Assembly (NCBI GenBank): GCA_963704725.1
Contig: OY969934.1
Coordinates: forward strand, 2,496,001 to 2,560,000
Origin: an uncultured Actinomycetes bacterium
GTDB lineage: Bacteria; Actinomycetota; UBA4738; HRBIN12
Reading direction: 5' to 3'
Length of the DNA stretch: 64,000 bases
Positions 1-64,000 of the stretch are shown here, piece after piece. Position numbers and translations under genes: made by a program. The first letter of the stretch is position 1, and every line of letters starts with the position of its first letter. The notes beneath the pieces were generated by a model. That model had not been told where the DNA came from, did not search any database, and was given only the letters and a program-made list of their open reading frames with translations.

Positions 1-734
1 GCGGTCTCGACGAATCCCGGCCCCGGGACGACCTCTCTCGCCTTCCCCGACCCCATCGCGGAGAAGCCGACCACCGCCCCTCTCGTCGCCGGCACGTCGA
101 GGCTCCCGCTGCTCGCGTTGGCCATGCTGTTCTGCCACGCGGTCGCGCCGATCGCATCCGCTCCGTTGTTGGTCGTCGGCACTCCGGACGCCGCGTCGAC
201 GATCCACTCCACGATCCCCTGTGGCACCTCGAACGTGAACGTGAACGTGATCGGCGCCGTCGTGTCCGCACCGACGGCGCGGAACACCCAGTGGCGCTTC
301 TCGCCCGTCGTGTGCGTCACGACGAGGTCGAACGTGGTCTCCCCGGCTCTGACCACCGGCGCATCCGCGTGATCGCAGCAGGAGAACAGATGGACGAGCG
401 TGACCCTCCCGTCGTCGAGGAACACCGGCGCCGTCTCGGCCGACAGCACGGGGCCCTCCTTGAACACGAAGCCGTCCGTCAGGTGGGTCAGCTTGATCCC
501 CGTCGGCTCGGTGGACACCGGGCCGGACGGGCTCGACGTCGCCTGGCTTCCCACCGGGCTCGGGCTCGGCGAGGTCGCCGAGGGCCGAGGGGAAGGGGTC
601 GAGCTCGATCCCTTCGGCCCCTGCGACGGTCCGGGCGGCGTCTCCGAGCGGTCGACGGACACGCCGACGACCAGCCCACCCACGAAGACGAGGACGAGCG
701 CCAGCCCGATCGCCAGTGCTCTCTTCGGCGTCAC
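1..734 (-). CDS. Secreted or membrane-anchored hypothetical protein with a Ser/Pro/Thr linker; 3' end runs off the window
   Basis: Hand translation from GTG at 734: VTPKRALAIGLALVLVFVGGLVVGV (hydrophobic N-terminus), a PSPRPSATSPSPSP linker, then a beta-rich domain. Absent from the ORF track because there is no stop in the window. Confidence 0.7.
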   Translation of the reverse strand, partial: MTPKRALAIGLALVLVFVGGLVVGVSVDRSETPPGPSQGPKGSSSTPSPRPSATSPSPSPVGSQATSSPSGPVSTEPTGIKLTHLTDGFVFKEGPVLSAETAPVFLDDGRVTLVHLFSCCDHADAPVVRAGETTFDLVVTHTTGEKRHWVFRAVGADTTAPITFTFTFEVPQGIVEWIVDAASGVPTTNNGADAIGATAWQNSMANASSGSLDVPATRGAVVGFSAMGSGKAREVVPGPGFVET

Positions 735-1008
735 CGACTCCCACTCTCCCGCCCCGGCTCATGGGGCGGAGCGCTCACCCGTTCGGCCGAACACTCTACG
801 AGCGCGCGGCGAAAAGGTCGCCGTCCGGGACGCGGCTCCGCCGTCCGCCCGGACGAGTGGACCGTACCCGAGAACCGCGCGATTGCAGATGGCGTAGAAG
901 CGATCTCCGCGGTTGACCAGGCGAACCCTCGCCTGGCAGCCTCTCGAGCGGACTCCGCGTCGCCGCGATGCGCGTCGACAAGCGCTTGAGGGTAAGGGTC
1001 GAGGGCAT

Positions 1009-3426
1009 TCAACTCGTGGAATCCCGCCCCGAGCTTGATCTGCCCCTCCCATCCATCGTCCGACGCGTGCCGGCACGGAGTCCAGCGGGCGGCCCCACCT
1101 CCAGCGTCGTGGAGGCGGAGATCTCCTGCTCGAGGAAGGTCATCTCGGGGTTGACGACGGCGGTGATCGAGACCGTGCCGGGGGCGACCGCGACCGCCAG
1201 GCCTTGGCTATCGATGTACGCGATGCTCTCGTCGTCGCTCGTCCAGATGCCGATCGTGCCGGGCAGCGCGGTCTGGGTGCCCCCGCAGCTGAGGTGGATC
1301 AGCGCCTGGAACTGCACCTCGTCTCCAACCGCGGCGACGGGATCGGCAGGCGTGATCTCGACGCCGACGACGACGAAGAAGAAGACCCCGAGCTCGAACG
1401 CGCCCGTCACCCCACCGAAGGAGGCCTGGATGCTCGTCGAGCCCGCGTCACAACCGGTCTCGACAACCCCCGCCGATCCCGAATCGTTGGAGACGGTTGC
1501 CACAGCCGGATCCGACGAGGACCACGTGGCGCTCTGGGTCAGGCTGTGGGTGGAACCGTCGGCGTAGTGTCCCACCGCGAGGAACTGGAGCGAGACCCCC
1601 CGGGGCATGAACCCATCCACCGGCGGAGCACCCGGCGGCAGCGTGGCCACGGGGGTGACCTCGATGGACTGGAGGGCGCTGCTCGGTGCATGAACGGTGA
1701 TCGTGATCGACCCCGCGATCGGGCCCACCGACGCGGTGATCGTCGCGTCGCCCTCCGCCACGGCGATCACGAGACCGGACGCCTCAACCCGGGCGATCGA
1801 GGGATCCGACGACGCCCAGTCGACCAAGTCGTTGATCCCGGCCAGGTCACCGTTCGAATAGGTCCCGACGGCGTCGAGCTGAAGGTCCTCGCCGGGGAAC
1901 AGCTCGCCCGACCCCTGGGCCGAGATGTCGATCGCGAGGAGCTCCGGTTCGACGACGTGCACGGTCGTTGACCCACTGACGTCGTTCAGAGCCGCAGAGA
2001 TCGTGGCCGTACCCGCACGATCGCCGGTCACGAAACCGCCTCCGACGCTCCGGGCGACCGCGGAATCTGAGCTCTGCCAGGTCGCGAATTCGGTGACGTC
2101 CTGCATCGAACCGTCGGAGAACGTGCCCGTGGCCGTGAGTAGCACGCTCCCTCCGATCGTGACCGTGGGGTCCGTGGGGGCGATCTCGATCGACGTGAGG
2201 TGGCCCCCGATCGTCAGCGTCGCGATTCCCGACACGCCGTCGAGTGAGGCCGTGATGGAGACGACGCCGGGCCCGTGCGCGGTCGCGAGCCCGCTCGCGT
2301 CGACGGTGGCGATGGACACGTCGGATGAGTCCCACTCCGCGAGTGACGAGACATCTCTGATCGATCCGTCCGAGTATCGGCCGGTCGCGAGGAACTGCTG
2401 GGCCTGCTGATCGTTGATCGTGGCGTCGGGAGGGGTGACCTCGACGGACCGCAGGGCGGGCGGCCCCACCTCCAGCGTCGTGGAGGCGGAGATCTCCTGC
2501 TCGAGGAAGGTCATCTCGGGGTTGACGACGGCGGTGATCGAGACCGTGCCGGGGGCGACCGCGACCGCCAGGCCTTGGCTATCGATGTACGCGATGCTCT
2601 CGTCGTCGCTCGTCCAGATGCCGATCGTGCCGGGAAGCGCGGTCTGGGTGCCCCCGCAGCTGAGGTGGATCAGCGCCTGGAACTGCACCTCGTCTCCAAC
2701 CGCGGCGACGGGATCGGCAGGCGTGATCTCGACGCCGACGACGACGAAGAAGAAGACCCCGAGCTCGAACGCGCCCGTCACCCCACCGAAGGAGGCCTGG
2801 ATGCTCGTCGAGCCCGCGTCACAACCGGTCTCGACAACCCCCGCCGATCCCGAATCGTTGGAGACGGTTGCCACAGCCGGATCCGACGAGGACCACGTGG
2901 CGCTCTGGGTCAGGCTGTGGGTGGAACCGTCGGCGTAGTGTCCCACCGCGAGGAACTGGAGCGAGACCCCCCGGGGCATGAACCCATCCACCGGCGGAGC
3001 ACCCGGCGGCAGCGTGGCCACGGGGGTGACCTCGATGGACTGGAGGGCCGTGACCTGGACCGCGGCGGCGCCACTCACCTGCCCGACGGCGGCGAAGACC
3101 GAGGCGTTCCCGAGCGCGAGGGCCGTCGCGAAGCCTCGGGGGCTCTTGCTGAAGCGCACGATCCCCGCATCGGACGACGTCCACCGGGCCTGCGCGGTGA
3201 CATCCTGCATCGAACCATCTGAAAGGACGCCGGTCGCCGAGAACTGTTGGGCCGCCCCCAGCACCAGGGTGGTGGACGCCGGCGCAATCTCGATCCGGAC
3301 GATGCGAGCCTTCGCCGCCAGTGCGGGCGAGCCCGACATGAGGACGCTCGCAACCATCAGGGCGATTGCGATCGTGCCCGCGAAACCGCGAACCATCGGC
3401 CGTCGCGCTTCAAGAAGCCGAGTCAT
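1009..3426 (-). CDS. Secreted Ig-like (Big_2-type) repeat protein with about 8 domains
   Basis: Signal peptide ending SPALA. Repeated units of the form [SR]IE[VI]TP...QF.A.G.[YF]SDGS...VT...W.SSD..[VI]A.V. Confidence 0.85.
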   Translation of the reverse strand: MTRLLEARRPMVRGFAGTIAIALMVASVLMSGSPALAAKARIVRIEIAPASTTLVLGAAQQFSATGVLSDGSMQDVTAQARWTSSDAGIVRFSKSPRGFATALALGNASVFAAVGQVSGAAAVQVTALQSIEVTPVATLPPGAPPVDGFMPRGVSLQFLAVGHYADGSTHSLTQSATWSSSDPAVATVSNDSGSAGVVETGCDAGSTSIQASFGGVTGAFELGVFFFVVVGVEITPADPVAAVGDEVQFQALIHLSCGGTQTALPGTIGIWTSDDESIAYIDSQGLAVAVAPGTVSITAVVNPEMTFLEQEISASTTLEVGPPALRSVEVTPPDATINDQQAQQFLATGRYSDGSIRDVSSLAEWDSSDVSIATVDASGLATAHGPGVVSITASLDGVSGIATLTIGGHLTSIEIAPTDPTVTIGGSVLLTATGTFSDGSMQDVTEFATWQSSDSAVARSVGGGFVTGDRAGTATISAALNDVSGSTTVHVVEPELLAIDISAQGSGELFPGEDLQLDAVGTYSNGDLAGINDLVDWASSDPSIARVEASGLVIAVAEGDATITASVGPIAGSITITVHAPSSALQSIEVTPVATLPPGAPPVDGFMPRGVSLQFLAVGHYADGSTHSLTQSATWSSSDPAVATVSNDSGSAGVVETGCDAGSTSIQASFGGVTGAFELGVFFFVVVGVEITPADPVAAVGDEVQFQALIHLSCGGTQTALPGTIGIWTSDDESIAYIDSQGLAVAVAPGTVSITAVVNPEMTFLEQEISASTTLEVGPPAGLRAGTRRTMDGRGRSSSGRDSTS
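1085..1677. repeat. Copy 2 of a 593-bp intragenic direct repeat (Ig domains 7-8)
   Basis: Matches 2456-3048 at an offset of 1371 nt (in frame). The only mismatch I found is C1264 vs A2635, which is synonymous (CTG/CTT). Confidence 0.95.
2456..3048. repeat. Copy 1 of a 593-bp intragenic direct repeat (Ig domains 2-3)
   Basis: Near-identical to 1085-1677. Confidence 0.95.
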
Positions 3427-3519
3427 GCGCGCCTCCCCATCTCGTCGTTGTTCAGGATCCTGGTGGCAATCTGGCTCCGTCCGAGTTCGGCATGGACGAA
3501 GAGGCGCTCAGACCGCCGC

Positions 3520-3660
3520 TCAGCGGGAGTCGACCGCCATCCGGAGGGGACTGGTCGCGCCGGTGATGCAGCTCTGGTTCGCGTTCTGCCCGTCCATGTC
3601 GGCGCGGCCGATCGTGCCGATGCCGAAACTCGTCCAGTAGATGCGCCCGTCGTGATCACG
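3520..3660 (-). pseudogene. Isolated single-blade remnant of a YWTD/LDL-receptor-type beta-propeller gene
   Basis: DGRIYWTSFGIGTIGRADMDGQNANQSCITGATSPLRMAVDS matches the actinobacterial repeat pattern IYW...TIGRA.LDG....SFITGA..P...AVD. It has no credible start and is followed by a stop. Confidence 0.55.
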
Positions 3661-3837
3661 TCGTAGCCCCCCCCGAGGTCCGGTCGATCCGACCACCTCT
3701 ATCGCCAAGCAGCGTCGACGACGCCGTCGCGCACGCTTAGCGATGGCCGACGCAGGTTCCGGTGTTGTCGTCGCTGTTCCTCCAATCGAGCGCAGACGGC
3801 CGGCCCGGGTGGGCCGGCCGTTCGCTGAAGGTCGCGC

Positions 3838-4284
3838 TTACCCCTGGTCGGATCCGGTGAAGCGGTACTTCCCGTCCCAATGCCACACGCCGGCGGAATC
3901 GACCGAGACGACGGCGTCGGCCTCGAACTGGGCGAACCTGCCGGTCCCGCCCGACAATGTCACGCGACCCTGCGCCGTGGTCAGGTCGAGCAGGACGTGG
4001 CCGTTCGCGGCGACCCCAGCGTCGGATGTCAGGACGATGTCGGCATCCAGCACGCCGTTGGCCGGGGCCTGCAGGTACACCACTCTCATGCCGGGCTTGA
4101 TGATGCTGATGTTCGATGACGTGATCGTGCAGAATGACCCGACCGTTCCGTCGTACTGCGAGCACTCCTTCGTCACGTGCAGGGCCCCACTGCGCGCGGT
4201 CGCGGTCGCAGAGCCGGCCGCCCCGACGGTGGCGGCGACGGCAACCGCAAGAACAGGCATCGAGGTCCGCCTCTTCACCCTCAT
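3838..4284 (-). CDS. Secreted small beta-barrel protein (allene-oxide-cyclase/dirigent-like), paralog B
   Basis: Signal peptide, VTKECSQY.G..GSFCTITSSN motif and GGTGRF motif. Clear paralog of 4986-5417. Confidence 0.7.
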   Translation of the reverse strand: MRVKRRTSMPVLAVAVAATVGAAGSATATARSGALHVTKECSQYDGTVGSFCTITSSNISIIKPGMRVVYLQAPANGVLDADIVLTSDAGVAANGHVLLDLTTAQGRVTLSGGTGRFAQFEADAVVSVDSAGVWHWDGKYRFTGSDQG

Positions 4285-4627
4285 CGCTCCTCCCCCTTCT
4301 CGGTCGCTGCCGACCGATCCGAGCCGAACTCGTCGGCTCTGACGCTGCGCTCACGTCGCTCCCGATGTCCGGAACCGACGCCTTCCATCGCCTCGACGAC
4401 GCGGGTCACCTGCAGCCCGGCCCGCTCCGCCACCTGCTGGATGACTGCCGGTGAGTCCGCCTCGAACGCAGGAAGCAGGTCTGGTCCTCTGGCACGAAGA
4501 TCGAACGGAGGTGCCGAACCCGGGCGCCGTCGCGGGAGATCGCTCGCGCCGCGGCGCCAACCGGCGAAGTCGTCGCCTCGAACTCGCTGACCTGCGCGAG
4601 ATAGACCTCGGCGAGGTACCGGTTCAT
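4281..4627 (-). pseudogene. Frameshifted DUF4242 / SCO4226-like small protein, paralog B
   Basis: MNRYLAEVYL...HLRSIFVPEDQTCFL continues after a frameshift near 4467 (1 nt short) as FEADSPAVIQQVAERAGLQVTRVVEA. It ends at TGA 4281, overlapping the next ATG (ATGA) exactly as the intact paralog does. Confidence 0.75.
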
Positions 4628-4707
4628 CGACAGGCCCTCGGCTTCGCTCATGGATCGAGCCGGTTTCGCATCCGCCGAGGATGGCAAAGAGGGATTTCGC
4701 TCGAAAC

Positions 4708-4731
4708 GTGGAAACCCCGGTGGAAACCCCG
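4708..4731. promoter_or_regulatory. Perfect 12-bp tandem repeat (GTGGAAACCCCG)x2, a candidate regulator binding site
   Basis: Seen directly, about 80 bp upstream of the 4627 start on the minus strand. Function is inferred. Confidence 0.45.
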
Positions 4732-4985
4732 GAGTTTGCTCAGTCCGACTCGGTGAGCCGGCGGGCGGGGCGAGGCCGACCACCACTCCGGTTACCAGGA
4801 GAAGCGCCGACGCGGCGAGTACCCGACGGATGCGTCGGGAATCACTCCCGGTCGATGATCACGACGCCCTCCCTCCCCTTCCGCCCTGCCGTTCCATCTG
4901 TGGACTCCTCGTGCGATCGCCCCTGCCGCGAGCGGCCCGACGCGGAGCGAGGCTGCCGTCGCAAGCCGCTGCGTCGTGGCCATCG

Positions 4986-5417
4986 TCAGAACGAGTACGG
5001 GCCGACCCAGCGGAAGTCCGCTCCGCCCAGAGGCGAGACGGCCACACTGGCCGTGAACTTCCCGAATCGACCGGTTCCGCCCCGGAAGGTCACCGTGCCG
5101 GTACCGGCGAGAAGGTCGAGCACGACATGCCCGAAGGCGGCGTCCCCCTTCGGGGTGTAGACGACGAGGTCGCTATCGAGGGAACCGCCGGCGGCGGCAC
5201 TCGTGTAGACGACCGTCGAACCGGCGGGCATCGCGTCGAGGTTCGACGACGTGATGGTGCAGAAGGAACCGGCCGCCCCGGTGTACTGCGAGCACTCCTT
5301 CGTCACGTCGAGGATCCCTGACCGCGGTCCCTTCGCCAGTGCTGGTGTGGCAGGGGCAAGCGCGAACACGATCGCCGCAAGCACCACGAGCCCCGTCGTT
5401 CCGCGGATCCGTCTCAT
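4986..5417 (-). CDS. Secreted small beta-barrel protein (allene-oxide-cyclase/dirigent-like), paralog A
   Basis: ATG 5417 overlaps the upstream TGA and has a GGAGG SD. Signal peptide ending TPALA; KECSQY..FCTITSSN and GGTGRF motifs. Confidence 0.75.
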   Translation of the reverse strand: MRRIRGTTGLVVLAAIVFALAPATPALAKGPRSGILDVTKECSQYTGAAGSFCTITSSNLDAMPAGSTVVYTSAAAGGSLDSDLVVYTPKGDAAFGHVVLDLLAGTGTVTFRGGTGRFGKFTASVAVSPLGGADFRWVGPYSF

Positions 5418-5692
5418 GCTGAACCTCCCTCCTGGTCGAACCACATCGGGATGTTCGTCAGCTGATGCGTCTCTGTGATCCTTGCGAAGGGCATCTGGGC
5501 GAGCTCGTTGACGAGTCGGACATCGCTTGCGTCGGGCGCCTCGAACGTGCAGAAGCACGAGTCGTCAGCCGGGACGTACCAGGAGCTGAGATGCACGACG
5601 CCGCGTCCGGTGTCGGGAAGGCGGGCGAGCGCGGCTTCGATCCAGGCGAGGTCGCGTCCCGGCAGATATCGCTCCACGAGATAGGTCGGCAT
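5414..5692 (-). CDS. DUF4242 / SCO4226-like (nickel-binding family) small protein, paralog A
   Basis: MPTYLVERYLP...SWYVPADDSCFCTFEAPDASDVRLVNELAQMPFARI fits the family pattern YLVER / CFC.FEA / A..P..RI. Confidence 0.75.
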   Translation of the reverse strand: MPTYLVERYLPGRDLAWIEAALARLPDTGRGVVHLSSWYVPADDSCFCTFEAPDASDVRLVNELAQMPFARITETHQLTNIPMWFDQEGGSA

Positions 5693-5748
5693 CGCCCGCC
5701 CACGGTGGGGCATGCCGCGCCCGCGAACAACCGCACGAACTTGTGGAC

Positions 5749-8559
5749 TTAGTCCGGCGGGTTCGCCACCAAAGCCGCGAGCTCCGTCCGAGAACGGATG
5801 CCCAGCTTCCGGTACACCTTCGACAGGTTCCAGGCGACCGTGTTCGGGCTCAGGCTGAGCTCGGCGGCCACGTCGCTGTTCCTGCGCCCGGCGACCACGA
5901 GCTCGACGATCCGCCGTTCGGTCTCCGACAGCTCGCCGCCCGATCCGATACGCCCGCCGATCCGCCGGAGCTCCGAGCGAGCCTTGTCAGACCAGCCGCG
6001 GGCACCGAGCCGATCGAAGATCCCGACCGCCCGTTCGAGGGTCTCCCGGGCCATTCGCTTGTGTTGGGCCTGGCGTTGCACCCTCCCCAGCGCCAGGAGC
6101 GTGCGGGCGAGCTCGAAGGGGTTCAGTCCCTGCGGCGGGTCCGGCGCGAGGGTCGCCGCCTCGAGTGACTCGGCCGCTCGCTCGTGATCGCCCCGTGCGG
6201 CGGAGAGGAGTCCACGGCAGCGGAGGACGAGGGGGCGGAGAGCGGTATCGCCGTTCGACGCACGTCGATCGATCTGCGCGAGCAGCCGCTCTGCCTCGCG
6301 AAGGTCGCCGATCGTGACCAGGGCCTCGATCGCAGCCGAGCCTGCGAGCTGGGCCAGGTACCCGTCCAGCTCCTGGACGTCGTGGAAGACATGGGCGATC
6401 TGCCGCCAACACGCGCCGGCATCGTCCTTGGAGAGCTCGAGGACCGCGAGCGCGACCTGCAGGCGGAACGCCGCCATCCGGAAGTTGGCTGCCTCGGCCA
6501 CGCGGAGCAGTTCCGGGATCTCACCGCGCGCCTTCTCGACCTCGCCCCTGTAGGCGTCGATCTCGGCGAGGATCGACAGGCCAAGCGGCTGGAACACCTC
6601 CAGGCCCACCTGTCGCGCGAGCTGCATCGCCTCGTCGCACAGCTGCGCGGCCACGTCCCACTCCCCACACGTCATCTCCATCTGGGCGCGGAAGAACAGG
6701 CACCGGACGACGTCCGGATCGGCTCGCTCTGTGGCCTCGGCGATGAGCTCCGTCCACAAGGAACGCGACTCGTCGTGGCGGTCGGATCGGCCGAGTAGGA
6801 GCGCGAGCGTGACGCGCGAAGGGGACAGTCGCATCGGCAGGCCGACATGCCAGGTCCAGATCGACCAGCGCGCGGCCCCGAACCCGTCGCCACCCCGCGT
6901 CTGCTCGAGCTCCAGCGCACGATCGAGGAGGTCGTGCCGGATGCTGCCTGTGCGCGCGAACCAGTTCAGCGCGACCGCGGCCAGGGCGATCGCGAGGGTG
7001 GGAGGATCCTCCAGCCCTTCGGCGAGCGACAGCGCTGCTTCGGTATACCGACCGCCGGCGTCGTTGTCCCCCTGCACATGGGCCATCCACGCGAGCTCGC
7101 AGAGGATGTTCACCTCCTGGCTGGGCTCGAGGTCCGGCTCGGCGAGAGCCTGGCTCAAGAAACTCACGGAGACCGGGAAGCCCTCCGTCATCCCACGCAC
7201 ACCCGCGAGCTGCGTGAGGGCTTCGGCTCGCACTCGACCGGGTCGCGAGGAGCCGACCGCCTGTTCGAGCAGGGCTGCCGCCTTCCTCCAATCGCCGGCG
7301 AACCTGCACGCCTCGGCGGCGATGATGCGGCGTTGGTTCGCGTCCTCGACCGCGTCCCTCGGTGTCAGCGCGACCGCGTGCTCGGCCAGCTCCGCCGCCG
7401 CCTGCGCGGCACCGCGAGCGCGCGCGTGGTTCGCCGCCACATCGAGCGCTTCCGCGATCTCTTCGTCGACACCGGTGGCGGCGATCGCCAGGTGACGAGC
7501 GCGCTCTTCCAGATCGAGATCGAGCTTCGCGAGGCGGCGGTGGAGCCCACGCCTTCTGTGGAGCGGCATCGCCGCGTAGCAGGCGGGGGCGAGCAATGGG
7601 TGCGTGAAGTGGATCCGGTCGCCCTCGAGCTCGATCACGCCCTCGTGTTTGGCGAGATCGATGTCATCCGCCACGCCGGAGGCAAGCGGTTCCAGCACCG
7701 TCACCGAGGGAGCCGCAAGCGCCGCGACGGCAACGAGCGTTTCGCGGACGCGCGCCGGCAGCGCGCGCAACCGCTGCGTCACGAGCGTGCTCAGGCTCTC
7801 GGGGAGTGCGACGTCCAGGCTATCCACGCGGACCGCACCGCCGGCGACCGCGCGCCCGAGCTCGAGCGCGAAGAACGGGTTCCCACCCGTGATCGTGTGC
7901 ACGCGCACCAGCTCCGGTCGCGAGAGGTTGAGCCCGAGCCGACCCCAGAGGAGCCGATGGATCGCCCCGAGGGAGAGGGGTTCGACCCCGAGCCGACGGA
8001 AGCCGCCGAACGCGCGATCGAGCTCGAGCGGCACCTGAGCGGGCCGGCCGCGCACGGTGACGAGAACGCCGACGGGCTGGCTCTCGAGACGCCGCAGCAC
8101 GAACCTGAGGACGTCGACCGAGCTCGGATCGACCCACTGCACGTCGTCGAGCCCGAGGAGCAGCGGCCGCTCCTGAGCGAGCGCGCGCACGACCGACAGC
8201 AGCGAGAGCCCGAGCAGGCGCACCTCCGGAGGCGGCCCGTCCGGCTCCCGTAACAGCAATGCGCTCTCGAGCGCGCGACGTTGAACCGGCATCAACCGCG
8301 GCAGGGTGTCCTCCACCGCCGGTGCGAACAGGTCACCGATGGTTGCGAACGCGATCCGTGTCTCGGCCTGGGTCGATCGGGCGGTCAAGCACCGGAAGCC
8401 GCGCTCTCGCGCGAGCCGATCGCCCTCCTGCCAGAGCGCGGTCTTGCCGATCCCCGCGTCGCCCTCGAGCAACACCGCCTGCCCGCCGGCCGGCACCGCC
8501 GCCAAGAACCCATCGAGCCTGAGCAACTCCTCGCCTCTGCCGATGATCTCTCCGGTCAT
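5749..8559 (-). CDS. LAL-family regulator (AAA/STAND ATPase + TPR-like region + C-terminal LuxR HTH)
   Basis: IIGR..EL, Walker A GDAGIGKT, Walker B LLGLDDVQWVD, GGNPFFALEL, and C-terminal LSETERRIVELV..GRRNSDVAAELSLSPNTV...LSKVYRKLGI.SR. Confidence 0.93.
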   Translation of the reverse strand: MTGEIIGRGEELLRLDGFLAAVPAGGQAVLLEGDAGIGKTALWQEGDRLARERGFRCLTARSTQAETRIAFATIGDLFAPAVEDTLPRLMPVQRRALESALLLREPDGPPPEVRLLGLSLLSVVRALAQERPLLLGLDDVQWVDPSSVDVLRFVLRRLESQPVGVLVTVRGRPAQVPLELDRAFGGFRRLGVEPLSLGAIHRLLWGRLGLNLSRPELVRVHTITGGNPFFALELGRAVAGGAVRVDSLDVALPESLSTLVTQRLRALPARVRETLVAVAALAAPSVTVLEPLASGVADDIDLAKHEGVIELEGDRIHFTHPLLAPACYAAMPLHRRRGLHRRLAKLDLDLEERARHLAIAATGVDEEIAEALDVAANHARARGAAQAAAELAEHAVALTPRDAVEDANQRRIIAAEACRFAGDWRKAAALLEQAVGSSRPGRVRAEALTQLAGVRGMTEGFPVSVSFLSQALAEPDLEPSQEVNILCELAWMAHVQGDNDAGGRYTEAALSLAEGLEDPPTLAIALAAVALNWFARTGSIRHDLLDRALELEQTRGGDGFGAARWSIWTWHVGLPMRLSPSRVTLALLLGRSDRHDESRSLWTELIAEATERADPDVVRCLFFRAQMEMTCGEWDVAAQLCDEAMQLARQVGLEVFQPLGLSILAEIDAYRGEVEKARGEIPELLRVAEAANFRMAAFRLQVALAVLELSKDDAGACWRQIAHVFHDVQELDGYLAQLAGSAAIEALVTIGDLREAERLLAQIDRRASNGDTALRPLVLRCRGLLSAARGDHERAAESLEAATLAPDPPQGLNPFELARTLLALGRVQRQAQHKRMARETLERAVGIFDRLGARGWSDKARSELRRIGGRIGSGGELSETERRIVELVVAGRRNSDVAAELSLSPNTVAWNLSKVYRKLGIRSRTELAALVANPPD

Positions 8560-8837
8560 CGCACCGTTCCGCCGGCTATCGCGCCTGGCTCTGCTCGGCA
8601 CACCCTCGCGCCCGGTAGGTCCGAGCACGGATCGGAACCGCCGCATTCTGAACCCGCGTGTCCCGCCCCCACAAGAGGAGCCGCACGGTAACCTCGACCA
8701 GCTCGTCCGAAGCATCAGCCGGAGACGCACTCGGCGATGGTTGGCCCCGCCACGCAGACGGAAGGGCCGGCGCACGGCCGCTCGGCGAACTCAGCGGCGC
8801 CGCACCCTCGGACGATCCTCGCACCACCCGCCCCGCG

Positions 8838-11183
<2,346 letters not shown>

Positions 11184-11331
11184 GGGGACGGTCTTCCTCT
11201 CTGATCAGCCTGCCTCTTGCATCTGCAACTCCAGAACGGGTTAGCGCCCGTGCCTATTCCAGCATGTAAGCACGATTACACGGTAAGAGCGTTGGGTACC
11301 GGCCCCGGGCGAGACCGCCTATGGTGGCCGG

Positions 11332-12033
11332 GTGTTCGAGCGCTTCACGGAGCGAGCCCGCAGGGTGGTCGTCCTCGCCCAGGAAGAGGCGAGGATGCTG
11401 AACCACAACTACATCGGGACCGAGCACATCCTGCTCGGTCTGATCCACGAGGGCGAGGGCGTCGCCGCCAAGGCGCTCGACAGCCTCGGCATCGACCTCG
11501 ACGCGGTGCGCCAGCAGGTCGAGGAGATCGTCGGACAGGGCCAAGCCGACCCCACAGGGCACATCCCGTTCACGCCCCGTGCCAAGAAGGTCCTCGAGCT
11601 CGCCCTTCGCGAGGGGCTCCAGCTCGGACACAACTACATCGGGACCGAGCACATCCTGCTCGGCCTGATCCGCGAGGGCGAAGGCGTCGCCGCCCAAGTG
11701 CTGCAGAAGCTCGGCGCCGATCTGGACCGGGTTCGCCAGACCGTGATCCAGCTCCTGTCCGGCTCTGCGGGTGGCGAGGGCGAGACGACGCCCGCCGAGA
11801 CGGAGGAGCTCTCCGAGACGGGGGCCTGGTACGGGCGTTGGTCCCGCCGGCCGAGAACCGAGCCCGAGGACTTCCCCGTCTGCCCTTCCTGCTCGAAGCC
11901 GCTGGCCGAGAACCTCCAGCAGAAGGAGATCCCGGTGGGTGTCGGCGAAGGGGACGTGACCCGGATCGAGCGGATCCTGAGGGTCACCTTCTGCGGGCGG
12001 TGCGGTGCCGCGCTCGGGATCGCCGATGCGTGA
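11332..12033 (+). CDS. Stand-alone ClpC N-terminal double-repeat protein with a C-terminal CxxC-x33-CxxC putative Zn site and no AAA domain
   Basis: [37 protein letters not shown], with the [13 protein letters not shown] repeat present twice. Tail CPSC...CGRC. A TATGGT box lies 6 nt upstream of the GTG. Confidence 0.9.
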
Positions 12034-12152
12034 CGGCGGTCGCTATCGCTCCTCGACCGGGGTGAGCGCCGGCACCAGCTCGACGGCGCCGGCGCCGTAG
12101 CGCGCCGAGACGGTCATGACCGTGGGGCGTCGGGCGCCACGAGCCCGTTCCA

Positions 12153-13193
12153 TCAGGCCGGGGGCGTCACCCTGAGCACCTCGCCCGCGCCGAAGATCGG
12201 GAGCCACAGCGAGCCGGAGTCGTACGCCATCACCTGGTTCGCCGAGATGAAGCCCTGGTCCGCCACCGTCCACGTGCCGGTGAGGACGCCGCTCGCCGGG
12301 TCGATCGCGGCGAGCTCCGGCCCGTTCTCCGTCGTGACCCACACCGTCGTCCCGTCGAACGCGAGCCCGTCGGGCGCGATCGGGGTCTCGACGGTCGCCG
12401 TGACCTCACCCGTCTCGGGGTCCAGACGCTGCACGACGCCCCGGTCCGTGCACGAGACCCACAGGGAACCGGCCGCCTCGAGCATGATCTGCGGCCCGGC
12501 CTCCGTGTCGATCTCGGCCAGGACCTCCTCGCTCTCCGGGTCGATCCACGTCAGCGTGCTGTCCACGTAGTTGGACACCCACACGCTGCCCGCGGCCACC
12601 GCGACGAACCTCGGCTGGAGCCCGACGTCGATCCTCGAGGTCACCTCGTCACGGCCGGGGTCGATCCGTGCCACCACCCCGTCGTCCTCGCAGACGACCC
12701 ATACGGACCGCTCGCCGATCGCGAGGCCCTCGGGAGCCGCGCAGACGTCGATCGTCGCCGCGACCCGGTCGGTCACGGGGTCGATCTTCGTGACCGTGTC
12801 GTCCTCGGAGTTGGAGACCCAGACGGCCCCCTCCCCGATCGCGACCTCGAGCGGCACGGCGCCGACCGGGATGACCGTGCCGACCTCCCCGGTCTCGGGG
12901 TCGATGCGGTACACCGCCGGGTCTCCGCCGGAGCGGAACTCGGAGCTCACGACCCAGATCGAGCCCTCGCCGGCCGCGACGCCGATCGGCTCGCCGCCGA
13001 CGGGGATCGTGGCCTCGACCCCAACGGTCGCCGGGGGTCCGGTCCCGGTCGGACCGGTCGCGGTCTCCCCCGCCGCCCCGGAGGGAGGCGTCGTCGCCCT
13101 GGGGTCGTCGCCGCTCCCCGAGCACGCGCCGAGCACGAGCGCGAGCGCGGCGACGAGCGCCGCCCGGCTCGGAGTCCCCCTCCCCACGCCCAC
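12153..13193 (-). CDS. Lipoprotein with a YVTN/Vgb-type beta-propeller
   Basis: Lipobox LGAC and repeats IPVG..P..VA.GEG.VWV....D..V.RIDP. The start is uncertain (GTG at 13193 or 13187). Confidence 0.85.
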   Translation of the reverse strand: MGVGRGTPSRAALVAALALVLGACSGSGDDPRATTPPSGAAGETATGPTGTGPPATVGVEATIPVGGEPIGVAAGEGSIWVVSSEFRSGGDPAVYRIDPETGEVGTVIPVGAVPLEVAIGEGAVWVSNSEDDTVTKIDPVTDRVAATIDVCAAPEGLAIGERSVWVVCEDDGVVARIDPGRDEVTSRIDVGLQPRFVAVAAGSVWVSNYVDSTLTWIDPESEEVLAEIDTEAGPQIMLEAAGSLWVSCTDRGVVQRLDPETGEVTATVETPIAPDGLAFDGTTVWVTTENGPELAAIDPASGVLTGTWTVADQGFISANQVMAYDSGSLWLPIFGAGEVLRVTPPA

Positions 13194-13284
13194 GGATACG
13201 TCCGCGAACCGCTCCCGGGACGTATCTCGTTCCCGGAGGGGGCGGAGCGGATCCGGCGGGCGACCCCGCCTATCCTGGGGCGAC

Positions 13285-14238
13285 ATGGCCGAACCCGAAC
13301 GGGCACGGGCGTTCTTCAAGGACCTCGCCGACCGGGTCGACGAGCGGCTGTTCGGCGTCCGCGAGGGGCTCCGGCTGGTCATGGTGGGCATCCTCACGGG
13401 CAACCACGTCCTGATCGACGACGTCCCGGGGGTCGGCAAGACGACGCTGGTCCGCATGCTGTCCGCCCTCATGGGGCTCGAGTACCACCGCGTCCAGTTC
13501 ACCCCGGACCTGATGCCGAGCGACGTGACCGGGACCTCCGTCCTGAACCTCAAGACGAACGAGTTCGAGTTCCGCCGCGGTCCTGTGTTCACCCACATCC
13601 TGCTGGCCGACGAGATCAACCGGGCCACGCCGAAGACCCAGGCCGCGCTTCTCGAGGCCATGCAGGAGCGGCAGGTGACGGTGGACGGCGTCTCGCACGC
13701 GCTCCCGGTCCCGTTCTTCGTCCTGGCCACGCAGAACCCCGTCGAGCTCGAGGGCACCTTCCCCCTGCCGGAGGCGCAGCTCGACCGGTTCTTGCTCCGC
13801 GTTCGGCTCGGCTACCCGGACGAGCGCGAGGAGGAACGGATCCTGCTCACGCGGCCGGACGAGCGCACCCTGCCCACCGCGCCGCTCCCCGACCTGCCGG
13901 CCCTGGACGATCTGCGCCGGCAGATCGCGTCGATCGGGCTCGAGCACCCCGTCCGCAGCTACATCGTGGCCCTGGCCCGGGCCACCCGGGACCACCCGGA
14001 GCTCGCCGTGGGCGCGAGCCCGCGAGCCGTCGAGCAGATGGGTGACGCCACGCGGGCCTTCGCGATGATCGACGGCCGGGACTACGTCCTGCCCGACGAC
14101 GTGAAGGCGCTCGCCGAGCCGGTGTTCGGGCACCGCATCGTCCCCACCACCGACGCCCGCATCCGGGACCGGGGCGTGGACGAGATCCTGCGCGAGATCC
14201 TGCGGTCGGTTCCCGTGCCGACCGAGTTCCGCGAGTAG
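13285..14238 (+). CDS. MoxR-family AAA+ ATPase
   Basis: DVPGVGKT, RVQFTPDLMPSD, LLADEINRA.PK.Q.ALLEAM.E and ATQNP.E.EGTFPLPEAQLDRF. Confidence 0.96.
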   Translation: MAEPERARAFFKDLADRVDERLFGVREGLRLVMVGILTGNHVLIDDVPGVGKTTLVRMLSALMGLEYHRVQFTPDLMPSDVTGTSVLNLKTNEFEFRRGPVFTHILLADEINRATPKTQAALLEAMQERQVTVDGVSHALPVPFFVLATQNPVELEGTFPLPEAQLDRFLLRVRLGYPDEREEERILLTRPDERTLPTAPLPDLPALDDLRRQIASIGLEHPVRSYIVALARATRDHPELAVGASPRAVEQMGDATRAFAMIDGRDYVLPDDVKALAEPVFGHRIVPTTDARIRDRGVDEILREILRSVPVPTEFRE

Positions 14239-14242
14239 CGGG

Positions 14243-15394
14243 ATGGACAGCAAGGAGCGGCGGCGGGTCGCCCTGGCCGTGGCCGGGCTCTTCGCGCTGT
14301 TCGCCGTCGCCGTGGGCGAGCTCGTCATCCTCCTGTGGGCGGCGGCGCTCGGCGCCATCGCGGTCGCGGCATCGCTCTGGTCGCGGACGGCCTGGGACGG
14401 CGTGGAGATCGACGTAGCCTTCGAGCCGGCCCGGGCCTTCGCCGACGAAGACGTGCACGTCGTCGTCAGGGTCGCGAACCGCAAGCGGATGGCGCTGCCC
14501 ATCGTGCGCGTGCTCGTCCGCTACCCCGACGGCCTCCAGCCCTCGGAGGATCCCGATCCCACGGCCCTGCGCGGCCACCGGCGGCGGCTGTCGATCGGTG
14601 GGATGAGCGAGGTCACGCTGCGGCTCCCCGTGGTGGCCCGGGCGCGCGGCGAGTTCTGGCTCGAGGACGTGGAGGTGGAGCTGGCCGACCCGTTCGACCT
14701 CGCGCCGGTCACGCGCGACCTCGTCGTCGAGCGCCCCCTCCTCGTGATGCCCGAGCCGCGCACCGGCGTCCCGCTGCGGATCGTCCGCCGACTCCCGTTC
14801 GGCTCGCCGGCGGCCGCAGCCCGGCTGTTCGAGGACCGCGAGCACTTCGCCGGGGTCCGCGAGTACGAGCCCGGCGATCCCATGCGGCAGGTGCACTGGC
14901 GACTGTCGGCCCACACGGGCCGGCTGCAGACGAAGCGGTTCGAGCCCACCCGGTCGGCCGAGGTCCTGTTCGCCCTCGACGTCGCGAACGGCGAGCCCTT
15001 CTGGTACTCCGTCGACCCGGAAACCGCGGAGGAGACGATCGGGTGGGCGAGCTACCTCGCCCGGCAGGCGATCCACGCCGGCTGGCGCACCGGCCTCATC
15101 GCCAACACCCACTTCCGACGGGGCCGAGGCCGCCTCCGCGTCCCGCCGGCGACCCGGATCGGTGCGGAGTCCGCGCTGTTCGCCGCGCTCGCCCGCATGC
15201 CGAACCAGCCGACGAGCGATCTCGGCCCGGTCCTGCGCGAGCACACCCGCCGCCTTGTCGACCGGACCACCGTGGTCGTGATCTCGCCCAGTCCCGGGCC
15301 CTCTCTCCTGCAGGCGATGAGCGCGCTTCGCCGCCGCGGCTCCGACGTCGTGCTCGTGGCCCCGCCGGGCGGATCGGCCAAGGCTGCCTCGTGA
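14243..15394 (+). CDS. DUF58 domain protein
   Basis: GVREYEPGDPMRQVHWRLSA motif, directly after MoxR. Confidence 0.92.
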   Translation: MDSKERRRVALAVAGLFALFAVAVGELVILLWAAALGAIAVAASLWSRTAWDGVEIDVAFEPARAFADEDVHVVVRVANRKRMALPIVRVLVRYPDGLQPSEDPDPTALRGHRRRLSIGGMSEVTLRLPVVARARGEFWLEDVEVELADPFDLAPVTRDLVVERPLLVMPEPRTGVPLRIVRRLPFGSPAAAARLFEDREHFAGVREYEPGDPMRQVHWRLSAHTGRLQTKRFEPTRSAEVLFALDVANGEPFWYSVDPETAEETIGWASYLARQAIHAGWRTGLIANTHFRRGRGRLRVPPATRIGAESALFAALARMPNQPTSDLGPVLREHTRRLVDRTTVVVISPSPGPSLLQAMSALRRRGSDVVLVAPPGGSAKAAS

Positions 15395-16713
15395 TGCGCT
15401 CTGGGGAGGTCTCGCTGCCGTCTCCCGCCGAGCTGCGGGCGTGCGGGCTCGCCGCACTGGCCGAAGCGGGACTCGTCTGCCTTCCGGCATACGTGGCCGT
15501 GAACGAGAGCGGAGCCTTCGACGCCGGCATCGGCTGGTTCGCCCTGCCCTTCGTCGCCGCGTACACGGCGGGGGCCGTCGCCGCGTGCAGGTTCCGCTCC
15601 TCGGCGAACCTGGCCACGCGGGTCGCGCTCCTGGCCGTGCTCGCCGGGCTCGTGCTCGGCCGGGGCGGGCTCCAGGGGACCGGGTTCGCCGTCATCGTCG
15701 GGCTGCTCGTCTCGGTTCGGATCGTGACCCTGGCGCTCCGGGACTGGCGGACCCCGCTGTACGCCGAGATCTGGTGGGGCGCCGCCGCGCTGGGTGCCGA
15801 GGTGCTGGCCGCAGCCGGAGCCATGCCCGACTGGCGGCCCGTGCTCGTCCTGGTCGTGCCCCTGTTCTTCGCCGCGGCGCTCGCCAGCCGGGCGGTCACG
15901 GTGTGGACGAGCCCGGACCTCGACGAGCGGGCCGCGGGCGCCTCCTGGACCTGGCGCGTGCTGGCGGGCACGGGGGCGCTCGCGGCCGCCGTGGTGGCGA
16001 CGGCGGTCCTCGCGGTACGGGGCGGGCTGTTCGACGTCGTGGGGCGGTGGCTCCGACCCGTCTTCGACGTCCTGGAGTCGGTGCTCCTGTTCCTGGTCGT
16101 CCAGGCCGCGCGACCGCTGTTCTGGCTCGCCGAGCGGATCAACCTCGACCCCGAGCGGTTCCGGGAGGTCCTCGAGCGGCTCCGAGTCAACCTGAACAGC
16201 CGCCCGGCCACCGGGCTCACCCCGTCGGCGCCGTCGCCCTGGCACCGGCTCATCGGGCTGTTCGTGTTCGTCGCCCTCGGGTACGTGATCTACCGGTTCC
16301 TGCGGCGCACGCGCCCGGACGCCCTGCCCGAACGCAAGCCCCACGATCGCCCGGCCCCCGCCGAGTCGGTGACCCTGGCCGACCGCGTCGACCCCCCGCC
16401 CAGGTGGCGGTTCCGACCCGAGCTGCCCACCGACGCGGTCCGGCGTCTCTACGCCGAGGTCCTCCTGGAGCTCCGGATCCGCCGCGTCTCGAAGGAGCCC
16501 GCGCTGACCCCCGCCGAGTTCGTCCCCGTCGTCGCGACGGCCTTCCCCGCCACCGCCGATGATTTCCGGGCCCTCACCCGGTCGTACGAGCATGTGCGCT
16601 ACGGGAACGTGCAGCTCGGGCGGCGGGACATCCGCGAGCTGGAGGTGCGGCAACGACGACTGCTCGGCGCCCTCCGGCGAACCGGACGTGGTCTCGTCAC
16701 CGAGGATGAGTAG
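15391..16713 (+). CDS. Multi-pass membrane protein with a C-terminal DUF4129-like domain
   Basis: Many TM segments; C-terminal VRRLY....LTPAEF...LTRSYEHVRYG. GTGA overlap with the DUF58 gene. Confidence 0.85.
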   Translation: MMRSGEVSLPSPAELRACGLAALAEAGLVCLPAYVAVNESGAFDAGIGWFALPFVAAYTAGAVAACRFRSSANLATRVALLAVLAGLVLGRGGLQGTGFAVIVGLLVSVRIVTLALRDWRTPLYAEIWWGAAALGAEVLAAAGAMPDWRPVLVLVVPLFFAAALASRAVTVWTSPDLDERAAGASWTWRVLAGTGALAAAVVATAVLAVRGGLFDVVGRWLRPVFDVLESVLLFLVVQAARPLFWLAERINLDPERFREVLERLRVNLNSRPATGLTPSAPSPWHRLIGLFVFVALGYVIYRFLRRTRPDALPERKPHDRPAPAESVTLADRVDPPPRWRFRPELPTDAVRRLYAEVLLELRIRRVSKEPALTPAEFVPVVATAFPATADDFRALTRSYEHVRYGNVQLGRRDIRELEVRQRRLLGALRRTGRGLVTEDE

Positions 16714-16725
16714 GATGCGGGGCTC

Positions 16726-17739
16726 ATGAGCGGACCGGTGATCGTCGTCGAGGCGCTGAAGAAGTACTTCGGCGCGGTGAAGGCGGTCGACGGCGTCGAC
16801 CTCCAGGTGCAGCCGCAAACCGTGTTCGGCCTGCTGGGGCCGAACGGAGCCGGCAAGACCACGATCGTTCGCATCCTGACCACGCTCCTGCATCCGGACG
16901 GCGGGCGGGCCACGGTCGCCGGATACGACGTCGTGAACGACGCCGACCGGCTCCGGCACGTCATCGGATTGGCCGGGCAGTCGGCGGCCGTCGACGAGAA
17001 CCTGACCGGCTTGGAGAACCTGGAGATGGTGGGGCGGCTCTACCACCTACCCGCCGCCGAGGCCCGCAGCCGCGCCCAGACCGTCCTTGATCGCTTCGAG
17101 CTCACCGACGCCGCCAACCGCGTGGCCAAGACCTACTCCGGCGGCATGCGGCGGCGGCTCGACCTCGGGGCCAGCCTGGTCGGCCGCCCCCAGATCCTGT
17201 TCCTGGACGAGCCGACGACCGGCCTCGACCCCCGGAGCCGGATCGAGATGTGGGACATCATCCGCGAGCTCGTCCACGACGGCACCACGCTCCTGCTCAC
17301 CACGCAGTACCTGGAGGAGGCGGACCGGCTCGCCGACCAGATCGCCGTCATCGACAACGGCCATGTGATCGCGGAGGGAACCGCCGACCAGCTCAAGCTC
17401 CGGGTGGGCGGGGAGGTGCTGGCCCTCCGGGTCAGCGATCGCACCAAGGTCGGCGCGGCCGCGGGCGCGATCCTCGGCCTCGGCCCGGGTGGGGGGAACG
17501 TCGACAACAACACCGGCGAGATCACGCTGCCGGTCGGCACGGACGGGACCGCCATCCTGACCGAGGCGGTGCGGCGGCTCGACGACGAGAAGATCCAGCT
17601 CGCAGACATCGGCCTGCGCCGTCCCTCGCTCGACGACGTGTTCCTCAACCTCACCGGACACACGGCGGACCAGGCCGAAGGGCAGGCCGCCGGCGACGGC
17701 CAAGACGGCGGCAAGCGGAAGAAGAGGAAGGCCTCATGA
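16726..17739 (+). CDS. ABC exporter ATP-binding protein (DrrA-like)
   Basis: GPNGAGKT, YSGGMRRRLDL, FLDEPTTGLDP, LLTTQYLEEAD and C-terminal PSLDDVFL.LTG. Confidence 0.95.
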   Translation: MSGPVIVVEALKKYFGAVKAVDGVDLQVQPQTVFGLLGPNGAGKTTIVRILTTLLHPDGGRATVAGYDVVNDADRLRHVIGLAGQSAAVDENLTGLENLEMVGRLYHLPAAEARSRAQTVLDRFELTDAANRVAKTYSGGMRRRLDLGASLVGRPQILFLDEPTTGLDPRSRIEMWDIIRELVHDGTTLLLTTQYLEEADRLADQIAVIDNGHVIAEGTADQLKLRVGGEVLALRVSDRTKVGAAAGAILGLGPGGGNVDNNTGEITLPVGTDGTAILTEAVRRLDDEKIQLADIGLRRPSLDDVFLNLTGHTADQAEGQAAGDGQDGGKRKKRKAS

Positions 17740-18584
17740 GCTCGACGACCACCACCGTCACCGCCTCCGGCGGACGCCTCGCCAACACCACCTCCGACTG
17801 GTGGGTGCTCACCAAGCGGAACCTGATGTCCTACCTCCGCAAGCCCGACCTGCTGGTCTTCTCGACGATCCAGCCCGTGATGTTCGTGCTGCTGTTCCGC
17901 TACGTGTGGGGCGGCGCGATGCAGGCGATCCTCCCGCCCAACGTCCCGTACGTGGACTTCCTCATGCCGGGCATCTTCGTCCAGACGGCGATCTTCGCCG
18001 CGCTACAGACGGGCGTCGGCCTGGCCGAGGACCTGCAGAAGGGCCTGATCGATCGGTTCCGCTCGCTGCCGATGGCGCGCTCGGCCGTGCTTGCCGGCCG
18101 GACCGCCGCCGACGGCGTCGTGATCGTGTTCCAGGTGGTCCTGATGCTGCTGGTCGCCCTGCTCGTCGGCTACCGGCTCCACGAGGGCCTGGCGGAGGCG
18201 CTTCTCGGGTTCGTCGGCGCCGTCTCGGTGGGCTACGCATTCACGTGGCTGGCGGCGTTCGCCGGGTTGTCGCTGAAGACCGTCGAGGCGGTGCAGGCGG
18301 CGATGTTCACGCTCGTGTTCCCGTTCGTCTTCGCCAGCACCGCGTTCCTGCCCGACACGCAGTTCCCCGGCTGGCTCCAGGCATGGTCGCACGTCAACCC
18401 CGTGTCGATCTGGTCTGCGACGATCCGCGTCTTGACGCTGGGCGAGCTCTACACGAAGCAGCCCCTGAAGTACTTCGGGCACGTCCCGTCGCTCGGCACG
18501 CTGCTGTGGCAGTCGACCGCGTGGTTCGCCGGGATCCTGGCGGTCTTCTCGTACCTCGGGGTTCGGGTCTACCGGCGGACCTGA
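17736..18584 (+). CDS. ABC-2 permease (DrrB-like)
   Basis: IQPVMFVLLF, YVDFLMPGI, DRFRSLPMARSAVL; ATGA overlap with the ATPase gene. Confidence 0.93.
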   Translation: MSSTTTTVTASGGRLANTTSDWWVLTKRNLMSYLRKPDLLVFSTIQPVMFVLLFRYVWGGAMQAILPPNVPYVDFLMPGIFVQTAIFAALQTGVGLAEDLQKGLIDRFRSLPMARSAVLAGRTAADGVVIVFQVVLMLLVALLVGYRLHEGLAEALLGFVGAVSVGYAFTWLAAFAGLSLKTVEAVQAAMFTLVFPFVFASTAFLPDTQFPGWLQAWSHVNPVSIWSATIRVLTLGELYTKQPLKYFGHVPSLGTLLWQSTAWFAGILAVFSYLGVRVYRRT

Positions 18585-18718
18585 GCCGGGTTCCCGACTC
18601 GCAGGGTCAGCAGGAGCCCGGACGCCGGCACGAAGACCCGCATCCCCACCCACTCGACGTCCCCGGAGCTTAGGCCGCGTCCGGACCTGCCGATATCTCC
18701 GGGGAAGGGAGCGGGCCG

Positions 18719-19516
18719 ATGCAGGCACCCATCGCGCCGAGCGGGCCCCCGGCGTCGGAGCCGGGCGAGCGGGCCTGCCCGAGCTGCGGGGCCTCGAACG
18801 GGCCGCTCGCGGCCTTCTGCTGGCAGTGCTACCGGCAGTTCGGCCCCTCCTCGTACTTCTCGCCCGGAGCTTCGCCCCGCACGCCCGGGACGTACGTCTC
18901 CTCGACACCCGCCGGGCTCCGTGGGGCGACCACCGCGCTGCCCTCCGGCCCGACGCCCGCCTCGCTCTCCACGTCCTCGCGCCGGGGTGGCAAGCTCGCC
19001 GCCGTCTGGGTGGCGCTCGCGGTCTTGGGCGGGTACTTCTTCGTCCACTCGTTCCTCGACCGCGCTCCCGACGCGGCCCTCCCGGCCACGCTCGGCTCGC
19101 TCCCCCGCGTGGAGAACCCGCTGCTGGAGCAGGCCACCGAGGCGTTCCGTAACGATTCCGAGGGGATGGGGGTGGACACCGACATGGGGTTCTACGGGGT
19201 CGGCGGGACGCCCAGCGCGGCCCTGGTGTGGGTGGACGGCTCGGACGTGTTCACCACCTCGGACGCCTGGTCCGAGTTCGCCGACGGGATGAGCGCCGGC
19301 ACGGGGCTCGGCTCGATCGACCAGAGCCGGACCGTCACGCGAACGGTGGACGGCGTGGAGTACCGGTGCGCGCCGGTCGTCGGCGAAGCGGCCGGCAACC
19401 TCTGCATGTGGCAGGTGGACGAGGTCTACTGGGTGCTGTTCGACCTCTCCGCGGCCGCGGCGGGCGGCGGCCCCACGCTCGACCTGGCGGTCGCCGCTCA
19501 CGACACGACGGCCTGA
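18719..19516 (+). CDS. Zinc-ribbon-containing single-pass membrane protein
   Basis: CPSCGASN.....FCWQC at the N-terminus, one TM segment and an extracytoplasmic C-terminal domain. Confidence 0.75.
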   Translation: MQAPIAPSGPPASEPGERACPSCGASNGPLAAFCWQCYRQFGPSSYFSPGASPRTPGTYVSSTPAGLRGATTALPSGPTPASLSTSSRRGGKLAAVWVALAVLGGYFFVHSFLDRAPDAALPATLGSLPRVENPLLEQATEAFRNDSEGMGVDTDMGFYGVGGTPSAALVWVDGSDVFTTSDAWSEFADGMSAGTGLGSIDQSRTVTRTVDGVEYRCAPVVGEAAGNLCMWQVDEVYWVLFDLSAAAAGGGPTLDLAVAAHDTTA

Positions 19517-19609
19517 CCCGGCCTCCCGGGGGAACATCTCCCCGACGCAGCCGGTTGTCACCCGACATCGCTAGAGTGACGGGCTCGTCACGCTGAGGGA
19601 GGTTCCGCT

Positions 19610-21208
19610 TTGCCGCTCTTGGGCTTCGAGGGAGAGAACGCCCGCGAGAAGGTCGTCGTGCTGCTCACGATGTGCTTCGCCCTCGCGATGGCGATGCTGG
19701 ACAACACCGTCGTCAACGTCGCACTGCCCACGATCCAACGCGAGCTCAGCGCCGGCGTCTCGGACCTCCAGTGGATCGTCGACGGTTACGTCCTGGCGTT
19801 CGCCTCGCTCCTGCTGACCGGGGGCATCATCGGGGACCGCTACGGCCGCAAGAAGACGTTCCTGTCCGGATTGGCCGTGTTCACGACGGCCTCGTTCCTG
19901 TGCGGCATCTCCCAGAGCACGGAGCAGCTCATCATCGCGCGGGCGATCCAAGGCGTCGGCGCGGCGCTGCTCATGCCCGGCACGCTGTCGATCATCACCG
20001 TCACGTTCCCGCCGCACGAGCGCGCCCGCGCCATCGGGCTGTGGGCGGGCATGTCGGGGCTCGCCCTGGCGCTGGGGCCCACCGTGGGAGGGCTCATGAT
20101 CGAGCACCTCGGCTGGGAGTCCGTCTTCTTCCTCAACGTGCCGATCGGAATCATCGCCTTCATGGTGGGGACCCGGACGGTCCGCGAGTCGGTGTCCGAG
20201 GAGCAGCGGCACCTCGACATCGGAGGCCTCGCGCTCGGCACCTCGGCGCTGTTCCTCGTGACCTACGGCCTCATCGAGGCCAACCAGAAGGGGTGGAGCG
20301 ACCCGACGATCATCGCGTCGCTCGCCGGCTTCGCCGTGCTCATCACGGCGTTCCTGCTGTGGGAGCTCCGGAGCCCGAAGGCCATGATGCCCCTCCGCTT
20401 CTTCCGCATCCCGGCCTTCTCGGCGGGCAACTCGGTCGCGTTCAGCGTCTCGCTGGGGATGTTCGCGTCGTTCTTCTTCCTCAGCCTGTACATGCAGGCG
20501 ATCCGCGGCTACACGCCGTTCGAGGCGGGCGTTCGGTTCCTGCCGATGACCCTGCTCATCATCGTCACGGCCCCCAACGCCGGCCGGTACGCGCAGAAGC
20601 ACGGCTCCCGCGTGCCGATGACGTACGGCCTGATCCTGGCGGGGAGCGGGCTGCTGGTCCTGTCCAGCCTTCCGCTCGAGGTCTCGTACCTGGTGATGCT
20701 GCCGATCTTCGCCGTCATGGGACACGGGATGGGCGCCACCATGGCGCCGATGACGGCGGCCGTGATGAACTCCGTGGGGCCGCAGCGGGCCGGGCTCGGC
20801 TCGGCCATGACCAACACCTCGCGCGAGGTCGGCGGCGTCTTCGGCATCGCGCTCCTTGGGACCATCCTGACGACGAGGTTGCGGGCGGTCTTCGATCCGG
20901 CGCTGGGCGCGATCGGGCTCGCCGGCCCCCAGCGTGAGGCGATCAGCGAGACGGCAGGGAGAGGGGCGCTCGACCCGCGCCTGCTCTCGGGCCTGCCCCC
21001 CGGTCAGCGAGCCGCCGTGGGCCAGGCGTTCCGCGACTCGTTCATGAGCGGGTACCGGCTCTCGCTCGTCGTCGGCGGTCTGGTGCTCCTCGGGGCGTCG
21101 ATCGTGGCCAACCGGTTCATCCCCGGCCGGGACGTCGTGCGGGTCACGCAGGAGGAGCCGGCCGTGGTCACCCCGAACGTGGAGCCGACCCCCGCCCTCG
21201 AGTTCTAA
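19610..21208 (+). CDS. DHA2 (EmrB/QacA) MFS efflux permease
   Basis: LDNTVVNVALP, WIVDGY.L, GDRYGRKK, RAIQGVG, LGPTVGG and FFLNVPIG. Confidence 0.95.
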   Translation: MPLLGFEGENAREKVVVLLTMCFALAMAMLDNTVVNVALPTIQRELSAGVSDLQWIVDGYVLAFASLLLTGGIIGDRYGRKKTFLSGLAVFTTASFLCGISQSTEQLIIARAIQGVGAALLMPGTLSIITVTFPPHERARAIGLWAGMSGLALALGPTVGGLMIEHLGWESVFFLNVPIGIIAFMVGTRTVRESVSEEQRHLDIGGLALGTSALFLVTYGLIEANQKGWSDPTIIASLAGFAVLITAFLLWELRSPKAMMPLRFFRIPAFSAGNSVAFSVSLGMFASFFFLSLYMQAIRGYTPFEAGVRFLPMTLLIIVTAPNAGRYAQKHGSRVPMTYGLILAGSGLLVLSSLPLEVSYLVMLPIFAVMGHGMGATMAPMTAAVMNSVGPQRAGLGSAMTNTSREVGGVFGIALLGTILTTRLRAVFDPALGAIGLAGPQREAISETAGRGALDPRLLSGLPPGQRAAVGQAFRDSFMSGYRLSLVVGGLVLLGASIVANRFIPGRDVVRVTQEEPAVVTPNVEPTPALEF

Positions 21209-21263
21209 GCTAGGGGCGGGCTTCGAGCACCCACGTCGAGCCCACGAGGCCGAGGAGACCGTG

Positions 21264-21512
21264 ATGCCCGAGCAGGACCAGGACGTCATCGAGCGCATCG
21301 AGAACCTGGCGCACGAAGAGCACACGCTCTACGAGAAGGAGTCTCAGGGTCAGGCGTCGACGCGGGAACGACAGCGGCTGCAGGAGATCCAGGTCCAGCT
21401 TGACCAGTGCTACGACCTCCTGCGGCAGCGCCGGGCCCGCCGAGCCGCCGGGCTCGATCCCGAGGCCGCCGCGCCCCGCGACGAGACGACCGTGGAGGGC
21501 TACATCGCCTGA
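21264..21512 (+). CDS. DUF2630-family protein
   Basis: L..EEH.L...RL..I.VQLDQCYDLLRQRRARR.AG.DP.....RD..TVEGY. Confidence 0.88.
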   Translation: MPEQDQDVIERIENLAHEEHTLYEKESQGQASTRERQRLQEIQVQLDQCYDLLRQRRARRAAGLDPEAAAPRDETTVEGYIA

Positions 21513-22359
21513 GTCCGGGCCGCTCTCGGTCGGCTCCGTTCGGGTCCTCCCCCTCCTCGACGCGGTGACCCACTCCAGTCACCCGACCGTCGAGAACTAC
21601 CCGGACATCCGCCCCGAGATCTGGAGCGAGGCGCGCCGGCGGCACCCCGGCGTGTTCGACGCCGACCGGTGGCGGCTCTTCGTCAGGTGCACCGCCCTTC
21701 GATCGCAGGGGCGGACGATCCTCGTCGATGCCGGCGTCGGTCCCCCGTCCGTCCCGGCCTTCGCGTGGTCTGGCGTTCGCGGCCGGCTCCCCGAGGAGCT
21801 CGCCGCCGCGGGGATCGACCCGGCCGAGGTCGACACGGTGGTGATCACGCACGTCCACGACGACCACCTCGGCTGGACGGTCGGTGAAGGCTCCGACGTG
21901 CCGATGTTCGCGAACGCCGGCTACCTGGTGCACCGGGCCGATTGGGAGCTCATGGCCTCCGCCGACGACCCCGAGGACCGGGAGACCTTCGAGGCCGTCC
22001 TGGCCCCCCTGCAGCGCGCGGACGTCCTCCGGCTCGTCGACGGAGGGATCGCGCTGACCCCGGAGCTCACCGTGGAGCCGGCGCCGGGCCATACGCCAGG
22101 TCATCAGGTCCTGCTCGTGGACTCGGGCGACGCGCGCGCGATCGTCTCGGGCGACCTGGTCAACCACCCCGCGCAGCTCCTCCAGCCGTGGGCGGCCGGC
22201 CTGAGCGACACCGATCCCACTCTCGCCGCGGCCACCCGGGCGGCGTTCGTGGAGCGGATCGTGCGGGAGGGACGGCTCGTCCTGCCGTCCCACTTCGGCG
22301 AGCCGTCGGGCCGGATCGTCCCGGACGGCGATCGCTGGGACTGGCGGCCCGGCGTGTAG
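21508..22359 (+). CDS. Metallo-beta-lactamase-fold hydrolase; start codon unresolved
   Basis: LVDAG, THVHDDHLG (HxHxDH), PGHTPGH, SGD and C-terminal HF. No in-frame canonical start where homology begins (LSVGSVRVLPLLD), so the start coordinate is approximate. Confidence 0.85.
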   Translation, partial: PESGPLSVGSVRVLPLLDAVTHSSHPTVENYPDIRPEIWSEARRRHPGVFDADRWRLFVRCTALRSQGRTILVDAGVGPPSVPAFAWSGVRGRLPEELAAAGIDPAEVDTVVITHVHDDHLGWTVGEGSDVPMFANAGYLVHRADWELMASADDPEDRETFEAVLAPLQRADVLRLVDGGIALTPELTVEPAPGHTPGHQVLLVDSGDARAIVSGDLVNHPAQLLQPWAAGLSDTDPTLAAATRAAFVERIVREGRLVLPSHFGEPSGRIVPDGDRWDWRPGV

Positions 22360-22368
22360 GGTGGCCGG

Positions 22369-23187
22369 GTGGACCGAGTCCCCGAACCGCCCGAGAGCCC
22401 CCGCCTGTTCCGGCCCCGAAGCGTCGGCGACATCCTCACCCACGCGCTCGAGCTCTACCGGCTCCACTGGCGCAACCTCGTCGCGACCGTGGCGATCATC
22501 GTCGTCCCGCTCTCGATCCTCCAGGTCGTGTTCGTCGACCTCGTGATCGGCGACACGTTCACCACCACCACGGTCCGCGGGGGCATCGAGCGCGTCGACG
22601 GCTCGCTGGGGGCCGCGGTGCTCGCGTCGATCGCGGTCGCGGTGCTCTCGATCCTGATGTGGACCGTGTTGACCGGGGCGATCACCCGCGCCGCCGCCGG
22701 CACCTTCCTCGGACGAGACCTGAACGTCCAGGAGAGCTACCGGTACGGGCTGGCTCGGTTCTGGTCGATCGTCCTCGTCGGCCTGCTCGCCGGGCTGGCC
22801 GTCGCCGGCGGCTTCATCCTGCTGGTCGTCCCCGGCTTCTTCGTGCTGGCGAGGCTCTCCTGTGCGCTCCCGGCGCTCGTGATCGAGGACCGCCGGGGCC
22901 GGCAGGCGCTCTCGCGCTCGTGGCACCTCGTCGAGGGCTTCGGGTGGCCGGTGTTCGGTACGATCGTCGTGGCCGGGATCCTCTCGGGCCTCGTCTCCGC
23001 GCTGCTCACCGCGCCGTTCGGCGACAACACCCTGGCGCGGGCGATCGGGCAGTCGGTCGCGTCCGTGGTCACGATGCCGTTCAGCGCGCTCGTGGGGATC
23101 CTGATCTACCTCGACCTGCGCATCCGCAAGGAGCACTACGGCCCGGCGGAGCTGGAACGCGACCTCGCGCGGGCCGCGGCGCCGTAG
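22369..23187 (+). CDS. Integral membrane protein (GDPD-membrane-domain-like)
   Basis: RP.SVGDIL..A..LYR, LVIE......ALSRSW.LV.G and LIYLDLRIRKE. Confidence 0.8.
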   Translation: MDRVPEPPESPRLFRPRSVGDILTHALELYRLHWRNLVATVAIIVVPLSILQVVFVDLVIGDTFTTTTVRGGIERVDGSLGAAVLASIAVAVLSILMWTVLTGAITRAAAGTFLGRDLNVQESYRYGLARFWSIVLVGLLAGLAVAGGFILLVVPGFFVLARLSCALPALVIEDRRGRQALSRSWHLVEGFGWPVFGTIVVAGILSGLVSALLTAPFGDNTLARAIGQSVASVVTMPFSALVGILIYLDLRIRKEHYGPAELERDLARAAAP

Positions 23188-23197
23188 CCCGGCCCTC

Positions 23198-24397
23198 TCA
23201 CGCCCTCGCCGCCCGGAGCAGCGGGACCGGCGAGGCGAACCCCTTGAGCTCGACCGGCCCGACCTCGTCGAACCGCACGCCGTCGGATGCCGCCCGGGCC
23301 ACCTCGGTCGTCACCAGGACCTCGGAGGGCGCCGCCCTGGCGGAGATCCGGGCGGCGAGGTTCACCGTGCGGCCGTAGTAGTCCCCGTCCTGCCGGACCA
23401 CCGGCCCGGCGGCGAGGCCCACGTGCGCCGGCGGCAGGCCGGCGCTCGGCATCCGCTCGACCATCTCGAGCGCGGCCACGACGCCCTCGCCCGGATCGCG
23501 GAACCAGAACATCACGCCGTCGCCGAGCCACTTCACCGGCACCCCGGTGTGATGCTGCGCCGTTCCCTGCGCGATGTGCCCCAGCGACGCGGCGAGGTCG
23601 GCCGCGGCGTCGTCGCCCTGCTCCTCGGTCAACCGCGTGTAGCCGGCCAGATCGAGGAAGCACATCGCCGGCGGGCGCTCCGGCCGCTCGTACAGGCTCA
23701 TCTCCTCGAGCGTCTCCTCGATGTCGAGGACGATGGCCTCCACCCACGCGTGCTCCTGCTGGCGGTGGTACATGTCGAGGAGCGCGCGGTCCATGAACTC
23801 CATGTACGCCGCGCCGAACTGCGATGCGGTCAGCATCACCTGCGCCCGGTCCATCCCGGCCTCGAGCATCGGCCGCTCCAGCCAGGTCCGGTACCACGCC
23901 GCCTCTGCCTGCGCGATCCTGCGGAGCGACTCGCCGTACACGCGGACGATCCCCGCGGGTGCAGGGTCGTCGCTCTGGCTCCACGAGTGCACCACCTTGA
24001 GGACGCGCAGGAGCTCCAGGTCGTCCTCCCGTACGCGCTCGTCGGGCGAGGGCACCGCGAGCCCGAGCGCCTCGTTCACGCGCTGGATCAGCTCGAGGGG
24101 CAGGTCGAGCTCGACCGCGACCTCCGCGTACGTTCGGTCCGACAGCGCCGGGAACCGGTACTGCGGCATGTCGACGAAGTCGAACGAGATCTTCCCGTCC
24201 TCGATCGCCCTGGCGATGCCGTCCATCGGCACGCCGCCGAGCTCGCAGGACCGGGCCAGGCGGATCCTCGCGACGTCCGTCCGGCGATACGTCCGATCCT
24301 GCGGCGCGAGGATGCCGAGGCCCGTGTATCGCTCGACGACGTCGACCGTGACGCCGCACAGCCCGGCCAGCTCGGCGGCCGTGAGCTCGTCGTTCAC
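23198..24397 (-). CDS. Class III adenylate cyclase with an N-terminal MerR-like HTH and a regulatory region
   Basis: CFLDLAGYT, VKWLGDGVM and DYYGRTVNLAAR give a full catalytic set. N-terminus LTAAELAGLCGVTVDVVERYTGLGIL. GTG 24397 overlaps the upstream TGA. Confidence 0.9.
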   Translation of the reverse strand: MNDELTAAELAGLCGVTVDVVERYTGLGILAPQDRTYRRTDVARIRLARSCELGGVPMDGIARAIEDGKISFDFVDMPQYRFPALSDRTYAEVAVELDLPLELIQRVNEALGLAVPSPDERVREDDLELLRVLKVVHSWSQSDDPAPAGIVRVYGESLRRIAQAEAAWYRTWLERPMLEAGMDRAQVMLTASQFGAAYMEFMDRALLDMYHRQQEHAWVEAIVLDIEETLEEMSLYERPERPPAMCFLDLAGYTRLTEEQGDDAAADLAASLGHIAQGTAQHHTGVPVKWLGDGVMFWFRDPGEGVVAALEMVERMPSAGLPPAHVGLAAGPVVRQDGDYYGRTVNLAARISARAAPSEVLVTTEVARAASDGVRFDEVGPVELKGFASPVPLLRAARA

Positions 24398-25071
24398 GTC
24401 GGCGTCGCGTCGTCGGTGAACCCGACGCGCTTGTGCATCCCGTCGCAGAACGGCTTGTTGTACGAACGGCCGCAGCGGCAGAGCGCCTGGCGGTTGCGGA
24501 CCTCGTAGCCTCGTCCGTCCTCGGACACGACCGGGATCCCACCGCGGACCCAGTACGAGGCGTTCGGCTCGACGCCGATCGAGGGCTCGAGCGCCGGCTC
24601 GATCGTGGTGGCGGGATCGCCCCCGTCGGCGAACGCGAGCCTCCCTCCCGGACAGCGATGGATCATGCCGGCGAGCTCCTGGCGCGCGGCGGGATCGGAG
24701 GCCTCGGCCGCGAGCTTCCACACCGTGGTGCGGAGGTTCTTGCAGAACCCGGCCTGGGTGCACAGCCGCAGCTCGTCGTAGAGGACGACGCCGTCTCCGT
24801 CGGCGCGCGAGCGGCGGGCGGCGATCGGTCCCCGGTCCGCGGTCTCGGTGCCGTCGAACCCGTTCGTGTCGCAGACGTGGTCACAGAACGGCCGGCTGGC
24901 CGAGGCTCCGCATCGGCAGAGCTCGTAGGGCTCCGCGCCCTCGAAGTCCGGACCCTCGTCCCATCGGATCGGCTCCCCGTGCTCGGTCTGCACGATCGCC
25001 GTCCGCAGCAGGCGGACGCCGCCCTCCACCACGTAGGGCCCGTTCGCTCGAACGACCACCCGACTCGCCAC
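24394..25071 (-). CDS. CDGSH iron-sulfur domain protein (two CDGSH-type motifs flanking a divergent Fe-S domain)
   Basis: NGPY, LCRCGASASRPFCDHVC, LCTQAGFC...CPGGRL and LCRCGRSYNKPFCDGMH. Confidence 0.9.
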   Translation of the reverse strand: MASRVVVRANGPYVVEGGVRLLRTAIVQTEHGEPIRWDEGPDFEGAEPYELCRCGASASRPFCDHVCDTNGFDGTETADRGPIAARRSRADGDGVVLYDELRLCTQAGFCKNLRTTVWKLAAEASDPAARQELAGMIHRCPGGRLAFADGGDPATTIEPALEPSIGVEPNASYWVRGGIPVVSEDGRGYEVRNRQALCRCGRSYNKPFCDGMHKRVGFTDDATPT

Positions 25072-25082
25072 GGCGCCCGAGT

Positions 25083-26252
25083 CTACGCGGACGCCTCGGA
25101 CGTGGTGAGGCGCCGGCGGAACACCATGCTCGCGGCGCCGAGGAGCACGACGGCGTAGACGGCGAGGACGCCGAGCTCGGGCATCACGTCCCCGACCGCG
25201 CCGCCGTGGCGCAGCACCTCGTCGAACGCGTCGACGGCCCAGGCGTGCGGCGTGACGTGCGCGATCGTCACCATGAACGGAGGGAACAGGTCGATCGGCA
25301 CCATGCACCCTCCGAGCGCGGCGAACCCCAGACCGACGAAGACACCGAGCGCGCCCGTCTGCTCGGCGTTGCGCAGGCTCGAGCCCATCAGCATCGCGGC
25401 GCCCGTTCCGACCAGCGCGAACAGCACGATGATCGCGACGCCGCCCGCCGGATCGCCCCAGTCGACCCCGAAGACCAGCCGGGTCACGACGAAGATCAGG
25501 AGCCCCTCGAACAGCGCGATCGCGAAGCGGCCCAGCGTCTCGCCGAGCAAGATGGTGCCGGCCGACGTCGGCGACGCGAGCAGCCGTCGCGAGATCCCGA
25601 GACGGCGCGTCTCGATCAGCATCGACGACGCCGAGAGCGAGATCACGAACACGAACAGCACGAGCTCCTGGGCCGCGCCGAAGTCGAACCTGCTCTCCGT
25701 GTCCTCGCCGCCCGCCACGGTCTCCCGGACCCGGATCCGCGGCAGCGTGGCGCGGAGGTCCTGGGCCCGCCGCAGCCCCGCGTCGAACGTCGCCAGCCCC
25801 TCCGACTCGACGAGTCGCGCCGCGCGGATCGCGGCGGACTGCTCGGCCAGCACCGCGTCCACCGTAAGGCCGACCTGCGCCCCGGCTCCCGCCGGTCGCG
25901 AGATGAACGGGAGCGCCACGTCACGTCCCGAGCGGACCATCTCGTCGTACCCGGGGACGACCACGAGCCCGGCCTCCACGTCGCCTCGCTGGACCGCCGT
26001 GGTGAGCGCATCCCGGGCGTCGAACGCCCGGACCTCGATGCCGTCGGTGCGCTCGAGGCGCTGGACGAGATCGGCCCCCAGCGGGCCGCTGCCATCCGAC
26101 ACCACGCCGACCACCGGCGCGAACCCCGACCCGAAGACCGCCCCGATCGCCAGGATGATCATGAACGGGAACGCGAGGATGAAGAACGCGCCGATCCGGT
26201 CGCGGAACACGCGCCGGAGGTTCGTCCACGCGATCACGAGCGGCTTGGTCAC
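25083..26252 (-). CDS. ABC-2 type permease
   Basis: N-terminal TM, large extracellular loop, RRLLASP, LGGCMVP and TPHAWA. Confidence 0.9.
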   Translation of the reverse strand: MTKPLVIAWTNLRRVFRDRIGAFFILAFPFMIILAIGAVFGSGFAPVVGVVSDGSGPLGADLVQRLERTDGIEVRAFDARDALTTAVQRGDVEAGLVVVPGYDEMVRSGRDVALPFISRPAGAGAQVGLTVDAVLAEQSAAIRAARLVESEGLATFDAGLRRAQDLRATLPRIRVRETVAGGEDTESRFDFGAAQELVLFVFVISLSASSMLIETRRLGISRRLLASPTSAGTILLGETLGRFAIALFEGLLIFVVTRLVFGVDWGDPAGGVAIIVLFALVGTGAAMLMGSSLRNAEQTGALGVFVGLGFAALGGCMVPIDLFPPFMVTIAHVTPHAWAVDAFDEVLRHGGAVGDVMPELGVLAVYAVVLLGAASMVFRRRLTTSEASA

Positions 26253-27412
26253 CGCAGCACCAGCCGCCGGGCGCGGACGAGGGCAAGGCCGCCCAGCACG
26301 CCGGAGAACGCCAGGAGCGCCAGGATCGAGGACCGCACGTCGGCCACGCCGCCGCCGGCGGCGAGGTCTTGGAACCCGCGCATCATCCACGCCTGCGGCG
26401 CGAGCAGGCTCACGCCTGACAGGAACGACGCCTGCGAGATCGGGAAGAACGTCCCGCCGAACAGGCCGAGCACCACCGTGACCAGCGACGTGTAGCCGGC
26501 CGCCTGGGCCGGCGTCTTGGCCAGGGTCGCGACGAGGGCGGTGATCGAGACCGCGGCGGCCACGCCCAGCAGCACCATGAGCCCCACGCCGGGAACGGTC
26601 CCCCACTCGGCGTCGAGCAGCAGCGTCGTCGCCGCCACGAGGGCCGACATGCTGACGAGTCCGACGACGAAGCCTGCGAGCACCTTCCCGGCGACGAGCC
26701 ACGAGGGCCGGAGCGGCGCGACCAGCAGCCGCCCCAGGGTCCCGCGATCGCGCTCGTCGAGCAGGCTCCGCACGCCGAACTCCACCGTGAAGAACACGAA
26801 GAACACGGCCATGCCGATGGCGTAGAACGTCGTTCCCGAGAGCAGCCGGGACTCGGCCGTGTTCCGGTCGAGCTCGGCGGCAGGCGGCGTGGCGTGGGCG
26901 CGCTCGGCCAGGGCCGCGGCCCCGTCCGCGGGCGCGCCGGAGACGATCGCGGTCGCCACCGCGAGCTGGACGGCGTCGAGGTCGTTCGCGAACCTCTGGG
27001 CGAGCGAGCGCGCGACGAGGCCTCCGACCTCGCTGCTCGGGCTGGCGATCACGCGGATCTCCCCGCCGCGGCCGGCCGAGGCCTCGGCCGTGAAGCCCTC
27101 CGGGACGACGAACGCGGCGTCCACGTCTCCGTCCTCCGCCAGGCGCTCGGCGTCGGCCGGCGAGGCCGCATCCTTGATCCGGACGAAGTCGAGCGAGCGG
27201 ACGGTCCGGTCGAAGGTCGCGGCGAGCTCCCCGCCGTCCCGGTCGACGACGGCGAACGTGACGGAGAACCGCTCTTCGTCGTCCACGTTCGACAGCGTCA
27301 GGCTGAAGATCCCGGCCAGGCCGAACGGCACGAGGAACCCGATGATGAACGCGGAGCGGTCGCGGATCCGTAGGCGGAGGTCCTTGGCCGCGATCGCGAG
27401 CGCCCGCCGCAT
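26249..27412 (-). CDS. ABC-2 type permease
   Basis: IAAKDLRLRIRDR, ERDRGTLGRLLVAP and LFGGTFFP. Confidence 0.9.
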   Translation of the reverse strand: MRRALAIAAKDLRLRIRDRSAFIIGFLVPFGLAGIFSLTLSNVDDEERFSVTFAVVDRDGGELAATFDRTVRSLDFVRIKDAASPADAERLAEDGDVDAAFVVPEGFTAEASAGRGGEIRVIASPSSEVGGLVARSLAQRFANDLDAVQLAVATAIVSGAPADGAAALAERAHATPPAAELDRNTAESRLLSGTTFYAIGMAVFFVFFTVEFGVRSLLDERDRGTLGRLLVAPLRPSWLVAGKVLAGFVVGLVSMSALVAATTLLLDAEWGTVPGVGLMVLLGVAAAVSITALVATLAKTPAQAAGYTSLVTVVLGLFGGTFFPISQASFLSGVSLLAPQAWMMRGFQDLAAGGGVADVRSSILALLAFSGVLGGLALVRARRLVLR

Positions 27413-27416
27413 GGGA

Positions 27417-28364
27417 TCAGTCGCGCAGGGCCTTGCCGGTCAGATGCAGGAAGACGGCCTCCAGATTCGGCTCGGTCACCTCGACCGTGGTGACGTCGGC
27501 CCCGGCATCCGAGACCGTGGTGAGGATGAGGGGCAGGGCCGTGCGGGCGGCGCGCACGACCAGGTCCAGGCCCCCGTCCCGGCGGCTGGCGTCGACCACC
27601 GCGTCGAGCTCGCGGACGGCCGCCTCCGCCCCGGCCAGATCGCCGCCCGCCAGCAGCGCAACGCGGTCCTGCTCCCCGACCATGGCCACGAGCTCCCGGC
27701 GCGTCCCCTCGGCCATCAAGCGGCCCTCGTCGATCACCCCGACGCGATCGCACAGGCGCTCCGCCTCCTCCATGTAGTGCGTGGTGTAGAGCACGGCCAT
27801 CCCCTGGTCCCGGAATCGCTCGACGCCGGACAGGATGGCGTTGCGGCTCTGCGGGTCGACGCCGACCGTCGGCTCGTCGAGCACGAGCAGCTTGGGCCGG
27901 TTGAGCAGGCCGAGCCCGATGTTCAGGCGGCGCTTCATCCCGCCCGAGTACTCGCTCGTCCGGTCTCCGGCCCGATCGGTGAGGTCGATGATCTCCAGGA
28001 TCTCGGTCACCCGGCCGTCGAGCTCGCGCCCCGACAACGCGTACATCCGGCCGAAGAACCGCAGGTTCTCCCGGCCGGTGAGGTCGGGGTAGATCGCCAG
28101 CTCCTGCGGCACGTACCCGATCGCCTCGCGGGCGTCGGTCGAGCGGGTGTCGATCCGGCGGCCGTCGACGACGACGTCGCCGGCGTCGCGCTCGAGGAGA
28201 CCGCACACCATCGAGATGGTCGTCGTCTTCCCGGCACCGTTCGGTCCCAGCAGGCCGTACGTCTCGCCGACGGCGATGTGGAACCCGACGTCGTTCACGG
28301 CGACCCGATCGCCGAACGCCTTGCGGAGCCCGGTCGCCTCCAGGACGTGATCGCGCTCGCTCAC
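27417..28364 (-). CDS. ABC transporter ATP-binding protein
   Basis: GPNGAGKTT, YSGGMKRRLNI, LDEPTVGVDPQSR and TTHYMEEAE. Confidence 0.95.
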   Translation of the reverse strand: MSERDHVLEATGLRKAFGDRVAVNDVGFHIAVGETYGLLGPNGAGKTTTISMVCGLLERDAGDVVVDGRRIDTRSTDAREAIGYVPQELAIYPDLTGRENLRFFGRMYALSGRELDGRVTEILEIIDLTDRAGDRTSEYSGGMKRRLNIGLGLLNRPKLLVLDEPTVGVDPQSRNAILSGVERFRDQGMAVLYTTHYMEEAERLCDRVGVIDEGRLMAEGTRRELVAMVGEQDRVALLAGGDLAGAEAAVRELDAVVDASRRDGGLDLVVRAARTALPLILTTVSDAGADVTTVEVTEPNLEAVFLHLTGKALRD

Positions 28365-28376
28365 GGCGCTCCCATG

Positions 28377-29186
28377 CTACGGACGAAGGAACGACCGTGG
28401 GAAGGCCAGGGCCTTCCACGGCTTGCGCCCGCCGGCCAGGATCCGGCCCGTCACGACGGCGCGCCACGTCGGCATCCGCCCGTAGGACATGAGCACGAAC
28501 GCCACGGGCTCGGCCCGGATCGTGCAGTCGGCGGGGCCGTCCTCGGGCTCCACCCACGCGCGGGCGTCCTCGATCCGCACCCGGACCCTCGGCCCCCCGC
28601 GGACGCGGAGACGGTAGATCGCCCTCCGTCCCGCGGTGGTCCGCGGATCGACGTAGTGCGGCGCGAACACCAACGACGCCTTCGCGATCGTTCGCGCGTC
28701 CTCGACCGGGATCGGCCATGGCCGGCTCACCGACCGAGCCAGGTCGAACCCGTGGATCAGCACCTCGGCCAGCGCGACCCCGGTCCCGGTGGCCACGTCG
28801 AGGGTGAGCCCCGAGTGCCAGGGGAAGGGATCGTTCGCCACCCGTCCCCGCGTGGTCGCGACGAACGCGGACACGCTGGCCGAGATCAGCTCGACGTGCG
28901 TCTCGAACGGGATCCCGCGCAGCTCCTCGATCTGGCGCTGGTTGTTCGCCGCGATGTCCGAGATCCTGCCCTCGGGCACCGCCGTTCCCGCGAGGTACCC
29001 GGCGAACAGCTCGGTGCGCGCGCCGAGATGCGCCGCCAGCTCGCCGATCGACCACGTGAGCCCCGAGACGGGCTCCGACGGATCGGGGACCTCGCGCAGG
29101 AGGTCGACGAGCCGTCGCCCCGCGTTCGCCAGGGCCTCGGCCGCAGGGGCGAGATCGATCCGGAGCTCCTCCAGCTCGCCGATCAT
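28377..29186 (-). CDS. Mycothiol-dependent maleylpyruvate isomerase-like (DinB-fold) protein with a C-terminal SCP2-like domain
   Basis: WSIGELAAHL and EVLIHGFDLA metal motifs; ATGA overlap with the upstream gene. Confidence 0.85.
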   Translation of the reverse strand: MIGELEELRIDLAPAAEALANAGRRLVDLLREVPDPSEPVSGLTWSIGELAAHLGARTELFAGYLAGTAVPEGRISDIAANNQRQIEELRGIPFETHVELISASVSAFVATTRGRVANDPFPWHSGLTLDVATGTGVALAEVLIHGFDLARSVSRPWPIPVEDARTIAKASLVFAPHYVDPRTTAGRRAIYRLRVRGGPRVRVRIEDARAWVEPEDGPADCTIRAEPVAFVLMSYGRMPTWRAVVTGRILAGGRKPWKALAFPRSFLRP

Positions 29187-30178
29187 CGCGCGTGCCACGC
29201 CTGCAGGAGCTCCGCCTCCCGGTCTGGGGGGAGGCCGACGCGCCCGTGGTCGAGCGGCTCGTCGGCGCGGGTCCGGTCCCAGTCCCAGCAGTCCGCGAAG
29301 CTCTCCTGCACCGGGCGGGACTCGAGCCCGGCGGCGAGCGCCCGCGAGGCGTCGAACCGCGTCAGCCCGAACTCCTGCGGCGGCGCCCACCACGGGAGCG
29401 CCTCCCACTCGGCGAGCCCGTTCGCCAGCATGAAGTCCTGGGACACCCACGTGAGGCGGGCGTCGGTCCCGCCCACGGCCCGGGCCGCCGCCTCGAGCAG
29501 GTCGCCGTAGGCATGCGGCTCGGGCGGCGCGCAGAGGTTGAAGACGCCTCCGGCCCCCCGGGCGGCCATGGCGAGCGCGAACCGCCCGAGGTCGCGCGCG
29601 TCGATCAGCTGCACCGGGAAGTCGGTCCGCTCGGGCGCCAGGACCTCGCCGCCCCGTTGGAGGCGCCGGAGCCAGTACGGCATGCGACCCATGCTGTCGT
29701 AGGGCCCGCAGATGAACCCGGGACGCAGGATCAGGGCGCGGTCCCCGAACGCCCGCTGCACCTCGCGTTCGGACAGCACCTTCAGGGCCCCGTAGGTCTC
29801 CCCCGTGACCTCCTCGGTCGTGGGGTCCGGGGTCGTGGCGAGCGCCCCGTCCTCGTCCTGCCCGAGGGTCGCCTCGTCGGCGTAGACGGACAGGCTCGAG
29901 ACGAACGTGTAGTGGCCGGCGTGGTCGAGCAGCGCCTCGGCCGACATCCGGGCCAGGCGGGGCAGGTAGCAGGAGGGATCGAACACGGCGTCCCAGGACC
30001 GGCCGCTCAGCGCGGTCAGGTCGCGGCCCCGGTCGCCTCGGAGCGTCTCGAGGTCCGAGAACAGCTCGGGGTGCGTGGTACCCCGGTTGAAGAGCGTCAC
30101 CTCGTGACCGCCGGCCAGGGCCTCCTCCACGAACGACCGCCCCACGAATCGGGTGCCTCCGAGCACCAGGATGCGCAT
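29183..30178 (-). CDS. NAD-dependent epimerase/dehydratase (atypical SDR)
   Basis: MRILVLGGTRFVG, FNRG, FVSSLSVY, YGALK and RPGFICGP. Confidence 0.93.
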   Translation of the reverse strand: MRILVLGGTRFVGRSFVEEALAGGHEVTLFNRGTTHPELFSDLETLRGDRGRDLTALSGRSWDAVFDPSCYLPRLARMSAEALLDHAGHYTFVSSLSVYADEATLGQDEDGALATTPDPTTEEVTGETYGALKVLSEREVQRAFGDRALILRPGFICGPYDSMGRMPYWLRRLQRGGEVLAPERTDFPVQLIDARDLGRFALAMAARGAGGVFNLCAPPEPHAYGDLLEAAARAVGGTDARLTWVSQDFMLANGLAEWEALPWWAPPQEFGLTRFDASRALAAGLESRPVQESFADCWDWDRTRADEPLDHGRVGLPPDREAELLQAWHAR

Positions 30179-30397
30179 CGTCGGACACCCTACCCCGCGG
30201 GGGCGCACCGCTCCTCTCGGGCCATTTCCCCTGTTCGGAGCCCATTCCGGCCTAGGACGAAGGACCGTTCAGGGGAAGCAGGAATGGTCAGATCGGAGGG
30301 TTGCGCCTCCATGAACCTCTGCGATACTGGGCAACCTGGCAGGCGTTTCGGGGGCCGAACGGCCCTCCGGGGGAGGAAGGGGCGATCTCGGTTCAGG

Positions 30398-31894
30398 GTG
30401 GCTGACGGGAAGTCGAGCCTCGGTGCCGAGCTCGGGTTCCAGGCGATGCTGGACGCAGCGCCGGACGCGATGGTCGGCGTCTCCAGCGATGGGCGCATCC
30501 TGATGGCCAACGTCCAGACGGAGGTCTTGTTCGGCCATCGGCGCGAGGAGCTGATCGGCCGGCAGGTCGAGATCCTCGTTCCGGAGCGGTTCCAGGAGCT
30601 CCACCCGAAGCACCGCGCAGCGTTCTTCGAGGAGCCGAAGACCCGGCCCATGGGGATGCACCTCGACCTGGCCGGCCGGCGAGCCGACGGGACCGAGTTC
30701 CCGGCGGAGGTGAGCTTGAGCACCATCGAAACGGAGGAGGAGGGCCTCATCGCCATCGCAGCGATCCGCGACATGACCGAGCGCCGCCGGGCGGGGGCGA
30801 TGTTCCAGCAGATGCTCGACGCCGCACCCGACGCGATGATCGGCGTGGACCCGGCCGGCGTGATCGTGATGACCAACGCCCAGACCGAGAGCGTGTTCGG
30901 CTACACCCGCGGCCAGCTGATCGGGCAGCGGCTGGAGATCCTCATCCCCGACCGCGCCAAGGACGCGCACCGGGGCCATCGCGCCGGCTTCTTCCACGCG
31001 CCGAGGATCCGCCCCATGGGCGTCGACCTCAACCTGTCCGGACGCCGGTCCGACGGCACCGAGTTCCCCGCCGAGATCAGCCTGTCCTGGCTCGAGACCG
31101 AGGACGGCGTCGTCGCCCTGGGGGCCATCCGGGACATCACGGAGCGCCGCAGGACCGAGGAGGCCGCCCACCGGGCTCGCGAAGAGGCTGACCGGGCCGC
31201 GGCCGACCTGCAGGTCGCCTACCACGAGCTCCAGGCGTTCAGCTACGCGGTCGCGCACGACCTCCGCGCGCCGCTTCGCGCGATCGATGGATTCAGCGAG
31301 GCGCTCGTCCAGGACCACGCGCCGACCCTGGACCACGACGCGCAGACCTACCTCGACCGGATCCGACGCAACGTCCACCGCATGGGCACGATGATCGACG
31401 CGCTGCTCGAGCTCTCCCGCCTGGTGCGCTCGACCCTGGACGCGACGGAGGTCGACCTCAGCGCGATCGTGGAGGAGGTGCTCGGCACGCTCCGCGAGGC
31501 CGATCCCGGCCGAACGGTCGCCGCGATCGTGCCGCCCCGCATCGTCGTGCGCGGCGACCGAGGGCTCCTGCCGATCCTGATCGCGAACCTGCTCTCGAAC
31601 GCGTGGAAGTTCACCGCCCCGCATCCGCAGGCCCGGATCGAGTTCGGCGTCCGGGGCGACGGTGACGAGCGCGTGTTCTTCCTCCACGACGACGGCGTGG
31701 GATTCGATCCGCGCTACGCCGAGAAGCTGTTCACGCCGTTCCAACGCCTGCACTCGGACGATTTCGGCGGTTCGGGGATCGGGCTGGCAACGGCGGAGCG
31801 GATCGTGCGCAGGCACGGCGGCCGCATCTGGGCCGACGGCGCCGTCGACGCCGGCGCCACGTTCTCGTTCACCCTCGGAGATATGGGATCGTGA
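30398..31894 (+). CDS. Cytoplasmic PAS-PAS sensor histidine kinase
   Basis: Two PAS repeats (LDAAPDAM...LFG..R..L.G...GTEFPAE.SLS), H-box FSYAVAHDLRAPL, NLLSNAWKF, DDGVGF and GSGIGL. Start is GTG 30398 or ATG 30446. Confidence 0.93.
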   Translation: MADGKSSLGAELGFQAMLDAAPDAMVGVSSDGRILMANVQTEVLFGHRREELIGRQVEILVPERFQELHPKHRAAFFEEPKTRPMGMHLDLAGRRADGTEFPAEVSLSTIETEEEGLIAIAAIRDMTERRRAGAMFQQMLDAAPDAMIGVDPAGVIVMTNAQTESVFGYTRGQLIGQRLEILIPDRAKDAHRGHRAGFFHAPRIRPMGVDLNLSGRRSDGTEFPAEISLSWLETEDGVVALGAIRDITERRRTEEAAHRAREEADRAAADLQVAYHELQAFSYAVAHDLRAPLRAIDGFSEALVQDHAPTLDHDAQTYLDRIRRNVHRMGTMIDALLELSRLVRSTLDATEVDLSAIVEEVLGTLREADPGRTVAAIVPPRIVVRGDRGLLPILIANLLSNAWKFTAPHPQARIEFGVRGDGDERVFFLHDDGVGFDPRYAEKLFTPFQRLHSDDFGGSGIGLATAERIVRRHGGRIWADGAVDAGATFSFTLGDMGS

Positions 31895-32319
31895 CGGCGG
31901 GCGGGATCCTCCTCGTCGAGGACAACCCGGACGACGTCGACCTGACGCTCCGGGCCTTCCGGCGCAACGGACTCCAGATGGAGATCCTCGTCGCGCGCGA
32001 CGGGATCGAGGCCGAGGACGTCCTGTTCGCCGAGGACGAGGGTGTCGCTCCCTCGCTGATCCTGCTGGATCTCAAGCTGCCCAAGCTCAACGGCCTCGAG
32101 GTCCTCCGGGCGATCCGCGAGCACCGTCGGACCGCGACGACCCCCGTGGTCGTGCTCACGTCCTCGATCGAGGAGGAGGACGTCGTCGCCGCGTATCGAC
32201 TCGGCGCGAACAGCTACATCCGCAAGCCGGTCGACTTCCATGCGTTCCTGGACGTCGTCCACCAGCTCGGCATGTACTGGCTGATCCTGAACGAGCCCGC
32301 ACCGGGACGGCCGGCGTGA
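31891..32319 (+). CDS. Single-domain response regulator (Rcp1-like)
   Basis: LLVEDNPDD, LLDLKLPK and GANSYIRKPVDF. Confidence 0.95.
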   Translation: MTAGGILLVEDNPDDVDLTLRAFRRNGLQMEILVARDGIEAEDVLFAEDEGVAPSLILLDLKLPKLNGLEVLRAIREHRRTATTPVVVLTSSIEEEDVVAAYRLGANSYIRKPVDFHAFLDVVHQLGMYWLILNEPAPGRPA

Positions 32320-33773
32320 CCGGCCGCGAGCTCCGGGTCCTGTTCGTGGAGGATCTTGCGGAAGACATGGAGCTCCTCCTGCGCGAGCTGCGGCGGGGCG
32401 GATTCGAGCCCGACCACCGGCGGGTGGAGACGGCCGAGGACCTGCGGATCGCTCTCGGGGAGCCGTGGGACGTCGCGATCTGCGACTGGGTCCTGCCCTC
32501 GTTCTCGGCCCCCGACGCCATCGCCGTGCTCGAGGAGGCGGAGTTCGACGGCTCGATCCTCGTCGTGTCGGGGTCGATGGGTGAGGAGCACGTCGTCGAC
32601 GCGATGCGCGCCGGCGCGCACGACTACGTCGTGAAGGACAACCTGCACCGGCTGGTGCCGGCCATCGTCCGGGAGCTGCGGGAGGCGGAGGACAGGCGGG
32701 CCATCCGTCGCGCCGACCGGCAGCTCCGGCTCCAGGCTCTCATCGTCGAGAACATCCACGACGCCGTGGTGGTGGCCGACACCGACGGCAAGATCTTGGA
32801 TCTCAACCCGGCCGCCGAGGAGTTGACGGGCCTGGCCCGGGACGACGCGAACGGTCGGCCCGCCGACATCCTGGCCGGACCCGAGTCGGCCGAGGGCCTG
32901 CGCGCCAGGATCGATGCGGGGCTCGAGAAGGAGGGACGGTGGTCGGGCGTCGTCCGCACCGCCTACCCGGACGGGAGCGATCGCTACATCGACCTGTCGG
33001 TCGTGCCGCTCCCGCACGACGGAGGCGGCATGCTCGGCTCGGTCGGCGTCAGCCGGGACATCACCGAGCGGATCCTGACGGAGCAGCGGCTGCGCGAGAC
33101 GATCGACGAGCTCCAGCGGACCGATCTCCAGCGCCGTCAGCTCCTGTCGCGCCTCGTCGCGGCGCAGGAGGAGGAGCGGCAGCGGATCGCCGGGGAGATC
33201 CACGACGACCCCGTGCAGCAGCTGTACGCGGCCACGCTGCGGCTCGGCATGCTCGAGGACCGGATGTCCGACCCCGAGGATCGCGAGGCGTTCGAGCACG
33301 TCCAGGACCTCGTGGGCGGGACGATCGGCCGGCTGCGGCGGATGCTGTTCGAGCTGCAGCCCCGTTCCCTCGAGACGGATGGGCTCGGCCATGCCCTGAA
33401 CGAGTACGTCGAGTACGCCAACCAGGAGAACCACGCCAAGTACGTGCTCGAGGACCATCTCACCACGCCGCTCTCGCACGACATCCGGGCGACCGCGTAC
33501 CGCGTGGTCCTCGAGGCGATCTCGAACGTCCGCAAGCACGCGGCCGCAACCCGGGCGGTCGTCACGATCGCCGACCAGGAGGATGGCCTGCTCATCATCG
33601 TCTCCGACGACGGACGAGGCTTCCTCATGGACGACCGGGTCGACCAGCATCAACCGGGCCACCTGGGCCTGCCGGCGATGCGCGAGCGTGTCGAGCTCGC
33701 CGGAGGCCACCTGAACCTCGCGAGCGCGCCGGGCGAGGGCACCACGCTCGAGGTCTGGCTCCCCGCCTCCTAG
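32316..33773 (+). CDS. Hybrid REC-PAS-HisKA_3-HATPase kinase
   Basis: FVED...ICDW (REC), PAS, QEEERQRIAGEIHD, EAISNVRKHA, DDGRGF and GLPAMRER. Confidence 0.92.
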   Translation: MTGRELRVLFVEDLAEDMELLLRELRRGGFEPDHRRVETAEDLRIALGEPWDVAICDWVLPSFSAPDAIAVLEEAEFDGSILVVSGSMGEEHVVDAMRAGAHDYVVKDNLHRLVPAIVRELREAEDRRAIRRADRQLRLQALIVENIHDAVVVADTDGKILDLNPAAEELTGLARDDANGRPADILAGPESAEGLRARIDAGLEKEGRWSGVVRTAYPDGSDRYIDLSVVPLPHDGGGMLGSVGVSRDITERILTEQRLRETIDELQRTDLQRRQLLSRLVAAQEEERQRIAGEIHDDPVQQLYAATLRLGMLEDRMSDPEDREAFEHVQDLVGGTIGRLRRMLFELQPRSLETDGLGHALNEYVEYANQENHAKYVLEDHLTTPLSHDIRATAYRVVLEAISNVRKHAAATRAVVTIADQEDGLLIIVSDDGRGFLMDDRVDQHQPGHLGLPAMRERVELAGGHLNLASAPGEGTTLEVWLPAS

Positions 33774-33800
33774 CGCGATCGGCGCGAACCCGACGATCCG

Positions 33801-35072
33801 ATGGTCGTCGCCCGCTCCGCGGGCCCAAGATGGGGCGTGCCCGATCCCACGCCCTCCACGCCGTCGCCTCCCCTGTGGCTCGACCGGCCTCGCCGGTCGG
33901 TCGTCATCGCCTTCGCCGTGCACGCCTCGGTGGCGGGCTCGCTGGGGCCGCGGCTACCGGCGATCAAGGCGCAGACCCACGTGTCCGACGCCGGCCTGGG
34001 CAGCGCGCTGGTCGCCTTCGCCGCCGGGCTGTTCATCGGTACCCGGCTCGCGGCGTGGCCGATCCGGCGGTTCGGGAGCCGCACCGTCCTGCGGGTCGTC
34101 GTGCCGCTGTTCTGCGCCTCGCTCCTCGGTCCGGCCTCTGCCGGAGGCCTGCCCAGCCTGGTGGCGGCGCTGCTGGTCATGGGGGTGGGCTCGGGCTTCC
34201 TGGACGTGGCGATGAACGCGAACGCCGTGGTGGTGGAGCGCCGGGCCGGCCGGCCGATCATGTCGGGCATCCACGGGGTCTGGAGCTCGGGACTGCTCGC
34301 GACCTCGGGCGTCGCGGCCCTGGCGGCGGCGCTCGACGCGTCCCCCAGGGTGCACTTCGCCGTCGTGGGCGCCGTCGTCGCGGCGGCGAGCGCGCTCCCC
34401 CTGCGCGGGCTCCTCGGTCCCGAGGCCGAGGAGCGCCCCGGCGACGCCGTGGCGGCGCCGGGGCGGGGCGGACCGGCGTTGGCATGGTCGGCCGTCCTGC
34501 CGCTCGGCCTCATCGGGTTCTGCTCGTTCCTCGGCGAGGGGGCCACCCACGACTGGAGCGCGGTGTACCTGCGCGATTCCCTCGACGCATCGCCGGCGGT
34601 GGCGGCGATCGGCGTCTTCGGGTTCGCGCTCGGCATGACCGTGTCGCGGTTCGTCGCCGATCGCCTGGTCGTGCGGTTCGGACCCGTCGCCGTGGTCCGG
34701 ACCGGAGGGCTCGTCGCCGGAGCGGGGCTCGCCCTGGGACTGCTCGTCGCCGAACCGGTCGCCGCGATCGCCGGCTTCACCGTGCTCGGGGCGGCCCTCG
34801 CGCCGGTGGTGCCCACGGTCTTCAGCGCCGCGGGCAACGTCCGGGGCGGGGCGGCGGCCCTCGGCTGGGTCGTGACGATCTGCTACGTCGGCGGGATCCT
34901 CGGGCCGGCGCTGATCGGCTACGCGTCCCGCCTCACCAGCCTGCGGGTCGCCCTCGTCATCCCCGCCGCGCTCTCCGTCGTCATCGCCGCGCTGGCCGGC
35001 GGGGCCTCGGTGGCGGGCGAGGCGACGACCGTGGGGGGTGTCGCCGCCCCGCCCGCCGAGGGGCCCTGGTAG
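33801..35072 (+). CDS. MFS transporter
   Basis: About 12 TM segments; RFGSR, DVAMNA, GEG...DWSAVYL and DRLV.RFG. The start may be GTG 33837. Confidence 0.9.
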   Translation: MVVARSAGPRWGVPDPTPSTPSPPLWLDRPRRSVVIAFAVHASVAGSLGPRLPAIKAQTHVSDAGLGSALVAFAAGLFIGTRLAAWPIRRFGSRTVLRVVVPLFCASLLGPASAGGLPSLVAALLVMGVGSGFLDVAMNANAVVVERRAGRPIMSGIHGVWSSGLLATSGVAALAAALDASPRVHFAVVGAVVAAASALPLRGLLGPEAEERPGDAVAAPGRGGPALAWSAVLPLGLIGFCSFLGEGATHDWSAVYLRDSLDASPAVAAIGVFGFALGMTVSRFVADRLVVRFGPVAVVRTGGLVAGAGLALGLLVAEPVAAIAGFTVLGAALAPVVPTVFSAAGNVRGGAAALGWVVTICYVGGILGPALIGYASRLTSLRVALVIPAALSVVIAALAGGASVAGEATTVGGVAAPPAEGPW

Positions 35073-35212
35073 CAGAGGCCCGCGCGCGACGGCCGCGGTC
35101 CGGATCGTGATCCTCTCGACCAGCGAGCTCGACGAGTTCAGGCCTGGTCCGCCCGGGCTGGATCGAGCAGCGCGCCCACGGTGGTGAGAGCATTCCAGCC
35201 GTGGTCAAGCGG

Positions 35213-35380
35213 ATGCGGCGATTCGCGCTCGTGGCGCTCATGATCCTGGCGGCGATCATCGCGCCCGTCGCCCTCCCCATCAGGATGATCGTGGTCCATC
35301 TCCGCCGCGAGACGAGCAGGACCGAGTTCGTCGTTCGCGAGGAGCGGCGGACCGACCTCGAGCTGCCGCAGACGGTCTGA
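35213..35380 (+). CDS. Small (55-aa) putative single-pass membrane protein
   Basis: Hand translation: MRRFALVALMILAAIIAPVALPIRMIVVHLRRETSRTEFVVREERRTDLELPQTV. It has strong G/C third positions and is too short to appear in the ORF track. Confidence 0.6.
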   Translation: MRRFALVALMILAAIIAPVALPIRMIVVHLRRETSRTEFVVREERRTDLELPQTV

Positions 35381-35413
35381 GCCGCTCCTCGCGAACGCCC
35401 GTGTCCGGTTGGG

Positions 35414-36214
35414 CTACGGCGCGTCGATGCCCGTCTGCTGTGAGCCCGGAACGATCGTTACCGCGCTCCGCGTGATCACGACGTCCACCGAAGCCGCGTT
35501 GTTCGAGTCGTTCAGCTCGAGCAGGCGACCGCCCGGGCGCTCCGGGGTGTTGGGATCGGCCACCGTGAGGAGACGGTAGGTGCCGTCGGCGATCATCGTG
35601 ATGTCGATGAACTGGTCGGGCAACGACGACGAGTACGTGTCGCCCATCCCGACCTTCACACCCTGGCGCGCGCTCTGGCCGCAGCTGTGGGACAGGCCCA
35701 TGCCGAAGTTCGGGAGCGTCGAGTTGATCGTGTCAGTGTCGATCATGCAGAAGCTGACCTTCTGGGTCGTGGCGACCACTTGGCCGGTGGATCCGTCCGG
35801 GTTGATCGAGCGGAGCTCGTACCGGGCGAAGTCCTCCATGTGCCAGTGGTTGTGAGCAGGATGGAAGACGAACGTGCCGATGAGCGTCGTCGACACGAGC
35901 GTCATCCGGATGCCGCCCTTCGCCGTCCCCGGGGTGCGCGTGTAGACCTCCTGGAACGCGTTCGTCAGGCCGGTGGTCGAGTCGTTCTCGGGCCGCAGCT
36001 CGAGCGGACCGTCGCCGATGTTGCCGATCGTGTTGGAGAAGAACAGGCGTCGGGTGGACGTGCCCTTGCTCCGCTGGAGGTGGACGCTCGAGGGCGGCCG
36101 CGTGATGAGATCCGGGTAGTACGGATCGCCCGGCTGTACGGCCGAGGCCGGCATCTGCAGGGCCAGCGCCACCAGACACGCGGCGGCGAGCAGCAACTTG
36201 ACGCGATTCAGCAT
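35414..36214 (-). CDS. Secreted lysyl oxidase (LOX)-family copper protein
   Basis: Signal peptide, N.G.GPLE, His cluster FHPAHNHWH, KVSFC, GDTY....PDQFIDIT and E....NN. Confidence 0.88.
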   Translation of the reverse strand: MLNRVKLLLAAACLVALALQMPASAVQPGDPYYPDLITRPPSSVHLQRSKGTSTRRLFFSNTIGNIGDGPLELRPENDSTTGLTNAFQEVYTRTPGTAKGGIRMTLVSTTLIGTFVFHPAHNHWHMEDFARYELRSINPDGSTGQVVATTQKVSFCMIDTDTINSTLPNFGMGLSHSCGQSARQGVKVGMGDTYSSSLPDQFIDITMIADGTYRLLTVADPNTPERPGGRLLELNDSNNAASVDVVITRSAVTIVPGSQQTGIDAP

Positions 36215-36376
36215 CGAGGTCCCTTCTCTTGCTGTCGGCCGCGACCGATCGGACGAGCTCCCGGTTCGCGGCCGTCTCCCCCACCGGGCCTCGTGCGCCG
36301 CGAACGCTACCGCATCGCCCTCTCCGGTGGAACCATCCCGGGCGGCCGGTGGGGATTCCCCCAACGGTCCCGATCG

Positions 36377-36640
36377 CTACGCCGCGGGCTGGGGGCCCGG
36401 CTCGGGGGCGTCGTCGCCCACGCTGATCCTCTTGATCACGCCGACGATCCCGCCGTGGTTCGCCAGCCACGTGAACAGCGCCGGCACGACCGCCACGGTG
36501 CCGGCGACGACCTTCAGCCACACCCCGGTCACCGGGACGCCGAACGCCTCCAGGATCGAGACCACGACCAACGCGCCGCCGCCGAGGGCCCCGGCACCGG
36601 TCTCCGCCGGCCTCCGCTTGACGATCTCCCCTGCCTTCAT
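36377..36640 (-). CDS. Small two-TM membrane protein
   Basis: AG-rich SD before the ATG and two hydrophobic segments. Confidence 0.65.
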   Translation of the reverse strand: MKAGEIVKRRPAETGAGALGGGALVVVSILEAFGVPVTGVWLKVVAGTVAVVPALFTWLANHGGIVGVIKRISVGDDAPEPGPQPAA

Positions 36641-36865
36641 CTCGGATCCCTCCCCTCGTCCGCGAGGTCCATCGAGCGAGCGTGCTCGTCCCGCGACGCC
36701 GCGGCGAGGGCGCTCGTCACCTCCGGGCGGTGACGGCGGTCACCCCGCGCCGCACGGCGCGCATGAGCCGGGGCACTTGCCATAGGGTCGTCGTGAACCC
36801 GGGACGGCCCGGGGCGGCTCGGGAGCGTCGCTCGCGATGGACGGCGCTCCGGAAGGGAGGGGGTC

Positions 36866-38524
36866 GTGCGGAGGATCGCGGTATCCGCGTCGCTGGTGGG
36901 GTTGATGGTCCTGCTCGGCGTTCCCGCCGTGCAGGCCGGCGCCGACGCCGGCAGGACGCGGACCTACGTCGTGAAGTACGAGGCCGGAGCGAGCCTGGTC
37001 CGGGCCCGGGCCGCCGTTCGTGCGGCGGGCGGGACGATCGTCCGCGAGAACGCGAGGGTCGGCGTGGCCACCGTCCGGTCGAGCAACACCCGCTTCATCC
37101 TCGACGCGGCGGCGCAGCCGGCGCTCGTCGGCGCCGCAAGGAACGTCCCCATCGGGAACGCCGGGCCCGGCAGCGTTCGGCCGGCGTGGGATCGGCTCGA
37201 GCGCGGCGGCCCCGTCGGCGACCGCAGGCCCACGCACGCCGACGTGGCATCGAGCGAGCCGCTCTCCTCGCTCCAGTGGGACATGGCGATGATCGGTGCT
37301 ACGGATGCCGGGTCGTACGCCGTGCAGCAGGGCGACCCCCGCGTCCTCGTCGCCTCGATGGACACCGGGGTCGACGCCACCCACCCGGACATCGCGCCGA
37401 ACTTCGACGCGTCGCTCTCCCGCAACTTCACCACCGACATCCCCTTGATCGACGGACCCTGCGAGGACGAGCCCGACGCGTCCTGCAGCGACCCGGCCGA
37501 CGTCGACGAGAACGGCCACGGCACGCACACGTCGGGCACGATGGCGGCCGCCCTGAACGGCGCCGGCATCTCGGGCGTCGCGCCCGGCGTGACCCTGATC
37601 AACGTCCGGGTCGGCCAGGACTCGGGCTACTTCTTCCTCCAGCCCTTCGTCGACGGGCTCACGTACGCGGCGGACATCGGCGTCGACGTGGTGAACATGA
37701 GCTTCTTCATCGACCCCTGGTGGATGAACTGCCCGAGCAACCCGGCGGACTCCCCCGAGGAGCAGGTGGAGCAGCAGACCATCATCGCCTCGGTCACCGC
37801 GACGCTGAACTACGCGCACAAGCACTCGGTCACGGTGGTGGCCTCCGCGGGGAACGAGGTGACCGATCTCGGAGCGCCGACGACCGACACGATCAGCCCG
37901 GACTACCCGCCCGGGGTGGAGCGGACCCGGACGGTCGACAACTCGTGCGTGGTCCTGCCTTCGGAGGGCCGGAACGTCGTCACCACGTCGGCGGTCGGCC
38001 CAAGCGGTCGCAAGTCCTACTACTCCAACTGGGGCCTGCCCGAGATCGACGTCGCGGCTCCCGGCGGCGACCGCCTCGAGTTCTTCGGCACGCCTCAGTT
38101 CAACGCCCCGGAGAATCGGGTGCTGTCGAGCTACCCGCTCACCGTGGCTGCGGGCGGCGGCCTGGTCGACCCGTCGACGTGCACGTCGCTGAACCCGCTG
38201 ATCGTGACGGACACGTCGAGCGGCCAGTGCGCCGTATACGCCTGGCTGCAGGGAACGTCGATGGCGTCGCCGCACGCCGCGGGGGTGGCCGCGCTGATCG
38301 TCAGCCAGTTCGGCGCGGTGGGGGCCGGCGGCGGACTCACCATGCAGCCGAGCAGGGTACAAGCTCGGCTCCAGTCCACCGCGACCGACCACGCCTGCCC
38401 CAACCCGAGGCTGTTCGTGTACCCCAGCTCGCCGGGCACCTTCGACGCGTACTGCGACGGAGGCAAGTCGGTGAACGGCTTCTACGGCAACGGCATCGTG
38501 AACGCGTTCGCCGCGGTGAGCTGA
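36866..38524 (+). CDS. Secreted S8 (subtilisin-family) serine peptidase
   Basis: Catalytic triad MDTG / HGTH / GTSMASPH, oxyanion SAGN, and a signal peptide. Confidence 0.96.
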   Translation: MRRIAVSASLVGLMVLLGVPAVQAGADAGRTRTYVVKYEAGASLVRARAAVRAAGGTIVRENARVGVATVRSSNTRFILDAAAQPALVGAARNVPIGNAGPGSVRPAWDRLERGGPVGDRRPTHADVASSEPLSSLQWDMAMIGATDAGSYAVQQGDPRVLVASMDTGVDATHPDIAPNFDASLSRNFTTDIPLIDGPCEDEPDASCSDPADVDENGHGTHTSGTMAAALNGAGISGVAPGVTLINVRVGQDSGYFFLQPFVDGLTYAADIGVDVVNMSFFIDPWWMNCPSNPADSPEEQVEQQTIIASVTATLNYAHKHSVTVVASAGNEVTDLGAPTTDTISPDYPPGVERTRTVDNSCVVLPSEGRNVVTTSAVGPSGRKSYYSNWGLPEIDVAAPGGDRLEFFGTPQFNAPENRVLSSYPLTVAAGGGLVDPSTCTSLNPLIVTDTSSGQCAVYAWLQGTSMASPHAAGVAALIVSQFGAVGAGGGLTMQPSRVQARLQSTATDHACPNPRLFVYPSSPGTFDAYCDGGKSVNGFYGNGIVNAFAAVS

Positions 38525-38539
38525 GGAGGTTCGTCGCGA

Positions 38540-38572
38540 GGAGGGGCCGCTCCGATCCGGGGCGGCCCCTCC
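38540..38572 (+). terminator. Strong GC hairpin after the S8 gene (candidate intrinsic terminator without a U-tract)
   Basis: GGAGGGGCCGCTCC-gatcc-GGGGCGGCCCCTCC: a 14-bp stem with one G-U pair. Confidence 0.55.
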
Positions 38573-38602
38573 CGCCGTCGCGACGTTGGTAGCGTGGCCC
38601 CG

Positions 38603-39919
38603 ATGGCCACGCGGGTGCCTGCTCGTTCGCGACGGGTCGCGCTCGCGGCCGCGGCGCTCATCGTCCTGGCGGCGTGCACCTCGGGATCGCCGAGCCCGGC
38701 GCCCACCGCCTCCCACGCGCCGTCATCGGGCGGATCACCCACCGGCTCCACCGCCGAGGCGTCGCCGGCGGCGGCGACCTCCGTCGCGGTCGAGGCCCCC
38801 GCCGACGGCTCGCTCCGGGTTCGAGGAACGTACCCCCGCGTCCACTCGAGATGCGTCGACCACGAACGCCGCGTGCTCGAGGCCCGGTACCCCGGCGCCC
38901 TGTCCGTGGAGCGCGCGGACGACGGCACGCTCTCGATCACGGTGACCCTCCCGTTCGAACGCTACCTGGAGGGCATCGCCGAGGTCCCGCCGTCGTGGCC
39001 GCGCGCCGCGCTCGAGGCCCAGGCGGTGGCGGCCCGGAGCTACGCCCTGGCCTCGACCGGCTGGAGCGGTGAGGAGGGCGAGACGCTCCCCACGCCGATC
39101 TGCGCCACGACCTCCTGCCAGGTGTACCGGGGCATGCCCGTCCACGCCGACCCGGTCCTGCACCGGTGGTACGGCGCGGTGCGGCGGACGGCGGGCAGGA
39201 TCCTGGTCTCGGCGAGCCGGCCCGCCGACACGGTGTACTTCTCGACGTCCAACGGCCACACGTACGGCAACGAGGACGTCTTCGGCAGCGCGCCGCTCCC
39301 CTATCTCCGACCCGTGGTCGAGCGCGACGACGGGGCATCGCCGCTGTCGCGCTGGAGCGTGCGGCTGCCCTACGCCGATCTCGCCACGTTCCTGCACGCG
39401 GCAGGCGACTGGCCGGGGTCCCGCGCCGTGTCGAGCGTGGCGCTCGAGGGCTCGACCGTGGTCGTCTCGGGGGCCGGCGTGACCCGGCGGCTCGACCAGA
39501 GCGAGTTCCGCGAAGCGGTGAACGCATGGGCCCCGTGCCTCGCGCCGGACCGGTTCCCGCCGTCTCCCCTGCCGGTGACCGTCCCCTCGCGGTGGATGAC
39601 CATCTCCTCGAGCGCGGACGCCGCGACCGTGACCGGTCGAGGCTGGGGCCACGGCGTGGGGATGGTGCAATGGGGCGCCTACGGCAAGGCGGTCCGCGGC
39701 TGGTCGGCGTCGGACATCCTGGCCTACTACTACGGAGGGCTCCGGCCCCGGCGCTACCCCGAGCCCGGTCTGATCCACGTGCAGGTCGCCACCGGGCTGA
39801 CGTCGCTGCGCCTCGTCCCCTCGGGGCCGGGCGCGACGCTCGACGGCGAACCCCTCGCCCCCGGGACCGTCTCGATCGCGGGCGGTGACGAGCTCACCGT
39901 GGCCATCAGCTCGCGCTGA
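38603..39919 (+). CDS. SpoIID/LytB-domain lipoprotein (lytic transglycosylase-like)
   Basis: Lipobox LAAC, ERYLEGIAEVPPSWP.AALEAQAVAARSYA, CQVY and GWGHGVGMVQWGA. A TAGCGT box lies 7 nt before ATG 38603. Confidence 0.92.
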   Translation: MATRVPARSRRVALAAAALIVLAACTSGSPSPAPTASHAPSSGGSPTGSTAEASPAAATSVAVEAPADGSLRVRGTYPRVHSRCVDHERRVLEARYPGALSVERADDGTLSITVTLPFERYLEGIAEVPPSWPRAALEAQAVAARSYALASTGWSGEEGETLPTPICATTSCQVYRGMPVHADPVLHRWYGAVRRTAGRILVSASRPADTVYFSTSNGHTYGNEDVFGSAPLPYLRPVVERDDGASPLSRWSVRLPYADLATFLHAAGDWPGSRAVSSVALEGSTVVVSGAGVTRRLDQSEFREAVNAWAPCLAPDRFPPSPLPVTVPSRWMTISSSADAATVTGRGWGHGVGMVQWGAYGKAVRGWSASDILAYYYGGLRPRRYPEPGLIHVQVATGLTSLRLVPSGPGATLDGEPLAPGTVSIAGGDELTVAISSR

Positions 39920-40031
39920 ACCAGGGCGACCCGGTCGGGTGCTCCGAGAAGCCGGCCAGCGTCCGCATTCATGGTCTTCTCATGACCGGCCGGGCACGCT
40001 GGCGTCCCCGACACGAGAGGGAGTGATCGGC

Positions 40032-40364
40032 ATGGACCGGAAGACCAAGTGGATCGGCGGTGGGGCGATCGCGCTCGCGGTCGTCGGTGCAGGAACGGGC
40101 ATCGCCATCGCCACGGGTGGGGATGACGACGCTCCGCTCACCGGGTCGGCGCTGGAGCGAGTGACCGCGGCCGCGCTCGCCGAGACCGGCGGCGGAACGG
40201 TCACCGAGACCGAGGTCGGCGACGGCGGCGCGGCCTACAGCGTCGAGGTCCGACTCGACGACGGGAGCCGGGTCGAGGTGAGCCTCGACGCACGGTTCAA
40301 CGTGATCGGTCGGACCGCTGACGACGACGGCACCACCGAGGACTCCGGCGCGGGCGAGGACTGA
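40032..40364 (+). CDS. PepSY-like exported protein
   Basis: N-terminal anchor; AAL...GGGTVTETE......YSVEV...DG...EV.LD..F.V. Confidence 0.8.
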   Translation: MDRKTKWIGGGAIALAVVGAGTGIAIATGGDDDAPLTGSALERVTAAALAETGGGTVTETEVGDGGAAYSVEVRLDDGSRVEVSLDARFNVIGRTADDDGTTEDSGAGED

Positions 40365-40466
40365 TCCCTCCCTCGGACCCTCTGGCACTCGGCTCATCTT
40401 CCTCTCATCGCTCGCGCCGCATCGTGTGACCGCGATCGCACCCCAACGTCGACAGAAGGAGGTCGT

Positions 40467-41210
40467 GTGGTGAAACGGACCCTCGCAGGGCTCGGCGCCG
40501 CGATCATGCTCGCGCTGGGAGGAATGCCGGCCGGGCTCGCCTCTGCCGGCACGTGCCCCATCCCGCTCCCGCAGGGGGGCGACCCGGTGACGCTGGACCC
40601 CGCGGACTTCGTGGCGGTGATCGACAACCCGTTCCTGCCGTGGCCGGTGGGCGCGAGGTGGATCTACCGGGAGAGCGATCCCGAGGGTAACGCGCAGAAG
40701 GTGAAGGTCACCGTCACGTCGCACGCGAAGGAGATCCTCGGCATCCGGGCCACGGTCGTGCACGACGTCGTGTCCGATCGCGGCGAGCTCGTCGAGAACA
40801 CGTTCGACTGGTACGCGCAGGACCGGTGCGGCAACGTCTGGTACCTCGGCGAGAGGACCAGGGAGTACGAGCACGGCGTCGTGGTCAGCACGGCGGGCTC
40901 GTGGGAGGCCGGGGTCGACGGCGCCCAGCCGGGGGTCGTCATGGCGGCCGATCCTCAGGTGGGCGACGCCTACCGGCAGGAGTTCCTGGCCGGCGAGGCC
41001 GAGGACGAGGCCGCGACCCTGAGCCTGGCCGAGCAGGCCGAGGTCCTGGCCGGGCACTTCGACCACCTGATCCTGAGCAAGGAGTTCACACAGGTCGAGC
41101 CGGACGTGCTCGAGTACAAGCTCTACGCGAGCGGCGTCGGCGTCGTGCTCGCGCTCGGCGTGTCCGGCGGCTCGGACCGCGAGGAGCTCGTCAGCTCCTC
41201 GCTGGGCTGA
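40467..41210 (+). CDS. Secreted hypothetical protein
   Basis: Signal peptide and SD; IDNPFLP, E.TFDWYAQD..GNVWYLGE and GSWEAGVDGAQPG. Confidence 0.8.
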   Translation: MVKRTLAGLGAAIMLALGGMPAGLASAGTCPIPLPQGGDPVTLDPADFVAVIDNPFLPWPVGARWIYRESDPEGNAQKVKVTVTSHAKEILGIRATVVHDVVSDRGELVENTFDWYAQDRCGNVWYLGERTREYEHGVVVSTAGSWEAGVDGAQPGVVMAADPQVGDAYRQEFLAGEAEDEAATLSLAEQAEVLAGHFDHLILSKEFTQVEPDVLEYKLYASGVGVVLALGVSGGSDREELVSSSLG

Positions 41211-41517
41211 CGAACGCGCGGGCCTCCTCCACGAGGGAGCGCCAGCGTCGGGCGGCGGTCGGCGAGACCGCCGCCCACTCCTTCATGGGGTGGCCCTTGC
41301 CGGCGTCGAACCGCGTCGCCAGGCGGGAGGTCACGAGCTCGTCGACGCGGCCCTTCGGCAGCTTCACGACCAGCTCTCCACGCACCAGCATGGCGTAGAT
41401 CTTGCCGCCCATCCGAACGCCCTCGGATCTGCCGAAGCCGGTCCCGCCGGTCACCCGGGGCCGCGCGAGCTCGGCTCGGGCGATGGGCTCCCAGATCTGT
41501 TCCGGTGTTCTCGCCAT
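41191..41517 (-). CDS. TfoX/YjbR-like small protein
   Basis: GAGGAGG SD; GGKIYAMLVRGELVVKLP..RVDELV.....RFD.G...MKEW. Confidence 0.75.
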   Translation of the reverse strand: MARTPEQIWEPIARAELARPRVTGGTGFGRSEGVRMGGKIYAMLVRGELVVKLPKGRVDELVTSRLATRFDAGKGHPMKEWAAVSPTAARRWRSLVEEARAFVSPARS

Positions 41518-41691
41518 GTCGAGCCGTCCTCCTCGGGGACGCGAATGGTAGCGGCCGGGTGCGACACATGCGGCCGACGACGTTTCGAGAGTGTGACGAG
41601 CGGCACCTTCGCGAAGCTCACGCCGCCCTTGAACGCCGGCCGACGGTCGGCACATGATGACGCGCTCGGCCGGGGGAAGGGAGGGACGCAG

Positions 41692-42087
41692 ATGGATCCG
41701 CTCACGCTCATCGTCACGGCGCTCGCGACCGGTGCCAGCGCTGCCCTCAAGGAGTCGGCGGGGGACGCGGTCAAGAGCGCGTACGCCAAGCTCAAGGGGC
41801 TGCTGCAGCGCAAGCTCGGCGGGCGCCCGCTGGGCGAGGCCGTGCTCGCCGGCAACGAGGAGGACCCCGAGGTCTGGAAGGAACCCCTGAAGAAGGAGCT
41901 GCAGCAGGCGGAGGCCGATCGCGACGACGAGATCCTCCAGGTGGCCAAGGCGCTCGCCGATCTCGTGGCCCCCGAGGCGAGCCGTGCCTACACGATGAAC
42001 ATCACCAACGCCGGGCCGGTGGCCAAGCAGATCAACATCCAGCACGCCGAGCGCGTGGGGTTCGACGACGACGGGCCCGCCGGCTGA
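41692..42087 (+). CDS. Bell-domain-like helical effector with a C-terminal putative amyloid signalling motif
   Basis: GGAGGG SD. MDPLTLIVTALATGASAALKESAGDAVKSAYAKLKGLLQRK matches the Bell N-terminus (hydrophobic helix, then AVK.AY..LK). Tail ITNAGPVAKQINIQHAERV is shared with the next gene's N-terminus. Confidence 0.85.
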   Translation: MDPLTLIVTALATGASAALKESAGDAVKSAYAKLKGLLQRKLGGRPLGEAVLAGNEEDPEVWKEPLKKELQQAEADRDDEILQVAKALADLVAPEASRAYTMNITNAGPVAKQINIQHAERVGFDDDGPAG

Positions 42088-42099
42088 CCGGACGAGTCG

Positions 42100-44721
42100 A
42101 TGGATCCGCAGACGATCGCCAACCACGAGCCCATCGAGCGACAGATCAACGTCGGACAGGCGGACGCCGTCGCCGGGGCGGACAACGTCCTGCACGCCGA
42201 TCGCGTCGAGGGTGTCGCCGAGGTTCGGCACGCGGACGAGGTCCACCTCGTCACGCAGACCGGCGTCGTCCCGATCGCGCCGTTCCGTCTCTCGCACCAG
42301 ATCGTGGGGCGGGAGGACGAGCTCGCCGAGCTTCGCGCGCGGTTGTCCCGTCGCGAGGACGTCGCGCTCCACGGTCTGCCCGGCGTGGGGAAGACCGCTC
42401 TGGCGATCACGCTGGCCAACGACCCGGACGTGCTCGCGCGCTTTCCCGACGGCGTCCTGTGGGCCGGCCTCGGGCTGCACCCCGACGTCCAGGCGCTCCT
42501 CGGCCGGTGGGCCAGAGAGCTCGGGATGACCCCCGTCGAGATCGCCCGGTGCGCGGACCCCGAGAGCCTCTCGGAGGCGATCGCGGAGCGGATCAGCCTG
42601 CGCCGGATGCTGCTCGTGGTCGACGACGCCTGGGATGAGCGAGCGATGCTCTTCCGGGTGGGCGGACCGAACTGCGCGCACGTGCTGACGACCCGCTCCC
42701 CGCTGCTCGCCGTGGCGTTCGACGAGGACGGCGAGACCGCGGTGCGGGAGCTGGACGAGGGAGACGGGCTCGCGCTGCTCTCGGCGCTCGCCCCCGAGGC
42801 CGTGGCCGAGGCGCCGGACGAGGCTCGCGAGCTGGTGCGGGCGGTGGGGAGCCTCCCGCTGGCGTTGAACCTCCTCGGGTACCGCCTGAAGCGCGCGGGG
42901 TTCGAGGGCAAGGTCGGCGAGGCGCTGGCCCTGTTCCACACGGCCGAGGATCGGCTGCTGCAGGACATGCCGATCCGGCCGCGGGAGCGACACCCCGACC
43001 TGCCGCACGAGGCGACCATCTCGCTGCTCGCGGTGATCGGCATCAGCGACGAGGCCCTCGACGACATCGCGCGCCACGCGCTGCGGAGCCTCTCCGTCTT
43101 CCCGCCCAAGACCAACACGTTCTCGGAGGAGGCGGCCCTCGCGGTCTCCGCCGATCCCCCGGAGAGTCTCAGCCGGCTCGCGCTCGGGTGGCTGGTCGAG
43201 CGGATCGGGGGCCGCTACGCGCTGCACCAGACGGTCGGGGACTACGCGGCGGCGCAGCTCGACGACCGCGCCCCCTTCGACCGCATGGCGGAGTTCTTCC
43301 TCCGGCACGTCGAGCTGCACGAGGACGACTACCTGACCGAGCGATCGGCCGAGTGGTTGACCTGGCTCGAGACCGAGTACGACAACCTCCGCGCGATCCT
43401 GCGTTGGGGCAAGGAGGGACGGCCCGAGTGGGCGCTCCGTCTGGCCGGGGCCCTGTGGCGGTTCTGGGAGATCCGGGGGTACTTCTCCGAGGGACGCCGC
43501 GAGCTGGCGGAGCTGATCGCGCTCCCAGGCGCCCAGGACCGAACCGCGATCCGGGCCAAGGTCGTGGGTGCCGCCGGCAACCTGGCGTACCGGCAGGGCG
43601 ACGTCGCGGCGGCGACGCCGCTGTTCGACGAGTCCCTTTCCATCCTGCGGGTCCTCGGCGACGAGGCGGGCACGGCGGACGCGCTCAACGATCTGGGCAA
43701 CACGTTCAACGCGCAGGGCCGGTACGAGGAGGCGCGCCCGCTCTACGTCGAGAGCCTGGACATCCACGAGCGCCTCGGCAACAAGCGGGGCATGGCGGTG
43801 GCGATCAACAACCTCGGCTACATGGCGTACCGGCAGGGCGAGTACGCCCTCGCCGAGCAGCAGCTCGAACGGTCGCTCGCCCTGTTCCGCGAGGTGGGCG
43901 ACGTGTGGGACAGCGCGTTCCCGCTCTGCGGCCTGGCCCTGGTGGCGCTCGGGCACGGGGACGCGGCCGGCGCCGGCGAGCGGTGGGGGGAGAGCCTCGC
44001 GCTCCGCAAGCAGGTGGGCGACCGCCGGGGCCAGGCGGAGTCGATCGGCGGGTTCGGGCTCGTGGCGTTCTGGAACGGCGACCTCGGCGAGGCGCTGGCC
44101 CGCCACCAGGAGAGCCTTCGCATCCGGGAGGAGCTCGCCGATCGCCGCGGGATCGGGTTCTCGCTGACCAACCTCGGCACCGTCGCCTACCGTCTCGGAG
44201 ACCTGACGAAGGCGAGCTCGTACCTCGAACAGGGCCTCGCGCTCCGGCGGGAGCTGGCCGACCGTCGCGGGACGGCCGACTCCCTGGTCGGTCTCGGCAG
44301 GATCGCGGTCACGGCGGGCGACTGGGGCTCCGCGTCTGACCGGTTCCGGGAGAGCCTCCGGCTGCGTCTCGACATGCCCGACCGAGCCGGGATCGCCGAG
44401 GCCCTCGAGGGCCTGGGGATGGTTCGGATCGGCTCGGGCGATCAGGCGGCGGGAGTGACGATGCTCGCCGGGGCCGGCGAGCTCCGCACGGCCATCGGCT
44501 CGTCGCCCTGGCCCACCGACCGGCGAGACCTCGAACGATCGCTCGCCGTGGCACGCGAGAACCTCGGCGACGATGACCTCGCGGCGGCGGCGTCGAAGGG
44601 AACCACGATGAGCCTCGAGGAGATCGTGGCCCTCGCCGATCCGGACGGGTCTCCCGGCTCCGTCAGGGCAGTCGAACCGCCCACCGCAGCGCCACGAACG
44701 TCACCGCACCGAGCGCCGTGA
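42100..44721 (+). CDS. NLR-like STAND protein: N-terminal putative amyloid motif, NB-ARC-type NTPase and TPR sensor
   Basis: IVGREDEL, Walker A GLPGVGKT, Walker B LLVVDDAW, LTTR, GSLPLAL, LHQTV..Y, and about 7 TPR-like repeats (A.ALN.LG......G.Y..A......SL...R.LGD). Confidence 0.93.
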   Translation: MDPQTIANHEPIERQINVGQADAVAGADNVLHADRVEGVAEVRHADEVHLVTQTGVVPIAPFRLSHQIVGREDELAELRARLSRREDVALHGLPGVGKTALAITLANDPDVLARFPDGVLWAGLGLHPDVQALLGRWARELGMTPVEIARCADPESLSEAIAERISLRRMLLVVDDAWDERAMLFRVGGPNCAHVLTTRSPLLAVAFDEDGETAVRELDEGDGLALLSALAPEAVAEAPDEARELVRAVGSLPLALNLLGYRLKRAGFEGKVGEALALFHTAEDRLLQDMPIRPRERHPDLPHEATISLLAVIGISDEALDDIARHALRSLSVFPPKTNTFSEEAALAVSADPPESLSRLALGWLVERIGGRYALHQTVGDYAAAQLDDRAPFDRMAEFFLRHVELHEDDYLTERSAEWLTWLETEYDNLRAILRWGKEGRPEWALRLAGALWRFWEIRGYFSEGRRELAELIALPGAQDRTAIRAKVVGAAGNLAYRQGDVAAATPLFDESLSILRVLGDEAGTADALNDLGNTFNAQGRYEEARPLYVESLDIHERLGNKRGMAVAINNLGYMAYRQGEYALAEQQLERSLALFREVGDVWDSAFPLCGLALVALGHGDAAGAGERWGESLALRKQVGDRRGQAESIGGFGLVAFWNGDLGEALARHQESLRIREELADRRGIGFSLTNLGTVAYRLGDLTKASSYLEQGLALRRELADRRGTADSLVGLGRIAVTAGDWGSASDRFRESLRLRLDMPDRAGIAEALEGLGMVRIGSGDQAAGVTMLAGAGELRTAIGSSPWPTDRRDLERSLAVARENLGDDDLAAAASKGTTMSLEEIVALADPDGSPGSVRAVEPPTAAPRTSPHRAP

Positions 44722-45424
44722 TGACGGGGATGGCCCGTCCGACCCGGGACGACCCCGTTCGCCGCTCCCACAGGATCACGCCCTCGACCACGAGCATGAC
44801 GACGAGCGAGTGCGAGGCGGCAAGCGTCGCCGTCATCAACGCCCAGCAGCTGGTGACGCAACTCATGCCCACATCGACACCCAGCCACAGGCACCCGACA
44901 CCGCTCGAGGGGACCGGGCCGGCCCTGCCGCAGGCGCCGACGGCGGCCCGCTTCCTGGGCGAGCGCTGCCACGCGGCCGCGGCACCGAACGCGACGACCA
45001 CGGTCGCGGTCGGTCCCGCGACCCGCTCGAGGACGTGGATCGCGCCGACGAGCCCGATCCCCGAGAACACCCAGACCGCAACGTAGCCGCCCGCGTACCA
45101 GGCGATGGCCCGGTGCCGGCGTTCCCAGTAGCTGGCGAGCCCGAGATGACGGGCCGTCGGCAGGATCGTGGGGAGCATCATCGCCACGGTCATGAGGATC
45201 CACAGGGCGGCCTCGCTGGAAGCGTGAGGAAGGACGGAGACGGGAGCGACCGGGGTCCACCCGTCCCCCATCCCGCCACGACGTCGGAGCGCGGGGCCGG
45301 CGACCCACAGCCCGATCCACGCCGCGACCGCCGAGGCGCCCAGCCACCATTCGGGGTGGTACCACCGCACCCACCGGAGCCGAGGCGCCTGTGGCCGCGC
45401 GACGGGGAGCGCTCGAGCGATCAC
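44663..45424 (-). CDS. DUF2182-like metal-binding membrane protein
   Basis: W.LMTVAMMLP, GYVAVW, WQ.SP.K and SC..SCWALM. GTGA overlap with the tyrosinase gene. Confidence 0.8.
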   Translation of the reverse strand: MIARALPVARPQAPRLRWVRWYHPEWWLGASAVAAWIGLWVAGPALRRRGGMGDGWTPVAPVSVLPHASSEAALWILMTVAMMLPTILPTARHLGLASYWERRHRAIAWYAGGYVAVWVFSGIGLVGAIHVLERVAGPTATVVVAFGAAAAWQRSPRKRAAVGACGRAGPVPSSGVGCLWLGVDVGMSCVTSCWALMTATLAASHSLVVMLVVEGVILWERRTGSSRVGRAIPVITALGAVTFVALRWAVRLP

Positions 45425-46860
45425 TCGTAGTACACGCTGATCCGGCCGATCGACACGTCCCCGGCCGGGTCGCCCTCCGACCACACCGGCGTGAAGGTCA
45501 CCTCGAGGCGCTCGGGGTCCCACGCCTCCTGCAGACGGAGGCGCTCCACGACGTCCGTGATGTCGAACGTGAAGCTGAGCCCACCCTCGTGCTCCGAACC
45601 CGGCACCGAGGCCTCGCGCACCCCGAACATCGGCAGGCTCCCGGCGAGCAGGTCGTCCCGCTCCTCCGGGTCGGCCCCGGGCGGCAGGTTCACGTGGACG
45701 AGGTACGTCGGGGCGGACGAACGGGTCCCCGTGACATGCTCGATCGCGAGGTAGATCCGCGGCTCGCGGGCCTCGGCCGCGACCGCCGCGGCCACGGGCC
45801 CAACCGGCTCGCGCAGGCCCACCGCGGCGGCGTTCGGCGTCCCGCCGAGCGAGAGAGGGGCCTCCGTCGCTCCGACGAGCTCGGGAGGGGGGCCTTCGTC
45901 CATCGTCTCCTCCGGGGTCGCCGGGGCGGCGGCCGCCACTCCGGGCATCGCGGGCGCGGGGGCCACCGGCACGCCCCCGTACCGATACTGCAGCGGCGAG
46001 GCGGACGTGTCGAGGACGTCGCCCACCGTCATCGAGGTCGTCCACGCCCCCGACCCCATCTCGAACCCCCGGTCGAGCCACGCGCCCTGGTCGGGGTTGG
46101 CCCGTCCGCCTCCGCGCCGGAGCCACGCCTCCCACAGGCGGTCGATGTTCGCGTGGTGGAGCCAGAAGACCGGGTCGAGCGGCGCGGTCTGGAACGCGCC
46201 CATCCACCCCCCGAGCAGCCCGTGCACCTCATCGTGCGGATAGAGCTCGGCCTCGCCCTGCGGATGGTCCACGCTCGCCTCGGTACCGTGGAACCAGCCC
46301 GTCCTCGGCCCCCCGAAGGCCTTGGCCCCCGGTCGCGCCCGGATCACGAACCTCGTCATGTCGAGCGTCTCGTTCCACTCCCGCCGGTTCCACGGCAGGG
46401 GCTGCCCGTTCTTGATCGGTGAGGACCGATGCGTCGTGAACAGCGGGTTGGGGTCGCCGTTCGGGCGTTGCTGGGACAGGAACGCGGGCGGGAGCGCCCG
46501 CCGGCCCGGGACGCTGTAGTCCCAGAACGGGAGTGCCCAGTCGCTCGGCCCGCCGAGGCCGGCGACCGCGTCGCGGACGATCTTCTCGAAGTGGTGCAGG
46601 TAGATGCGATGCCATGGCAGGAAGAACCAGGTGTGGTGCTGGCACTGGTTCCACTTCGCGCCCGCCGGCCAGCTCGGCTCCGGGTCGGTCGTCCCGTGGA
46701 TCGCGGCGAGATGTCCCCAGCTCGTGGGGTCGGCGCGGTTCGCGCCGTCCCGGCCCCGGAGCTCGTCGATCGCGTCGGCGAACCAGCGGATCGTCGGATG
46801 CCAGGGATCGGCATCGGAAAGCGTCCAGATGTTGCGACGTTCGAAGATCGTGGCGGCCAT
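45421..46860 (-). CDS. Tyrosinase (type-3 copper) with a C-terminal lid-like domain
   Basis: CuA: AAIHG and CQHHTWFFLPWHR; LPFWDY; CuB: PHDEVHG and DPVFWLHHANIDRLW. GGAGGTG SD. Confidence 0.95.
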   Translation of the reverse strand: MAATIFERRNIWTLSDADPWHPTIRWFADAIDELRGRDGANRADPTSWGHLAAIHGTTDPEPSWPAGAKWNQCQHHTWFFLPWHRIYLHHFEKIVRDAVAGLGGPSDWALPFWDYSVPGRRALPPAFLSQQRPNGDPNPLFTTHRSSPIKNGQPLPWNRREWNETLDMTRFVIRARPGAKAFGGPRTGWFHGTEASVDHPQGEAELYPHDEVHGLLGGWMGAFQTAPLDPVFWLHHANIDRLWEAWLRRGGGRANPDQGAWLDRGFEMGSGAWTTSMTVGDVLDTSASPLQYRYGGVPVAPAPAMPGVAAAAPATPEETMDEGPPPELVGATEAPLSLGGTPNAAAVGLREPVGPVAAAVAAEAREPRIYLAIEHVTGTRSSAPTYLVHVNLPPGADPEERDDLLAGSLPMFGVREASVPGSEHEGGLSFTFDITDVVERLRLQEAWDPERLEVTFTPVWSEGDPAGDVSIGRISVYYE

Positions 46861-47016
46861 CGCCCGTCACCTCCGTGGTACGCCTGCGGACCGCTACTGA
46901 ATGCCCGGCCGCCCGCGGTGTCAACTCGGCGGAAGGCGCCGACAGTCTCGTCTCGTCGACGTCGCGCGCTCGGCGATGGTCCACCCAGGACCCGATCGCC
47001 GGCCGAACGGGATCCG

Positions 47017-47451
47017 TCAGAAGCTGACTTCTGTCACGCCGATGTGCAGATGGTCGTCGTGTCCGCTGATCGGGTGGTTGGGCGCCTCACCCGGACCCCC
47101 CAGCTCCTTGATGTATCCGAAGCCATCGAAGAACATCTCGTCGAGCGGCCAGTCGAACCGCGCCGCGGCGTGGAGCAATCTGAAGTACAAGAACGCCAGC
47201 GCCTCGGTCTCGTTGCGGAAGTCCTTGCGGAACTTGTCATCGATCGGGTCGACGTCGTTGATGTCGAGGGCCCGGCCCTCGAGGCCACGACGCACCATGT
47301 GGGCGACGTCATCCGCTCCGCCGTAGTGCAACGACCCCTTGGCATGGACGTCGTGAACCCCACCGAAGTCGGGGTGCTCGGACGGGGTGAGGCCCTTGTC
47401 CTGGAGCCACGACCCCAGATCGACGAGCGACTTGATGTCTTCGAGCTTCAT
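47017..47451 (-). CDS. Putative M15/LAS-type Zn peptidase domain protein
   Basis: EHPDFGGV..VHAKGSLHY...GRALDI and HDDHLHIG supply H, D and HxH ligands. Lower GC than its neighbours. Confidence 0.6.
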   Translation of the reverse strand: MKLEDIKSLVDLGSWLQDKGLTPSEHPDFGGVHDVHAKGSLHYGGADDVAHMVRRGLEGRALDINDVDPIDDKFRKDFRNETEALAFLYFRLLHAAARFDWPLDEMFFDGFGYIKELGGPGEAPNHPISGHDDHLHIGVTEVSF

Positions 47452-47651
47452 GCGGCCTCACCCACTCATGGACACGGCGACGGCAGGTCGGACCATACGG
47501 CATCCTCGGATCCCGGTCGGCCCGAACGCATCACGGCGAGTCGATGATCGGCTGGGGAGACGTTCCCGGCGATGCGACTCGCTCCCTTGCGGCATCCTCG
47601 GGGACTGGCTACCGTCCGGACCTCGATGCGTGCGCGCGCCTGGGGACTCGC

Positions 47652-48917
47652 GTGAAGTCCGGCGTTCGATCCCTCGCGCCGGTTGCGGCCGGTCTCGTCC
47701 TCGCCGCGGCGTGCACCGCGGAGCCCGGGATCGAGTTCCCCACGGAGCCGCCGCCGGCGGAGAGCCCGGCGGAGCGCCCGGTGCCGAGCTCGCCCTCGAT
47801 CGCCGCCGGCGCGTCCGACGCACCCGGTCGGATCGCGGTGCTGGACGATCTCGGGCGCCTCGTCACCTTCGAGCCGGACGGATCTGGCCCGGTCGTCCTC
47901 GCCGAAGAGGTACCCGGCGAGGTCCTCGTGCGCCAGCCGACGTGGTCGCCGGACGGGCATCGCATCGCCTGGGTCCGCCTCGAGGTGGGGACGGGCGGCA
48001 CCGCGGCGGTCGTGACGTCGGCTCCCGACGGGTCGTCGCCCACGGAGACCCGGACCTCGGTGATCCCCTTCTATCTCTCCTGGGATCCGACGTCCTCGCG
48101 GATCGCGTACCTCGGCTCGGGCGCCGTCGAGGACATCGAGCTCGGCATCGCGGACGCGTCCGGCGGCCTCGAGCCCGTCACCATCGACGCCGGCGCCCCG
48201 CTGTACTTCTCGTGGGACCCATCGGGTGAACAGGTGCTCGAGCACGTGGAGATGAGCCGCATCGACCGCGTCGGGATCGACGGCGCGATCGTCCCCGTCG
48301 ACGACCGGGCGGGGACCTTCGACGCCCCGGTCTGGACGTCGGACGGCCGGAGCTTCGTCTACGCCTCCGTGCGAGGAGACCGCGAACGGCTCCTCGCCCG
48401 CGACGTCGACGCCGATCGGGCCGACGAGCTGGTCCGTTACGACGGCGGGATCACGTTCGTCGTCAACCCGGACGGGAGCCACGTGGCGTTCCAGGTGGTC
48501 CACGGCCCGGACGACCAGGGCCCGCTCTCGATCCTCGATCGCGGGACGGGCGAGGTCGACCGAGTGGTCGATGCCTCCGTCTCCGCCTACTTCTGGAGTC
48601 GCGACGGCAGCCGGCTCCTGTACCTGCTTCCGGAACGCACGGCGGACGGCATCTGGTTCCGGTGGGGCGTCTGGGACGACGAGTCGTCGTTCACGACCGA
48701 CCGCTTCGTGCCGACGCTCGTCTTCGCCCGTGACTACCTGCAGTTCTTCGAGCAGTACGCGCAGAGCATGAGCCTGTGGGCACCCGACGGCAGCGCGTTC
48801 ACGTACGCCGGCTCGAACGAGGCGGGCGAAGCGGGCGTGTGGATCCAGCCCGCGCGCGAAGGGGCCGCGCCGATCCGGGTCACGGACGGCGCGTTCGCCG
48901 CGTGGTCGCCGGCCTAG
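47652..48917 (+). CDS. TolB-like (PD40/WD40) beta-propeller lipoprotein
   Basis: LAAAC lipobox; repeated PTWSPDG..IA, SWDP, WSRDG and WAPDG. Confidence 0.85.
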   Translation: MKSGVRSLAPVAAGLVLAAACTAEPGIEFPTEPPPAESPAERPVPSSPSIAAGASDAPGRIAVLDDLGRLVTFEPDGSGPVVLAEEVPGEVLVRQPTWSPDGHRIAWVRLEVGTGGTAAVVTSAPDGSSPTETRTSVIPFYLSWDPTSSRIAYLGSGAVEDIELGIADASGGLEPVTIDAGAPLYFSWDPSGEQVLEHVEMSRIDRVGIDGAIVPVDDRAGTFDAPVWTSDGRSFVYASVRGDRERLLARDVDADRADELVRYDGGITFVVNPDGSHVAFQVVHGPDDQGPLSILDRGTGEVDRVVDASVSAYFWSRDGSRLLYLLPERTADGIWFRWGVWDDESSFTTDRFVPTLVFARDYLQFFEQYAQSMSLWAPDGSAFTYAGSNEAGEAGVWIQPAREGAAPIRVTDGAFAAWSPA

Positions 48918-49064
48918 GCGGACGACCGGCCGAGCCGGATCAGCGCCGAGATCTCAGATGACGAGTACCGACAGCGACTGGGGTGCTCCGTCGAAAGGGT
49001 GGCTGAGATGCACCAGTAGGCACGTCGGCTTCGGTCCCCGGACCTGACCGCGCGTCGCTCGGCA

Positions 49065-49108
49065 GCCTTGCGTTTCGATTGCGCCTTGCGTTCCGCTTGC
49101 GCTACCAT
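49065..49108 (+). promoter_or_regulatory. Promoter/operator of the TA operon: 18-bp tandem repeat overlapping TTGCGC-N18-TACCAT
   Basis: GCCTTGCGTTTCGATTGC (49065-49082) and GCCTTGCGTTCCGCTTGC (49083-49100) are 16/18 identical. The -10 box is TACCAT at 49103. Confidence 0.55.
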
Positions 49109-49118
49109 GGGTCTCGAG

Positions 49119-49925
49119 ATGAACGCGCTCGTCACGCTCGACGCCGAGGTCGCCGCCCGCGAGGCGGTCGCCCTCGCCCCGGCCACCGTGCGCGAGCTCG
49201 ATCGGCTGATCCCCCCCGCCGTGGCCGGCTCCGAGACCGCCGCCCGAGCCTACGCCCGCGCCTGGCGCGATCTCGTCGAGACGCTGCTGCAGGCCATCCG
49301 CGCCGAGCGGCCCGATGTCATCGCCGCGACGGAGGATGGCGGCCTCGTGGTGATCGATGAGAACGGCTCGGCGTCTGCCGCCTCGGAGCGGCTCCTGGAC
49401 TTCCTCGCGCTCCAGGCGCCGTTCTCGCCGTGGGTGGCCCGGTTCGGTCCCGGCCCGGGCGCCGCCGTCTTCCTCCTCAACGAGCTCCGCGCCGCGGTCA
49501 CCGGGCTCGACCCGCTCCCGGTGAACGGCTCGGCTCTCCCCCACTGGGACGCCGACGACGCCGCGCTCGCCCGCTTCTCCCGCTCGGCGCTCGCCGGCGC
49601 GCCCGAGCCCGAGCTCGAACGGATCGAGCGCGTCTTCGGTCTCACGGTCACCGAGACCGCCGCGCTGTTCCGCGTCCGGCGGCAGGCCGTGTCCCAGTGG
49701 CTCGACGGCGGCGTCCCGGCCGCCCGCGCCTCCAAGGTCACCGTCGTGGCGCGCACCGCCGACCTGCTCGAGCGGATGCTCGTCGCCGACCGCATCCCCG
49801 GCATCGCCCGGACCCGGGCGGACGCCTACGGCGGGCGGTCGATGCTCGAGGCGATCGCCGCCGACGGGCACGAGGAGCTGCTCCGCACGATCGAGGCGTC
49901 CTTCGACTGGTCGGTCGCGGGGTGA
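49119..49925 (+). CDS. Xre/MbcA/ParS-type antitoxin with a long N-terminal extension
   Basis: C-terminal HTH (FGLTVTETAALFRVRRQAVSQW) plus a DUF2384-like tail (RTRADAYGGRSMLE). GTGA overlap with the RES gene. Start is ATG 49107 or 49119. Confidence 0.75.
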   Translation: MNALVTLDAEVAAREAVALAPATVRELDRLIPPAVAGSETAARAYARAWRDLVETLLQAIRAERPDVIAATEDGGLVVIDENGSASAASERLLDFLALQAPFSPWVARFGPGPGAAVFLLNELRAAVTGLDPLPVNGSALPHWDADDAALARFSRSALAGAPEPELERIERVFGLTVTETAALFRVRRQAVSQWLDGGVPAARASKVTVVARTADLLERMLVADRIPGIARTRADAYGGRSMLEAIAADGHEELLRTIEASFDWSVAG

Positions 49926-50452
49926 GGTTCCGGCACGTCCGACGGGGCGGCAGGTACCTGCGGGTCGCCGATCCGTCGTGGGTCCGGCCGCTCGACGGCC
50001 GGTATGCACGGGACCGCGGGGGGCGGTGGAACCCGCCCGGCTCGTTCCCCGTCGTCTACCTGTTCGGCGCGATCGACGTGGCCCACTCCTTCGTCCTGTC
50101 CCGCTTCGAGGGCCATCCGTACTCGGCGTTCGACCTGCGGCCGGAGTCGGGACCCGACCTCGTCGAGACCGACGTGCCGGACGACCGGTTCGTCGACGTC
50201 GTCACCGACGACGGGTGCCGTGCCGCCGGGCTCCCGGCGAGCTACCCGCGCGAGGGGGACGGCACCACGGTCTCGCACGAACGCTGCCGTCCGGTCGGCG
50301 TGGCCGCGTGGGAAGGGGGCGAGCCCGGCATCGCCTGCCGCAGCGCCACGGTGCGCGAGCGCGACACCGGCGAGGAGCTCGCGTGGTTCACGCGGGGCCC
50401 GAGGGGGCTCCGGACCCGCCGGCGGCGATCCTTCCCCGACTGGTTCGCCTAG
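49922..50452 (+). CDS. RES-domain toxin (putative NAD+-consuming enzyme)
   Basis: YLRV, GGRWNPPGSFPVVYL, GI.CRSA and ELAWF. Confidence 0.85.
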   Translation: MRFRHVRRGGRYLRVADPSWVRPLDGRYARDRGGRWNPPGSFPVVYLFGAIDVAHSFVLSRFEGHPYSAFDLRPESGPDLVETDVPDDRFVDVVTDDGCRAAGLPASYPREGDGTTVSHERCRPVGVAAWEGGEPGIACRSATVRERDTGEELAWFTRGPRGLRTRRRRSFPDWFA

Positions 50453-50491
50453 CCTCGGTCGTCCCCGACGGGAGAACCGCGCTATGCATCG

Positions 50492-52414
50492 TTACCCGGC
50501 GCCTCCGCCGGTCCCGCCGCCCCCACCACCACCGCCGCCCGAGAACCCGCCCGAGCTGAACCCGCTCGACGAGCTCGAAGACCCGAAACCGCCCGAGCTC
50601 GAGCCCGAGCTCGCGCTCGCGCTCGCCATCGAGTGCAGCACGATCGACGGCGCGGCCGCCTGGAAGCTGTTCCAGGCGTTCAGACCGGCCAGCCCGCTCG
50701 GCCCGCCCGGCAGCGGCGCGCGCAGGCTCTCCACCGGGACGAACGCCTTCACCTGCTTCTCGACCTCCTCCGCCACGTCGAGCGCCACCGCCCACGTCAG
50801 GTACTCGTCCCAGATCACGACGGCGAGCGCCGGCGCGTTCGGCAGGTCGGAGAAGTCCTTCAGGTAGTGGCGGAACGCCGCGAGCCGCATCACGCGCGTC
50901 CGGTCCTCCAGCCCTAGCCGCGCCGGGATGATGCGGAGCGACACGACCAGGCTGACGAGCGACGTCGGGACGAGCCACCACCCCACGGCGCCGCCCACAC
51001 CCCACGCCGCCGTCCACACCCCGTACAGCGCGGCCCCGAACGCCACCACGAACGAGCCCGTCGACTCGATGCGCGCGTCGCCCTTGCGGATCCGCACGAG
51101 CAGGTCCCTGGCCTTGCCCTTCGACGCCTCGAGCCACTTCGACGAGAACGACGCGCCGCCCGGCCGGGGCCGCGGCCTCGACAGCGACACCTCGTCCACC
51201 GCGCGCTCCCCCCGGCCGAACAGCAGCCACAGGAAGTCCTGGTCGGCCTCCGTCGGCAGGTCGAGCGCGTCCATGCGCCGGACGATCGTGAGGTCCTTGG
51301 GATCGGTCACGCGGCCCTCCGCGCGCAGCTCGATCGCTCCGAGGTCGGCCAGTCGCAGGATCTGGGCCCGGTAGGCGTTCTGCGGCGAGAGGTGCCCCCT
51401 CCACGCGGACCACAGCAGCGCCGCGACCACGGCGTCGTCCTCCGGCGGCTGCTCGAGGACCTCGGGAACGTCGGGCACGCGGTCGCGGAGCTTGGCCAAG
51501 ACGACGAACAGCGCGCACACAACCGGAACGAGCAGCAGCAGGTACCCCACCCATCGTCGCTCCGCGTCGTGGCGCGATCGCAGGGCGTTCGCCTCCTCGG
51601 CCCACACGCGCTCCTGCGCGAGGATCGCATCGAGCTGAGATCCGGGCTGCTGAGCGCCGTACGGCACCACGGACGGTGGGAACAGGATCGAGCCCTCCAG
51701 GATCGAACGCGGCGGCACGTCGCGCGCCTTCAGCCGGATCGTCGAGGGGTCGACGAACGTCACCTCCCCGTTCAGCGGCCCGTGTCCGAACGCGCGCACC
51801 TGGCCGCGCTCGAGCGGTGTTCCGCCGGTGAGCGGTGCGGACCGCGGACCGTCCGGCTCGCACGTGTACGGGGGCGTTGCCAGCATCTGGACGGCATCGG
51901 GCAGGTGGATCGTGACCACCGCGTGATCCGTGACCTTCTCCCACCCCGTCCCGATGAACTGCCAGTACAGGTGCGCGGTGTCCTGGTACACGTTCACCGC
52001 GCACGCCACGCGGTAGCGGAACACCCAGGTGCGCGTCTCGTCCTCGGCCTCGTACGACCACTGCGCCTGGAAGCCGTTCGTCGCGATGGAGTGGCTCGCG
52101 TAGTCCGGCTCCACCGGGACCTCACCGCCGTCCTGGCGCACCTCGGCGATCGAGAAGTCCCGGAGGTGGTCCAGAGGATCGTCCACGTTGAAGTAGGCGA
52201 ACGTGAAGGGCCCGTTGCGGAACTCGAAGGTCCGGCGCTCCTCGAGCACGAGATCGCCGTTCGGCCGAACCGTGGCGTCGATCCGGACCTCGGGGAATCG
52301 GTAGTCCTTCTCGACGGCGTGGCCGATGACGGGAGGCAGCCACGCCCCGGCCGTGGTCAGGGCCAGGAACACGAGCACGCCGAGCCAGGCCAGCGCGCGC
52401 TTGAGAGCCCTCAC
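50492..52414 (-). CDS. DUF2207 membrane protein with a Gly/Ser-rich C-terminus
   Basis: LYWQFIG.GW, FGHGPL.G, WDEYL.WAVAL.V and terminal GGFSGGGGGGGGG. Confidence 0.9.
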   Translation of the reverse strand: MRALKRALAWLGVLVFLALTTAGAWLPPVIGHAVEKDYRFPEVRIDATVRPNGDLVLEERRTFEFRNGPFTFAYFNVDDPLDHLRDFSIAEVRQDGGEVPVEPDYASHSIATNGFQAQWSYEAEDETRTWVFRYRVACAVNVYQDTAHLYWQFIGTGWEKVTDHAVVTIHLPDAVQMLATPPYTCEPDGPRSAPLTGGTPLERGQVRAFGHGPLNGEVTFVDPSTIRLKARDVPPRSILEGSILFPPSVVPYGAQQPGSQLDAILAQERVWAEEANALRSRHDAERRWVGYLLLLVPVVCALFVVLAKLRDRVPDVPEVLEQPPEDDAVVAALLWSAWRGHLSPQNAYRAQILRLADLGAIELRAEGRVTDPKDLTIVRRMDALDLPTEADQDFLWLLFGRGERAVDEVSLSRPRPRPGGASFSSKWLEASKGKARDLLVRIRKGDARIESTGSFVVAFGAALYGVWTAAWGVGGAVGWWLVPTSLVSLVVSLRIIPARLGLEDRTRVMRLAAFRHYLKDFSDLPNAPALAVVIWDEYLTWAVALDVAEEVEKQVKAFVPVESLRAPLPGGPSGLAGLNAWNSFQAAAPSIVLHSMASASASSGSSSGGFGSSSSSSGFSSGGFSGGGGGGGGGTGGGAG

Positions 52415-52538
52415 CTCGAGACGGAGTGTACGAAGCCGGGACCAACGGTCCTGTCCGGAAGGTCCGGTCGGCCCGTGCCGCGGGTTGCTTCAGGCAGGAA
52501 CGTTTGCCAGGCAACCGACCAGGGGAGGCTCCGACCCG

Positions 52539-52919
52539 ATGCTGCAGCTCGCGACCGGTGCGCTGCTGATCCTGCACGGTCTCGTCCACCTCGGCTACGT
52601 CTCGCCCAAGCCGGACGACCCACGCTACCCGTTCGCCCCGCAGCGGGCGTGGATCGTCTCGGCCGCGCACGTCGAGGTCGGCCTCGCCAGGACGCTGTTC
52701 GCCGCCCTCGCGGCCGTGGTCGTGACCGCGTTCACGGTCGCCGGGATCGGGCTCTTCGCGGGTGCCGGCTGGTGGCAGGTCGCCGCGACGGTGGGCGCGA
52801 TCGCGTCGGTCGTCGAGCTCCTGCTCGGCTTCCATCTGTGGCTCGTGCTCGGCATCGCGATCGACGTGGTCATCGTGGCGGGCATCGCCGCGCAGTGGCC
52901 GGCGGGGCTGTGGTCGTGA
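52539..52919 (+). CDS. Small four-TM membrane protein
   Basis: GGGGAGG SD, HGLVH motif and hydrophobic segments. Confidence 0.75.
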   Translation: MLQLATGALLILHGLVHLGYVSPKPDDPRYPFAPQRAWIVSAAHVEVGLARTLFAALAAVVVTAFTVAGIGLFAGAGWWQVAATVGAIASVVELLLGFHLWLVLGIAIDVVIVAGIAAQWPAGLWS

Positions 52920-53380
52920 CGGCGAACCGGATCGTCTCGCGGTTGGTCGGCATCGTCCTGCGGTCCCCGCTGCACGGCCTCCTCAGTCACCGGCTGCTGC
53001 TGCTGACGGTGATCGGCCGGCAGAGCGGACGGTGGTACACGTTCCCCGTCCGGTACACGACGGACGGTCGCACCATCACGGTCGTCGCCGCGCCGGCGGA
53101 CCACACGACGTGGTGGTTGAACGCGGTTCGTCCCGCCCCGGTCGTGATGCGGATCCGCGGACGCGACCGCAACGGCATCGCCCAGGTGATGTGGGAGCGG
53201 GACGAGAGTGACCGCGCGCTGGCGCGCTACGCGATCGCCTTCCGGCGCACCACGCGCCACCAGCGGCTCATCGCCCTGAGCGAGCCGGCGGGCCGCGGCG
53301 GGGTGGCCGTCGCCACCGTGGCGGTCCGGTTCCGCGACCTCGTCGTCGTCGAGATCCGGCCCACCGTCGACCTCGGCTGA
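52916..53380 (+). CDS. F420-dependent nitroreductase (Ddn/FDOR-A)-like protein
   Basis: LRSPLH.LLS..LLLLTV.GR.SGR.YTFPV.Y and WW.N; GTGA overlap with the upstream gene. Confidence 0.8.
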   Translation: MTANRIVSRLVGIVLRSPLHGLLSHRLLLLTVIGRQSGRWYTFPVRYTTDGRTITVVAAPADHTTWWLNAVRPAPVVMRIRGRDRNGIAQVMWERDESDRALARYAIAFRRTTRHQRLIALSEPAGRGGVAVATVAVRFRDLVVVEIRPTVDLG

Positions 53381-53417
53381 GTCGCCGGCGCGCGACACTC
53401 GATACCGTTCGGGCCCG

Positions 53418-54215
53418 ATGGCCCGACGCTCGACGCTCGCCACGTGGCTCGCCGTTCTCGGCGGCCTGTCCATCGCCCTCGGCGTCCTCGGCCTTTGGGC
53501 CCAGCGAACGATCGGCGACCCGGAGACCCTGGCCGGGCTGGCCGGGGAGATCCTCGATCAGCCGGAGATCCGCACCCAGCTCGCCGTCGTGATCGTCGAC
53601 CCCGTCCTCGATCGCGCCACGCCCGAGATCCGGGAGCAGCGCGCGTTCCTCGTCACCACGACGGCCTCCGTCCTGGGCGACGCGAGGTTCGTCCCCGTGT
53701 TCCAGGGCGTGCTCCGCCGCGCGGCCACCGACCTCGTGGACGGCGACGGCCCGGTCCGCCTCGACCTGCGGCGCCCCCTCGACCTCGTCGTCACGCAGGT
53801 CGAGCCGATCTCGCCCGAGCTGGCCGACCAGCTCGCGGCGATCGAGCCGCCCTCCCCCGAGGTGATCTCGAGCGGGCAGGCCGACCGGCTCCGCGGCGTC
53901 ATCGAGTTCGAACGCACCGTGAGCGTGGCCCTGCTCGTGGCCGGGGGGGCGCTCGCGCTCGTCGCCGTGCTCCGAGGCGGGCCGCGAGCCCTCCTGCCCT
54001 TCGGCGCGACGCTGGCGGGCGCCTCCCTCGTGCTGTTCGGGAGCCTGCTCCTCGGCCGGTCGCTCCTGCTGTCGGACATCCATCCCGCGGATCGCGCGGA
54101 CGCCGCCGCCGCCGCGTGGGACATCGTGATCGGCGACCTCCGCACGGCGCTGCTGGTCTCGGCGGGCGCCGGCGCCGTTGCCGTCGTCGCGGGCGGGGCG
54201 TTCGGCCGGCGTTAG
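53418..54215 (+). CDS. Hypothetical membrane protein
   Basis: N-terminal TM, a loop and three C-terminal TM segments; TACCGT box upstream. Confidence 0.75.
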   Translation: MARRSTLATWLAVLGGLSIALGVLGLWAQRTIGDPETLAGLAGEILDQPEIRTQLAVVIVDPVLDRATPEIREQRAFLVTTTASVLGDARFVPVFQGVLRRAATDLVDGDGPVRLDLRRPLDLVVTQVEPISPELADQLAAIEPPSPEVISSGQADRLRGVIEFERTVSVALLVAGGALALVAVLRGGPRALLPFGATLAGASLVLFGSLLLGRSLLLSDIHPADRADAAAAAWDIVIGDLRTALLVSAGAGAVAVVAGGAFGRR

Positions 54216-56158
54216 CCGGGCGCGAGGAGGAAGACGCTGCCCGGCCGCTCGTCGACGCCGGTGTTCATCGCCACGATCTCGCCGAGCGTGTGGTTGGCGT
54301 CGATGCCGAACTCGCGCTCGATGATCGCCAGGCTGGGGTCGTTCCGGTAGAAGAACCGGTCGCCGTCGCGGAGCGCCAGGAACTGCCGCGTCCACATCGC
54401 GCGCTGGAGCTCGCCGAACTCCGAGCCCCGCACGTGGTGCTCGGCGAGCATCCCGACGAACGCATCGAGTCGGTCGACCGAGCCGTAGATCGCCTTCAGC
54501 CGCGACGCGAGCGTCGAGCGCCGCACGGCCGTGACCGCGTCCTCGTCGGCGGCCTCGGTGCTCGGCCGGACGCGGCGGCCGTCGGCGTCCGACAGCTCCA
54601 TGAAGTCGAGGATCCTGGGGTCGTCGATCCACCCTCCGTGGCGCCCCTCCTCGTACTCCTGCGTGTCCTCGCCGGTGATCTGGGTGAACGAGGTCACCGG
54701 CGCGAGCCCGTAGACCCGCCGCAGGTCGTTGTACGTGGGCATGCCGTGGTCGCGGCCGCGCTCGATGTCCACCGCGCCGAGGTCGAGCACCGTGCGGAAG
54801 CACTCGGCCATGGGCGGCCCGTCCAGGCACTCGGCCGGATCCTCGACGCCGGGGCCGGGGATCTGAAACAGCACGCTGCGCAGCTGGTTGTCGATCATCT
54901 CGTCGTTGCGGTACTCGCGCTCGGCGCCGAGCCCGGCCAGGACGTGGTCGAGCCCGATCGCCTCGAGCAGGTCGGGGTTGCCGAACGCCAGGCCGAGCGG
55001 CACCTCCATCTCAACCTCGTCGTCGCTCCGGGCGACCTCGACGCCGAACGACTCGAGGCGGTCGAGCGTCTCCGGCGAGAGGTCGCCCGCCTCCGCCTCC
55101 GCGTCGATCGTGCCGTGGATCATGCTGTGGGCCCGGTACCCCACGGTGGCGAACTCGTTCGAGAGCGTCGTCTCGACGGTGGGGTCGTAGCCCGTGTAGG
55201 GAGGCAGGTCGATCCCCACGGCGGGCAGGAACTCCTCGTACGTGACCCGCTGGATCTCCGCGATGACGACGCGCCGGGCGATCTGGAACTTGACCTCCTC
55301 GGGCAGGTCGTTCGGGAGCGCGTCCACGATCCGGTTGTGCTCCCGGGCGAACAGCGTGTGCAGCGCGGTGAGCGCGATGTTCTCGTTGGCCCGCATGTCC
55401 CCGGCGACGACGGCCCGCTGCGGCGAGGCCTGGAGCTGGCCCATGAGCTCCATCTGCGGGGCCGTCCCCGCGCGGTCCTCCGCGCGAGGCAGGTACCCCG
55501 CGCTCGACAGGAGCAGGCGCGCGCCGTTGTTCGACAGGTCGCCCTCGATCGGTCCCTCGCGCAGCCACTCCAACCGGCGTGCGGTGCCGCCGTAGATCGC
55601 CCAGCCGTCGAGGTACGAGCTCACCGTGTTGACCTGTTCGCGCGGCGAGACCCGCCCGGTCCCAGGAGCCGCCCGCGACCGCTCGAAGTCGATCACCCCG
55701 AGATCGTCGGTGAAGGACTCGAGCCGGTCCCGGCGGTCGAACGGGATCGGCGTGCTCACGCCGCCGGACTCGCGCAGGCCGAAGGTGTGATCGAGGAACT
55801 GTCCCCACGTGAAGGCCCACTGCGTCACGCCGTTCTCCGAGAACAGGTTCTGGCCGATGTCGTTGAAGATCCGGTTGCTCACGTACCGCGGCGGCGGGCC
55901 GTCGACCATCGCGCCGATCCCGTCGGCGTAGTTCGGCGCCGCCACGCGCACGTAGGGCCGGTTCGCCCGCCCCCACTCGGGATGCCGGACGTTGTTGCCG
56001 TTGCCGTCGAGGCTCTCGACGCCGTCCGGGAAGATCTCGGCGAGCGTGGCGGCGACGTCGGGGGCGACCCCCTCCGGATCGTCCGGCGCCGTGGCCGCGG
56101 ACGGGTCGGGCGAGCCCCACGTGCACGCGCCCGTCGCCAGCGCCGCGGCGAGCAGCAC
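54212..56158 (-). CDS. Heme peroxidase of the peroxidase-cyclooxygenase (animal-type) superfamily, probable lipoprotein
   Basis: DG..NN..HP.WG, PR.VSN, WGQFLDH (distal His), GDMRANEN, REHN, YRAHS (proximal His), RGRDHG and RDGDRFFY. The true start is probably upstream of 56158. Confidence 0.93.
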   Translation of the reverse strand: MLLAAALATGACTWGSPDPSAATAPDDPEGVAPDVAATLAEIFPDGVESLDGNGNNVRHPEWGRANRPYVRVAAPNYADGIGAMVDGPPPRYVSNRIFNDIGQNLFSENGVTQWAFTWGQFLDHTFGLRESGGVSTPIPFDRRDRLESFTDDLGVIDFERSRAAPGTGRVSPREQVNTVSSYLDGWAIYGGTARRLEWLREGPIEGDLSNNGARLLLSSAGYLPRAEDRAGTAPQMELMGQLQASPQRAVVAGDMRANENIALTALHTLFAREHNRIVDALPNDLPEEVKFQIARRVVIAEIQRVTYEEFLPAVGIDLPPYTGYDPTVETTLSNEFATVGYRAHSMIHGTIDAEAEAGDLSPETLDRLESFGVEVARSDDEVEMEVPLGLAFGNPDLLEAIGLDHVLAGLGAEREYRNDEMIDNQLRSVLFQIPGPGVEDPAECLDGPPMAECFRTVLDLGAVDIERGRDHGMPTYNDLRRVYGLAPVTSFTQITGEDTQEYEEGRHGGWIDDPRILDFMELSDADGRRVRPSTEAADEDAVTAVRRSTLASRLKAIYGSVDRLDAFVGMLAEHHVRGSEFGELQRAMWTRQFLALRDGDRFFYRNDPSLAIIEREFGIDANHTLGEIVAMNTGVDERPGSVFLLAPG

Positions 56159-56276
56159 GGCGACCGTCGGGCGGAAGCGGCGGCGGCGGGCGGAGGGTGC
56201 GATAGCGCCGCATCCTAGCCGAGCCGGTCGAGGCGCGGGCTGGGCGACGCCTGCCGGCGAGCCGCTCCCGGCTGCC

Positions 56277-57779
56277 CTACCGGGCCGCCGGCGACAGCCG
56301 GATCAGCGCCTCCAGCACCCGGTCGACGTCGTCGGGCGTGGACAGGTAGTTCACGATCCCGGCCCGCAGGTAGGTCCGGCCGCGCAGGCGGGTCGTCGAG
56401 ACCCAACCGGTCCCATCGACCTCGAGCGCGCGCTGAAGGCGGTCCTGGTAGGCGTCGAGCTCCTCGCCGTCCAGGCCCCCGGGCAGGTGGCGCAGGCACA
56501 CCACGGAGAGCTCGGGGCGCGCCGGCGCGACCTCGAACCCCCCGAGCTCCTCGCACCGCCGGACCATGTGCGCAGCGAGGTCGTTCGTGAGCTCGATCAG
56601 GCGGCCGAACCCCTCACTCCCCAGGTGCTTCCACGACATCCACAGCTTCAGCGCACGGAACCGGCGCGTGCCCTCGAGCGTGTACTGGTACCAGTTGAGC
56701 GGCGCGTCCTTCGGCGAGCGGTAGTACTCGGGCTCGCGGTGGAACGTCCTCAGCAGGTCCTCGCGCCGCCGCACGACCAGCCCGCCGATGTCGTACGCCT
56801 GGAAGAACCACTTGTGCGGGTCGATCGTCACGCTGTCGGCGCGCTCGAGGTCCGGAACGCGCCCGGCGTCGCGAGGCGAGAGGCGGGCGGCGCCCCCATA
56901 CGCAGCGTCGACGTGCAGCCACAGGCCGTGCCGTCCGGCCACGTCCGCGAGCTCGCCGACCAGGTCGACCGAGCCGGTGTTCGTGGAGCCCGAGACGGCC
57001 GAGATCGCGAACGGCACGAGTCCCGCCGCGCGGTCCTCCTCGATCGCGGCCTCCACGGGCCCGCCGTGGAGCCGGAACGCGTCATCCGAGGCGATCACCC
57101 GGAGCGTCCCCTCCGGGAACCCCAGCACGTCGAGGGCCCGGGCGATCGAGAAGTGGGTCTGGTCGCTCGCGTACACGCGGGCGTTCTCCAGGTCCCGACC
57201 CCGGGGCGGCTCGCGCAGGTCGAGCAGGCGCGCCAGGTGGACGTCGCGGGCCGCGGTCATCGCCATCACGTTCGCCATGACGCCGCCCGAGGTGAGGACC
57301 CCCCAGCTCCCCTCGCCCATCCCGACGAGGTCGCGCAGCCACGCCGTGACCTCCTCCTCGACGAGCGCGCCGACCGGGCCGGCGGCCCACACGTCGACGC
57401 CCTGGTGCATCCACTGGCCAAGGACCTCGCCGCCGATCGACAGCGGCAGCGGCGGCGCGGTGAAGTAGCTGAACGCGCCGGGGTGCTGCGCGTTGAAGAC
57501 GTAGGGCGCCACGCGCTCGCGGAACTCGCGAAGGAGCGCGTCCGACGTCGACGGGCCGCTCGGGGGCGGCGACGGCTCGCTCGAGGGACCGAAGAACCGG
57601 CGTCGCATCTCCGGGTACGAGTCCGGAGCGACCGGGCGTCGCATCGCCTCGCCGTAGACGTAGTCGAGGCTGGCGTCCCACACCGCCGCCCCGAACGCCT
57701 CGAGCGCCGCCCGGGCCCGGGCCGGGTCGCGGAACCCGATCAGCTCGGGCTCCGGGTGCCACGCGAACGGGTCGCTCAC
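56277..57779 (-). CDS. Group II PLP-dependent amino-acid decarboxylase (DDC/GAD family)
   Basis: GVLTSGG, SDQTHFS, GSTNTGSVD, HVDAAYGG, DPHKW (PLP Lys) and RRFRALKLW. Confidence 0.93.
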   Translation of the reverse strand: MSDPFAWHPEPELIGFRDPARARAALEAFGAAVWDASLDYVYGEAMRRPVAPDSYPEMRRRFFGPSSEPSPPPSGPSTSDALLREFRERVAPYVFNAQHPGAFSYFTAPPLPLSIGGEVLGQWMHQGVDVWAAGPVGALVEEEVTAWLRDLVGMGEGSWGVLTSGGVMANVMAMTAARDVHLARLLDLREPPRGRDLENARVYASDQTHFSIARALDVLGFPEGTLRVIASDDAFRLHGGPVEAAIEEDRAAGLVPFAISAVSGSTNTGSVDLVGELADVAGRHGLWLHVDAAYGGAARLSPRDAGRVPDLERADSVTIDPHKWFFQAYDIGGLVVRRREDLLRTFHREPEYYRSPKDAPLNWYQYTLEGTRRFRALKLWMSWKHLGSEGFGRLIELTNDLAAHMVRRCEELGGFEVAPARPELSVVCLRHLPGGLDGEELDAYQDRLQRALEVDGTGWVSTTRLRGRTYLRAGIVNYLSTPDDVDRVLEALIRLSPAAR

Positions 57780-57789
57780 GCGCCGCAGA

Positions 57790-58368
57790 CTATCCGCCCG
57801 GGGCGGCCTCGCCAGCGTGCGATGCATCGGCCGGGGGCGGGGCGGGCGCGTTCCGCCGTCGCTCATGGTGGCGCGCCACCCGGACGCGGTTCCCGCACGC
57901 CGCCGAGCACCACACCCGGCCCGGCCTCGCCGAGACGAACACGCGGCCGCACCGCGGGGCGGGACAGACCCGCAGCCGGGCCTCGCCCCCGACGAGCTCG
58001 ATCGCCGACCGCGCGATCCGGGCGAACAGCCGCGCGGCGTCGGAGGCCGGCTGCACCTCCACCCGGCGCGCCTCGGCGCCGTCGAGCTCGAGCTCGACAT
58101 GGACGGGCGCCGCGGCGCTCGCCGCGTTCAGACGCTCGGCGGCATCCGGAGGAACGGGGCGCCCCTCGGCCGCGGCCACCAGCACCGAGCGAACCGCCTC
58201 ACGGAGCGCCCGGAAGTCGGCCAGGCGCAACGCGAGGACGGGCGACTCGACGTCCAGGTTGCCGAGCCAGCCTTCCAGCTCCCGGGGGCTCGTCAGGAGG
58301 TCGCGTTCGGCGTCGGCACGCCCCAGGAGCGTGGCGGCCAGCTCGAGCGCCGGGTTGGCTTCTCGCAT
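57790..58368 (-). CDS. ABATE / CGNR zinc-finger protein
   Basis: ALELAAT, D.L....L..WL, LREAV, LN; C....C...F........WCS..CGNRVRVARH. Confidence 0.92.
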   Translation of the reverse strand: MREANPALELAATLLGRADAERDLLTSPRELEGWLGNLDVESPVLALRLADFRALREAVRSVLVAAAEGRPVPPDAAERLNAASAAAPVHVELELDGAEARRVEVQPASDAARLFARIARSAIELVGGEARLRVCPAPRCGRVFVSARPGRVWCSAACGNRVRVARHHERRRNAPAPPPADASHAGEAAPGG

Positions 58369-58374
58369 GGAGAC

Positions 58375-58393
58375 ATGCTATACCGTCGGTATA
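58375..58393 (-). promoter_or_regulatory. Leaderless promoter (-10 TAGCAT) overlapped by the palindrome TATACCG-N-CGGTATA
   Basis: Perfect 7-1-7 inverted repeat at 58379-58393 in an AT-rich gap. TAGCAT ends 6 nt before ATG 58368. Confidence 0.6.
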
Positions 58394-58442
58394 TCCATTT
58401 CCAGTGTCTTGCTGAGCTAATGGTAACTTTGCCAGTCAGACC

Positions 58443-59726
58443 CTAAGCGGACGGGTGCGACGCGTCGTAGTCACGGAAGGCCGGCACGAACAGCGCGTGC
58501 GCCGCCACCCCCAGCACGCACAGGATCCCGCCCGAGACGATCGAGACCGGCACCGTGGTGAGCGACGCCACCACGCCGGCCTCGACGTTGCCGAGGGAGG
58601 GCCCCGTCGCCCACACGGCCAGGCCCATGCCCTCCAGGCGGCCGCGGAGCTCGTCGGAGACCACGGTCTGCCCGATGGTGGTGCGGAACACGCCGCTCAC
58701 CATGTCGCCGGCCCCGGCCACGGCCAGGAGGACCAGGCAGAGCCACAGCGTCTGCGACAGCCCGAACCCCACGATGGCCAGGCCCCACACCGCGACCGAG
58801 ATCAAGATGGCGCGGCCCTGGCGCCGGACCCGCTTGGCTCCCCCGCTGAGCAGGGTCGCCAGCAGGCTGCCCGCGGCCGGCGCCGCGTACAGCAGGCCGA
58901 GCAACCCCGGCCCGATCCGCAACCGGCGGGCGACGGCCGGGAACAGCGCCGTCGGCATGCCGAACACCATCGCGTTCAGGTCGATCGTGAACGTGGACAG
59001 CAGGACCCGCTTGCCCTTGAGGAAGCGCAGCCCCTCGCGGATCGCCCTCCACCCCGCTGGCGGGCTCTCGTCCGCGGGCGGCGACGGACGCATCCGCGAC
59101 AGGCAGGCCAGCGCGACGAGGAACGTGGCCACGTCCACCAGGTACGCGCCCGACGGCTCGACCGCCGCGATCAGCCCTCCGGCGAGCGCCGGTCCGGCCA
59201 GCGCGTCGAGGTTGTAGTACGCGGTCACGATGGCGAACGCCGACGGCAGCAGCTCCGTCTCGACGAGTCGCGCCGGCCATGCCCGCACCGCCGGCGAGAA
59301 CAACCCGTACAGGCCCGCGTTCAGCGTCGCCACGACGTACAGGACCCACAGCTTCGGTTGGGGCAGGAAGGCGTTCGCCGCGAGCGCCAGCGAGAGCAGC
59401 GCCAGGATGGCGTTCACGACGAGCACGAGGCGCCGGCGCTCGACGGTGTCGGCGATCATGCCACCGATCACCGGCGTGAACAGCAGCGGCGCCAGGTCGC
59501 ACAGACCGAGCAGCCCCACCGCCAGCGTCGAGCCCGTGAGCTGGAACACCTGGAACGGCACGGTCACGAACGTGATCTCGTTGCCGAGGTCGGACACGGC
59601 CATGCCGGCGAACAGCAGGCGGAAGTCCCCCGACGCCCGCAGCGGCGTGAGGTCGATGAGGTGGTGCCGGATCCGCGCCAGCCCGCTCGGCCGGGGTTCC
59701 GGCGGCTCGAGCCGCTCCCCGCCCAC
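58443..59726 (-). CDS. MFS transporter (EntS/DHA3-like)
   Basis: DLTPLR...FRLLF, TGSTLAVGLLG, AD...RR, DLNAMVFGMP.ALFP and DELRGRL. Confidence 0.92.
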   Translation of the reverse strand: MGGERLEPPEPRPSGLARIRHHLIDLTPLRASGDFRLLFAGMAVSDLGNEITFVTVPFQVFQLTGSTLAVGLLGLCDLAPLLFTPVIGGMIADTVERRRLVLVVNAILALLSLALAANAFLPQPKLWVLYVVATLNAGLYGLFSPAVRAWPARLVETELLPSAFAIVTAYYNLDALAGPALAGGLIAAVEPSGAYLVDVATFLVALACLSRMRPSPPADESPPAGWRAIREGLRFLKGKRVLLSTFTIDLNAMVFGMPTALFPAVARRLRIGPGLLGLLYAAPAAGSLLATLLSGGAKRVRRQGRAILISVAVWGLAIVGFGLSQTLWLCLVLLAVAGAGDMVSGVFRTTIGQTVVSDELRGRLEGMGLAVWATGPSLGNVEAGVVASLTTVPVSIVSGGILCVLGVAAHALFVPAFRDYDASHPSA

Positions 59727-59759
59727 GCCACACGGTAGCCGACGGCGCGCCGGCGCTCG

Positions 59760-60752
59760 TCAGCGGCCGAGCCAGTCGTCGATCGCCGACTCGAGGTCGA
59801 GCTTGACGTCCTCGGGCGCGAAGGAGGCCCGGACCCCGTTCCTGGCCAGCCCGGCGATCTGGGGGTCGTCGAACCCGAAGACGCGACGGCACACCTCGTA
59901 CTCATCGCCGAGGAACGAGTGGAACATCGACGGGTCGTCGCTCGCCAGCGTGCATCGCAGGCCGGCGTCGACCATCGCCGGGAGCGGGTGCGCCTCGAGC
60001 GAGGGAACCGAGCGCGTCATCAGGTTCGACGTCGGGCACACGTCGAACGCGATCCCCCGGTCGCGGACCTCCTCGACGAGCGCGCGATCCTCCAGGACGC
60101 GGATCCCGTGACCGATCCGCTCCGCGCCGAGGGCCTCGATCGCTCCCCGGATCGAGGCCGGGCCGGCCGTCTCGCCCGCGTGCGGGATCGAGTGCAGCCC
60201 CCGCTCCCTGCCCTCCCGGAAGATCTCTCCGTAAGGCTCAGGCGGGAAACGCTCCTCCCCACCCAGACCGATCCCGATCACGCCGTCGCCGAGGTGGGCG
60301 GCGGCCACCTCCATGGCACGGCGGGAGTGCTCCATGTCGATCCCTCGCACCACGTCGACGTACGTCCGGCACACGATGCCGAACCGTCCCTCCCCCTCAG
60401 TCAGACCCTCGAGCACGGCAGCGAGCGTCTCGTCCCAATCGCGGACCCGGTCACGGTGATCCGGCAACGAGAACGACACCTCCGCGTAGCGGACGCCCTG
60501 GGCCGCCTCGTCCTGGCAGAGCTCGAGCGCGATCCGGTGGAAGTCCTCGGGCTCGCGCAGGCAGGCCAGGCCGGCCAGCCACTCGTCGATGAAGTGACGG
60601 AAGTCGCGGAACTCGTAGCGGCCCTCGCGCAGACCCTCGGGGAGGTCGACGCCGTAGCGCTCGGCGAGCTCGACGACCGTGGCGGGCCGCATCGAGCCCT
60701 CCAGATGCACGTGCAGGTCGACCTTGGGCAGGGCCAGGAGATCGCGAGGCAT
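59760..60752 (-). CDS. add: Adenosine/adenine deaminase
   Basis: LPKVDLHVHLEGS, HAGE, RIGHG, CPTSN and SDDP. Confidence 0.93.
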   Translation of the reverse strand: MPRDLLALPKVDLHVHLEGSMRPATVVELAERYGVDLPEGLREGRYEFRDFRHFIDEWLAGLACLREPEDFHRIALELCQDEAAQGVRYAEVSFSLPDHRDRVRDWDETLAAVLEGLTEGEGRFGIVCRTYVDVVRGIDMEHSRRAMEVAAAHLGDGVIGIGLGGEERFPPEPYGEIFREGRERGLHSIPHAGETAGPASIRGAIEALGAERIGHGIRVLEDRALVEEVRDRGIAFDVCPTSNLMTRSVPSLEAHPLPAMVDAGLRCTLASDDPSMFHSFLGDEYEVCRRVFGFDDPQIAGLARNGVRASFAPEDVKLDLESAIDDWLGR

Positions 60753-60800
60753 GGTCACGGGAGGCTACCGGACGCCCGGCGCCTCCCGTGACCTCACCGG

Positions 60801-62321
60801 TCAGCTTCCCGGCAGCTTGAGCAGGATGAGCTGTCCGCCCTCCCGCTTGAGCGTGAGGCCGGGGACCGTCGTCGTGTCCTGGTCCACGAACACGTTGTGC
60901 GCCTGCACGTCCACCAGCCATGCTCCCGGACCGAACGCGCTCGAGGCGTCGACGATGCCGCTGGATTCCCACGCCGGATCGAGCACGGCCGCCACGACGC
61001 TCCACGTCCGCGTCGCGAAGTCGTAGCGCCAGATCCGGGACTGCGGCGCCTGCGAGGTGTCCTCCTGGACCATGAGGCTGTTCGCGCTCGTGTCCACGTT
61101 GTCCGGCTGGTGCATGACGTCGGGGTTGTCGTAGCCGCCGAGGTCGTTGTCCAGCAGGATCGAGAAGCTGAGGACGTGCTGCGGGTCTGCCGGATCGAGG
61201 ACCATCCGGAAGACGCGCCCGTTCGGGTAGGGACCGTTCGTCGTGCTGCTGCCGCGGGCGAGCCGGCCCGTCGTGGGGTCGGGGATGGCTCGCCGCTCGC
61301 CGGTGTCGGCGAAGTACACGACGTTCGGGTCGTTCTTGTCGTAGGTGATGTCCTCGACGCGGATGAACTGGAACACGTTGTTGCCGTTCGACCACTGCTC
61401 CAGGCCCGCCTGAGGTGCCAGCGACGTGGTCCCGTCGGCGACGTCGTCGGGCACGGGGATGAACTCGCCCTGCCAGTCGTCGCCGACCACGATGTCGCCG
61501 TAGTCGTTCGCGCCGTTGAACGGGTCGCCGGATCGACCGAGCCGTCCTGGGTCGCCGTGACGCGGAACGCGAGCAGCGTTCCGTCGTCCGCGACGAGGTC
61601 GTCCGGCGTCGCCGCCGAGTACTGGTAGAGCTGCGACGACGGCGCGGCGAACGTGTCGTCGCCGGTGAGCGCCACGACCTCGTCCCAGCCGCCCGGCACG
61701 ACGACGGTGTTCTCGTGGTTCATCCGGCCCATCCCCGCAACGACGTCGAACGACGCCGGTCGCGACGTCGAGCGCGATCGCGTAGCCGGCCTCGCGGTTC
61801 GGCGCCAGGGCCGGGTCCGGGCCGTACGGGGCGCCCGCCGGGACGGCGAGGTCGTCGTCCGACTCCTCGTTCGTCAGGTAGACGTACCGGTCGAACCCCT
61901 GTGCCGGGCCGGCCATGAACGACGAGCAGAACCGGATGAACCCGGCCGACGGCGGGACGGCCACCGAAGCCGAGAGGATCTGCCCGCTGCTCGTTCGGAT
62001 GGTGAGCCGTGAGACGGACGAGTCGACGAAGTCCGCCAGGCCCAGGAACGGCACGCGCGACTGCTCGTGGTTCACGAACACGTCGATCGTGTGCTTGGTC
62101 CCCGGAGCGAAGCCGATCCCGTCCGGGAGACCCTCGAACGTGAAGTCCCCGATCGTGTCCCCGCTGTTGATCAGCGGTCGGATCGAGGACTTGGCCGGGG
62201 CCCCGGATGCGAGCGACAGCATGGGGGTCCGCTTCACCGGACCCGGCGCCGCCAGACCCGGAGCCGCCGTCACCACCAACGCTCCCAGCGCCAAGCTCAC
62301 CACAAGCCTGGATCGCCGCAT
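60801..62321 (-). CDS. Secreted PhoX/DUF839-like alkaline phosphatase with two compensating frameshifts (about 61754 and 61528)
   Basis: PDG, VNHE, RFCSS, TNEE, [alternative frame: MGRMNHEN...TGDD], FIRVED, PDN, QED, ESSG and DVQAH. The conserved GR..HEN segment lies in another frame. Confidence 0.85.
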   Translation of the reverse strand: MRRSRLVVSLALGALVVTAAPGLAAPGPVKRTPMLSLASGAPAKSSIRPLINSGDTIGDFTFEGLPDGIGFAPGTKHTIDVFVNHEQSRVPFLGLADFVDSSVSRLTIRTSSGQILSASVAVPPSAGFIRFCSSFMAGPAQGFDRYVYLTNEESDDDLAVPAGAPYGPDPALAPNREAGYAIALDVATGVVRRRCGDGPDEPREHRRRAGRLGRGRGAHRRRHVRRAVVAALPVLGGDAGRPRRGRRNAARVPRHGDPGRLGRSGDPFNGANDYGDIVVGDDWQGEFIPVPDDVADGTTSLAPQAGLEQWSNGNNVFQFIRVEDITYDKNDPNVVYFADTGERRAIPDPTTGRLARGSSTTNGPYPNGRVFRMVLDPADPQHVLSFSILLDNDLGGYDNPDVMHQPDNVDTSANSLMVQEDTSQAPQSRIWRYDFATRTWSVVAAVLDPAWESSGIVDASSAFGPGAWLVDVQAHNVFVDQDTTTVPGLTLKREGGQLILLKLPGS

Positions 62322-62399
62322 GCGCACCACCTCCCTCCCCCCGCCGCCCGCAGCGGCGGACCCACATCCTTACCCAACCGGCTTGGCTCGCGCGAGGGG

Positions 62400-63233
62400 T
62401 CAGCGCAGGAGGCGCGACAGGCGCCGGTCGGCGAGGACCTTGCCGCCGGTCTGGCACGTGGGGCAGTACACGACCTCGTGGGATTCGTAGGAGACCCGAC
62501 GGAGGTCGTCGCCGCAGACGGGGCAGGGCTCGCCGGCCCGGCCGTGCACCGTGAAGTGGTCGCCGATCTTCGTGGGCAGGCCGCCCGACCGGCGGCGCTC
62601 GGCGTCGAGCGCGTCGGTCAGGACGTCGTGGACGGCCGCCCGCAGGGCCTCGCGCTGGGCCCGGTCGAGCTGGGCCAGGGACGCGTACGGCGAGAGCTTC
62701 GCGCGGTGGAGCACGTCGTCCGTGTAGCCCCGCCCGAGCCCGGCCACCGTGCGCTGGTCGCGGAGGATCGTGTGGACGCGGCGCGGGTCGTCGCCTTCAC
62801 CGAGGAGGCGTTCGAACTCGGGCGTGTCGGGCTCGGGGCCGAGCTTGGCGAGCGGTCCCTCGTCGCCCTCGGCGAGCACCCACCACCCCGCCTTGCGCTC
62901 CCGGCCGAACTCCTTCACCAGCAGCGAGGGCCGGCCCTCGAACCGGAGCCGGACGACAGCCCCCCGGGGCTTCGTCGACTTCGGCGGGTCCTCGACGTCC
63001 ACGCGGCCGCCCTGCGACAGGTGCGCCAGGATCCGCGGGCCCCCGAGCTCGAACACCAGGTACTTGCCCCTCCGGCCGACCCGCTCGAGCGTGCGCCCGG
63101 TGAGCTCGGCGGCGCGGGGCGTGACGGTCTTCAGCGACGAGAACTGCAGCACGTCCGCGGCCGCGAACGGACCGCCCCCCACCGCGACGGTGAGCCGCTC
63201 GGCGAGCGCCTGCACCTCGGGGAGCTCGGGCAC
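62400..63233 (-). CDS. Fpg/Nei-family DNA glycosylase/AP lyase
   Basis: N-terminal PELPEV, RRGKYL, LGPE, DQ..VAGLG and Zn finger CPVC...CPTCQ. Confidence 0.95.
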
Positions 63234-64000
63234 TAGGCCCCGTGGCCGCGGCGTCCGTACGGCCGGACCGACGACACGCGAGCCGGCCCGGCGGGCTGCG
63301 CCGTCGCGTTCCACCACGACGTGTCGGCATCGACCGGCGCGTTCGCGCGCATGGCCCTCGCCATCATGGTCACCAGCCGGATCGACGGCGGCCCCCAGCA
63401 GTGGGGCTGGTCCGCCCCGTACTCGAAGCTCGCGTCCGCGGCCGGATCCACCAGGGCCTCGACCACGTGCTGGAACGCCGAGACTCCGTTGTTCAGGAAG
63501 AAGGTGTCGTCGTCCCCGACGAACAGTCGCAGCTTGCCCGTGAGCGATCCGCCGATCGTCGGCCACCGGTCCTGCACGACCAGGGACAGGTCCATCGATC
63601 GCCATTGCTCGGCCACCGCGTGGTCGATCTCGCCGGTCTGCTTGTCCCAGATCGGCGCCGGATAGCCGTCGGCTCCCTGCGGCCCGTAGACCGCCTGCCA
63701 GATGTCCCACTGGCCGAGCTGCGAACGCCCGTGCGTGCCGAGCGCCGCCTCGAAGTGGTTCTCCTGCTCCATCGTCCACAGCGTGTCGCCCGGGACCGTC
63801 CTGGCCGAGGGCCGCGGTGTCTGTTCGAAGGGGTAGCCGTTGAAGTACGCGTTGGGGTCCGCGTAGACGTTCACGAGCTGGTGCCACTCGAAGCTCATCG
63901 AGTCCGGGCACAGCCCCCACGCCCCTCCGTAGAAGTGCGGGTAGAAGATCTGCTGCGCGAGCGCCTCCCACCCGCCGGTCGACGCTCCCGTGAGCGTCCG
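63233..64000 (-). CDS. Alpha/beta-hydrolase (enterochelin-esterase-like), 5' end beyond the window
   Basis: Open from the window edge: [14 protein letters not shown] (GxSxG), VGDDDTFFL and PHCW. Confidence 0.85.

Follow-up and report, generated by a model that had tools for sequence, protein, structure and literature searches.

The locus described here raises the question of whether a small Bell-like protein and the NLR encoded directly downstream of it form an amyloid signalling pair, and, if so, whether the motif they share represents a class of its own. Within the window, i.e., the whole stretch of 64,000 nucleotides that was analysed, the two genes lie on the same strand with the Bell gene upstream: P0002 (41692..42087, +; 131 aa by ORF and translation, stop codon included; third-codon-position GC 0.95), then an intergenic spacer of 12 bases (42088..42099, +), and then the NLR gene P0001 (42100..44721, +; an 873-aa NB-ARC/TPR protein by ORF and Pfam, stop included). 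An earlier note had singled out 41992-42252, i.e., T101 (Bell) to V51 (NLR), as a possibly undescribed BASS class with strict 6-residue periodicity, expanded in the receptor. In both motif segments, third-codon-position GC amounts to 0.88-1.0, and the reading frames are therefore correct.

The two genes and their relatives

Bell proteins have been described as being of about 120-140 aa, with a hydrophobic N-terminal helix and an acidic residue at position 2 or 3 (10.1101/2020.01.06.895854), and P0002 fits these features with its 131 residues, D2, and hydrophobic N-terminus, as read from the sequence and not from a helix prediction. Its putative helical Bell domain (residues 1-99; 41692..41988, +), expected from its class to fold as a five-helix bundle and starting with the hydrophobic MDPLTLIVTALATGASAAL, is followed by the C-terminal motif (Y100-D127; 41989..42072, +), where the lead YTMN precedes two 12-residue units, ITNAGPVAKQIN and IQHAERVGFDDD. 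P0002 had no match in Pfam, NCBIfam, or PADLOC, the Bell domain being unconfirmed by any Pfam model, and a profile search of PDB sequences found no relative (the best match was a designed binder, E 0.0041). By tblastn, the protein is related to the small proteins of 80 kept GTDB loci (E 3e-27 to 1e-8).

As for the NLR, the NB-ARC nucleotide-binding domain (residues 72-266; 42313..42897, +) was recognised by Pfam at 63.6 bits against a cut-off of 23.5, and includes, by pattern match, the Walker A sequence GLPGVGKT (residues 92-99; 42373-42396, +). The TPR repeat region (about residues 484-793; 43549..44478, +), the presumed sensor, was found by Pfam TPR families above their cut-offs (TPR_12, 187 bits) and by NCBIfam TPR models that cover residues 484-773 and 620-793.

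NLR-adjacent Bell relatives with a matching motif occurred in 32 of the 80 fetched loci, where an ORF of 150 aa or more, downstream and in the same orientation, counted as a match if its tail/N-terminus score was at least 44; Walker A was present in 30 of these 32 ORFs. Since the relatives thus pair with motif-matching NLRs, we take the Bell protein and the NLR of the window to be a BASS-type effector/receptor pair. The pairing of an effector C-terminus with an NLR N-terminus, as the earlier note saw it, is indeed the classic BASS gene layout; 91.3% of pairs were reported to be collinear, with gaps of at most 10 bp in 57% (10.1101/2020.01.06.895854). The genes around the pair form no defence island, and PADLOC gave no system-level match for it.

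The shared motif and its 12-residue unit

Local alignment of Bell residues 91-131 with NLR residues 1-66 gave a score of 44, which was reached by 4 of 5000 shuffles whichever side was shuffled (mean 22, sd 4.5); default BLASTP of the Bell segment against the NLR segment returned no alignment at E <= 100. On the receptor, units 1-2 (I6-N29; 42115..42186, +), IANHEPIERQIN and VGQADAVAGADN, align with the Bell motif in the primary register, ungapped, with a score of 39 and 8 of 21 residues identical. Two extra units, 3-4 (V30-Q53; 42187..42258, +), VLHADRVEGVAE and VRHADEVHLVTQ, occupy the place of the linker in other NLRs, as judged from the registers and the linker comparison. The 21-aa Bell core fits the NLR only at positions 6, 18, and 30, with scores of 39, 30, and 22 as against -4 to -45 off register. 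The fits at positions 18 and 30 were reached by 25 and 289 of 20,000 shuffles, respectively, in P0001, and by 1 and 173 of 20,000 in the orthologue P0021, whose residues 1-70 are 76% identical and which keeps all eight hexad aliphatic positions. In the genome from which the window comes, the motif profile gives the NLR 43.7 bits. The two echoes of IQHAERV that had been pointed out in the NLR, VLHADRV and VRHADEV, were both found (scores 24 and 22); they hold as part of the significant ungapped 21-residue registers, but not as a standalone gapped local alignment (317/5000 shuffles). The registers at positions 18 and 30 owe their fit to one or two short stretches of conserved residues.

In composition, Q, N, G, V, and I account for 12 of 25 residues of the shared part in the Bell protein (one K, one P, no L) and for 13 of 26 in the NLR (no K, one P, no L), and for 7 of 22 in NLR 30-51. 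By this count, the shared part fits the bias described for BASS, in which Q, N, G, V, and I are over-represented and K, P, and L scarce (10.1101/2020.01.06.895854), and NLR 30-51 is unlike it.

The hexads read in the earlier note are exact in translation on both sides, namely ITNAGP/VAKQIN/IQHAER/V in the Bell tail and IANHEP/IERQIN/VGQADA/VAGADN/VLHADR/VEGVAE/VRHADE/VHLV at the NLR N-terminus. In the latter, aliphatic residues stand at I6, I12, V18, V24, V30, V36, V42, and V48, i.e., at 8/8 period-6 positions, a result that, given 13 aliphatics among 51 residues, was reached by 1 of 100,000 shuffles, or, with all periods of 3 to 12 admitted, by 6 of 20,000. In all 32 other partner NLR N-termini the run was at most 5, compared with 8 in P0001. 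The strict 6-residue rhythm thus stands as far as these positions go, but self-similarity over NLR 6-53 peaks more strongly at offset 12 (z 5.5) than at offset 6 (z 3.5), with values of 4.4 and 4.0 in P0021. The repeat is better read as a 12-residue unit, of which the Bell protein has two and the NLR four, with the consensus [IV]-x-[NHQ]-A-[DEG]-x-[VI]-x-x-x-x-[NDEQ].

Not everything in the array is repeated, however. The Q/N-rich half ITNAGPVAKQIN does not recur within it, and local alignment of NLR 6-29 with NLR 30-51 was not significant (1098/5000 shuffles). NLR 30-51 is rich in V, A, D, E, and H, has 5 acidic residues and 3 His among 22 and a net negative charge, and holds no Q or N at all; the Q/N ladders that had been suggested are therefore possible only in the shared part. 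The proposed expansion in the receptor is borne out in that the NLR has more units than the effector and three 12-residue-shifted registers, but the term misleads, since its N-terminus is not longer. From the motif end (N29) to Walker A there are 63 residues, whereas the 30 NLRs used for comparison have a median of 65 (quartiles 58-72). The extra units thus take the place of the usual linker instead of lengthening the N-terminus, for which a median of 70 has been published in BASS NLRs.

The motif is rare. Beyond the locus, where the earlier note had suggested looking for it, it was found in seven other Bell-side protein clusters and in one other NLR (P0021), which makes two NLR sequences in total with this N-terminus; only 3 true matches turned up among 1.84 billion representative proteins, and none in the 80 kept genome loci. 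Among 81 other Bell tails none is similar, except the variant P0025 and the start YT.NIT in L033 (z 5.1). Run against a small library that combined the 32 partner NLR N-termini with the Bell sequences from all 80 loci and with 12 additional Bell relatives, the motif profile gave at most 9.1 bits except on P0025 and on P0021, which is itself part of the profile. Neither segment matched any Pfam model at E <= 10, hence none for RHIM or other amyloid motifs; nor did NLR 1-66 match the left-handed beta-helix model Hexapep (PF00132) at E <= 10, a search in which HMMER filters may hide very weak matches.

A putative signalling module and its rivals

We consider it probable that P0002 and P0001 make up a two-gene BASS-type immune or cell-death module operating through cross-beta templating by a four-unit receptor. 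As far as its sequence goes, the motif is a rare family of its own. By analogy with NWD2/HET-S and Bab/Agp, the NLR would sense a cue via its TPR repeats and oligomerise via NB-ARC, whereby the N-terminal motifs would be gathered into a cross-beta fold. On that template, the matching motif in the Bell tail would fold in turn, and the hydrophobic N-terminal Bell helix, once freed, would damage the membrane.

One rival, which we hold to be rather doubtful, keeps the BASS-type signalling but confines the templating core to the shared ~24 residues (NLR 6-29) and makes a linker of residues 30-51, whose V-x-x-A-D-x rhythm could serve as an acidic solubilising 'gatekeeper' or in resting-state docking on NB-ARC. 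The usual N-terminal length, whether set against the comparison NLRs or the published median, would be expected of such a linker, as would the lack of Q and N in a net negative stretch and the non-significant likeness between NLR 6-29 and NLR 30-51. It is at odds, however, with the aliphatic run of 8, with the better-than-shuffled fit of the Bell core at positions 18 and 30, and with the fact that P0021 keeps the A-D/E positions and the rhythm of units 3-4. Of similarly limited likelihood is the thought that the motif is a diverged member of a published family, most likely RHIM-like BASS3 or the 'other BASS' pairs that had not been assigned to a class in 2020. Tails of the BASS3 type are found on the closest Bell relatives, many of the 32 matching loci being of the form GKY.V...G.QGVQIGD.N.Q.N.F, and the tail start Y-T-x-N-I-T, shared in part with L033, parallels K-Y-T-V-D-V of those relatives. 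Moreover, an archaeal NLR-side motif printed as 'resembling BASS3' and containing VIGQQINVAGDA (PMC8086366) has, compared by eye, I-x-x-Q-I-N-V in common with NLR 12-18, so the supposed undescribed class may in fact be a diverged BASS3-like family. Further families are expected in any case, given that 44 pairs fall outside BASS1-10 and that the diversity is 'almost certainly' above ten families (10.1101/2020.01.06.895854). What speaks for a separate class is the isolation of the Bell tail among its 81 counterparts, apart from P0025 and the L033 start, the low profile scores in the small library, the handful of matches in the representative proteins, and the weak alignment with BASS3-type tails (z 2-2.8 only). 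It also matters that, as the earlier note had seen, there is no RHIM-type G-x-Q-x-G core: G-phi-Q-phi-G, the signature common to RHIM, PP, and BASS3 (10.1101/2020.01.06.895854), is absent, Bell reading V-A-K-Q-I-N-I and the NLR I-E-R-Q-I-N-V, and Pfam gave no RHIM match at E <= 10.

Two further explanations do without amyloid signalling altogether. It is improbable, in our view, that the shared segments make an ordinary one-to-one contact, e.g., by beta-strand pairing, which would keep the Bell protein bound to the receptor at rest, much as an inhibitor or adaptor does. Sequence alone cannot tell contact from templating, the motif has more charge than is usual in an amyloid core, and its H/D-E pattern could make defined polar contacts; nevertheless, NLR-adjacent Bell relatives carry the types BASS1 and BASS3, for which fibril and prion formation was shown (10.1101/2020.01.06.895854; PMC8086366), and a repeat array in which several registers are equivalent is more in keeping with stacking than with one fixed interface. 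Still more remote is the case of a mere leftover of duplication or fission with no present signalling role. It would draw on the Bell stop codon TGA (42085-42087), which shares its frame with the NLR start, on the start MDPxT[LI] common to both proteins, on the identity of the first 10 bases of the two genes, and on the absence of an MDP start from 32/32 other partner NLRs. The shared 72 bases, however, are identical at 42 positions only, with 12/24 at third codon positions and 15/24 each at first and second, so that this is no recent duplication but an old likeness kept at the protein level. In seven Bell homologues, furthermore, the tail is no less conserved than the helical domain (10/25 invariant positions, i.e., Y100, V110, Q113, I116, Q117, H118, A119, V122, G123, and F124, vs 34/99), and the NLR array is kept in P0021.

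Returning to the BASS-type module with cross-beta templating, we can tentatively imagine, again by analogy, that the two extra NLR units add strands or rungs and provide three docking registers for IQHAE.VGF, the most conserved effector unit, and so make a better nucleus. A bolder version, an 'inverse HET-s' in which the contiguous multi-rung array of four units acts as a narrow beta-solenoid-like nucleus for the effector in three 12-residue-shifted registers, seems unlikely to us. If it held, one NLR chain or a small oligomer could pre-form the nucleus for the two-unit effector tail, and assembly could come to depend on pH or a metal ion through the His and Asp/Glu that would stack at unit positions 3 and 5.

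The finding is modest and would not surprise specialists. If confirmed, it would add one more sequence family to the bacterial amyloid signalling motifs, as the field expects, and its 12-residue unit would rank with the shortest repeats put forward for a signalling amyloid. More useful is the architecture, a natural case of a receptor with twice the repeat units of its effector, which allows testing directly whether nucleation speed and the threshold for signalling are set by how many rungs the templating side has.

Comparison with known systems

This locus resembles the Bell/NLR pairs of BASS1-10 in several ways: the gene of a Bell protein of the 120-140 aa class directly precedes, in the same orientation, that of an NB-ARC/TPR protein; one short motif stands both in the effector tail and at the receptor N-terminus; the shared part is rich in Q, N, G, V, and I; and the N-terminal domain has ~70 residues. 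It departs from them in its strict 6/12-residue rhythm, in a tail unmatched among 81 relatives, and in bearing extra units on the receptor and not on the effector; motif repeats were reported on the Bell side, for BASS1, 4, and 6 (10.1101/2020.01.06.895854). With BASS3 in particular, a peptide of which, of the form given above, has been printed as fibril-forming (PMC8086366), it has in common the Bell subfamily, a similar tail start (Y-T-x-[ND]-[IV]), and a central Q-I flanked by aliphatics; unlike RHIM, BASS3, and PP, it has A-K-Q-I-N in the tail and E-R-Q-I-N in the NLR where G-phi-Q-phi-G would stand.

Bab/Agp (BASS11) of E. coli, an amyloid-signalling abortive-infection system (10.1101/2024.11.07.622273), likewise joins a small Bell-related helical protein with a C-terminal amyloid motif to a neighbouring TPR protein that bears the same motif N-terminally, but it sits in a prophage defence island, and P0002/P0001 lies outside any. 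HET-s/NWD2 resembles the present pair in the C-terminal prion-forming motif on a death effector, the matching NLR N-terminus, and the in-chain pseudo-repeats, although there is no sequence similarity and the units here are contiguous, with no loop between. NWD2, the NLR, carries one motif copy. The HET-s effector has two pseudo-repeats (10.1101/2020.01.06.895854), and the ratio is here, just as the earlier note proposed, reversed: two units on the effector and four on the receptor.

The Bell/NLR gene pair and its shared periodic motif

The effector P0002, a Bell-like protein of 131 aa, is encoded on the plus strand at 41692-42087, and a 12-base spacer leads to the gene for the receptor P0001, an NLR of 873 aa (42100-44721, plus strand), which carries an NB-ARC domain at residues 72-266 (Pfam, 63.6 bits against a cut-off of 23.5), the Walker A motif GLPGVGKT at residues 92-99 and TPR repeats at about residues 484 to 793 (Pfam and NCBIfam; TPR_12, 187 bits). 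P0002 itself matched nothing in Pfam, NCBIfam or PADLOC. GC at third codon positions reaches 0.95 in the Bell gene, 1.0 in the Bell tail and 0.88 in NLR codons 1-51; therefore, the frame is correct in both motif segments. The same measure sides with the plus-strand genes against a minus-strand open frame of 971 aa (41191-44106) that runs antisense to the whole pair, and which we rejected as a gene, taking it for an artefact of the kind usual at high GC; a stretch of about 108 codons at its end (41191-41517), YjbR-like with an E value of 0.00095 that falls under the Pfam cut-off, is all of it that looks real. The Bell stop codon TGA lies in frame with the NLR start, four codons apart (...GPAG * PDES MDPQ...; 42085-42102), and read-through of this single stop would yield a fused Bell-motif-motif-NLR protein. 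Scanning for promoters and terminators returned none, and among sequencing runs one DNA run contains 0.05 of the sampled words, no RNA run being listed with them.

The earlier note had read a strict hexad rhythm of aliphatic residues in the NLR, with a counterpart in the Bell tail (41992-42252), and the residues it listed are exactly those in the translations of both proteins. One phase at period 6 is aliphatic throughout, its eight positions accounting for eight of the 13 I, V and L residues in NLR 1-51; a run of eight at period 6 arose in 1 of 100,000 shuffles, and at any period from 3 to 12 in 6 of 20,000. Local alignment of Bell residues 91-131 with NLR 6-29 scored 44 against a shuffle mean of 22, a score matched by 4 of 5000 shuffles regardless of which partner was shuffled. 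This similarity is short and is picked up by full dynamic programming only, default BLASTP of the Bell against the NLR segment giving zero alignments. The observation of a shared periodic motif is confirmed.

When NLR 6-53 was compared with itself, the top peak stood at offset 12 (z 5.5, 12 of 36 residues identical), followed by offset 6 (z 3.5) and then 24 and 18; its orthologue P0021, the sole other protein found with this type of N-terminus, gave z 4.4 at offset 12 and 4.0 at offset 6. Sliding the 21-residue Bell core I104-F124 ungapped along the NLR produced positive peaks only at positions 6 (score 39, 8/21 identical), 18 (30, 8/21) and 30 (22, 5/21), against scores of 0 to 5 at positions 12, 24 and 36, -4 at 42, -28 at 48, and -4 to -45 at all off-register positions. 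With the maximum taken over 40 offsets, shuffled cores reached the score of position 18 in 25 and that of position 30 in 289 of 20,000 cases (1 and 173 of 20,000, respectively, for P0021). Given this self-similarity at offset 12 and the registers shifted by 12, the motif is a tandem array whose repeating unit reads [IV]-x-[NHQ]-A-[DEG]-x-[VI]-x-x-x-x-[NDEQ], and of this unit the effector holds two copies (ITNAGPVAKQIN and IQHAERVGFDDD) and the receptor four (IANHEPIERQIN, VGQADAVAGADN, VLHADRVEGVAE and VRHADEVHLVTQ). The unit repeated in the receptor is the best-conserved one of the effector, where I116, Q117, H118, A119, V122, G123 and F124 are invariant across seven homologues. A period of 3 dominates the hydrophobic moment, owing to V and an A three positions on; periods of 3.6 and 2 give no peak. 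A description of the NLR as two 24-residue pseudo-repeats (6-29 and 30-51) was discarded on statistical grounds, its score being equalled in 1098 of 5000 shuffles.

Extra units in the receptor and the origin of the likeness

That the motif is expanded in the receptor, as had been proposed, holds for the number of units, four against two in the effector, but not for length, the N-terminus being of the usual size. Walker A lies 63 residues beyond N29, where the shared motif ends, compared with a median of 65 (quartiles 58-72) in 30 NLRs, the 2 of 32 partner pairs that have no Walker A match being excluded; the two extra units therefore occupy the place of the linker of other NLRs, which at that position is unpatterned. 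For comparison, the published N-termini of BASS (bacterial amyloid signalling sequence) NLRs have a median length of 70. A period-6 run longer than five is absent from the 32 other partner N-termini compared, and P0001 has eight. NLR 30-51 contains no Q and no N, with 6 V, 3 A, 5 D/E and 3 H, and thereby differs from the BASS composition described in a 2020 preprint (10.1101/2020.01.06.895854), in whose consulted passages repeats are reported on the Bell side only, for BASS1, 4 and 6. Nor did the portions of the literature on amyloid, NLR and pseudorepeats that we could consult yield any report of receptor-side repeats. A second case is found in Okeania sp. (L034), where the ORF downstream of a Bell gene has a tandem GDVKGIIGD-GDVKGIIGD in its NLR-side N-terminus and the Bell tail likewise repeats its unit.

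Recent gene conversion or a DNA tandem repeat might have produced the likeness of the two segments. Of the 72 shared bases 42 are identical, distributed over first, second and third codon positions as 15/24, 15/24 and 12/24, and TRF detected no tandem DNA repeat; with third positions at 12/24 and TRF empty, both sources were rejected. The Bell/NLR likeness is, on the evidence of these substitutions, old and maintained at the protein level. Both proteins start with MDPxT[LI] (41692-41712 and 42100-42120), and the first 10 bases are identical in both genes (ATGGATCCGC). Such an MDP start occurs in none of the 32 other partner NLR N-termini, yet in nearly all Bell proteins; a copy of a Bell gene, its helical domain lost, may have given rise to the N-terminus of the NLR.

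GC content is uniform across the region. The left-flank gene (40467-41210, 247 aa) recurs in 9 of 13 same-genus genomes (1 unpublished) at 62-73% identity, and in three of them (L104-L106) the 9-10 kb past this gene lack every window gene from 41191 on; therefore, the pair sits in a variable stretch, at a synteny break. Its neighbours comprise the YjbR-like gene, a tyrosinase with copper chaperone, and SpoIID and PepSY genes, none of them for defence. The tyrosinase, with a C-terminal DUF7868, and the overlapping PpoB2 copper-chaperone gene (44663-46860, minus strand) lie directly downstream of the NLR and look like a melanin-type operon. The SpoIID domain (62.6 bits) belongs to a 441-aa protein (38594-39919), in a genome of 3.45 Mb and roughly 72% GC.

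Rarity of the motif

Using NLR residues 1-70 as the query, we retrieved a single other protein, P0021, which is 76% identical and shares all eight aliphatic positions; among shorter proteins the search for this N-terminus gave nothing at E <= 1. A motif profile of 41 columns, searched against 1.84 billion representative proteins, returned six matches at E <= 0.001, of which the Bell-side proteins P0003, P0006 and P0025 (the last with the variant tail HIENYGPIDMQINIGQVGEIGG) are true, while P0022, P0023 and P0024 were dismissed as long repetitive proteins of no kinship. The IQHA[ED]xVGF-type tail occurred in 0 of the best 80 of 90 loci encoding relatives of P0002, although the pattern was part of the genome scan, and the motif was absent from 60 relatives, only three weak non-Bell matches being seen (E 0.0013-0.005). 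Across 400 sampled genomes of the phylum, profiles of the motif and of the NLR N-terminus matched the window's own genome alone, all other matches reaching at most 16.2 and 21.5 bits, respectively; the seven best further matches of the N-terminus profile were set aside because they fall inside unrelated reading frames. Viral contigs gave no match to the motif, and a metagenome scan gave two distant Bell loci with the tail absent from both. The window's own genome encodes a single Bell protein and a single clear NB-ARC protein.

Kind of system and relation to known motifs

A protein search with P0002 gave 18 relatives, six of which (P0003-P0008, all metagenomic) share its tail. Scanning GTDB with one genome per species, we obtained 90 stretches that passed tblastn, and the best 80, which were analysed, place relatives in Actinomycetota, Cyanobacteriota, Chloroflexota and others. 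In 32 of these best 80 of 90 loci the tail motif was matched, with a score of at least 44, in an ORF of 150 aa or more that lies downstream on the same strand, the score cut-off being equal to the window pair's own score and chosen post hoc; Walker A is present in 30 of the 32 ORFs. P0002 has features named for the Bell domain in the 2020 preprint, namely its 131 aa, hydrophobic N-terminal stretch and D2. Such Bell features, and relatives with motif-matched NLRs, argue for filing the window pair, by sequence, as a Bell/NLR module of BASS type.

The earlier note had also been unable to match the motif to a published BASS family, and neither segment gives a hit at E <= 10 to the Pfam amyloid motifs or Hexapep. 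At E <= 10 the NLR N-terminus has no relative among PDB sequences; QINIQHA, ERQINV and KQINIQ occur nowhere in the papers searched, and the names BASS12 and BASS13 appeared, in what could be consulted, in unrelated papers only. The text available of the 2020 preprint, PMC8086366 and PMC12261475 holds no BASS consensus strings, the logos being in figures and the tables in supplements. Compared with 81 other Bell tails (proteins of 100-200 aa only), the window's tail stood out as similar to P0025 (z 10.0) and, by its YT.NIT start, to L033 (z 5.1), against z 2-2.8 for BASS3-type tails, and a local profile search gave no further match above 9.1 bits. Three loci from Trebonia / Streptosporangiaceae MAGs (L036, L044, L053) have Bell tails made of two distinct motifs, first one of BASS3 type and then Q-N-[IV]-x-A-G-x-x-x-x-V, with the L036 version (GPIQNINAGHNAYVSADD) faintly like the window's tail (z 2.0); directly downstream of these three there is no matching NLR. 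In a Thermoflexales MAG (L052), DLVQGDKVMRDKISKQIN / DQVAGDEVTRDKIGKQIN is common to the Bell tail and NLR residues 44-61, another type, which ends in KQIN.

By analogy with fungal NWD2/HET-S and with Bab/Agp of E. coli (BASS11; 10.1101/2024.11.07.622273), the receptor would oligomerise once its cue is sensed; its N-terminal motifs, taking up a cross-beta fold, would convert the tail of the effector, and membrane attack by the Bell domain would follow. The proposed amyloid signalling pair is kept in part: a BASS-type Bell/NLR pair with more units in the receptor fits, but its N-terminus is not longer and residues 30-51 offer none of the Q/N expected. The motif is a rare sequence family, apparently an undescribed one, with receptor-heavy 12-residue repeats, in a known kind of system. 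Many tails among the best 80 of 90 loci read GKY.V...G.QGVQIGD.N.Q.N.F and contain G-phi-Q-phi-G, the BASS3 signature according to the 2020 preprint; they resemble a BASS3 peptide published in PMC8086366. [quoted passage not shown]
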